Source of the DNA: a virus
Reading direction: 5' to 3' (one strand)
DNA: 10,967 nt
IMG/VR virus record: IMGVR_UViG_3300045988_159075
Coordinates: 1-10,967 of that record
Positions 1-10,967 of the stretch are shown one piece after another. A program made the position numbers and the translations under genes. The notes below the pieces were generated by a model that made no database searches, was not told the origin of the DNA, and saw only the letters and a list, made by a program, of their open reading frames with translations. Positions within the stretch are counted from its first letter, which is position 1, and the number at the start of each line of letters is the position of its first letter.

Positions 1-66
1 TATTTCTTAATACCTCATACGGGTAGTTATATTTCTTAATACCTCATACGGGTAGGTAGGGTAGGT
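1..66. repeat. Tandem direct repeats of a 29-bp unit (ATTTCTTAATACCTCATACGGGTAGTTAT), 2 copies, decaying into GGTAG micro-repeats.
   Basis: Copy 1 at 2-30 and copy 2 at 31-59 (period 29). The second copy ends ...CGGGTAGGTAGGGTAGGTAC, i.e. GGTAG x3-4. The same unit makes up the last 80 nt of the window. Confidence 0.9.
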
Positions 67-93
67 ACTATAGGCAAGATTTCCCCACGATAT

Positions 94-107
94 GTTTCAC
101 GTGAAAC
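94..107. repeat. Perfect 14-bp palindrome GTTTCACGTGAAAC at the centre of a larger imperfect palindrome (29-160).
   Basis: GTTTCACGTGAAAC equals its own reverse complement. It sits between the direct repeat units (left) and an inverted repeat unit (right). Confidence 0.9.
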
Positions 108-124
108 AACGCAACTATACACGA

Positions 125-160
125 CTATAGTAACTACCCGTATGAGGTATTAAGAAATAT
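125..160. repeat. Inverted copy of the 29-bp repeat unit plus the CTATAG box.
   Basis: 132-160 AACTACCCGTATGAGGTATTAAGAAATAT is the exact reverse complement of the 29-mer. 125-131 CTATAGT pairs with TACTATAG at 66-73. Confidence 0.9.
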
Positions 161-213
161 TTAAAATATTTTTTTAAAAAATACTTGACGTGTTTTATAT
201 AATAATATATAAT
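161..213 (+). promoter_or_regulatory. Near-consensus sigma-A/sigma-70 early promoter with an upstream A/T-rich UP-like element.
   Basis: -35 TTGACG at 185-190, a 17-nt spacer, then -10 TATAAT at 208-213. 161-184 (TTAAAATATTTTTTTAAAAAATAC) is an A/T tract in UP-element position. The first gene starts 48 nt downstream. Confidence 0.65.
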
Positions 214-260
214 TATAAATGTAGTGAGTTAGTACACTTAATTACTAACAAGGTGTTTAT

Positions 261-518
261 ATGAAAAGAAAAATTATTGAACAGATTAAAAAGATTGAAA
301 AAATGTATAAATGTAAAGTTATTACTATTATTGGTAATGTTTATATTGTATCTAAATCTGAAAGAACATTTGATAGTGATGATATTACTACCAATATTTA
401 TATTGGTGTAGTTATTGTTAAAGATAATGATTACCAATATAAATGTTTATATGCTTATACTTATTTAACTGATTTAAATGATTATAAAGTAAGAAAAGAA
501 ATAACTAAATTGCGTTAA
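261..518 (+). CDS. Hypothetical small early protein (85 aa), beta-rich and basic, in the position of a phi29 p6-like DNA-binding protein.
   Basis: ATG start with AAGGTG Shine-Dalgarno (250-255), TAA stop. First gene behind the early promoter. No recognisable motifs, so the function is assigned by position only. Confidence 0.6.
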   Translation: MKRKIIEQIKKIEKMYKCKVITIIGNVYIVSKSERTFDSDDITTNIYIGVVIVKDNDYQYKCLYAYTYLTDLNDYKVRKEITKLR

Positions 519-585
519 TTTGATTATCACTATATAATGGATTCAAGCGAACCGAACACGCTTAATTGTCGGTAAGGAGTATTAT

Positions 586-957
586 ATGCTTAACTTAGGA
601 AAGTTAAACGGTGGTTTTGATTCACCTTTTGAAAAGGTGGACGGTGAAAAGTTCAAATTTATTGACAGAAAAAAATTTAATGAATTTGGAAAAAAGTTTC
701 TTTTACTTGGAGTTTATCGAAGTGAGGGTAAACTAGGTGTACAGACGGTTTTTATTTGTTCAGAAATTAATGATTCAAGCAAGGGTTTCAGATTCTCTAC
801 AAATGACGTAAGTAAATTTAATGCGATTATGGCTGACAATGACATTATTACAGCCATTAAACAAAAAAAACTAACTATAACATTTGAAAAATATCATTCT
901 GATAAATGGAAAAAAGATTGCATAGGAACAACTTTTGAAGAAATAGAAATATTCTAA
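586..957 (+). CDS. Hypothetical early protein (123 aa), in the position and of the size of a phi29 p5-like ssDNA-binding protein.
   Basis: Perfect Shine-Dalgarno TAAGGAG at 573-579 with 6-nt spacing to ATG 586. TAA stop, followed by an intrinsic terminator. The functional guess rests on synteny (p6-p5-TP-DNAP) and size only. Confidence 0.65.
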   Translation: MLNLGKLNGGFDSPFEKVDGEKFKFIDRKKFNEFGKKFLLLGVYRSEGKLGVQTVFICSEINDSSKGFRFSTNDVSKFNAIMADNDIITAIKQKKLTITFEKYHSDKWKKDCIGTTFEEIEIF

Positions 958-976
958 GTTGTATATTAACTAAAAT

Positions 977-1003
977 AAAACCGTCTATTGATAGACGGTT
1001 TTT
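977..1003 (+). terminator. Rho-independent terminator between the second early gene and the putative terminal-protein gene.
   Basis: AAAACCGTCTA-TTGA-TAGACGGTTTTT: stem 981-987 pairs with 992-998, extended by AAAA/TTTT, followed by a T5 run at 999-1003. Confidence 0.75.
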
Positions 1004-1019
1004 AATATAGGATATAAAA

Positions 1020-1613
1020 ATGATAACAGGTTTTATGTTTTCACCTATTATAAAAGGTATATTAACTGAAAATATTTTTAGGGATACAGATATTAAAATA
1101 ATAAAGAAAATAATTAATAAATCTTTACAAGTTGCAAATAGACGGTTACAAAATATAGAAAAAAGTGGTGTGGTTAGTACTGCATATAAATCGTTAATAA
1201 GTGAACTACCAAAAACATCTAATAAATTTTCAAAATTAAGTATTGGCAAACTTGATTTATCAGATACAACCCAAAGAGTTAAAGCACTTGACACTTATTC
1301 TAAGGCATTATCATTTTTGAATAATAAAACATCTACTGTAAAAGGAAGTAAACAATTTATCAATAAATTAGCAAAGAAAAATAATTTTTCTTTTTCAGAT
1401 ACTAGTAAAATGATTGATGAGATTACTGACGAACGTGTTATTAACGGTAATTTGGTTATTAACAATTGGGATTCTGAACGTATAGCTAATATGATTAGCG
1501 AATATAGCGATAAAGATAATAAATATAATACTGATATTGATAAATATATACGTCAAAAAATAGATGAAAATTTAAGTAAACAAAATGACAACTTTGATAT
1601 TTGGGATTTGTAA
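1020..1613 (+). CDS. Putative terminal protein (197 aa). An alternative start is ATG 1035.
   Basis: The ORF lies immediately upstream of the protein-primed DNA polymerase gene (stop 1611-1613, polymerase ATG 1616), the conserved TP-DNAP arrangement of phi29-like phages. The protein is charged with a Ser/Thr/Tyr-rich C-terminal half. No direct sequence similarity was verified. Confidence 0.45.
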   Translation: MITGFMFSPIIKGILTENIFRDTDIKIIKKIINKSLQVANRRLQNIEKSGVVSTAYKSLISELPKTSNKFSKLSIGKLDLSDTTQRVKALDTYSKALSFLNNKTSTVKGSKQFINKLAKKNNFSFSDTSKMIDEITDERVINGNLVINNWDSERIANMISEYSDKDNKYNTDIDKYIRQKIDENLSKQNDNFDIWDL

Positions 1614-1615
1614 AA

Positions 1616-3685
1616 ATGACTTTTTATAATAAATCTAATTTTTTAGATAGTTTAAAGAAATTTATGGGTAGTATTCCTAAATGCAATTATTGTCAAGATA
1701 AAAAAATATGGTATTGTAATATACCGTGTTCTTTTGATATTGAAACATCGTCATTTTTTAACGAAAAAGGCGAAAAGCAAGCAATTATGTATATATGGCA
1801 ATTTGCTATTTTTGATAATGTTATTATAGGTAGAACATGGAATGATTTTTTTATTTTAATAGATTACTTAGTAAAATTTTACACTCTTAACGCTAATATT
1901 CGTTTAGTGTGTTATGTTCATAATTTATCATACGAATTTCAATTTTTAAGAAAACTTTTTGAATGGTGTGATATTTTCGCTACTGATGAACGAAAACCTT
2001 TATATGCTTGTACAAAAAACGGAATAGAATTTAAATGTTCTTACAGACTTAGCGGTTACTCGTTAGCGGTTTTAGCTAAAAATCTTACACGACATACAAT
2101 TAATAAAAAAGTAGGTGATTTGGATTACTCTTTAATACGTCATTCAGATACATTTATTAGTAATAATGAATTGGAATATTGTATTAACGATGTTCTAATA
2201 GTTACATCATATATTCAAGAGTGTATAGAAGATTATGGCGATATAACAAAAATTCCTTTAACTCAAACTGGAAAAGTTAGAAGATATGTTAGGGAATTAA
2301 CATTAAAAGATAATGATTATAAATATTTGATTTGTAAATTAGAACTAAAAACAATGGAATATTTACAGTTACGAAAAGCGTTTCAAGGCGGTTTTACTCA
2401 TGCTAATCCTATGTACGTATTACAAGAATGTAAAGATGTTACAAGTTTTGATTTTACATCATCATATCCTACTGTTATGACTTCTGAAAAGTTTCCTATG
2501 TCTAGAAGTAAATATATAGGAACTGTTAGCATTGATACATTAAAATATTATATGAAAAATTATTGTTGTTTATTTGATTTAAAATTAACTAATGTTGTAA
2601 GTAAATATAATTTTGAAAATGTAATAAGTTTTTCTAAATGTTTTAGAATTAAAAATTATATTCTTAATAATGGTCGTGTTTTTAGTGCAGAAGAATTATA
2701 TACAACTATAACTGAATTAGATTATGAAGTTATATGTAAATTTTATAATTTTGATAATATTGAGATTCATAATTTATACATATATGAAAAAAATTATTTA
2801 CCTAAATCGTTTATTATGGCGATACTTAAATTATATAACGATAAAACACAATTAAAGGGTGTAAAGGGAAAAGAAATAGAATATTTACATTCTAAAGAAA
2901 TGTTAAATAGTTGCTACGGCATGACAGTTACAGATTTACTTAATGATGAATACATTTATGAAAATGATGAATGGAGTACTAAAGAAAGTAATATAGATAA
3001 TGCTATAGAATATTATAATAAAGATAAAAACAGATTTTTATTTTATCCGTGGGGAGTATGGGTAACTGCTTACGCTAGAAGAAATTTATTTACAGGAATC
3101 TTTGAATGTAAAAATGATTATATTTATGCCGATACCGATAGCATTAAAATCTTTAACGCTGATAAACATAAAAACTACATTAATAATTATAATACAATGA
3201 TTAAAAATAAATTAAAGGCAATGTGTAATCATTATAAAATTGATTTTGATTTATGTAGACCAAAAACTAAATATGGCGTTGAAAAAATTTTAGGTATTTG
3301 GGATTTTGACGGTAAATATAAAATATTTAAGTCATTAGGCGCAAAACGATATATGATTTATACAGATGATAATATATTAAGTATTACCGTTAGCGGAGTT
3401 AATAAAAAATTTGCAGTTCCTTATCTGATGAAAAAATATAATAATGATATTGAAAAAATATTTAGTGTTTTTGATGATTCGTTAGTATTTCCTAAAGGTA
3501 CTAACGGAAAAAAAGTATTAACATATATTGATTCAGAACAAAAAGGAATAGTTAAAGATTATTTAGGAAATGTTAAAGAATATGATGAAAAATCATCTAT
3601 TTTTATGGAAGATACAGAATATAATCTAAATATTGCTTGTGAATATTTAGATTTTATATTAAAATTAAATAAAAGGTGTGTATAA
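1616..3685 (+). CDS. Protein-primed family B DNA polymerase (689 aa from ATG 1616; the ORF track extends to TTG 1601).
   Basis: Exo I SFDIETS (D-x-E), Exo III YCINDVLIV, YxGG as FQGGF, motif A FDFTSSYPTV (Dx2SxYP), motif B KEMLNSCYGMT (Kx3NSxYG), motif C YADTDSI (YxDTDS), and KxY as GAKRYMIY. These all match the phi29 polymerase motif order. The true start is probably ATG 1616, just after the upstream gene's stop. Confidence 0.93.
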   Translation: MTFYNKSNFLDSLKKFMGSIPKCNYCQDKKIWYCNIPCSFDIETSSFFNEKGEKQAIMYIWQFAIFDNVIIGRTWNDFFILIDYLVKFYTLNANIRLVCYVHNLSYEFQFLRKLFEWCDIFATDERKPLYACTKNGIEFKCSYRLSGYSLAVLAKNLTRHTINKKVGDLDYSLIRHSDTFISNNELEYCINDVLIVTSYIQECIEDYGDITKIPLTQTGKVRRYVRELTLKDNDYKYLICKLELKTMEYLQLRKAFQGGFTHANPMYVLQECKDVTSFDFTSSYPTVMTSEKFPMSRSKYIGTVSIDTLKYYMKNYCCLFDLKLTNVVSKYNFENVISFSKCFRIKNYILNNGRVFSAEELYTTITELDYEVICKFYNFDNIEIHNLYIYEKNYLPKSFIMAILKLYNDKTQLKGVKGKEIEYLHSKEMLNSCYGMTVTDLLNDEYIYENDEWSTKESNIDNAIEYYNKDKNRFLFYPWGVWVTAYARRNLFTGIFECKNDYIYADTDSIKIFNADKHKNYINNYNTMIKNKLKAMCNHYKIDFDLCRPKTKYGVEKILGIWDFDGKYKIFKSLGAKRYMIYTDDNILSITVSGVNKKFAVPYLMKKYNNDIEKIFSVFDDSLVFPKGTNGKKVLTYIDSEQKGIVKDYLGNVKEYDEKSSIFMEDTEYNLNIACEYLDFILKLNKRCV

Positions 3686-3689
3686 TTAT

Positions 3690-3881
3690 ATGAATAAGAA
3701 TAAAACTAGGGTATGTATTTTTATCGACAAAAAACTAAATGAACGGTTCAAGGAAAAATATCCATTGATGTTTTCAAGATATGTTGAAAAATGTATAAAA
3801 GACGCATTATGTGATAAAAGTAAAGTGTTGGATTCTGTAGAAAAAAAAGAACGGTTAAATATTTTTAATATAGGTTTATAA
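3690..3881 (+). CDS. Small ribbon-helix-helix-like DNA-binding protein (63 aa), a putative transcriptional regulator.
   Basis: N-terminal beta-strand (TRVCIFIDKK) followed by two helices (LNERFKEKYP / SRYVEKCIKDAL), typical of the CopG/Arc/MetJ fold. ATG 3690 lies behind AAAGGTG; the track's GTG 3678 start is less likely. TAA stop abuts the next ATG. Confidence 0.5.
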   Translation: MNKNKTRVCIFIDKKLNERFKEKYPLMFSRYVEKCIKDALCDKSKVLDSVEKKERLNIFNIGL

Positions 3882-4082
3882 ATGATTAAAAAGTTTGAAG
3901 TTTGTAGAATTAAGTCGTTTATATATCTTATTGAAGTTTATAATACAAATACTAGAAAAATAAAATATATTACCTCTATAGGTAAAAAAATTAAAGTTGA
4001 TTATGAACTTAATCCAGAAAGTAATAATATTATTAAATGTTATGATAATCTAAAGGAAGCGTTATCTGATTATGAAAAATAA
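3882..4082 (+). CDS. Hypothetical protein (66 aa), translationally coupled on both sides.
   Basis: Its ATG sits immediately after the upstream TAA (TAAATG). Its 3' end overlaps the ATPase start by 11 nt. No recognisable motifs. Confidence 0.45.
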   Translation: MIKKFEVCRIKSFIYLIEVYNTNTRKIKYITSIGKKIKVDYELNPESNNIIKCYDNLKEALSDYEK

Positions 4083-5169
4083 ATATTATAGTCTTTCAAA
4101 TATATTAAAAGAAAATTGTGATTATAATTTAATCATCGGTGAGAGGTCTAACGGTAAAACATACGCTTGTTTAATCCACGCTATAGAGGATTATATTAAA
4201 AATGGTAATGCAAGCGCATATATCAGACGTTGGAAAGAAGATATACAAGGAAAACGTGCTGAAACTATATTTAGTAGTGTAAATGAAAACAATGTTATAT
4301 CACAAATTACTAACGGTGAATACGATAATGTTATTTATTATAGGGGAAAATTTTTTCTTGCGCTATATGACAATGAAACCCATAAAATGCAATCAAGTAA
4401 AAAGCCCTTTTGTTATGCGTTTTCATTATCTGATGTAGAACATGATAAAAGCACATCATATCCGACAATAAAAAATATAATTTTTGATGAATTTATAACA
4501 CGTCAATATTATTTACCTAATGAATTTGTTATTTTTATGAATGTTTTAAGTACTATTATTAGAGATAAAAAAGATGTTAAAATTTTTATGTTGGGTAATA
4601 CTGTTAATAAATTTTGCCCTTATTTTGATGAAATGGGATTGATAAATATTCAAACGCAAAAACAGGGAACTATTGATGTTTATAGATATGGTGAAAATAC
4701 ATTAACTCTAGCAGTTGAATATTGCGGAACAGTAAACAAGAAAAAAGATAGTAACAAATATTTCGCTTTTAACAATCCTAGATTGAATATGATAACTAAC
4801 GGTGCTTGGGAATTAGCAATTTATCCCCATTTATCCCAAGGTCAAAAGATAAATAATAAAGATATTATTTTTCATTTTAATATATCTTTTGCCAATAAAA
4901 ATATTCAAGGTGATATTGTCGAAAATAATGACGGTTATTTTTTATTTTTTCATTATAGAACTAGTGAAATTAAAGATAATGAACTTTTATACACTCTTAA
5001 TTATACAACAAAACCGAATGTACGAAAATCATTTCTTTATAAAACAGATAAAATAGACATTAATATTTGCCGACTATTTCAGATAAGAAAAGTTTTTTAT
5101 CAATCAAATGATATCGGCGAAATTATTAAAAATTACTTGGGTGAATGTGTAAAAAATAATATAATGTGA
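4072..5169 (+). CDS. DNA encapsidation ATPase (phi29 gp16-like), 365 aa.
   Basis: Walker A IIGERSNGKTYA. Blocks YIRRWKEDI, IIFDEFITRQYYLPNEF and KIFMLGNTVNKFCPYF parallel the remembered phi29 gp16 segments VIGARGIGKSYA / YVRRYKPEL / IVFDEFIRE...IPNE / CICLSNAVSVVNPYF. AAAGGAAG Shine-Dalgarno. TGA stop. Confidence 0.85.
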   Translation: MKNKYYSLSNILKENCDYNLIIGERSNGKTYACLIHAIEDYIKNGNASAYIRRWKEDIQGKRAETIFSSVNENNVISQITNGEYDNVIYYRGKFFLALYDNETHKMQSSKKPFCYAFSLSDVEHDKSTSYPTIKNIIFDEFITRQYYLPNEFVIFMNVLSTIIRDKKDVKIFMLGNTVNKFCPYFDEMGLINIQTQKQGTIDVYRYGENTLTLAVEYCGTVNKKKDSNKYFAFNNPRLNMITNGAWELAIYPHLSQGQKINNKDIIFHFNISFANKNIQGDIVENNDGYFLFFHYRTSEIKDNELLYTLNYTTKPNVRKSFLYKTDKIDINICRLFQIRKVFYQSNDIGEIIKNYLGECVKNNIM

Positions 5170-5192
5170 TATAATTATGAATGGAGTAAAAT

Positions 5193-6257
5193 ATGAAAAA
5201 ACAAATTAATTATGATAACGCAAAAAAATACTTATTTGAAAAAGATATTTTCATTAATAATTATATTGCGTATATGTTTGACAGAACCCAAAAAATGTTT
5301 AAATATGAAAATTTACCCGAATCAATACCGCAAAGAATACTTGAATATATGTTACAGAAAAATGGCAATGTCTTTATTACCAAGGTTAACGGTAAATTAT
5401 ATGCTTTTAATGGTGGTTTGGGTGGTGTACCTAACGAATATTACGAACCGACAATTTACACGGTAACAAATCCATATCTTGAAATATCTGAAAATTATAA
5501 AATTGATATTGACGGCATATTGTTTAGAAATGATTCTATGATGATAGGATTATTGCCGATATTTACAAAATCCGCCTTTATGAATTGCGATTGTGAAATT
5601 ACATTGAATATGTTATCAATTCTTTTTAGAGTTCAATATATGCTGACTGCTAGCGATGATAAAAGTAAAACAAGTGCCGAAATGTTTATGCAGAAGTTAA
5701 AGAATGGTGATATGTCTGTTGTTGCAGATTCACAATTTTTTGAAGGTGTAAAACTTCAATCTTATAACGGAAGTGAGCATATTATTGAGCAGATGATAGG
5801 ATTATCTCAATACATCAAGGCTAGCGCATTGAACGATATAGGATTAAACGCTAATTTTATTATGAAAAAAGAGCGGTTAATCACAAGTGAAATAAATGTT
5901 AATGAAAGTGCATTACTACCGTTTATTGAAAATATGCTTGAAGAGCGAAAAAAAGCGATTGAAAAAATAAATGCCATGTTTGGAACAGATATAAAAGTTG
6001 AATTATCGTGTGTATGGAATGAGCAAGTAAAAACACATGAGGAAAATATTATTGAAGAAAATAATAAAATTGAAGATTCAGAAAAGACTGATGAAGATTC
6101 AGAAAAGACTGATGAAGATTCAGAAAAGACTGATGAAGATTCAGAAAAGACTGATGAAGATTCAGAAAAGACTGATGAAGATTCAGAAAAGACTGATGAA
6201 GATTCAGAAAAGACTGATGAAGATTCTAAACGAAAAGGCGGTAAAAATGACATATAA
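5193..6257 (+). CDS. Portal/head-tail connector protein (phi29 gp10-like) with a C-terminal 7x DSEKTDE acidic tandem repeat.
   Basis: YENLPESIPQRILEYMLQKNGNVF...NGGLGG and NANFIMKKERLITSEINVNESAL parallel remembered phi29 gp10 WENLPPTINPSFLEKS...CNGAL and [21 protein letters not shown]. GGAG Shine-Dalgarno 6 nt before the ATG. The acidic C-terminus resembles that of phi29 gp10. Confidence 0.8.
   Translation: MKKQINYDNAKKYLFEKDIFINNYIAYMFDRTQKMFKYENLPESIPQRILEYMLQKNGNVFITKVNGKLYAFNGGLGGVPNEYYEPTIYTVTNPYLEISENYKIDIDGILFRNDSMMIGLLPIFTKSAFMNCDCEITLNMLSILFRVQYMLTASDDKSKTSAEMFMQKLKNGDMSVVADSQFFEGVKLQSYNGSEHIIEQMIGLSQYIKASALNDIGLNANFIMKKERLITSEINVNESALLPFIENMLEERKKAIEKINAMFGTDIKVELSCVWNEQVKTHEENIIEENNKIEDSEKTDEDSEKTDEDSEKTDEDSEKTDEDSEKTDEDSEKTDEDSEKTDEDSKRKGGKNDI
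6072..6226. repeat. Perfect 21-bp tandem repeat (GAAGATTCAGAAAAGACTGAT), about 7.4 copies, in frame within the portal gene's 3' end.
   Basis: Copies start at 6072, 6093, 6114, 6135, 6156, 6177 and 6198, with a partial copy at 6219-6226. No mismatches. The repeat encodes (E)DSEKTD heptads and leaves all three forward frames and the reverse strand open. Confidence 0.95.
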
Positions 6258-6834
6258 TAATTTATTTTCAAATACTGATGTTATATCAGCACTAAAAAAT
6301 GCTGATAATGTAAAATTTAATGAAATATTTGGTGAAAATTATGATTCAGTCATATTAGACGGCTATATTAAGTTTACTATGGGTGAATATGAATGCACTG
6401 ATAAAACAATTGAAAGTTTCAATAAACAAGGTATAGAAAATATTTGTAAATGGCTATGGCTAAAATATTATGACAGTTGGAAATCTTTGTTAAAAAGTTT
6501 AGCGGTTAGTTATGAAAATTCAGATAGTGAAAATGAAACTATTGAACATACTCAAAATATGCAGTCAACATCAGTATCAACTAGTACAGATACAAATAAA
6601 GTTTTTGCCTATGATAGCGAAACTGCTAGTGATAATACTTTGAATGATACAACTAATGATAATAACGGTACTAATAATTTAACCGAAAAAACAACAAGAA
6701 ATAAAACAGGATATAATTACGGTTCGTCATTATTTGATTTGATTAAAAAATACAATGATTTTCAAATTGAAAATACTTTCGTTGACATTATTTCAAAAGA
6801 TGTTATAATGTTTTTATGCCATACTATAATTTAG
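6247..6834 (+). CDS. Hypothetical morphogenesis-module protein (195 aa), possibly a collar, adaptor or scaffold protein.
   Basis: ATG 6247 preceded by AAAGGCGG. The portion of the track ORF upstream (6037-6246) is an out-of-frame read through the portal repeats. The C-terminal half is Ser/Thr/Asn/Asp-rich and low-complexity. TAG stop. It sits after the portal gene, where phi29 has the lower collar. Confidence 0.6.
   Translation: MTYNNLFSNTDVISALKNADNVKFNEIFGENYDSVILDGYIKFTMGEYECTDKTIESFNKQGIENICKWLWLKYYDSWKSLLKSLAVSYENSDSENETIEHTQNMQSTSVSTSTDTNKVFAYDSETASDNTLNDTTNDNNGTNNLTEKTTRNKTGYNYGSSLFDLIKKYNDFQIENTFVDIISKDVIMFLCHTII
6782..6809 (+). promoter_or_regulatory. Perfect-consensus sigma-A promoter with extended -10, the likely late (capsid/tail operon) promoter.
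   Basis: -35 TTGACA at 6782-6787, a 16-nt spacer, then TGtTATAAT at 6801-6809. It lies in the 3' end of the 195-aa ORF, 38 nt upstream of the small-peptide gene's start. Confidence 0.6.
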
Positions 6835-6846
6835 GAGATAAAAATC

Positions 6847-7029
6847 ATGGATGAAAAGAAAAAAACACAGATTAAAAACGCATTTACTACATTTGTCAAG
6901 GCGTTGATTCCCCCTATAATTGCGCTAATATCCGCTATCCTCACAACTATTGTAAGCGGTGATAATATAGCAGTTGCTACTTCAGTTGGAGCAGTTGCAG
7001 GATACGTCGCTAATAACGTTGTAGGATAA
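6847..7029 (+). CDS. Small hydrophobic glycine-zipper membrane peptide (60 aa), holin-like candidate.
   Basis: Strong Shine-Dalgarno AGGAGA 8 nt upstream of the ATG. Basic N-terminus MDEKKKTQIKNAF, then a hydrophobic segment, then a Gly/Ala/Val-rich segment (VATSVGAVAGYVANNVVG). TAA stop. Confidence 0.6.
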   Translation: MDEKKKTQIKNAFTTFVKALIPPIIALISAILTTIVSGDNIAVATSVGAVAGYVANNVVG

Positions 7030-7032
7030 ATT

Positions 7033-7197
7033 ATGGACAAATTATTCAAGACATTATTGAAAGTAGGAACAACAGTTGCAGCAGTTGTAATATCTAACGC
7101 TTGCGGAGTTGATAAAAACATGGCTATTGCAATCGGTTCTGTTGTAGGTTCTACCGTTAGCGGTACGTTTGATTTATCTATTAAAGATGGAAAGTAA
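7033..7197 (+). CDS. Paralogous small hydrophobic glycine-zipper peptide (54 aa).
   Basis: Same architecture (MDK..., two short hydrophobic Gly/Ala/Val segments AAVVISNACGV / AIAIGSVVGSTVSG). Same reading frame as the upstream peptide, one stop plus one codon apart. AGGAT Shine-Dalgarno. Confidence 0.55.
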   Translation: MDKLFKTLLKVGTTVAAVVISNACGVDKNMAIAIGSVVGSTVSGTFDLSIKDGK

Positions 7198-7202
7198 ATA
7201 AA

Positions 7203-8384
7203 ATGAAAGTTGAACAGATACATACAATTGTAAATGAAATAACAAAAGAATTGCTTGGCGAAACCGCTGTAGTAAATGAAGATTTGTCAAATATTGTTGA
7301 CATAGGCCAGACCTTATTTGATTCAACAAGCGTTGACAATTATGTTAAAACACTTTGCGACCATATCGGCAAAGTTGTTTTTGTTAACCGCTCATACGCT
7401 GGTAATGTTCCTAGCGTTTTAATGGACGGTTGGGAATACGGTTCGGTACTTGAAAAAATAAGTGCAGATATTCCCGAAGCAAAAGAAAATGAAACGTGGG
7501 AACTTACGAATGGTCAAAGTTACGATGTTAACGTGTTCTACAAGCCGACAGTTGCAACAAAGTTCTTCAATAAGAAAGTAACTTTTGAAATACCAATGTC
7601 ATTTACAGAAAAACAGGTTAAAGGTTCATTCAGTTCTGCTGAACAGATGAACGGTTTTCTGTCTATGATTCAGAACGCCGTTGAAAAGTCAATGACTGTT
7701 AAAATTGATTCTCTTATTATGAGAACAATCAACAATATGACGGCACAGACGGTTGTCAACGCTTTTGGAGTAGTTGACGCTGATACAGGCTATTCTGAAA
7801 AAAACAGTGTAAGGGCGGTTAACCTTTTGAAACAGTACAATGACAAGTTCGGCGGTGCATTGACCGCTGAAAAATGTTTGACAGACCCTGCATTTATCAG
7901 ATTTGCAACTTACACAATTTCATTGTATAGGGATAGACTTAGTAAAATATCTAACCTTTTCAATATTGGCGGTAAGTCAAGATTTACTGCAAATGATATG
8001 TTGCATACAGTTTTACTTGCGGATTTCAAGGCAAGCGCAACGGCGTATCTTGAAAGTGATACATTTCACAATGACCTTGTAAAGTTGCCTAATTCTGAAA
8101 CTGTACCGTATTGGCAGGGTAGCGGAACAAGTTACGGATTTGCGGATGTTTCTTCTATTGATGTTAAGACGCCGAACCTTAAGGCCGAAGGAACTGTTGA
8201 TGTGAAACTTAGCGGTATTTTAGGTGTTATGTTTGACCGGGACGCTTTGGGCGTTGCTAATCTTGACAGAAGAGTAACAACAAACTACAATGCAAAAGCA
8301 GAATTTTACAACAATTATTATAAATTTGATGCAGGTTATTTTAACGACACAAACGAAAACTTTATTGTATTCTTTGTAGCCTAA
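7203..8384 (+). CDS. Major capsid protein, phi29 gp8-like (HK97 fold), 393 aa, without a C-terminal BIG2 domain.
   Basis: DNYVKTLCDHIGKVVFV matches remembered gp8 NDFITSLVDRIGLVVIR. FSSAEQMNGFLSMIQNAVEKSMTVKIDSL matches [27 protein letters not shown]. Shorter than phi29 gp8 (448 aa). Followed by a strong terminator. Confidence 0.8.
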   Translation: MKVEQIHTIVNEITKELLGETAVVNEDLSNIVDIGQTLFDSTSVDNYVKTLCDHIGKVVFVNRSYAGNVPSVLMDGWEYGSVLEKISADIPEAKENETWELTNGQSYDVNVFYKPTVATKFFNKKVTFEIPMSFTEKQVKGSFSSAEQMNGFLSMIQNAVEKSMTVKIDSLIMRTINNMTAQTVVNAFGVVDADTGYSEKNSVRAVNLLKQYNDKFGGALTAEKCLTDPAFIRFATYTISLYRDRLSKISNLFNIGGKSRFTANDMLHTVLLADFKASATAYLESDTFHNDLVKLPNSETVPYWQGSGTSYGFADVSSIDVKTPNLKAEGTVDVKLSGILGVMFDRDALGVANLDRRVTTNYNAKAEFYNNYYKFDAGYFNDTNENFIVFFVA

Positions 8385-8404
8385 ATCAAGTTTATTAATT
8401 TGTA

Positions 8405-8434
8405 AGGGTTAGGTTTTCCTAACCCTATTTTTTT
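8405..8434 (+). terminator. Rho-independent terminator after the capsid gene.
   Basis: AGGGTTAGG (8405-8413), loop TTTT, CCTAACCCT (8418-8426), then a T7 run at 8428-8434. Confidence 0.85.
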
Positions 8435-8444
8435 AGGTATTAAA

Positions 8445-8876
8445 ATGAAAATTAATTTTTATAATTATACAGGTAAAAAAAATGTTATTCAAAAAACATT
8501 AGATAATCCGACGGAAAAAGATATTTTATTAAAAAATGATTTTTCAGAAATTGAAACATCAATTTTATTAAAAGATAATATATCTTTTAATTATTTGGAA
8601 TTACCTACATTAAAAAGATTTTATTTTATAAAAAACAAAACTATTTTAAGAACTGATTTAATACGAATTGATTTATCATTAGATGTATTAATGACTTATA
8701 AAGAAAATATATTAACATCAAAAGCAGTCATAATTGAAAGTGAAAATCCTAATATTAATGATATGACACATTCAACAAACAAAACAACAGAAGTAATAAA
8801 ATACGTATTTCCAAATAATCCGATAGATTACAATGGAAATATATCAATGGCTTGTATAAATGGGAGCATAGAATAA
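8445..8876 (+). CDS. Hypothetical protein (143 aa), possibly a neck or tail accessory protein.
   Basis: ATG 8445 just after the terminator. Its TAA stop overlaps the start of the tail gene (TAATG coupling). Confidence 0.55.
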   Translation: MKINFYNYTGKKNVIQKTLDNPTEKDILLKNDFSEIETSILLKDNISFNYLELPTLKRFYFIKNKTILRTDLIRIDLSLDVLMTYKENILTSKAVIIESENPNINDMTHSTNKTTEVIKYVFPNNPIDYNGNISMACINGSIE

Positions 8877-10897
8877 TGGCTAGAATACTTAGTATTAAAG
8901 TTGCTGATGATATTTTTAAAAATGGTACTGACGCATATATTAATTATAGTAGAAACGGATTTACAGGAAATATATCTACATCAAAAGAGGATACACTACC
9001 ATTATCAGCTTCTTTTGTACGTAATGACTATACACAAAATACTATCCCCGATTTAGGAATAGTCGTTAAAAACACTGATATAATCACAGATATATCAAAA
9101 ATGATTCTTAAAGGTGAGAATATCAATATTGAAAATATTACAACCGAGGATAAAATAACATCAACAGGAAGACATAGATTATTATTACATATACCCGAAA
9201 ATATAATTGTAAATCAAAATGCAACTATTACAATAAGCGGTGATTTTATTCAATATCCTGTTGAAAACCCTAAAATAACACCAACATATAATTTAACTAA
9301 TTGTTCAATATCACCACAACCAACAGAAATAAATAACGGTGATGAAATAACTTTTACAGTGTCTAAAAATAATGATACGGATATTTTTACAAACATACCT
9401 AATATTAACGGAAAAATTGACGGTGTAACATTTTCAAATGATTTTACATTAGATACAAATGGTAACTATATACTAACTAAACAATTTAATTTTACTGACG
9501 CTAACAATACTGAAATAACTATAAACGCCATTGCAAACACTATAGAAATTACACCGACAATAACAATTGAAGGTTCAACAGTCAAAATCCGCCCTAATAT
9601 TAGCGGCGGTGAATATGTAACTACATTAAAAAACGGTGTTGAATATTTAATTGAAACTGAAAGTGATAATCTAAACGGATATTTTTTTAAATCTATTCCT
9701 AAAATAATAGTTAAAATAAACGGTGTTTCAGAAACTATTAATATGTTAGACCAATATCCCGAAGCAACAAATAAAACTAAATATTATTTAGTGAAAACTT
9801 TTAATTTTAAATCTGAAAATGATACTGTAGATGTTATTGCGATAGCAACAGATACAATTATTATAGAACCAATATATAATATAGACCATTGTACAATAAA
9901 CCCAAAACCATTATTTATAAAACCTAAACAGGAATATACATTTAATGTAAAAGCCGATGAAGGATTTATATTTAAAACTACACCATATTTAAACCTTAAA
10001 TTAGACGGTTTAGAAAGTACAGTTACATTTGATAAAGTAGATGATTACACATTTACATTAACATATACATTTAATTTTATTTCTACAGGTTCAACAAGTA
10101 TAGAATTTAATTTATTCGCTAAATCTGAAAACAATCCGATAGCCCAAAAATACGGCTTTATAACATTATATAGCCCGACCACAAAAGAACTAATAGCAAT
10201 ATCAAGAAAAAGACTTCTAAAAGTTGCTAGTTCTAATGAAGGTTACGCGGATATTGATTTAGGGCAATATATTACTTCATTAAAAAGAATATTTTGTAAA
10301 ATTCCAACAGATGAATCTGAAAATGTTGTATTAGGTATTTTTAACACGGGTGTTTCTTGTAAATCAATACCAAATGACAATATAGAATTATCTTTCGGTG
10401 ATGTACAATGTAACGGTTATTATAATAATTCCCAAGATTTGACAGATACATCAATACAGATTTTATTACCATTTTGCAATGTAATTGATATTGAAACTAT
10501 TAATATTAATTCTAAAATTACTGTTAAAATGAATGTTAATGTTCTAAGTGGTAACGCAACAGTGCATATATATTCAGATGACATTTTAATAAAAACAGTT
10601 GATACAAATATTTCAATTAAAATACCATATACATTATATGGTCAAGTATCACAAGAATTAAGTGTACATAACCAAAGACAAAATGACAATGCGATATTTG
10701 AAATAATACCACAGATTATTGTATATGAAAAAATAAACAATAATAGTCATAATGTATATAATACTTCTAAATATGATTTAATTTCAAATGAAAAAGGCTT
10801 TTTCAGAATTGAGCATATAGAAATGAATATGAACATGAAAAGCGACGAATACGAATTAATAATAAATGAATTGAAAAACGGTTGTTATATTTCTTAA
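8876..10897 (+). CDS. Large tail/receptor-binding structural protein (673 aa from ATG 8876) with tandem Ig-like modules.
   Basis: ATG 8876 preceded by GGGAG at 9-nt spacing; the track's TTG 8852 start is an extension. Two clear ~90-aa repeats (ITPTYNLTNCSISPQP...EITFTV... and IEPIYNIDHCTINPKP...EYTFNV...) plus a third degenerate module. It is the only large ORF left for tail functions, and its TAA stop lies inside the terminal repeat array. Confidence 0.7.
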   Translation: MARILSIKVADDIFKNGTDAYINYSRNGFTGNISTSKEDTLPLSASFVRNDYTQNTIPDLGIVVKNTDIITDISKMILKGENINIENITTEDKITSTGRHRLLLHIPENIIVNQNATITISGDFIQYPVENPKITPTYNLTNCSISPQPTEINNGDEITFTVSKNNDTDIFTNIPNINGKIDGVTFSNDFTLDTNGNYILTKQFNFTDANNTEITINAIANTIEITPTITIEGSTVKIRPNISGGEYVTTLKNGVEYLIETESDNLNGYFFKSIPKIIVKINGVSETINMLDQYPEATNKTKYYLVKTFNFKSENDTVDVIAIATDTIIIEPIYNIDHCTINPKPLFIKPKQEYTFNVKADEGFIFKTTPYLNLKLDGLESTVTFDKVDDYTFTLTYTFNFISTGSTSIEFNLFAKSENNPIAQKYGFITLYSPTTKELIAISRKRLLKVASSNEGYADIDLGQYITSLKRIFCKIPTDESENVVLGIFNTGVSCKSIPNDNIELSFGDVQCNGYYNNSQDLTDTSIQILLPFCNVIDIETININSKITVKMNVNVLSGNATVHIYSDDILIKTVDTNISIKIPYTLYGQVSQELSVHNQRQNDNAIFEIIPQIIVYEKINNNSHNVYNTSKYDLISNEKGFFRIEHIEMNMNMKSDEYELIINELKNGCYIS

Positions 10898-10967
10898 TAC
10901 CTCATACGGGTAGTTATATTTCTTAATACCTCATACGGGTAGTTATATTTCTTAATACCTCATACGG
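10888..10967. repeat. 2.76 tandem copies of the same 29-bp unit; the last 51 nt are identical to window bases 1-51.
   Basis: Copies start at 10888, 10917 and 10946 (the last truncated by the window end). The array overlaps the tail gene's stop codon at 10895-10897. Confidence 0.9.

Follow-up and report, generated by a model that had tools for sequence, protein, structure and literature searches.

The closest described systems to the phage analysed here are the Salmonella phages astrithr, Astrid and assan (the Astrithrvirus group) and their relatives Acinetobacter phage Phanie and Pectobacterium phage DU_PP_III, which belong to cluster 23 of the phi29-related phages (PMC11476376). Our starting point was a contig of 10,967 nucleotides, hereafter the window. 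It shares with the Astrithrvirus group a genome size of about 11-12 kb and a gene order of small ORFs, a protein of about 200 aa, polymerase, gp16 ATPase, connector, capsid and tail. Its capsid protein is 58-62% identical to those of the group and its relatives (60-62% for Astrithrvirus and Phanie), and its polymerase 45%. Records of the group are linear and carry inverted terminal repeats (ITRs) with ends beginning GG or GGG, as does the element studied here. In contrast to the group, which has a G+C content of 37-40%, the element has 27% G+C, lacks the leftward gene block (all its genes lie on the + strand) as well as a recognisable right-end endolysin, and has an ITR of unrelated sequence, which contains a palindrome, GTTTCACGTGAAAC, that is absent from astrithr and Phanie.

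Bacillus phage phi29 (Salasmaviridae) is a more distant point of reference, with a 19.3-kb genome, a 6-nt ITR, a pRNA and a recognisable terminal protein (PMC11476376). It has in common with the element a polymerase of the protein-primed type, the gp16 ATPase, connector and capsid families, and a linear genome with ITRs and a reiterated terminal sequence. The element's ITR, however, measures 111 nt rather than 6, and neither a pRNA nor any other RNA in the window matched Rfam at E<=1. Since pRNA has been documented only for phi29 and related Bacillus phages (PMC11476376), it does not define the wider phi29-type group. A tRNA scan of the window found none.

Metagenomes of the human gut or mouth are the source of the phage. 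When the whole window was compared with GenBank phages by Megablast, no match was obtained, a connector-based scan of JGI metagenomes returned relatives only, and the host labels of contigs in metagenome-assembled genomes (Treponema, Bacilli, Enterousia, Christensenellaceae) were uninformative, all being mis-binned. We place the element in the known Astrithrvirus-like group as a new, low-GC member of human gut or oral origin. Two other assemblies of the same phage, L016 (ERZ951205) and L014 (ERZ946847), both generated by MEGAHIT at k127, were available for comparison and contributed gene calls. The genes and the promoter candidate are as follows.

185-213, + strand: early promoter candidate TTGACG-17-TATAAT, matching 11 of 12 consensus positions (consensus match only)
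1020-1613, + strand: terminal-protein candidate of 197 aa, directly upstream of the polymerase and in the same position as astrithr gp02
1616-3685, + strand: protein-primed family B DNA polymerase (PF03175, E=2e-15; PHROG 1907; start codon from the L016 gene call)
4072-5169, + strand: phi29 gp16-type DNA packaging ATPase (PF05894, E=1.8e-20; PHROG 2150)
5193-6257, + strand: head-tail connector (PF05352)
7203-8384, + strand: phi29-like major capsid protein (PF25622, E=5.8e-56)
8876-10897, + strand: tail or receptor-binding protein of 673 aa, the last gene (ORF list and L014 gene call)

Pfam and matching PHROGs identify the phi29-type virion and packaging set of gp16-type ATPase, connector and capsid. 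For the polymerase, phi29 DNA polymerase was the only match in the PDB (E=6e-9), with an alignment covering the palm through motif C, and the identity of 45% to the astrithr polymerase extends over the full length; the protein-primed polymerase proposed from the sequence alone is thereby confirmed. A pipolin or other circular element with a primer-independent PolB was considered and rejected on polymerase affinity and gene content: the polymerase groups with those of phi29 and astrithr, the other identifiable genes are all of phi29-type virion or packaging function, and Pfam and PHROG searches revealed no integrase or plasmid gene. The product of 1020-1613 is conserved and weakly homologous to astrithr gp02 (26% identity over 116 aa, E=1e-6), and its AlphaFold2 model is all-alpha with a pLDDT of 69. 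Profile searches against PDB and Pfam, as well as AlphaFold2 with Foldseek, yielded no significant match for it, and no sequence or fold similarity to the phi29 terminal protein (p3) was detectable; a p3-like protein has been reported in the Astrithrvirus-like cluster from HMM searches (PMC11476376). Its invariant residues S53, Y56, T104 and S105 are candidates for a covalent link to the DNA, should the 1020-1613 product be the terminal protein. The product of the last gene matched no family in Pfam or PHROG. Its stop codon falls in the first copy of a 29-nt repeat that dominates the ends of the window. These ends comprise the following features, in which U denotes the repeat unit and S the segment 50-130.

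1-49, + strand: spurious prefix composed of a complete U copy and U[1:20], the same sequence as 10917-10965
50-160, + strand: left ITR of 111 nt (computed length), at the start of L016, with its exact reverse complement at the end of L014
50-67, + strand: terminal reiteration, two copies of GGGTAGGTA (Tandem Repeats Finder: period 9, 2.0 copies)
94-107: perfect 14-nt palindrome GTTTCACGTGAAAC, lying within the ITR and present once in the window
131-159, - strand: inverted copy of U (U'), 100% complementary to U, in the innermost part of the left ITR
10888-10967, + strand: direct 29-nt array with U1 at 10888-10916, U2 at 10917-10945 and U3 at 10946-10967, the last cut by the contig end
10945 onward: right ITR, of which the window holds the first 23 nt only; the absent 88 nt comprise GTAGTTA and then 50-130 in reverse complement

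Positions 1-51 of the window are identical to 10917-10967. This observation, first made in a sequence-only reading, was reproduced by direct inspection and by exact comparison, in which the other exact overlap of prefix and suffix was of 22 nt only. The identity cannot be due to chance, and it exists only because both contig ends fall within copies of one repeat. Tandem Repeats Finder places three (3.0) copies of a 29-nt unit, U = TATTTCTTAATACCTCATACGGGTAGTTA, at 10880-10967, and further copies occupy 1-29 and 30-55 at the window start. The same reading had left the copy number ambiguous (3-5) and overlooked both the inverted copy at 131-159 and the palindrome at 94-107. The k=127 assembly contains exactly three direct copies at the right end and settles the number, as k exceeds the 91-nt periodic stretch. 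A simple test for direct repeats of >=20 nt, as applied to 'circular, complete' metagenomic contigs, would be satisfied by the window; unlike in genuine contigs with direct terminal repeats, however, the overlap sits in a tandem repeat adjoining an ITR.

The two k127 assemblies reveal where the genome ends. L016 corresponds to window positions 50-6181 with 100% identity over 6,132 nt, and its first base is window position 50 (5'-GGGTAGGTAGGGTAGG...). L014, a contig present in three samples, corresponds to 6133-10967 without a mismatch over 4,835 shared nt and reaches 88 nt past the window end, where it completes U3, continues with CTATAGTCG...CCTACCCTACCTACCC and stops. Its right end thus consists of three exact copies of U followed by the exact reverse complement of S, and its terminal extension, when reverse-complemented, matches the start of L016 exactly. 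The inner ends of both contigs, i.e. the end of L016 and the start of L014, lie inside a 21-nt tandem array in the connector gene (6071-6226, 7.4 copies by Tandem Repeats Finder), which encodes EDSEKTD repeats at the C-terminus of the connector and breaks k127 assemblies. The outer ends, in contrast, are not repeat breaks, since an ITR of 111 nt is shorter than k=127. Joined, L016 and L014 give a linear genome of 11,006 bp with a perfect 111-nt ITR, a structure that is invisible from the window alone, and the right side carries two additional tandem copies of the innermost 29 nt. On the left, the genome truly begins at window position 50, 5'-GGGTAGGTA GGGTAGGTA C..., and its true right end lies 88 nt past the last base of the window. 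All 49 56-mers starting at positions 1-49 are missing from this composite genome, and no other 56-mer of the window is; the spurious prefix meets the true left terminus via a 6-nt microhomology, GGGTAG (50-55).

Further assemblies bear on the same termini. Six contig ends, from five assemblies representing at least three related phages, carry the motif GGTAGGGTAGGT[AG]CTATAG at position 1-6; it is internal in the window only. In the collection blocks of two looked-up proteins, the longest contig per block was no more than the left fragment of about 6.1 kb in 53 of 56 cases and no more than the right fragment of about 4.9 kb in 44 of 47. A second break must therefore exist besides that in the 21-nt array, which argues against a circle, as a circle would yield a single contig at k=127. 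Logan k=31 contigs of a strain about 95% identical begin exactly k-1 = 30 nt inside the inner boundary of the ITR, as predicted for an ITR fork. Taken together, we consider it highly likely that the element is a linear phi29-type (Astrithrvirus-like) podophage of about 11,006 bp with 111-nt ITRs, and that the overlap of the window's ends is a by-product of assembly. Replication is presumably protein-primed from both ends. Sliding-back or jumping-back initiation needs a repeat at the extreme end, and by analogy with phi29 and adenovirus the 9-nt terminal reiteration may serve this mode of initiation.

The window's last k-mer occurs earlier (at 10884) at k up to 55 and not beyond, and 55 is likewise the limit for finding the window's first k-mer in the linear genome, so that both window boundaries coincide with branch points of a k=55 de Bruijn graph. 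Most likely, the 51-nt overlap stems from de Bruijn graph assembly at this k, both assembler and k being deduced; the FijiCOMP preprint (10.1101/540252) names neither for the window. By way of the GGGTAG homology, a junction edge would connect the left terminus with the subterminal 29-nt array; the assembly path would begin at the last array k-mer before the junction and halt on re-entering the array, giving an apparent terminal redundancy of 55 - 4 = 51 nt. At a physical end, where there is no competing path, an assembler would take any sequence that extends it. As to its source, we infer that a small number of snap-back or chimeric reads most probably created the junction, since ...CTACCC at the 3' end can fold onto the GGGTAG of a neighbouring repeat and then be extended; alternatively, it may have arisen by tip or gap closing in the assembler. 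The false join and the true end share GGGTAG only, as expected for snap-back or chimeric reads or for gap closing by the assembler. Collapse of the ITR alone was rejected as the cause of the circle: the linear genome has no forward-orientation k-mers joining U to S.

The junction could also be a real minor molecule beside the linear genome, either a snap-back hairpin or a circular by-product joined by microhomology, formed in vivo during strand-displacement replication, given that the 3'-terminal CTACCC is complementary to the GGGTAG of the subterminal repeats. An independent SPAdes contig, L101 (ERZ15609939), from a strain about 96% identical, ends in a similar junction with U[1:20] beside the terminal motif; its junction has GG where the adjacent repeat has GGG and is thus not an exact copy of that repeat. 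This type of junction therefore occurs in two strains and two data sets and is reproducible, which could point to a genuine minor molecule and not simply to an artefact. Adding one snap-back product of the right 3' end to the linear genome is enough to account for all window k-mers up to K=100, which fits snap-back reads as the source of an assembly by-product as well as a real molecule. When the last 139 nt at the right end are folded as DNA, the minimum-energy structure has CTACCC at the 3' terminus paired with GGGTAG in U2, but this fold is weak and no better than in shuffled sequence (z = -0.5). Moreover, MEGAHIT assemblies from at least three samples stop cleanly at the terminus, so that any junction molecule would be a small minority, and both junction-bearing contigs look SPAdes-type, which fits an assembler-dependent effect. 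We regard a real minor molecule as unlikely, and no function is implied for it. Exact-pattern scans of IMG/VR and JGI metagenomes for the junction as well as for the start of S gave no matches; the window's own record is evidently not searchable there.

The sequence-only reading had headlined the contig as circular or terminally redundant. On a rival model along these lines, the genome would be a real circle, circularly permuted or terminally redundant, and the linear-looking contigs would be artefacts. This model draws on the window's 51-nt direct overlap, which graph topology at k=55 explains, and is contradicted by identical assemblies that end at mirror-image termini within the supposed circle. 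The 127-mers of L014 that run from U2-U3 into the reverse complement of S are impossible in the window's circle, L014 stops at a defined base that is mirrored by the L016 start, and a mixture of the two orientations would interrupt contigs at U3 instead of after S. The true ends carry no direct repeat. Among 92 relatives in IMG/VR, ITRs are present in 65 (48 exact and 17 offset), or 65 of the 75 contigs of >=10 kb, and direct terminal repeats in none. The relatives' contigs share one common register without random permutation, the connector gene lying at about 5.2-6.4 kb in most of the ~11-kb contigs among those listed, and the cultured relatives Phanie (ITR of 171 nt) and astrithr (18 nt) were deposited as linear. 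Several relatives have sequencing adapters at both contig ends, indicating that assemblers do continue beyond the physical termini of these phages. In addition, the packaging ATPase is of the gp16 type, which handles unit-length DNA, and no separate terminase family was matched in Pfam and PHROG searches. A circular genome is accordingly extremely improbable. The earlier reading rightly saw a conflict between a direct overlap of the ends and a protein-primed polymerase, and one of its two explanations, that an assembler had joined the ends, is supported by the mirror-image termini, the relatives' ITRs and the k=55 branch points; the other, an unusual end structure, is unneeded, as the ends are ordinary 111-nt ITRs.

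Hardly any weight attaches to a longer, self-complementary ITR with hairpin-forming telomeres and termini at or beyond window position 30, with U[1:20] preceding S: L101 does end exactly 20 nt beyond the terminal motif, where a U copy begins, and with this 20-nt extension the outer 26 nt would pair with the inner 26 nt, but an ITR of 131 nt predicts k=127 contigs about 15 nt longer, whereas L014 and L016 stop at GGG/CCC, L105 (k141, both ends), L017 and L012 also stop within the GGTAGG motif, and the window's additional full upstream copy of U would be left unexplained.

For the linear genome with 111-nt ITRs, the palindrome offers a candidate for a control element. Only 0.04 chance occurrences of GTTTCACGTGAAAC are expected at up to two mismatches, and 33 of the 48 ITR-bearing relatives carry it no more than 400 nt from the ends. 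It is probably a binding site for a dimeric protein, a candidate for control of the origin or of the early promoter.

These results fix the true termini of the element as a 111-nt ITR with a 9-nt terminal reiteration. They also call for caution, as a direct-terminal-repeat test can be passed by a linear phage with ITRs whose contig lacks 88 nt at one end and carries 49 spurious bases at the other; the false circular call arises because tandem repeats adjoin the ITR, and contigs of this type will be mislabelled wherever a database assigns its labels from overlapping ends. Should the junction molecule, against our expectation, prove real, a recurrent hairpin or closed circle would mark a side pathway or end-repair pathway of very small phages. 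The Astrithrvirus-like group, among the smallest tailed phages, gains a low-GC human-associated member, and the palindrome, conserved in the ITRs across much of the family, provides a testable candidate control site.

The first 51 nt of the window are exactly identical to its last 51 nt, as the sequence-only reading had stated, and the sole other exact overlap between prefix and suffix is one of 22 nt. Both ends fall within a 29-nt unit, U = TATTTCTTAATACCTCATACGGGTAGTTA, which occurs in three direct copies and one inverted copy, the ambiguous count of three to five in that reading thus resolving to three; the inverted copy and a palindrome in spacer S, which separates the left copies from it, had been overlooked. 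The proposal that the genome is circular or terminally redundant does not hold, as two contigs of the same phage, L016 and L014, define a linear genome with inverted terminal repeats (ITRs). Within the contig the end identity is genuine, but the genome itself does not have it: that genome is linear with ordinary ITRs, and 88 nt of its right end are missing from the window.

Features of the window
1-58: two direct copies of U at the left end, the second departing from U after 26 nt
50-67: 9-nt direct reiteration, GGGTAGGTA twice, at the true 5' end
52-130: spacer S, 79 nt
94-107: perfect 14-nt palindrome GTTTCACGTGAAAC, within S
131-159: one inverted copy of U
185-213: near-consensus promoter candidate, following the palindrome-bearing S
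1020-1613, plus strand: terminal-protein candidate ORF, at the position expected for that gene
6071-6226, plus strand: perfect 21-nt tandem array, 7.4 copies, encoding (EDSEKTD)n at the connector C-terminus
10888-10967: three direct copies of U at the right end (U1 to U3), the third truncated by the contig end

Exact-protein look-ups showed that many assemblies of gut metagenomes from PRJNA217052 (Fiji cohort) contain the same phage. L016 (ERZ951205, MEGAHIT k127) matches window positions 50-6181 with 0 mismatches and starts, with 5'-GGGTAGGTAGGGTAGGTACTATAGG, exactly at position 50. L014 (ERZ946847, MEGAHIT k127), from a different sample and identical in 3 samples, matches 6133-10967 with 0 mismatches and extends 88 nt past the window, through the rest of the third U and then CTATAGTCG...GTTTCACGTGAAAC...CCTATAGTACCTACCCTACCTACCC, before it ends. 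The tail of L014 and the start of L016 are exact reverse complements, and the two contigs joined give a linear genome of 11,006 bp whose 111-nt ITR is perfect. Since this ITR is shorter than k = 127, the contigs do not end here at repeat breaks; their ends are physical, mirror each other and come from different samples. These two assemblies break within the 21-nt array, which must therefore have about 7 copies or more. The longest contig per collection block, for the two proteins looked up, is a ~6.1-kb left piece in 53 of 56 blocks and a ~4.9-kb right piece in 44 of 47; as most blocks hold one piece only, the termini must break too, besides the array in the connector gene. A circle was rejected, as its k = 127 assembly should yield one contig and L014 contains 127-mers (U2-U3 followed by the reverse complement of S) that are impossible in the window's circle.

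Among related phages, the terminal motif GGTAGGGTAGGT[AG]CTATAG lies at position 1-6 of six contig ends in five assemblies (L012, L014, L016, L017 and, at both ends, L105) and is internal in the window alone; L012, L017 and L105 share the GGTAGG-type end motif with slightly different repeat numbers. Among 92 IMG/VR relatives, 48 carry exact terminal ITRs (50-1,050 nt, median 210), 17 have ITRs with one trimmed end and none has a direct terminal repeat; ITRs are present in 65 of the 75 contigs that reach 10 kb. In most of the listed relative contigs of ~11 kb, the connector gene falls at ~5.2-6.4 kb; their register is fixed, as opposed to randomly permuted. In a ~95% strain, the Logan contigs (k = 31) begin exactly 30 nt (k-1) within the inner boundary of the ITR, as expected for an ITR fork. 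In six IMG/VR relatives (L010, L027, L056, L058, L087, L098), both ends of the contig carry Illumina or Nextera adapter sequence, which inflates their apparent ITR length and shows that assemblies extend beyond the physical termini. In the closest IMG/VR relative, a 47-nt unit is tandemly repeated at least 3-4 times at the left ITR boundary (L012 1-140, L018 1-170), whereas the 29-nt array of the window phage lies at the right; expansion of ITR-proximal segments recurs, with the sides differing. The reiteration at 50-67 appears, by analogy, to be of the kind used by sliding-back or jumping-back initiation.

The window departs from the linear genome in its first 49 nt only, the 56-mers starting at 1-49 being the sole ones absent there. 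The largest k at which its last k-mer has already been seen earlier is 55 (at 10884, the start of a 91-nt perfectly periodic stretch), and the largest k at which its first k-mer is still in the linear genome is also 55, so that both boundaries point to k = 55. The contig would begin at the final array node preceding a junction edge and halt on array re-entry four nodes earlier, leaving an overlap of 55 - 4 = 51 nt. This junction couples U[1:20] to the terminus, with GGGTAG alone shared, and because no linear-genome k-mer supplies the join, reads or an assembler join are required. Were the right 3' end (...CTACCC-3') to snap back onto the GGGTAG of the adjacent U and be extended, the exact junction sequence would result; the linear genome and this product together contain all k-mers of the window up to K = 100. 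Folded at minimum energy, the last 139 nt of the right end pair their 3' CTACCC with U2, though this fold is no better than that of shuffled sequence. We infer that the junction arose by rare extension at the physical end, followed because that end offers no competing path.

The junction is reproducible: an independent SPAdes contig of a ~96% strain, L101 (ERZ15609939), goes on for 20 nt beyond the terminal motif, into U[1:20] in reverse complement. The junction is either structure-driven and kept by some assemblers or a real minor molecule. The latter is improbable, and the clean MEGAHIT ends mean that a junction-bearing form cannot be the main one.

The window, with all genes on the plus strand, encodes a phi29-type podophage set: PolB of the protein-primed type (PF03175), gp16 packaging ATPase (PF05894), connector (PF05352) and phi29-like capsid protein (PF25622). 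That the polymerase is of the protein-primed kind, as the sequence-only reading assumed, is upheld by PF03175, by phi29 DNA polymerase as the sole PDB relative and by 45% identity to the Astrithrvirus-group polymerase. This group (~11.5 kb; compared here were Salmonella astrithr, Astrid and assan, Acinetobacter Phanie and Pectobacterium DU_PP_III), whose phages a 2024 review (PMC11476376) treats as relatives of phi29 with Gram-negative hosts, contains the nearest cultured phages; gene order is shared and the capsid proteins are 58-62% identical. The group was already known, and the element adds a new member to it. The ITRs of Phanie (171 nt) and astrithr (18 nt) differ in length, and both begin with GG. 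Unlike these two, the window phage has no leftward gene block after the tail gene and no recognisable endolysin 3' of it (10898-10967 plus the right end); its right ITR directly adjoins the tail gene. Neither pRNA nor tRNA was found in the window.

The ORF at 1020-1613 is conserved and weakly homologous to astrithr gp02. Its product is predicted to be all-alpha (AlphaFold2, pLDDT 69), and no similarity to the phi29 terminal protein was detected. S53, Y56, T104 and S105 stay invariant as far as the distant homologues in astrithr and Phanie, and are candidate priming residues of this putative terminal protein.

Of the 48 ITR-bearing relatives, 33 have the palindrome GTTTCACGTGAAAC within or next to their ITRs, frequently as a pair spaced 42 nt apart; phages that carry it include L002, L004, L005, L012, L017, L105 and L115, among many more, and L115 holds 14 copies genome-wide. 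Outside the palindrome, the ITR is not conserved among relatives. A conserved dimeric DNA-binding protein probably binds to the palindrome. Between polymerase and ATPase, the ORF at 3690-3881 (63 aa; no family match) may, judging by its pattern, encode a strand-helix-helix (ribbon-helix-helix-like) DNA binder; that its product binds the palindrome is only a guess. For circularity calls, the lesson is that the end overlap of a contig was here not a property of the genome; the other point of note is the conserved ITR palindrome.

Follow-up and report, generated by a model that had tools for sequence, protein, structure and literature searches.

The stretch of DNA analysed here, called the window, comprises positions 1 to 10,967 of the IMG/VR virus record IMGVR_UViG_3300045988_159075. 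Domain and gene-order comparisons identify it as an Astrithrvirus-like, phi29-like podophage of about 11 kb and 27% GC, whose genes all lie on the plus strand, from position 261 to 10897. Its DNA polymerase had phi29 DNA polymerase as the only match in PDB (E = 6e-9), and a gp16-type packaging ATPase, as well as a connector and a major capsid protein of the phi29 type, are also encoded. The open reading frame (ORF) in front of the polymerase gene, a candidate for the terminal protein, gave no match in Pfam, PDB or NCBIfam, and its resemblance to the syntenic ORFs of about 200 aa is weak (26% identity and E = 1e-6 in astrithr, 25% and 6e-5 in Phanie). The order of the genes is the same as in the genus Astrithrvirus (compared with astrithr, Phanie and DU_PP_III), the polymerases of the cultured relatives are 42-49% identical to that of the window, and the matches of the 681-aa tail protein are restricted to astrithrviruses; a look-up found no exact product on record for this protein. 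No near-identical DNA was found among cultured phages, the IMG/VR search returned neither a relative of the polymerase nor a match to the 29-nt repeat unit described below, and the Rfam scan detected no pRNA or other RNA family. Independent assemblies of the phage were found by exact-protein look-up. In bins of metagenome-assembled genomes (MAGs), 80 phage-sized contigs of the family were spread over unrelated taxa, including Methanobrevibacter, so that binning was uninformative on the host. The positions of the features discussed are collected in the Table.

Table. Features of the window (coordinates in nucleotides; a dot denotes a symmetrical site)
Feature	Position	Strand	Remarks
Sequence of the right-end array joined to the left terminus, outside the left genome end	1..49	+	One unit (1-29) and the first 20 nt of the unit (30-49)
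Left inverted terminal repeat (ITR), 111 bp; physical left end at 50	50..160	+	Start of contig L004; end of contig L012
Terminal reiteration, GGGTAGGTA twice, beginning with GGG	50..67	+	TRF: period 9, 2.0 copies, 100% match
Outer arm GGGTAGGTA-CTATAG of a 15-nt inverted repeat within the ITR	59..73	+	Partner 125-139
TCCCCA box, 33-38 nt from the terminus	82..87	+	Shared with relatives; candidate origin element
Perfect 16-bp parS TGTTTCACGTGAAACA, centre of the palindrome, 44-59 nt from the genome end	93..108	.	16/16 to consensus
Inner arm CTATAG-TAACTACCC of the intra-ITR inverted repeat	125..139	+	Partner 59-73
29-nt unit, one inverted copy at the inner boundary of the left ITR	131..159	-	Repeat search
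Early promoter-like site TTGACG-17-TATAAT	185..213	+	11/12 matches; kept in relatives
197-aa ORF, terminal-protein candidate by position only	1020..1613	+	Directly 5' of the polymerase gene
Protein-primed family B DNA polymerase	1601..3685	+	Pfam DNA_pol_B_2 (PF03175), E = 2e-15; PHROG 1907, E = 2e-65
Right-end array of the 29-nt unit	10888..10967	+	2.76 copies in the window; 3 in the real right end

A first-pass annotation of the window had pointed out a large imperfect palindrome between positions 29 and 160, and its presence was confirmed both by direct reading and by a repeat search. The 29-nt unit TATTTCTTAATACCTCATACGGGTAGTTA at 1-29 and its near copy at 30-58 are the reverse complement of 131-159 (29/29 and 29/30 positions, respectively, in the repeat search), and TACTATAG (66-73) stands opposite CTATAGTA (125-132). 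Further inwards, the stretches at 74-93 (20 nt) and 108-124 (17 nt) have no complementarity, as had been noted, and they enclose a perfect 14-nt palindrome, GTTTCACGTGAAAC (94-107), which together with the flanking T and A becomes a perfect 16-nt palindrome at 93-108. The two arms had been described as sharing the full unit and its extension. The 29-nt match stands, but in the left arm TACTATAG does not directly adjoin the unit, being separated from it by an extra copy of GGGTAGGTA, and the unit departs in its final three bases (GTA vs TTA). The 15-nt arms at 59-73 and 125-139 co-vary in the relatives L133 and L005, where GTATGGTAGGTA-CTATAG is paired with CTATAG-TAACTACCATAC. In shuffled windows the 14-mer was expected 0.04 times at up to two mismatches, and it occurs once; the perfect inverted repeat of 29 nt exceeds by far what chance would produce.

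The centre of the palindrome has the sequence of a bacterial centromere. The consensus of chromosomal parS sites is TGTTNCACGTGAAACA, and several species use exactly TGTTTCACGTGAAACA (PMC7022226); positions 93-108 of the window agree with this consensus at 16 of 16 positions. When the 14-mer GTTTCACGTGAAAC was searched in the full-text literature, nearly all of the papers among the matches listed dealt with ParB, parS or the parS-like Noc sites. A domain search found no ParB or helix-turn-helix domain in any ORF of the window, so that the binding protein would be that of the host, and we infer that host ParB (Spo0J) may bind the site.

The position of this site relative to the genome ends was deduced from independent assemblies. 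Contig L004 (ENA ERZ951205, MEGAHIT k127, sample SRR2223102) is 100% identical to the window, starts exactly at window position 50 (GGGTAGGTAGGGTAGGTACTATAG...) with no unit sequence upstream, and passes uninterrupted through 100/101. At its other end it breaks off about 110 nt into a coding repeat with a period of 21 nt; the 5' end is unlike this and is thus not a repeat break. Contig L012 (ERZ946847, sample SRR2250359; the same contig was found in three samples) matches the window at 100% identity for 4,755 nt and covers the right end, where the last gene is followed by three units-CTATAG-TCGTGTATAGTTGCGTT-GTTTCACGTGAAAC-ATATCGTGGGGAAATCTTGC-CTATAG-TACCTACCCTACCTACCC, after which the contig stops. 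The terminal 111 nt of this contig agree with the reverse complement of window 50-160 at every position. The start of L004 at position 50 and the mirror-image end of L012 together indicate a linear genome with a 111-bp ITR. Judged from the contig ends and from the adapter fusions described below, the genome would measure about 11,006 bp if the 21-nt repeat has the same copy number as in the window; on the same contig evidence each strand has 5'-GGGTAGGTAGGGTAGGTA at its physical end (window 50 and its reverse complement), and one predicted parS lies in each ITR, 44-59 bp from each end. With the polymerase match, the 111-bp ITR bears out the proposal of the first-pass annotation that the phage has a linear, presumably protein-primed genome of the phi29 type. 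The left end lies 135 bp upstream of the -35 box of the early promoter-like site instead of about 85 bp upstream of the promoter, and a terminal reiteration, which had been thought to be missing, is present: the true terminus begins with GGG and carries GGGTAGGTA twice. This reiteration is a candidate substrate for sliding-back or jumping-back following protein-primed initiation.

Comparison with the ends of relatives also places the terminus at window 50. Contigs of the relatives stop at the counterpart of this position, GGGTAGG/GGTAGG. The ITR of L010 (83% polymerase identity) is 124 nt long and opens with GGGTAGGTAGGGTATGTA, and the 3' terminus of this contig runs straight into the Illumina adapter AGATCGGAAGAGCACACGTCTGAAC; in L135 (65% polymerase identity) the adapter AGATCGGAAGAGCGTCGTGTAGGG is fused to the terminus. 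Where adapter follows immediately on a single fixed base, many library fragments must have ended at that base, and this marks a physical DNA end. GGTAGGGTAGTA-CTATAG forms the end of L008 and also of L230, an independent assembly, and the L133 and L136 contigs stop at the equivalent place; L230 was the one useful contig from a pattern scan of metagenomes, the others being mostly unrelated contigs bearing parS. Among the cultured relatives, the linear genomes of Phanie (ITR 171 bp) and DU_PP_III (ITR 219 bp) start with GGG (GGGTTATCC and GGGATATCC are the starts of cultured relatives). Acinetobacter phage Phanie and L136 have the TCCCCA box at a distance of 32-37 nt from the end, L135 has it at 28-33 nt, and DU_PP_III has CCCCA at about the same position. 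The similar distance of this box ties termini of the window type to those of the cultured phages, which share with the window the gene order and linear ITR genomes.

These results bear directly on the interpretation first given to the palindrome, namely that 100/101 is a circularisation join of two termini, belonging to imperfect ITRs that share only the terminal GTGAAAC. Such a join would agree with a circular-looking contig that is palindromic about 100/101 and with a phage of the protein-primed type, but seven independent contigs (L004, L005, L008, L010, L012, L133 and L230) read through the centre and none ends there; the contig ends fall at window 50 and at its reverse complement, and two relatives carry adapter fused to theirs. 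In addition, the 16-mer is found 108 nt from the end of L010 and its core 66 nt from the end of L136, so that it marks no fixed terminus, and the motif occurs one to five times at internal positions in distant phages. As far as the assemblies go, we regard a join at 100/101 as hardly conceivable. The first-pass annotation was thus confirmed in its observation and partly supported in its interpretation; its fallback, real internal structure, is closer to the truth than the junction, in that the palindrome contains a conserved internal ITR element with a perfect parS, although the iteron origin suggested under the same heading does not agree with the gene content, as discussed below.

The outer part of the palindrome has a different origin. 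The bases in front of the left terminus in the window, ...TATTTCTTAATACCTCATAC, are unit sequence, which in the linear genome stands beside the ITR at the right end. Positions 1-49 supply most of the outer left arm of the palindrome (29-49), and the nine bases that complete the 29-nt arm (50-58) open the genome itself. The third unit of L012 continues into CTATAG-TCGTG... and not into GGTAGGGTAGG; this third right-end unit is the inner edge of the right ITR, of which the other 81 nt are absent from the window. The large palindrome is therefore a composite of the intra-ITR inverted repeat, the unit facing the joined right-end array, and the central parS. The prefix and suffix of the window are identical over 22 and 51 nt, and the matching sequence is tandem array throughout, so that any 'circular' flag rests on a tandem repeat. 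As the first-pass annotation had supposed, the circular appearance is not biological.

The sequence across the 49/50 join is that expected if the 3' end, ...CTATAG-TACCTACCC-TACCTACCC, folded back so that its last nine bases paired with GGGTAGTTA of the unit and the end was then extended; we infer the origin of the join from this agreement. Both the window and the relative L005 contain sequence beyond the terminus, L005 with fold-backs at its two ends whose arms measure 130 nt (0 mismatches) and 103 nt (1 mismatch). Two other origins were considered and rejected. Simple ligation of the two ends would read ...CCTACCC joined directly to GGGTAGG..., a sequence absent from the window. A false de Bruijn join via a short inverted repeat would require longer shared words than the 6-8 nt present at the join, which are far below any assembler k; the assembler could therefore not have created the join, and read-through molecules or chimeric reads are needed. 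Since most assemblies stop at the terminus, fold-back molecules must be a minor species, formed either in the cell or during library preparation. Fold-back reads would extend the dead end at the terminus, and the shared 111-bp ITR could then let the graph walk close falsely. The apparent circle would thus result from a tandem repeat together with rare read-through molecules.

A genome that is truly circular, or that has covalently closed hairpin ends, with the region acting as an iteron origin or a telomere-resolution site, is in our opinion very improbable. The direct 29-nt repeats with their inverted copy do look like iterons, the contig ends match, and the fold-back ends of L005 resemble the product of a hairpin telomere. 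However, no gene for a Rep protein, a protelomerase or a recombinase was revealed by domain searches of the window ORFs, every relative has a linear genome with ITRs, adapter is fused to the termini of L010 and L135, and the matching ends consist of tandem array only. An iteron origin of a circular replicon was rejected, the direct repeats being present on a linear genome without a Rep gene. A hairpin telomere was rejected as well: contigs stop at the terminus with adapter, no protelomerase or resolvase domain was found, and 74-93 and 108-124 are not complementary. Palindromes serve in telomere resolution in telRL of N15-type phages and in poxvirus concatemer junctions. The window resembles these systems in having a large palindrome where assemblies cross the genome end, and fold-back contig ends are seen in its family, but it encodes no protelomerase, has an imperfect palindrome, and belongs to a phage whose contigs stop 44 nt outside the palindrome centre.

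Another explanation is that the palindrome is maintained as a structural DNA element: in displaced single strands the ITR would fold (stem 59-73/125-139, mini-hairpin 94-107), the folded 3' end would prime synthesis, and the fold-backs would be true intermediates or products of ITR repair. Single-strand folding of 50-160, which had been proposed as a check on hairpin or cruciform stability, predicted the 59-73/125-139 stem in both strands but with modest energies, -13.7 kcal/mol for the plus strand (z = -2.2) and -10.1 kcal/mol for the minus strand (z = -0.9), so that the predicted hairpin stability is modest. The co-variation of the arms between lineages, the 49/50 join that is exactly as self-primed extension would give, and the 130- and 103-nt fold-backs of L005 are all in line with a structural role. 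Conversely, L010 and L136 keep parS without the flanking inverted repeat, the minor fold-back species could come from library preparation, and folding leaves the exact parS at the centre unexplained. We consider this explanation quite unlikely.

The distribution of the site among related phages gives further information on its significance. The 16-mer is invariant in the window, L005, L008, L010 and L133, whereas the flanks diverge in sequence and in length, its distance from the end being 44 nt for the window and 108 nt for L010; in L136 the 14-nt core is retained. In L176, L187/L188 and L200 (39-52% polymerase identity) a site is found near each end, and in L176 and L187/L188 the sites are kept although the ITR sequence differs between the two ends. 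Among the 80 family members sampled from MAG bins, 14 contain the site with at most one mismatch. In IMG/VR, about 35 more distant phi29-like contigs (12-15 kb) carry 1-5 exact copies, always ATGTTTCACGTGAAACAT. A set of 33 such contigs, made up of 27 IMG/VR and 6 MAG-bin contigs, has 101 sites, of which 78 are intergenic, non-coding DNA amounting to only about 13%; many of these distant contigs are closely interrelated, so that the site counts do not represent independent events. The site-bearing phages range in GC from 27% to 48% and their polymerases are 22-54% identical. Given this conservation, the frequency of 14 in 80 and the chance expectation of 0.04, the sequence comparison indicates that parS is kept by selection and is not a chance match.

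The site is not essential for replication, as it is lacking in the close family members L135, L140 and L141. The cultured astrithrviruses, which infect Salmonella, Pectobacterium, Enterobacter and Acinetobacter, have no parS, and in the closest ones, whose polymerases are 46-47% identical to that of the window, none was found even at two mismatches; they also differ from the window in having neither the 29-nt array nor the CTATAG-flanked inverted repeat, and in their GC content of 37-40% vs 27%. The Enterobacteriaceae are not known to have a chromosomal ParABS system, which fits the absence of parS from the enterobacterial astrithrviruses. One perfect parS was found in Clostridium phage HM2.

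Among virulent protein-primed podophages, phi29 (and Nf) resembles the phage of the window in having parS of the host type and no parB of its own. PMC2731898, citing Meijer et al. (2005, EMBO J 24:3647), reports five parS sites in phi29 and a contribution of host Spo0J to the movement of the infecting genome into the forespore. Our scan of phi29 found four TGTTTCACGTGGAACA sites with one mismatch, at 10445, 15903, 17243 and 18760. In phi29 the sites are scattered outside a 6-bp ITR, whereas the phage of the window has one perfect site per end within a 111-bp ITR; it also belongs to an Astrithrvirus-like lineage and its host may not form spores. Clustered Spo0A boxes like those of phi29 were not seen in the window, which contains one intragenic TGTCGAA, at chance level.

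The 16-mer could also be bound by a protein other than ParB, such as an origin-accessory factor or a regulator of phage or host, its identity with parS then being coincidental or convergent. The site is located in the replication origin region, further TGAAACA half-sites adjoin it in relatives, the mostly intergenic sites of distant phages often lie beside promoters or ribosome-binding sites, and small ORFs of the window with no assigned function are candidate binders. Nevertheless, an exact 16/16 match to a consensus that holds across phyla, in phages of such different GC content, is hard to reconcile with a phage-specific protein, no small protein common to the distant site-bearing phages and the window was found, and phi29, on the account in PMC2731898 referred to above, is a direct precedent for the use of ParB/Spo0J. 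We judge a binder other than ParB to be unlikely.

Our preferred interpretation, which we hold to be probable, is that in the window the linear genome of a protein-primed phage was assembled as a false circle and that the parS in the ITRs of this phage recruits host ParB as in phi29. Host ParB dimers would nucleate at the parS sites of both ITRs and link the phage DNA to the segregation apparatus, and when lysis is delayed the phage genome might be carried by the host partition machinery into daughter cells or spores. The presumed benefit of parS to the phage may not include spore entrapment of the phi29 style, since the closest cultured relatives infect Gram-negative bacteria. The borrowing of a host partition protein by a virulent protein-primed phage is already known from phi29, according to the source quoted. 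What is new is the Astrithrvirus-like uncultured gut lineage, the parS built into each ITR, and the wide distribution of the trait in small gut podophages.

ParB-CTP clamps run off free DNA ends in vitro and accumulate only when the ends are closed or blocked. Because clamps are lost at free ends, a site 44 bp from an end should work only if the terminal protein or origin proteins block the exit. It is conceivable, though we put it forward with considerable doubt, that the terminal proteins serve as roadblocks, so that the clamps slide inward only and might coat the whole 11-kb genome. If this were true, a 'strictly lytic' podophage would be a partitioned mini-chromosome, capable of a carrier state through division or sporulation, and, with about one in six members of this large family of gut phages carrying parS, such hijacking of ParB could be a common, unrecognised persistence strategy of small virulent phages in the gut.

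The corrected map, with a linear genome and GGGTAGG ends, probably applies also to other 'circular' contigs of the family, and it matters for completeness calls and for the rebuilding or engineering of very small phages. The parS/Spo0J story of phi29, known only from Bacillus phages, would be extended to an uncultured gut lineage and to small protein-primed podophages. If host ParB binds the site, lytic phages could be inherited by their hosts, which bears on the persistence of virulent phages in the gut, and the phage would provide a natural test of ParB clamp behaviour on short linear DNA with protein-blocked ends.

The site of the window can finally be compared with two other settings of similar elements. 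Bacterial chromosomal parS is the same 16-bp palindrome TGTTTCACGTGAAACA but is situated near the chromosomal origin, whereas the site of the window has no parA or parB gene nearby and lies on 11-kb linear viral DNA, 44 bp from an end predicted to be capped by protein. In adenovirus, the ITR contains an auxiliary origin in which NFI and Oct-1 sites beside the core origin allow host factors to stimulate the initiation of replication. The likeness consists in a protein-primed linear genome with a palindromic site for a host protein tens of bp from the end; the difference is that the site in the phage of the window, by its sequence, would be that of a partition protein and not that of an initiation stimulator.

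The window begins and ends within one and the same tandem array, with its prefix identical to its suffix over 22 nt and over 51 nt, and its right inverted terminal repeat (ITR) is incomplete, the 81 outermost nucleotides being absent. As the array at both contig ends is what makes prefix and suffix match, circularity callers that use direct terminal repeats would give a false circular flag for this linear phage genome. The coordinates of this array and of other features are listed in the table.

Coordinates of repeats, terminal elements and parS-related sites in the window and in other phage contigs
Feature	Contig	Position	Remarks
29-nt tandem array	window	1-49 and 10888-10967	both contig ends
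TCCCCA box	window	82-87	
TCCCCA box	L001 (Phanie)	32-37	
TCCCCA box	L136, L135	termini	
21-nt perfect tandem repeat	window	6071-6226	7.4 copies; C-terminal part of connector ORF (5193-6257)
Illumina adapter fused directly to phage terminus	L010	10668-10692	public metagenome contig
Illumina adapter fused directly to phage terminus	L135	11000-11039	public metagenome contig
Extra TGAAACA half-sites	L005	158-181	
Extra TGAAACA half-sites	L010	117-132	
Extra TGAAACA half-sites	L008, L133	3' ends	reverse complement
parS cores	L048	574, 4490, 5569, 5751, 7063	
parS cores	L023	5349, 7648, 9220, 10174	

Assembly probably also left its mark on contigs of the phage family recovered from MAG bins (L143-L222). 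Exact inverted repeats of 141, 119, 99 or 77 nt are present at the termini of many of them. Since MEGAHIT and SPAdes are commonly run with k-mers of these sizes, and several contig names contain k141 or k119, the contigs probably hold truncated versions of longer ITRs. The same whole-phage contigs were binned with many taxa, among them Ruminococcus, Muribaculaceae, Treponema and Methanobrevibacter, which are unrelated to each other, and bin membership is therefore no evidence of the host. In the related MEGAHIT k141 contig L005, both ends fold back on themselves (L005:1-320 and L005:10640-10894) around an asymmetric parS core, with arms of 130 nt (no mismatch) and 103 nt (one mismatch). These fold-backs look like the product of self-primed 3'-end extension or a chimeric library artefact. 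In two other relatives, L010 and L135, the adapter found at the terminus provides a handy marker of the physical DNA end; its presence is also a contamination of the deposited assemblies.

Most assemblies of the window phage are split into two contigs at the 21-nt repeat of the connector ORF, and the left and right contigs of the identical phage from other samples (L004 and L012) both stop inside it. The repeat is translated into EDSEKTD repeats, of which the relatives have a degenerate acidic counterpart. Pfam, PHROGs, NCBIfam and Rfam gave no recognisable endolysin, holin or prohead RNA anywhere in the window, positions 8852-10897 included, whereas the cultured astrithrviruses possess an endolysin gene and two to four leftward right-end genes, which the window phage lacks.

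The TCCCCA box lies 28-38 nt from the terminus in lineages, cultured phages of the Astrithrvirus group among them, that share no other alignable ITR sequence, and it may be a conserved part of the origin used by the terminal protein/polymerase. The sub-terminal repeat is specific to each lineage, measuring 29 nt in the window phage, with one copy at the left end (131-159) versus three at the right end (10888-10974, virtual coordinates), and 46 nt in L008/L009 (L008:1-140). Within every sub-terminal repeat unit lies an inverted near-copy, GGGTAGTTA, of the terminal 9-mer.

On the inner side of parS, relatives show one or two adjoining TGAAACA half-sites in direct orientation (e.g. TGTTTCACGTGAAACAATGAAACAATGAAACA); the window counterpart has degenerated to ACGCAAC. 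IMG/VR contigs of 12-15 kb (GC 36-41%) from distant phi29-like gut phages, such as L048 and L023, contain up to five exact parS cores each, invariably extended to ATGTTTCACGTGAAACAT. Among 33 distant phi29-like contigs from IMG/VR and MAG bins, 78 of 101 parS sites are intergenic. Certain sites are followed after 2 nt by a -35 box or after 3 nt by a ribosome-binding site, a placement that may point to an additional regulatory role in these phages.

What the first reader, a model, noticed from the sequence alone, without database searches (positions are those of the whole stretch)
6072..6226. Perfect 7.4-copy 21-bp tandem repeat encoding a (DSEKTDE)n acidic tail on the portal protein
Zero mismatches across copies imply recent slipped-strand expansion or ongoing length variation. 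The period of 21 keeps the frame, so copy number directly tunes the length and charge of the portal's disordered C-terminus. In phi29 gp10 the corresponding acidic C-terminus faces the capsid interior and the DNA. A length-variable poly-acidic portal tail is not a described feature of phi29-like connectors. It could affect packaging, genome retention or ejection, or simply be a hypervariable locus useful for strain typing.
Basis: seen in the sequence. Interest (0 to 1): 0.6.

Follow-up and report, generated by a model that had tools for sequence, protein, structure and literature searches.

The report
Hypervariable acidic repeat tail on portal
The portal protein of this tiny phi29-like gut phage ends in a floppy, strongly negative tail built from seven identical 7-residue repeats. 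Related phages show that repeat number changes faster than anything else in the genome, while the acidic character of the tail is kept across the whole clade.

Summary
Window 6072-6226 is a perfect 21-bp x 7.4 tandem repeat, in frame in the 354-aa portal gene (5193-6257). It encodes (DSEKTDE)7 after the conserved connector fold.

The slippage inference is supported by relatives. Sister phages at about 81-84% nucleotide identity carry the same 21-bp unit in 0 to about 13 copies. Three 10.7-kb genomes differ by 0-1 substitutions plus one or two repeat units. No other genome of the window's own species was found, and a 155-nt perfect array may not be spanned by short reads, so "7" is unverified.

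The tail is not a peculiarity of this genome. All 177 astrithr-like portals examined, at GC 28-54%, have a net-acidic tail of about -0.29 charge per residue. Several cultured phages examined show it too. Many lineages have their own unrelated in-frame acidic repeats. Tandem arrays are about 29-fold enriched in tail-coding DNA, and every period is a multiple of 3.

AlphaFold gives the tail pLDDT about 30. Solved phi29-type connectors have only 13-23 residues there.

Most likely this is a disordered polyanionic brush on the capsid-interior face of the portal, selected for composition. Copy number is close to neutral. The physical role is inferred, not shown.

The parts
5193..6257 (+). Portal (upper collar connector) gene, 354 aa
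   Evidence: PF05352, 61 bits. PHROG 2038, E 1e-40. phi29 gp10 by sequence and by fold. Syntenic with the portal genes of astrithr, Phanie and K58 g2.
5241..6005 (+). Conserved connector core (residues 17-271)
   Evidence: Extent of the Pfam match. Parts of the core are modelled confidently: residues 21-130 and 241-270 have pLDDT of about 82-96. Residues 131-240 are weak, at about 39-67. W275 is invariant in 123 of 123 clade members.
6009..6086 (+). Predicted last helix of the fold (residues 273-298), running into the first repeat unit
   Evidence: DSSP on the AF2 model, with pLDDT falling from about 70 to below 50. The segment xEQVKTHEENxIEENNKI is conserved within the genus.
6018..6254 (+). 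Acidic C-terminal tail (residues 276-354): 79 aa, 36 D/E, 13 K/R, net -23, pI 4.08
   Evidence: Residues 296-354 have pLDDT of about 30 and no secondary structure.
6072..6226 (+). Perfect 21-bp tandem repeat, 7.4 copies, encoding (DSEKTDE)7
   Evidence: The same unit, GATTCAGAAAAGACTGATGAA, occurs in variable copy number in L007, L009-L013 and in the P0121-P0145 alleles.
6235..6249 (+). Shine-Dalgarno-like AAGGCGGT, spacer and ATG of the downstream gene, embedded in the last portal codons. This explains the conserved 'KGG' near the portal C-terminus.
   Evidence: AAAGGCGGT(G/A)AAAAATG is conserved in all genus members except L008, which has a diverged AAGGTGGTGAAAATG lying after its portal stop. 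In 9 of the 13 distant loci that have both a GG motif and a candidate downstream ATG, the GG codons lie 11-19 nt upstream of that ATG.
6247..6834 (+). Downstream 195-aa gene, in the scaffold-like position between portal and capsid protein. It is acidic (net -13) and overlaps the portal stop by 11 nt.
   Evidence: It is called as a 195-aa gene in all relatives. There is no Pfam or PHROG hit.

Best explanation
The repeat is a coding minisatellite inside a clade-conserved, intrinsically disordered, polyanionic C-terminal extension of a phi29-type portal.

Shown: the 21-bp unit is shared with sister phages, and its copy number changes in whole-unit steps faster than point substitutions accumulate anywhere else in the genome. 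The seven identical copies here are therefore a recent expansion or homogenisation.

Inferred: the steps arise by replication slippage or unequal recombination. Each unit contains a small TCAG-N6-CTGA hairpin, and protein-primed strand-displacement replication exposes long single strands, which could help.

Shown: selection acts on composition, not on sequence or exact length. Tails in this clade are always net acidic, at about -0.29 charge per residue, across GC 28-54%. They are built from unrelated repeat units in different lineages and range from about 20 to 170 residues.

Inferred from homology to phi29 gp10: the tail leaves the wide, capsid-interior end of the dodecamer. Twelve tails would then form a negatively charged, flexible brush around the inner mouth of the DNA channel.

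Inferred mechanism, committed to at low confidence: the brush keeps packaged DNA from crowding or sticking to the crown, and leaves the channel mouth and the genome end free for exit. Within wide limits, copy number is nearly neutral.
For: Repeat and coding frame.

Portal identity and end of the fold.

Disorder: residues 296-354 have pLDDT of about 30 and no secondary structure. The heptad has no hydrophobic positions.

Same unit, different copy number: 3 copies in L009, 5 in L007, 6 in L013, 2-4 perfect units in L010-L012, up to 13 in P0127, and 0-1 in P0128 and P0121.

Near-identical genomes differing only at the repeat:
- L010 vs L012: 0 mismatches and one 21-nt gap over 10,690 nt.
- L010 vs L011: 1 mismatch and a 21-nt gap.
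- L011 vs L012: 1 mismatch and a 42-nt gap.
- L009 vs L013: 2 mismatches over 3.7 kb, with 3 vs 6 units.

Clade-wide acidity:
- 123 close homologues: tails average 63 aa, net -18, -0.28 per residue (sd 0.07), with a near-neutral core.
- 54 further portals from genome assemblies at 30-50% identity: every one is net negative, mean -0.29 per residue, GC 28-54%.
- Cultured astrithr, Phanie and K58 g2 show the same.

Repeat hot spot: 27 TRF arrays in 11.2 kb of tail DNA against 37 in 452 kb elsewhere, about 29-fold. All 27 periods are multiples of 3.

Protein-level constraint: there are synonymous differences between units (TCA/TCT, AAG/AAA, GAT/GAC), while the acidic positions are kept.

Interior location of the phi29 C-terminus: PMC10191066.
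Against: - No experiment or structure places this tail or shows what it does. The brush function is inference from charge, disorder and homology.
- Alleles with one heptad are the most common in the best-sampled sister cluster (5 of the 12 full-length portals listed in cluster 2). A long tail is therefore dispensable, and it may have little function beyond a short acidic stub.
- Twelve tails carry only about 276 net charges against about 22,000 DNA phosphates, so any effect must be local.
- Polymorphism is shown in sister species from short-read assemblies, not in the window's own lineage.
- Copy-number calls in perfect arrays can be affected by assembly.
Confidence: 0.6

Rival explanations
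1. Adaptive tuning. Copy number is selected to set tail length and charge, and thereby adjusts packaging density, genome retention or ejection force.
For: The period of 21 preserves the frame, so each step adds net -3 per subunit, or -36 per dodecamer. Alleles from 0 to 13 copies exist. The phi29 literature proposes the flexible C-terminal region as a gating trigger contacted by packaged DNA (PMC10191066).
Against: - Genomes identical over 10.7 kb carry 2, 3 or 4 perfect units with no compensating change.
- The modal allele has a single heptad.
- One heptad per virion equals the charge of 18 bp of DNA, and all tails together about 1.3% of the genome's charge.
- There is no correlation between contig length and tail length or charge in 40 contigs of 10-15 kb (rho -0.17, p 0.30). 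This is a crude proxy.
Confidence: 0.1
2. Functionless low-complexity DNA. The tail is tolerated junk generated by slippage in an AT-rich genome, with no selected role.
For: There is extreme length variation (about 20-170 aa) and no sequence conservation between lineages. Short alleles are common. GAA, GAT and AAA codons are favoured at 25% GC.
Against: - All 177 tails examined are net acidic. Charge density is tightly distributed (sd 0.07-0.09), regardless of GC from 28 to 54% and regardless of repeat unit.
- No tail is basic, hydrophobic or absent.
- Neutral slippage in AT-rich DNA would also yield K/N/I-rich tracts. The +1 frame of this very repeat is (KIQKRLM)n.
- Solved phi29-type connectors lack such a tail, so it is a gained and retained character of the clade.
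Confidence: 0.15
3. Specific binding module. The polyanionic tail acts as a DNA mimic. It would bind a basic partner: the terminal protein at a genome end, the lysine rings of the portal's own channel (a plug), or a DNA-binding scaffold surface. It would be displaced when DNA enters.
For: The candidate terminal protein upstream of PolB is basic (ORF 1020-1613, net +7, pI 9.4). phi29 scaffold is reported to bind DNA (review PMC11476376). phi29 connector channels carry positively charged lysine rings (PMC10191066). From my own knowledge, acidic disordered tails that mimic DNA are a known device in SSB, T7 gp2.5 and HMGB1.
Against: - There is no conserved motif in the tail. The only recurring motif, KGG, is explained by the downstream gene's ribosome-binding site.
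- The protein in the scaffold position is itself acidic (net -13).
- Nothing here tests binding.
Confidence: 0.12
4. Assembly artefact, or a DNA/RNA-level element rather than a protein feature. Candidates are a mis-assembled array, iterons, a promoter or terminator, a structured RNA, or coding in another frame or strand.
For: - A perfect 155-nt array is at or beyond typical short-read length, so the count of 7 may be wrong.
- ORFs run through the repeat in the +1 frame (6037-6834) and on the minus strand (5807-6271).
- The RNA folds somewhat better than shuffles (z -3.4).
Against: - The same unit is assembled independently in many samples and by several assemblers. This includes alleles with diverged units that cannot be collapse artefacts.
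- The +1 ORF is open only in the window, because of a 1-nt shorter A-run. It is closed in all nine relatives checked.
- Promoter-like sites are at chance level, and there are no terminators.
- There is no Rfam match.
- Distant lineages keep acidity, not DNA sequence.
Confidence: 0.03

Closest known systems
Bacillus phage phi29 gp10 connector (PF05352; PDB 1H5W, 1FOU, 6QYJ) and the GA1 and phiCPV4 portals (7PV2, 7PV4)
   Same: Same family by HMM, by sequence (E 6e-13, query 21-287 aligned to gp10 24-296) and by fold (Foldseek E 1e-13, TM 0.62 on target length). In phi29 the C-terminus lies at the wide end inside the procapsid and is flexible (PMC10191066).
   Different: Solved connectors are 301-309 aa and end 13-23 residues after the aligned region. 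This protein continues for 67-83 residues with a repetitive, strongly acidic, hypervariable tail.
Portals of cultured Astrithrvirus-like phages: Salmonella phage astrithr gp06 (YP_009857582), Acinetobacter phage Phanie (CAI8715813) and Vibrio phage K58 g2 (CAL9955011)
   Same: The genome is about 11 kb with the same gene order. The portal core is 40-47% identical. Each has a long acidic low-complexity C-terminal tail; K58 g2 has a (PE)n run.
   Different: The tail sequences are unrelated. Those examined are not perfect tandem arrays. There is no nucleotide similarity by megablast and about 67% identity over 1.2 kb by blastn. The window has 25% GC and comes from the gut-metagenome branch of the clade.
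C-terminal crown or barrel extensions of other portals (the P22 gp1 barrel; the T7 gp8 crown, whose last 42 residues are unresolved)
   Same: Each is a C-terminal extension of the portal that projects into the capsid interior. In T7 it is partly disordered and thought to order only on contact with internal proteins (PMC6702177).
   Different: The P22 barrel is a long helical assembly (my own knowledge). Here no helix is predicted beyond residue 298, the heptad has no hydrophobic a/d positions, and the sequence is a hypervariable polyanion.
Coding minisatellites (VNTRs) and acidic disordered tails (SSB, T7 gp2.5, HMGB1)
   Same: There are head-to-tail in-frame units with stepwise copy-number polymorphism between otherwise identical genomes. 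The segment is highly charged and disordered.
   Different: No phase-variable on/off switching is possible, because the period is a multiple of 3. No partner-binding terminal motif was found. The comparison to SSB-type tails rests on my own knowledge and is functional analogy only.

Membership tests
Phage connector / upper collar protein (Pfam PF05352, phi29 gp10 type) | Sequence match to the family HMM above the curated threshold | tested here: met
   61 bits against a cut-off of 25.6, residues 17-271. PHROG 2038, E 1e-40.
Phage connector / upper collar protein (Pfam PF05352, phi29 gp10 type) | Portal fold matching solved phi29-type connectors | tested here: met
   The AF2 model's best Foldseek hits are 6QYJ, 1H5W, 7PV2 and 7PV4 (E 1e-13 to 7e-9, TM on target 0.59-0.63). 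The model's overall pLDDT is only 64.7, because of the tail and residues 131-240.
Phage connector / upper collar protein (Pfam PF05352, phi29 gp10 type) | Dodecameric ring at a unique capsid vertex, with the C-terminus inside the capsid | not testable with these tools
   Inferred from homology and from PMC10191066.
Genus Astrithrvirus | Nucleotide identity at genus level to Astrithrvirus astrithr. The usual ICTV criterion is about 70% across the genome (my own knowledge). | tested here: not met
   No megablast match to any of 50,697 phage records. blastn aligns only 1.2 kb at 67%. Gene order and the portal, capsid and polymerase proteins are homologous, so this is a related but separate lineage.
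Coding minisatellite (VNTR) | Head-to-tail copies with a period that is a multiple of 3, inside an ORF | tested here: met
   Period 21, 7.4 copies, 100% identity. In frame.
Coding minisatellite (VNTR) | Copy-number polymorphism among otherwise near-identical genomes | tested here: met
   Met for sister species: L010, L011 and L012, and L009 against L013, and the 7-aa length ladders inside 90% clusters. For the window's own species it is untestable, because only one protein sequence is on record.
P22-type portal barrel (helical C-terminal extension) | A long alpha-helical, coiled-coil-forming C-terminal segment | tested here: not met
   No helix is predicted beyond residue 298, and pLDDT is about 30. 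DSEKTDE has no hydrophobic heptad positions.
Intrinsically disordered acidic tail (functional analogy only) | High net negative charge, few hydrophobic residues, no predicted structure | tested here: met
   Net -23 over 79 aa, pI 4.08. pLDDT is about 30. The median hydrophobic fraction of clade tails is 5%.
Intrinsically disordered acidic tail (functional analogy only) | Binding to a basic partner or DNA-binding surface | not tested
   No tool here tests binding. The candidate partner, the terminal protein, is basic.

The most novel reading that the evidence does not exclude
The polyanionic tail is an active part of the packaging and ejection machine in a large, uncharacterised clade of ~11-kb gut phages. 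It would be a tethered DNA mimic that plugs the lysine-lined portal channel, or captures the basic terminal protein at a genome end. Its runaway repeat turnover would then reflect diversifying selection, for example escape from host defences that sense portal proteins, or adaptation to ionic conditions, rather than neutral slippage.
Probability: 0.1. Interest if true: 0.7.

Novelty: new variant of a known kind. Interest (0 to 1): 0.45.

Why it matters
The protein is an ordinary phi29-type portal and the mutation process is ordinary slippage. Three things are worth knowing.

1. A whole clade of very small tailed phages carries a long polyanionic portal tail. The clade includes cultured Salmonella, Acinetobacter and Vibrio phages and hundreds of gut-metagenome genomes. 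The solved phi29-type connectors lack this tail, and I could not find it described.

2. The tail is repeatedly rebuilt from unrelated in-frame acidic repeats. This is a clean natural example of selection on charge composition without sequence conservation.

3. In genomes that are otherwise identical over 10.7 kb, the repeat is the only thing that differs. This makes it a ready strain-typing marker.

Nature has also provided an allelic series of 0 to 13 heptads. With a cultured relative, that series would allow a direct test of what a portal's interior extension does. The practical caution is that short-read assemblies will often miscount such arrays.

Tried and rejected
- Same-species relatives of the window. 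Megablast against phages found nothing. An exact 36-nt repeat pattern in IMG/VR found nothing. An exact-protein contig look-up for P0001 is not on record. Protein-seeded scans of viral and metagenome contigs returned only 82%-identical or more distant loci. Population polymorphism in the window's own lineage could therefore not be tested.

- Overlapping gene in the +1 frame (ORF 6037-6834, (KIQKRLM)n fused to the downstream gene). Rejected: the frame is closed in all nine relatives checked. It is open here only because an A-run is 1 nt shorter. The minus-strand ORF 5807-6271 (SSSVFSE)n has no support either.

- A conserved basic 'KGG(E/K)K' tip as a protein motif. Rejected: it is the Shine-Dalgarno sequence of the downstream gene read in the portal frame. 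This holds in the genus and in 9 of the 13 distant loci that have both a GG motif and a candidate downstream ATG.

- Promoter, terminator or known RNA in or around the repeat. Promoter-like sites are at shuffle level, there are no terminators, and there is no Rfam hit.

- Coiled coil, single alpha-helix or barrel. There is no predicted helix in the repeat and there are no hydrophobic heptad positions.

- Bulk-charge or packaging-density tuning.

- Host assignment from MAG bins. Relatives are binned with Christensenellaceae, Prevotella, Methanobrevibacter, Melainabacteria and others. This looks like mis-binning of whole small phage contigs, so it is uninformative.

- Literature. Searches for Astrithrvirus, Phanie, portal acidic tails and portal tandem repeats found no description of this feature. 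The library is incomplete, so absence is not proof.

It was rerun without them.

I do not rely on it. The phi29 comparison in this report rests on the PDB search.
Full report
**What is in the sequence.** TRF finds one outstanding array at 6071-6226: period 21, 7.4 copies, 100% matches, no indels, score 312. The bases can be read directly. It lies in the ORF 5193-6257 (+), 354 aa. In that frame it reads GAT TCA GAA AAG ACT GAT GAA seven times, giving (DSEKTDE)7. This is followed by DSKRKGGKNDI and the stop codon.

**What the gene is.** The ORF is a phi29-type portal, also called the upper collar connector.
- Pfam PF05352: 61 bits against a cut-off of 25.6, residues 17-271.
- PHROG 2038: E 1e-40, residues 7-296.
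- phmmer to phi29 gp10 (1H5W): E 6e-13, query 21-287 aligned to gp10 24-296 of 309.
- An AlphaFold model built on 54 homologues has phi29, GA1 and phiCPV4 connectors as its best Foldseek hits (E 1e-13 to 7e-9).

The window as a whole is a small phi29-like genome. It encodes PolB, a gp16-type ATPase, the portal and a phi29-type capsid protein. It has about 25% GC. Gene order matches Salmonella phage astrithr, Acinetobacter phage Phanie and Vibrio phage K58 g2, whose portals are 40-47% identical. There is no nucleotide-level match to any deposited phage.

**The tail.**
- After the invariant W275 the protein continues for 79 residues, with 36 D/E and 13 K/R (net -23, pI 4.08). The 275-residue core is near neutral.
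- AF2 predicts a last helix at residues 273-298. Residues 296-354 then have pLDDT of about 30 and no secondary structure.
- The heptad has no hydrophobic positions, so a coiled coil or barrel is not expected.
- In the three solved phi29-type connectors, only 13-23 residues follow the end of the aligned region.
- In phi29 the C-terminus sits at the wide end, enclosed in the procapsid, and is described as flexible (PMC10191066).
- By homology, twelve tails would therefore project into the capsid interior around the channel mouth. This placement is inferred, not shown.

**Is copy number variable?** Yes, in every sister lineage that could be examined. A protein search found 839 homologues. The closest, at 69-87% identity, carry the same heptad in different numbers.

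At the DNA level the unit GATTCAGAAAAGACTGATGAA is shared:
- L009 has 3 units.
- L007 has 5, alternating ACT and ATT.
- L013 has 6.
- L008 has a long degenerate array.

These genomes are 80-84% identical to the window.

Within clusters of at least 90% protein identity, portal lengths form 7-aa ladders:
- 312, 326, 340, 347 and 396 aa, corresponding to 1 to 13 heptads. The single-heptad 312-aa allele is the commonest, at 5 of the 12 full-length portals listed in that cluster.
- 338, 345 and 352 aa.
- 326 and 347 aa.

The sharpest result comes from L010, L011 and L012, complete 10.7-kb contigs from three assemblies, one of them a Hadza gut sample at 2473x coverage. They differ by 0-1 substitutions over the whole genome, plus a 21- or 42-nt gap that removes exactly one or two repeat units. 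L009 and L013 likewise differ by three units and 2 substitutions in 3.7 kb. In these phages the repeat locus changes about as fast as the rest of the genome put together.

Two caveats apply.
- I do not know whether the three assemblies are from independent cohorts.
- All are short-read assemblies. Their perfect tracts (42-84 nt) are short enough to be spanned by reads. The window's 155-nt tract may not be, so its count of 7 is unverified. No second genome of the window's own species was found.

**The acidic tail is a clade character, not a local oddity.**
- Astrithr (425 aa), Phanie (361 aa) and K58 g2 (358 aa, with a (PE)n run) all have long acidic low-complexity tails.
- Over 123 close homologues, tails average 63 aa, net -18, and -0.28 charge per residue (sd 0.07).
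- An independent set of 54 complete portals from genome assemblies, at 30-50% identity and GC 28-54%, is without exception net negative. Its mean is -0.29 per residue and its length range is 22-171 aa.
- Many lineages have their own repeats: (PDPTAE)n, (DEPVEA)n, (TDTETD)n, (EDDP)n, (PEQEQET)n and others.
- TRF finds 27 arrays in 11.2 kb of tail-coding DNA against 37 in 452 kb of the remaining locus DNA, about 29-fold. All 27 periods are multiples of 3.

Three observations point to selection on protein composition rather than on DNA sequence or AT bias:
- Acidity is kept across a two-fold GC range and across unrelated repeat units.
- The +1 frame of this repeat would be basic.
- Units differ synonymously while keeping their acidic positions.

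**Things that looked interesting but are explained.**
- The ORF 6037-6834 reads the repeat as (KIQKRLM)n and runs into the downstream gene. That frame is closed in all nine relatives checked. The window simply has one fewer A before the downstream ATG, which also changes the portal's last residues from ...GGEK to ...GGKNDI.
- The recurring 'KGG' near portal C-termini is the Shine-Dalgarno sequence of the downstream gene (AAAGGCGGTGAAAAATG) read in the portal frame. In 9 of the 13 distant loci that have both a GG motif and a candidate downstream ATG, the GG codons lie 11-19 nt upstream of that ATG.
- There is no promoter or terminator signal above chance and no Rfam family.
- The repeat RNA folds a little better than shuffles (z -3.4), because each unit contains UCAG-N6-CUGA. 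This may favour misalignment on the long single strands produced by protein-primed strand-displacement replication. That link is inference.

**How it most likely works.**

Shown:
- This is a coding minisatellite in a disordered polyanionic portal tail.
- Copy number turns over rapidly in whole-unit steps.
- Composition is conserved, but not sequence or length.

Inferred:
- The twelve tails form a flexible negative brush on the interior face of the portal. The brush would keep DNA from crowding the crown and leave the channel mouth and genome end free.
- Within wide limits, the number of repeats is close to neutral.

The tuning idea is weak for four reasons.
- Identical genomes carry different copy numbers.
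- The commonest sister allele has one heptad.
- All twelve tails together hold about 276 net charges against about 22,000 phosphates.
- Tail length does not track contig length (rho -0.17, p 0.30, a crude test).

A pure junk model is hard to square with 177 of 177 tails being acidic. A specific DNA-mimic or partner-binding role cannot be excluded. The candidate terminal protein is basic (net +7), and the protein in the scaffold position is acidic (net -13). However, the tail has no conserved motif that would support such a role.

**Comparison with the known.** The protein is a member of PF05352 by sequence and fold. It is not a member of the genus Astrithrvirus by nucleotide identity. The tail does not meet the defining feature of a P22-type helical barrel. 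It resembles the unresolved C-terminal end of the T7 portal crown (last 42 residues invisible; PMC6702177). It also resembles acidic disordered tails in general, but only by analogy. A 2024 review of phi29-like phages that covers Astrithrvirus and Phanie never uses the word 'acidic' (PMC11476376). My other literature searches found no description of a long or variable acidic portal tail. The searchable library is incomplete.

**Verdict.** The feature is real, not unique to this genome, and of moderate interest. It is a new variant of a known kind: a phi29-type portal with a clade-wide, convergently rebuilt, hypervariable polyanionic tail. Its function remains inferred.

Noticed in passing
window 1-160 and 10874-10967: A 29-bp unit (TATTTCTTAATACCTCATACGGGTAGTTA) occurs twice in direct orientation at the left end (1-58) and three times at the right end (10880-10967). 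An inverted copy lies at 131-160. Window 55-143 matches both ends of relatives L004 and L008 in inverted orientation. This looks like the inverted terminal repeat of a protein-primed genome, combined with a wrap-around or fold-back in the assembly. The true termini and the copy number of the 29-bp unit are uncertain.
   Followed up: partly
L010, L011, L012 (whole loci): Three 10.7-kb phage genomes from three ENA assemblies (ERZ28613985, ERZ4560067 Hadza gut at 2473x coverage, ERZ27287290) are identical apart from 0-1 substitutions and the portal repeat. This is an unusually conserved, apparently widespread or abundant gut phage. I could not establish whether the samples are independent.
   Followed up: partly
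window 6037-6834 (+) and 5807-6271 (-): Long ORFs read through the repeat in the +1 frame ((KIQKRLM)n, continuous with the downstream gene) and on the minus strand ((SSSVFSE)n). The +1 frame is open only here, because of a 1-nt shorter A-run before the downstream ATG. That same change alters the portal's last residues (KNDI instead of EK).
   Followed up: yes
window 8852-10897; L007 9210-10421; L013 9159-10835: The last large gene, a presumed tail or receptor-binding protein, is 681 aa here but 403-405 aa in L007, L008 and L010-L012, and 558 aa in L013. It has no Pfam or PHROG hit. No endolysin was recognised among the ORFs I scanned, whereas astrithr, Phanie and K58 g2 annotate one. Complete-looking 10.5-kb relatives also end right after this gene.
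   Followed up: no
window 7195-8371 compared with L004 and L008: The capsid-protein region is only about 70-72% identical to L004 and L008, while the rest of the genome is about 82-83% identical. L008 to L014 carry an extra 93-aa ORF before a 380-aa capsid protein; the window and L007 have a 393-aa protein and no such ORF. This suggests mosaic exchange of the capsid module.
   Followed up: no
L057 7930-8427; L059 7865-8098; L031 1690-1875; L047 1502-1679: Other strong in-frame tandem arrays occur outside the portal in distant relatives. One is a 24-nt x 20.8 array in L057. Another is a set of 66-nt arrays a few hundred bases downstream of the portal gene, inside the gene that follows it. Repeat-rich low-complexity segments may be a wider habit of these phages' structural genes.
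   Followed up: no
L015-L076 (record titles): Whole-genome-sized contigs (about 10-14 kb) of this phage clade are binned into MAGs of very different organisms: Christensenellaceae, Prevotella, Methanobrevibacter, Melainabacteria, Spirochaetia, Anaeroplasma. This almost certainly reflects mis-binning, so MAG taxonomy is not a guide to host.
   Followed up: no
window 6847-7029 (+): A 60-aa ORF between the 195-aa gene and the capsid gene is strongly hydrophobic (…ALIPPIIALISAILTTIVSG…AVAGYVANNVVG). It is conserved as a 60-aa gene in all close relatives and may be a membrane protein or holin-like protein.
   Followed up: no

What the first reader, a model, noticed from the sequence alone, without database searches (positions are those of the whole stretch)
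6847..7197. Tandem paralogous Gly/Ala/Val-rich mini-membrane peptides directly upstream of the capsid gene; no endolysin anywhere
The two peptides (60 and 54 aa) share an architecture: a charged MD(E)K N-terminus, a hydrophobic stretch, then a small-residue glycine-zipper-like stretch. They have the strongest ribosome-binding site in the genome and sit at the head of the late operon. They resemble small holins or pore-forming, bacteriocin-like two-peptide systems more than any structural protein. Together with the absence of a recognisable endolysin, this suggests either a lysin-independent, membrane-only lysis strategy (conceivable for a wall-less code-11 host such as Acholeplasma or phytoplasma-like Mollicutes) or a holin pair whose endolysin is supplied elsewhere. 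Their position inside the head-gene block is itself unusual, since scaffolding protein normally sits there.
Basis: partly seen in the sequence, partly recalled or inferred. Interest (0 to 1): 0.7.

Follow-up and report, generated by a model that had tools for sequence, protein, structure and literature searches.

The report
Mobile two-peptide lysis-like cassette, no endolysin
Two tiny, conserved membrane peptides sit behind the strongest promoter of an 11-kb gut phage that has lost both its usual holin and its cell-wall enzyme, and the same pair occurs in an unrelated single-stranded DNA virus inside a Treponema chromosome; they are therefore most likely a portable host-killing or release module that works without a wall-degrading enzyme, though this has not been tested.

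Summary
The two ORFs, here called pepA (6847-7029) and pepB (7033-7197), are real genes. pepA has about 90 database homologues. Both peptides are under purifying selection (dN/dS 0.07-0.27), and the antisense ORF is broken in most relatives. Each is predicted to be a helix-turn-helix hairpin with an AxxxGxxxG glycine zipper. They are the only membrane proteins in a complete, all-plus-strand, tiny phi29-like genome related to Astrithrvirus.

They are not demonstrable paralogues (hhalign probability 4.6%). pepA's ribosome-binding site is strong but not the strongest in the genome.

A perfect sigma-70 consensus promoter lies 38 nt upstream of pepA, and a terminator follows the capsid gene.

No endolysin is present in this genome or in nine other full-length genomes that carry the pair. 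Relatives without the pair carry a PHROG-4898 holin, and most of them also carry an endolysin. The holin and the pair never occur together.

The pair also occurs, at 68% and 56% identity, in a Microviridae prophage integrated next to mreBCD-pbp2-rodA in a Treponema chromosome. pepA alone occurs in other microvirus-like elements. TGA is a stop codon. A wall-less host is therefore unlikely.

Best reading: a mobile lysis cassette that needs no endolysin. The mechanism is inferred, not shown.

The parts
6782..6809 (+). Sigma-70-type promoter, TTGACA-16 nt-(TG)TATAAT, inside the 3' end of the lower-collar gene and 38 nt upstream of pepA
   Evidence: It is the only 12/12 consensus match in the window. 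It is conserved at the nucleotide level in all genus members. In L015, which lacks the peptides, the same promoter and ribosome-binding site are fused directly to the capsid gene.
6833..6837 (+). Shine-Dalgarno AGGAG of pepA, 9 nt before the ATG
   Evidence: Read directly from the sequence. Duplex energy is -7.3 kcal/mol, third strongest in the genome.
6847..7029 (+). pepA, 60 aa. It has a charged N-terminus (1-12), a transmembrane helix with an invariant Pro22 kink (13-37), an SGDN turn, and a glycine-zipper helix (41-60).
   Evidence: About 90 homologues. dN/dS is 0.07-0.19. The AlphaFold2 hairpin has pLDDT 75. There are weak, sub-threshold matches to Pfam glycine-zipper families and to holin PHROGs.
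7033..7197 (+). pepB, 54 aa. It has two weakly hydrophobic helices (2-23 and 28-46) around an invariant Cys24-Gly25, the zipper A31-G35-G39-S43, and a charged C-terminal tail. It starts 3 nt after the pepA stop and has a weak ribosome-binding site, so translational coupling is likely.
   Evidence: Conserved after pepA in all genus relatives, in the second genus L044, and in the Treponema microvirus prophage L040. dN/dS is 0.09-0.27. The lipobox pattern is met in 10 of 15 distinct homologues, but not in the window's own ISNAC. AlphaFold2 gives pLDDT 56.
7203..8384 (+). Major capsid protein (Phi29_MCP), co-transcribed with pepA and pepB
   Evidence: Pfam PF25622 E=5.8e-56 and PHROG 2006. It is 60-62% identical to the Astrithrvirus capsid protein.
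8405..8436 (+). Intrinsic-terminator-like hairpin plus T-run that closes the pepA-pepB-capsid unit
   Evidence: A 9-bp stem with 5 GC pairs, followed by ATTTTTTT.

Best explanation
pepA and pepB form a small accessory cassette that can move between phages. In this clade of about 11-kb phi29-like gut podophages it takes the place of the usual holin and endolysin, and it serves host killing and release of progeny.

Proposed mechanism, inferred:
1. The cassette is transcribed with the capsid gene from the strong late promoter.
2. pepA inserts into the cytoplasmic membrane, N-terminus inside, through its Pro-kinked helix.
3. pepA oligomerises through the AxxxGxxxG face of its C-terminal helix. pepB has a matching zipper and may be lipid-anchored through Cys24; it joins or tunes this assembly.
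4. Once enough has accumulated, the complex makes lesions that collapse the membrane potential.
5. The wall then fails through the host's own autolytic enzymes, not through a phage muramidase.

Shown here:
- gene reality and conservation;
- hairpin and zipper architecture (predicted);
- placement between the promoter and the terminator;
- absence of any endolysin;
- mutual exclusion with the PHROG-4898 holin;
- transfer of the pair between a tailed phage and a microvirus of a walled diderm.

Inferred:
- membrane insertion and topology;
- oligomerisation;
- lethality;
- how the peptidoglycan is breached.
For: 1. pepA and pepB are the only membrane proteins encoded in a complete genome.
2. Ten full-length genomes with the pair (window, L019, L022, L025, L027, L029, L030, L031, L044, L045) have no endolysin and no PHROG-4898/YvrJ-like holin. 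Fifteen related loci with that holin never carry the pair, and 11 of them have an endolysin (and the precomputed Pfam annotations).
3. Every other window protein that has a counterpart in related phages has it in phages that carry their own endolysin. The 195-aa protein matches the lower collar, the 143-aa protein the N part of the knob, and the C-terminus of the 673/681-aa protein (461-671) the C part of the knob (PMC11476376). No hidden lysin is therefore likely.
4. The pair is the first thing transcribed from the only perfect consensus promoter. This is the position that the S holin gene holds in the lambda late operon (established knowledge).
5. The pair occurs at 68% and 56% identity (73% and 67% against L029) in a Microviridae prophage in a Treponema chromosome. 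pepA alone occurs in another microvirus contig (L038, beside Rep and Phage_ORF5) and in 6.2-kb Rep_OBD elements. Sharing across unrelated virion types argues for a host-directed function rather than a structural one. Small lytic ssDNA phages are known to lyse without endolysins (PMC10229422).
6. Strong purifying selection acts on both peptides.
7. Glycine zippers are typical of oligomeric membrane channels (established knowledge). Family members give weak hits to Gly-zipper Pfam families (best E 1e-4) and to holin PHROGs.
Against: - There is no functional test.
- No match to any holin family is significant (best E=0.014-0.03).
- pepA lacks the charged C-terminal tail typical of holins.
- L015, a contig of the same genus, lacks the pair, the holin and an endolysin. 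The cassette may therefore be dispensable, although L015's capsid ORF is broken.
- Two holin-bearing relatives (L033, L036) also lack a recognisable endolysin, so the link between holin and endolysin is not perfect.
- The relative Phanie needs a helper phage, which could supply lysis.
- Membrane depolarisation alone is not known to lyse Gram-negative-type cells.
- The window phage's host is inferred, not demonstrated.
Confidence: 0.42

Rival explanations
1. Single-gene-lysis ('amurin') mechanism. The transmembrane helix of pepA, with its conserved Pro, binds and blocks a membrane step of peptidoglycan precursor supply such as MraY or MurJ, as phiX174 E and the Sgl proteins of ssRNA phages M and PP7 do. 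Growing cells then burst at the septum. pepB would be an accessory factor.
For: - No endolysin is present in any genome with the pair.
- The family occurs in microviruses, the class of phage known to use Sgl proteins (PMC10229422).
- Pro22 in the transmembrane helix is nearly invariant, which recalls the essential Pro21 of E (from memory).
- The prophage host encodes the full elongasome.
- pepA occurs without pepB in several elements.
Against: - Known Sgl proteins are highly diverse, usually overprinted genes with a single transmembrane helix and no glycine zipper.
- This family is a free-standing gene, conserved at 30-100% identity across virus types.
- The best-conserved motif is an oligomerisation-type zipper.
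- High co-expression with the capsid gene behind a strong ribosome-binding site differs from the weakly translated E gene (established knowledge).
Confidence: 0.18
2. The peptides are holin and antiholin, and the endolysin comes from elsewhere: a helper phage, a co-resident prophage, or a host SAR-type or secreted hydrolase. In this reading the tiny phage is satellite-like.
For: - The related phage Phanie is infectious only when attached to the tail of helper myophage Aci01-1. The review's authors suggest that other Gram-negative phi29-like phages may behave likewise (PMC11476376).
- L015 lacks every lysis candidate.
- pepA pairs one strongly and one weakly hydrophobic helix, similar to the pinholin S21 68 as I recall its sequence.
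Against: - Phanie and the astrithr-type phages keep their own holin and endolysin.
- The same pair is carried by a microvirus prophage that has no known helper and no endolysin.
- Dependence on a helper does not explain why a new cassette was gained while the old holin was lost.
Confidence: 0.14
3. The cassette is not a lysis module. It is a superinfection-exclusion, receptor-masking or membrane-anchoring module: a small inner-membrane protein plus a small, possibly lipidated, envelope peptide that blocks DNA entry by competitors or tethers replication and assembly to the membrane.
For: - Cys24 of pepB is invariant, follows a signal-like helix, and fits a lipobox in 10 of 15 homologues. Phage lipoproteins such as T5 Llp and Cor act in exclusion (established knowledge).
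- The pair sits at the edge of the prophage, next to the host junction.
- It is dispensable in L015.
- phi29 uses small membrane proteins (p1, p16.7) for membrane-associated replication.
Against: - The pair is strictly mutually exclusive with the PHROG-4898 holin.
- It is expressed from the late capsid promoter rather than with the early genes.
- The phage would then have no candidate for release at all.
- PADLOC shows no defence-family match.
Confidence: 0.15
4. One reading: the host has no cell wall (Acholeplasma- or phytoplasma-like, code 11), so membrane disruption alone releases the phage.
For: - The genome has 27% GC, uses code 11 and has no endolysin.
Against: - The cassette works in a virus integrated in a Treponema chromosome beside mreB, mreC, mreD, pbp2 and rodA.
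- The capsid protein is 60-71% identical to those of phages of Gram-negative bacteria and to a contig binned with a Treponema MAG.
- Astrithr is about 12 GC points below Salmonella (L001 39.7%; host about 52%, established knowledge). A 27% GC phage therefore fits a host of about 39% GC.
Confidence: 0.05
5. The real gene is the antisense ORF 6831-7223, or the peptides are chance ORFs, scaffolding proteins or virion proteins.
For: - The antisense frame is open for 130 codons in the window.
- It shows low apparent dN/dS because its wobble positions coincide with those of the forward frame.
Against: - The antisense frame has stops in 6 of 7 relatives within pepA and is cut to 62-82 codons in most. 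It has no family match.
- The forward ORFs keep their exact lengths across about 90 homologues.
- The peptides are absent from related phages with the same virion genes.
Confidence: 0.02

Closest known systems
Class II holins and pinholins (e.g. lambdoid phage 21 S21 68)
   Same: Small size (about 60-70 aa). Two helices, one strongly and one weakly hydrophobic and rich in Gly/Ala/Ser. A glycine zipper for oligomerisation. Encoded at the start of the late transcript.
   Different: No adjacent endolysin, SAR-type or other. The helix order is reversed. pepA has no charged C-terminal tail. No significant HMM match to any holin family.
PHROG 4898 / YvrJ / BhlA-like one-helix holin of Astrithrvirus-type phages (astrithr gp05, Phanie gp05)
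   Same: It is the only membrane protein of the sister phages, and pepA-pepB replace it one-for-one across the group.
   Different: No sequence relationship. It sits at a different locus, between the ATPase and the connector. It has one transmembrane helix plus a coiled-coil tail, and it is usually accompanied by an endolysin.
Single-gene lysis proteins: phiX174 E, and the Sgl proteins of ssRNA phages M, PP7 and MS2 (L)
   Same: Small membrane peptides that lyse walled cells without a muralytic enzyme. They occur in very small phages, including Microviridae. A Pro in the transmembrane helix is conserved.
   Different: pepA is a free-standing, well-conserved gene rather than an overprinted, fast-evolving one. 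It has a glycine-zipper hairpin. It comes with a partner peptide in tailed dsDNA phages. No target is known.
Glycine-zipper membrane domains (Pfam PF05433 Rick_17kDa_Anti/SlyB-Pcp type, PF13441 Gly-zipper_YMGG, PF13488 Gly-zipper_Omp)
   Same: The (A/G/S)xxxGxxxG helix-hairpin motif. Nine, nine and seven of 31 family members give weak matches (best E 1e-4 to 9e-4).
   Different: The window's own peptides give no match. The cellular proteins are larger envelope lipoproteins with no lytic role.
Two-component spanins (Rz/Rz1)
   Same: Adjacent or overlapping genes. One product has an N-terminal membrane anchor. The other is a short peptide with a Cys after a signal-like helix.
   Different: The periplasmic parts are only about 24 and 30 residues, too short to bridge the two membranes. 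There is no endolysin to act after. The lipobox is not conserved in all members.
Small lytic lipoproteins (colicin release/lysis proteins, entericidin B)
   Same: pepB resembles them in size: a precursor of about 50 aa, Cys at about position 24, and a Gly/Ser/Thr/Val-rich mature part of about 30 aa.
   Different: No HMM match. The N-terminal helix is conserved beyond what a signal peptide needs. Position -2 of the would-be lipobox can be N, D or K.
Class IIb two-peptide bacteriocins (lactococcin G type)
   Same: Two co-transcribed peptides with GxxxG-type motifs, thought to pack helix-to-helix and permeabilise membranes.
   Different: No double-glycine leader, immunity gene or exporter. The peptides act from inside a phage-infected cell.

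Membership tests
Holin (any class) | Small protein with at least one transmembrane helix | tested here: met
   pepA residues 19-37 give a Hessa sum of +1 to +2 kcal/mol and a Kyte-Doolittle 17-residue maximum of 2.40. AlphaFold2 predicts helices 3-37 and 41-59. These are predictions only.
Holin (any class) | Encoded next to, or in a cassette with, an endolysin | tested here: not met
   No endolysin was found in the window or in nine other full-length genomes with the pair.
Holin (any class) | Significant match to a curated holin family (Pfam or PHROG) | tested here: not met
   The best matches are phrog_6384 at E=0.026 for the window's pepA, and phrog_1299 at 0.014 and phrog_1129 at 0.033 among 31 members. 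Pfam holin hits are at or above 0.015.
Holin (any class) | Hydrophilic, highly charged C-terminal domain | tested here: not met
   pepA ends ...YVANNVVG with no charge; its charged segment is N-terminal. pepB has a short charged tail, DLSIKDGK.
Holin (any class) | Timed, lethal permeabilisation of the cytoplasmic membrane | not testable with these tools
   This needs induced expression with membrane-potential and viability read-outs.
Single-gene lysis protein (amurin/Sgl) | The phage lacks a muralytic enzyme | tested here: met
   The microvirus prophage L040 has none either.
Single-gene lysis protein (amurin/Sgl) | One gene is sufficient for lysis and acts by blocking peptidoglycan precursor synthesis or export | not testable with these tools
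   This needs expression, precursor analysis and suppressor screens.
Two-component spanin | An inner-membrane subunit whose periplasmic domain is long enough to reach an outer-membrane lipoprotein subunit | tested here: not met
   pepA has only about 24 residues after its transmembrane helix, and the mature part of pepB would be about 30 residues.
Bacterial lipoprotein (pepB) | Lipobox [LIVMFWSTAG]2-[LIVMFYSTAGCQ]-[AGS]-C at residues 15-35, after a positively charged N-terminus (PROSITE-type rule, recalled from memory) | tested here: inconclusive
   Cys24 is invariant. Ten of 15 distinct homologues fit (ISTAC, ISQAC). The window's ISNAC, and ISDAC and ITKAC in others, do not.
Glycine zipper 2TM / Gly-zipper Pfam families | Score above the Pfam gathering threshold | tested here: not met
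   There are only weak matches in 7-9 of 31 family members (best E 1.2e-4) and none for the window's pepA or pepB. The motif itself is present.
   BLASTP E=0.77 and hhalign probability 4.6%. The one weak cross-hit is the L044 pepB against the pepA HMM, at E=9e-5 in a database of a few thousand ORFs.
Astrithrvirus-like tiny phi29-type podophage (genomic context) | Protein-primed PolB, gp16-type ATPase, phi29-type connector and capsid protein, split tail knob, genome of about 11 kb | tested here: met
   The roles are taken from PMC11476376.

The most novel reading that the evidence does not exclude
The pepA family of 55-63-aa glycine-zipper hairpin peptides is an undescribed lysis effector that needs no endolysin and is used by gut microviruses outside the phiX174 group. 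Tiny tailed dsDNA podophages of the same hosts, probably Treponema, captured it together with pepB and then discarded both holin and endolysin. These would be the first tailed phages of a walled, two-membrane bacterium that lyse without any muralytic enzyme.
Probability: 0.3. Interest if true: 0.85.

Novelty: new variant of a known kind. Interest (0 to 1): 0.62.

Why it matters
Tailed dsDNA phages are held to need a holin plus an endolysin, and in Gram-negative hosts a spanin as well. Only ssRNA phages and phiX174-type ssDNA phages are known to lyse with a single small protein (PMC10229422).

For most microviruses no lysis gene of the phiX174 E type has been described. The survey I read mentions only accessory genes, such as peptidases, that are likely to act in lysis (PMC9239249).

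A conserved peptide family has three properties that bear on this:
- it replaces holin and endolysin in a tailed phage;
- it is shared with microviruses;
- it acts in a walled spirochaete.

Such a family would give a concrete, clonable candidate for both problems. If it turns out to target cell-wall synthesis, it could also point to a new weak spot in the bacterial envelope.

The work also links an abundant but host-less group of about 11-kb gut phages to Treponema. It documents a microvirus that appears to be truly integrated in a spirochaete chromosome.

Tried and rejected
- **Family searches.** Pfam, PHROGs, NCBIfam and PADLOC scans of pepA, pepB and 31 family members gave no significant family.
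- **Structure-based searches.** PDB sequence search with both profiles found nothing meaningful. Foldseek of the pepA model against viral structures gave no hit below E=2.
- **GenBank phages.** tblastn of pepA, P0059, P0062 and P0091 against 50,697 GenBank phage records found no match. The low-complexity filter may hide weak matches.
- **Metagenome collections.** Back-translated motif and profile scans of IMG/VR and of JGI metagenome contigs gave 0 hits. The pattern does work on the fetched loci. The diverse alignment was too variable for the search for related loci.
- **Host assignment.** A capsid-protein search of GTDB genomes returned MAG bins from four unrelated taxa (Treponema, Bacilli, Ca. 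Enterousia, Christensenellaceae). I treated these as binning noise, not as host evidence.
- **Closest GenBank microvirus.** MG945905, the nearest relative of the Treponema prophage, is a partial record that lacks the relevant region.
- **Hidden lysin.** Rejected for the 673/681-aa and 195-aa proteins. They have no domain hits and are homologous to knob and collar proteins of phages that carry a separate endolysin.
- **Code 4.** Rejected because TGA ends the ATPase gene here and pepB in four relatives.
- **Literature.** Searches on Treponema microviruses and on tailed phages without endolysins found no prior description.
Full report
**What the window is**

The 10,967-bp window is a complete genome of a very small phi29-type podophage, with every gene on the + strand.
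- HMM scans identify a protein-primed family-B DNA polymerase (1601-3685), a gp16-type packaging ATPase (4072-5169), a phi29-type connector (5193-6257) and a Phi29_MCP capsid protein (7203-8384).
[quoted passage not shown] All of these genomes are about 10-12 kb.
- By homology to those phages, and using the roles given in a review (PMC11476376), the 195-aa protein (6247-6834) is the lower collar, the 143-aa protein is the N part of the tail knob, and the 673/681-aa protein is Ig-like repeats plus the C part of the knob.
- The contig ends carry the same 29-nt unit in direct orientation. A circularly permuted relative, L030, runs from the tail gene straight into the early genes. No gene is therefore missing off the end of the contig.
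- TGA ends the ATPase gene here and pepB in four relatives, so the code is 11 and not 4.

**Checking the observation**

I call the ORF at 6847-7029 pepA (60 aa) and the ORF at 7033-7197 pepB (54 aa).
- A search of 5.8 billion proteins found 48 pepA homologues of 73-100% identity, all exactly 60 aa. They come from human gut metagenomes and lie on contigs of up to about 11 kb.
- A profile search of 1.84 billion cluster representatives, and a second profile search, added about 40 more distant members of 55-63 aa.
- pepB follows pepA in every relative of the genus. Gene callers sometimes missed it.
- Against seven relatives, forward-frame dN/dS is 0.07-0.19 for pepA and 0.09-0.27 for pepB, with dS around 1.
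- The antisense ORF 6831-7223 carries stops in 6 of 7 relatives within pepA. Its longest open stretch falls to 62-67 codons in four of them. It matches no family. The forward genes are the real ones.

**Anatomy**
- pepA has a charged N-terminus (MDEKKKTQIKNA), a hydrophobic helix with Pro22 (nearly invariant across the family; Pro22-Pro23 are invariant in the close relatives), an SGDN turn, and a C-terminal helix with small residues every fourth position (A44-G48-G52-N56-G60).
- pepB has two weakly hydrophobic helices around an invariant Cys24-Gly25. Its zipper is A31-G35-G39-S43, and it has a short charged tail.
- AlphaFold2 predicts helix-turn-helix hairpins for both: pepA at pLDDT 75 with helices 3-19, 21-37 and 41-59; pepB at pLDDT 56 with helices 2-23 and 28-46.
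- Among the real genes, only these two exceed a Kyte-Doolittle 17-residue mean of 1.6.
- The two are not detectably homologous: BLASTP E=0.77 and hhalign probability 4.6%. 'Paralogous' is therefore unproven; they share an architecture.
- Cys24 of pepB follows a signal-peptide-like helix and fits a lipobox in 10 of 15 distinct homologues. The window's own ISNAC, and ISDAC and ITKAC in others, do not fit. Lipidation is possible but unresolved.

**Expression context**
- The only 12/12 match to the sigma-70 consensus in the window (TTGACA, 16 nt, TG-TATAAT) lies at 6782-6809, inside the end of the collar gene and 38 nt before pepA. A hairpin with a T-run follows the capsid gene at 8405-8436.
- The promoter is conserved at the nucleotide level in all genus members. 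In L015, which lacks the peptides, the same promoter and ribosome-binding site are joined directly to the capsid gene. The cassette therefore sits between the late promoter and the capsid gene.
- pepA has a good AGGAG site (-7.3 kcal/mol), but two other genes have stronger ones. pepB's own site is weak and its ATG lies 3 nt after the pepA stop, which suggests translational coupling.

**No endolysin, and what the relatives show**
- No ORF on either strand matches a peptidoglycan hydrolase family.
- I compared 47 loci using local BLAST with eight endolysins from relatives, and HMMs built for pepA, pepB and the relatives' small membrane protein.
- Fifteen loci carry a 62-83-aa one-helix protein, usually between the ATPase and the connector. 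It matches PHROG 4898 'holin' (E=2.7e-12 for L005 and 3e-5 for astrithr gp05) and, weakly, YvrJ and BhlA. Eleven of these loci also have an endolysin. None has pepA or pepB.
- All ten full-length genomes with pepA and pepB have neither that holin nor an endolysin. They fall into two genera: the window's own, and L044/L045, whose pepA is 48% identical.
- Exceptions: L015 has none of the three, but its capsid ORF is broken. L033 and L036 have the holin but no recognisable endolysin.

**The cassette is mobile, and the host has a wall**
- P0065, a pepA homologue 68% identical to the window's (73% to L029's), lies in a 48.8-kb bacterial contig (L040). It is followed by an uncalled pepB homologue (56% and 67% identical) and then by microvirus genes: pilot protein, Rep, and a Phage_F capsid protein.
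- This microvirus is flanked on one side by mreB-mreC-mreD-pbp2-rodA and on the other by mfd. An independent assembly, L041, shows the same junction.
- The MreB sequence is identical to an NCBI protein named as from Treponema sp. The PBP2 and the zinc-ribbon protein cluster with Treponema sp. entries.
- pepA alone occurs on another microvirus contig, between Rep/Phage_ORF5 and the next gene (L038). It also occurs on 6.2-kb elements with a Rep_OBD protein (L042/L043) and on L039.
- A pair of genes shared by unrelated virion types is unlikely to be structural. It points to a function directed at the host.
- The prophage host is a walled diderm, so the cassette does not require a wall-less cell.
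- The window phage's own host is not shown. Four points make a Treponema-like host plausible: the shared cassette; the Gram-negative hosts of the cultured relatives; a related contig binned with a Treponema MAG (weak evidence); and a GC offset like that of astrithr relative to Salmonella.

**Interpretation**

The most economical reading is that pepA-pepB is a lysis cassette that works without a phage muramidase and has displaced the ancestral holin and endolysin.
- I favour a pore or lesion mechanism. pepA would oligomerise through its glycine zipper, pepB would act as partner, the membrane potential would collapse, and host autolysins would complete the lysis. The reasons are that the best-conserved feature is an oligomerisation-type zipper and that the gene occupies the classical holin position behind the late promoter.
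- An Sgl-type block of wall-precursor supply is the main mechanistic rival. It is attractive because microviruses carry the family and because ssDNA and ssRNA phages are known to lyse this way (PMC10229422).
- Two further rivals cannot be excluded: a helper phage or other outside source of endolysin (the Phanie precedent), and a function other than lysis, such as exclusion or membrane anchoring.
- The wall-less-host idea and the antisense ORF are effectively ruled out.

**Comparison with known systems**

The family matches no curated holin, lipoprotein, bacteriocin or defence family. It has no solved or predicted structural relative and no homologue in 50,697 GenBank phage records.
- It resembles class II holins and pinholins in size and in its pattern of helices, but it fails the tests for an adjacent endolysin, a charged C-terminus and family membership.
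- It resembles Sgl proteins in biological setting but not in gene architecture.
- It resembles spanins only in having a membrane anchor paired with a Cys-peptide; its periplasmic parts are too short.
- I therefore class it as a new variant of a known kind, small phage membrane proteins that kill the host. Its function is inferred from comparative genomics only.

Noticed in passing
window 1-159 and 10888-10967: A 29-nt unit, TATTTCTTAATACCTCATACGGGTAGTTA, occurs twice at the left end and 2.75 times at the right end in direct orientation, so the contig closes on itself. An inverted copy lies at 131-159, beyond a 72-nt spacer that contains the palindrome GTTTCACGTGAAAC. This is odd for a protein-primed genome, which is expected to be linear with inverted terminal repeats. 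It may mark the true termini or the origin, or it may be an assembly artefact.
   Followed up: partly
window 6071-6247 (3' end of connector gene 5193-6257): Seven perfect 21-nt tandem repeats encode DSEKTDE x7 at the connector C-terminus. Connector length varies from 320 to 397 aa among close relatives, so the acidic tail expands and contracts.
   Followed up: partly
L040 about 9,800-16,200 (GCA_963599585.1 contig CAVBXG010000013.1); also L041: A complete Microviridae genome is integrated in a Treponema sp. chromosome between rodA and mfd, and it was seen in two independent assemblies. A published survey (PMC9239249) treated Spirochaetes-microvirus links as unreliable single-contig bins. Three direct repeats, TGGATAAGTA(A/G)ACAGAA, lie just upstream of its pepA homologue.
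   Followed up: partly
L042 2971-3144 and L043 5057-5230: pepA-family genes also sit on circular-looking elements of about 6.2 kb. These encode a Rep_OBD replication protein and no recognisable capsid protein. Their nature is unknown.
   Followed up: partly
L015 6880-8622: A member of the same genus lacks pepA and pepB, with the late promoter and ribosome-binding site fused directly to the capsid gene. Its capsid ORF is split in two, and it has an extra 164-aa ORF after the capsid gene. It is either a defective or mis-assembled genome, or evidence that the cassette is dispensable.
   Followed up: partly
L019 7462-7743 (also L020, L022, L025, L027, L029, L031); absent from the window: Most relatives carry a 93-aa ORF with no family match between pepB and the capsid gene. 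L033 has a 98-aa ORF in the same position that shares the motifs NGGYV and KPIF. It may be an accessory head protein.
   Followed up: no
window 4072-5169 versus 7203-8384: The genome is mosaic. The capsid protein is 85% identical to that of L044 but only 72% to that of L019. The ATPase and polymerase are 87-91% identical to L019's, and the ATPase only 70% to L044's. A recombination breakpoint probably lies near the cassette.
   Followed up: partly
L001 4164-4352, L002 4307-4519, L005 4843-5034 and 12 further loci: Astrithrvirus-type phages share a small one-helix protein, annotated as hypothetical in astrithr and Phanie and usually lying between the ATPase and the connector. It matches PHROG 4898 'holin' and, weakly, YvrJ and BhlA. 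It is probably their unannotated holin.
   Followed up: yes
window 6512-6643 (+), inside the lower-collar gene: An overlapping 43-aa ORF in another frame stays open in several relatives (L015, L017-L019, L025). This is probably a by-product of the conserved host gene and the AT-rich composition.
   Followed up: no
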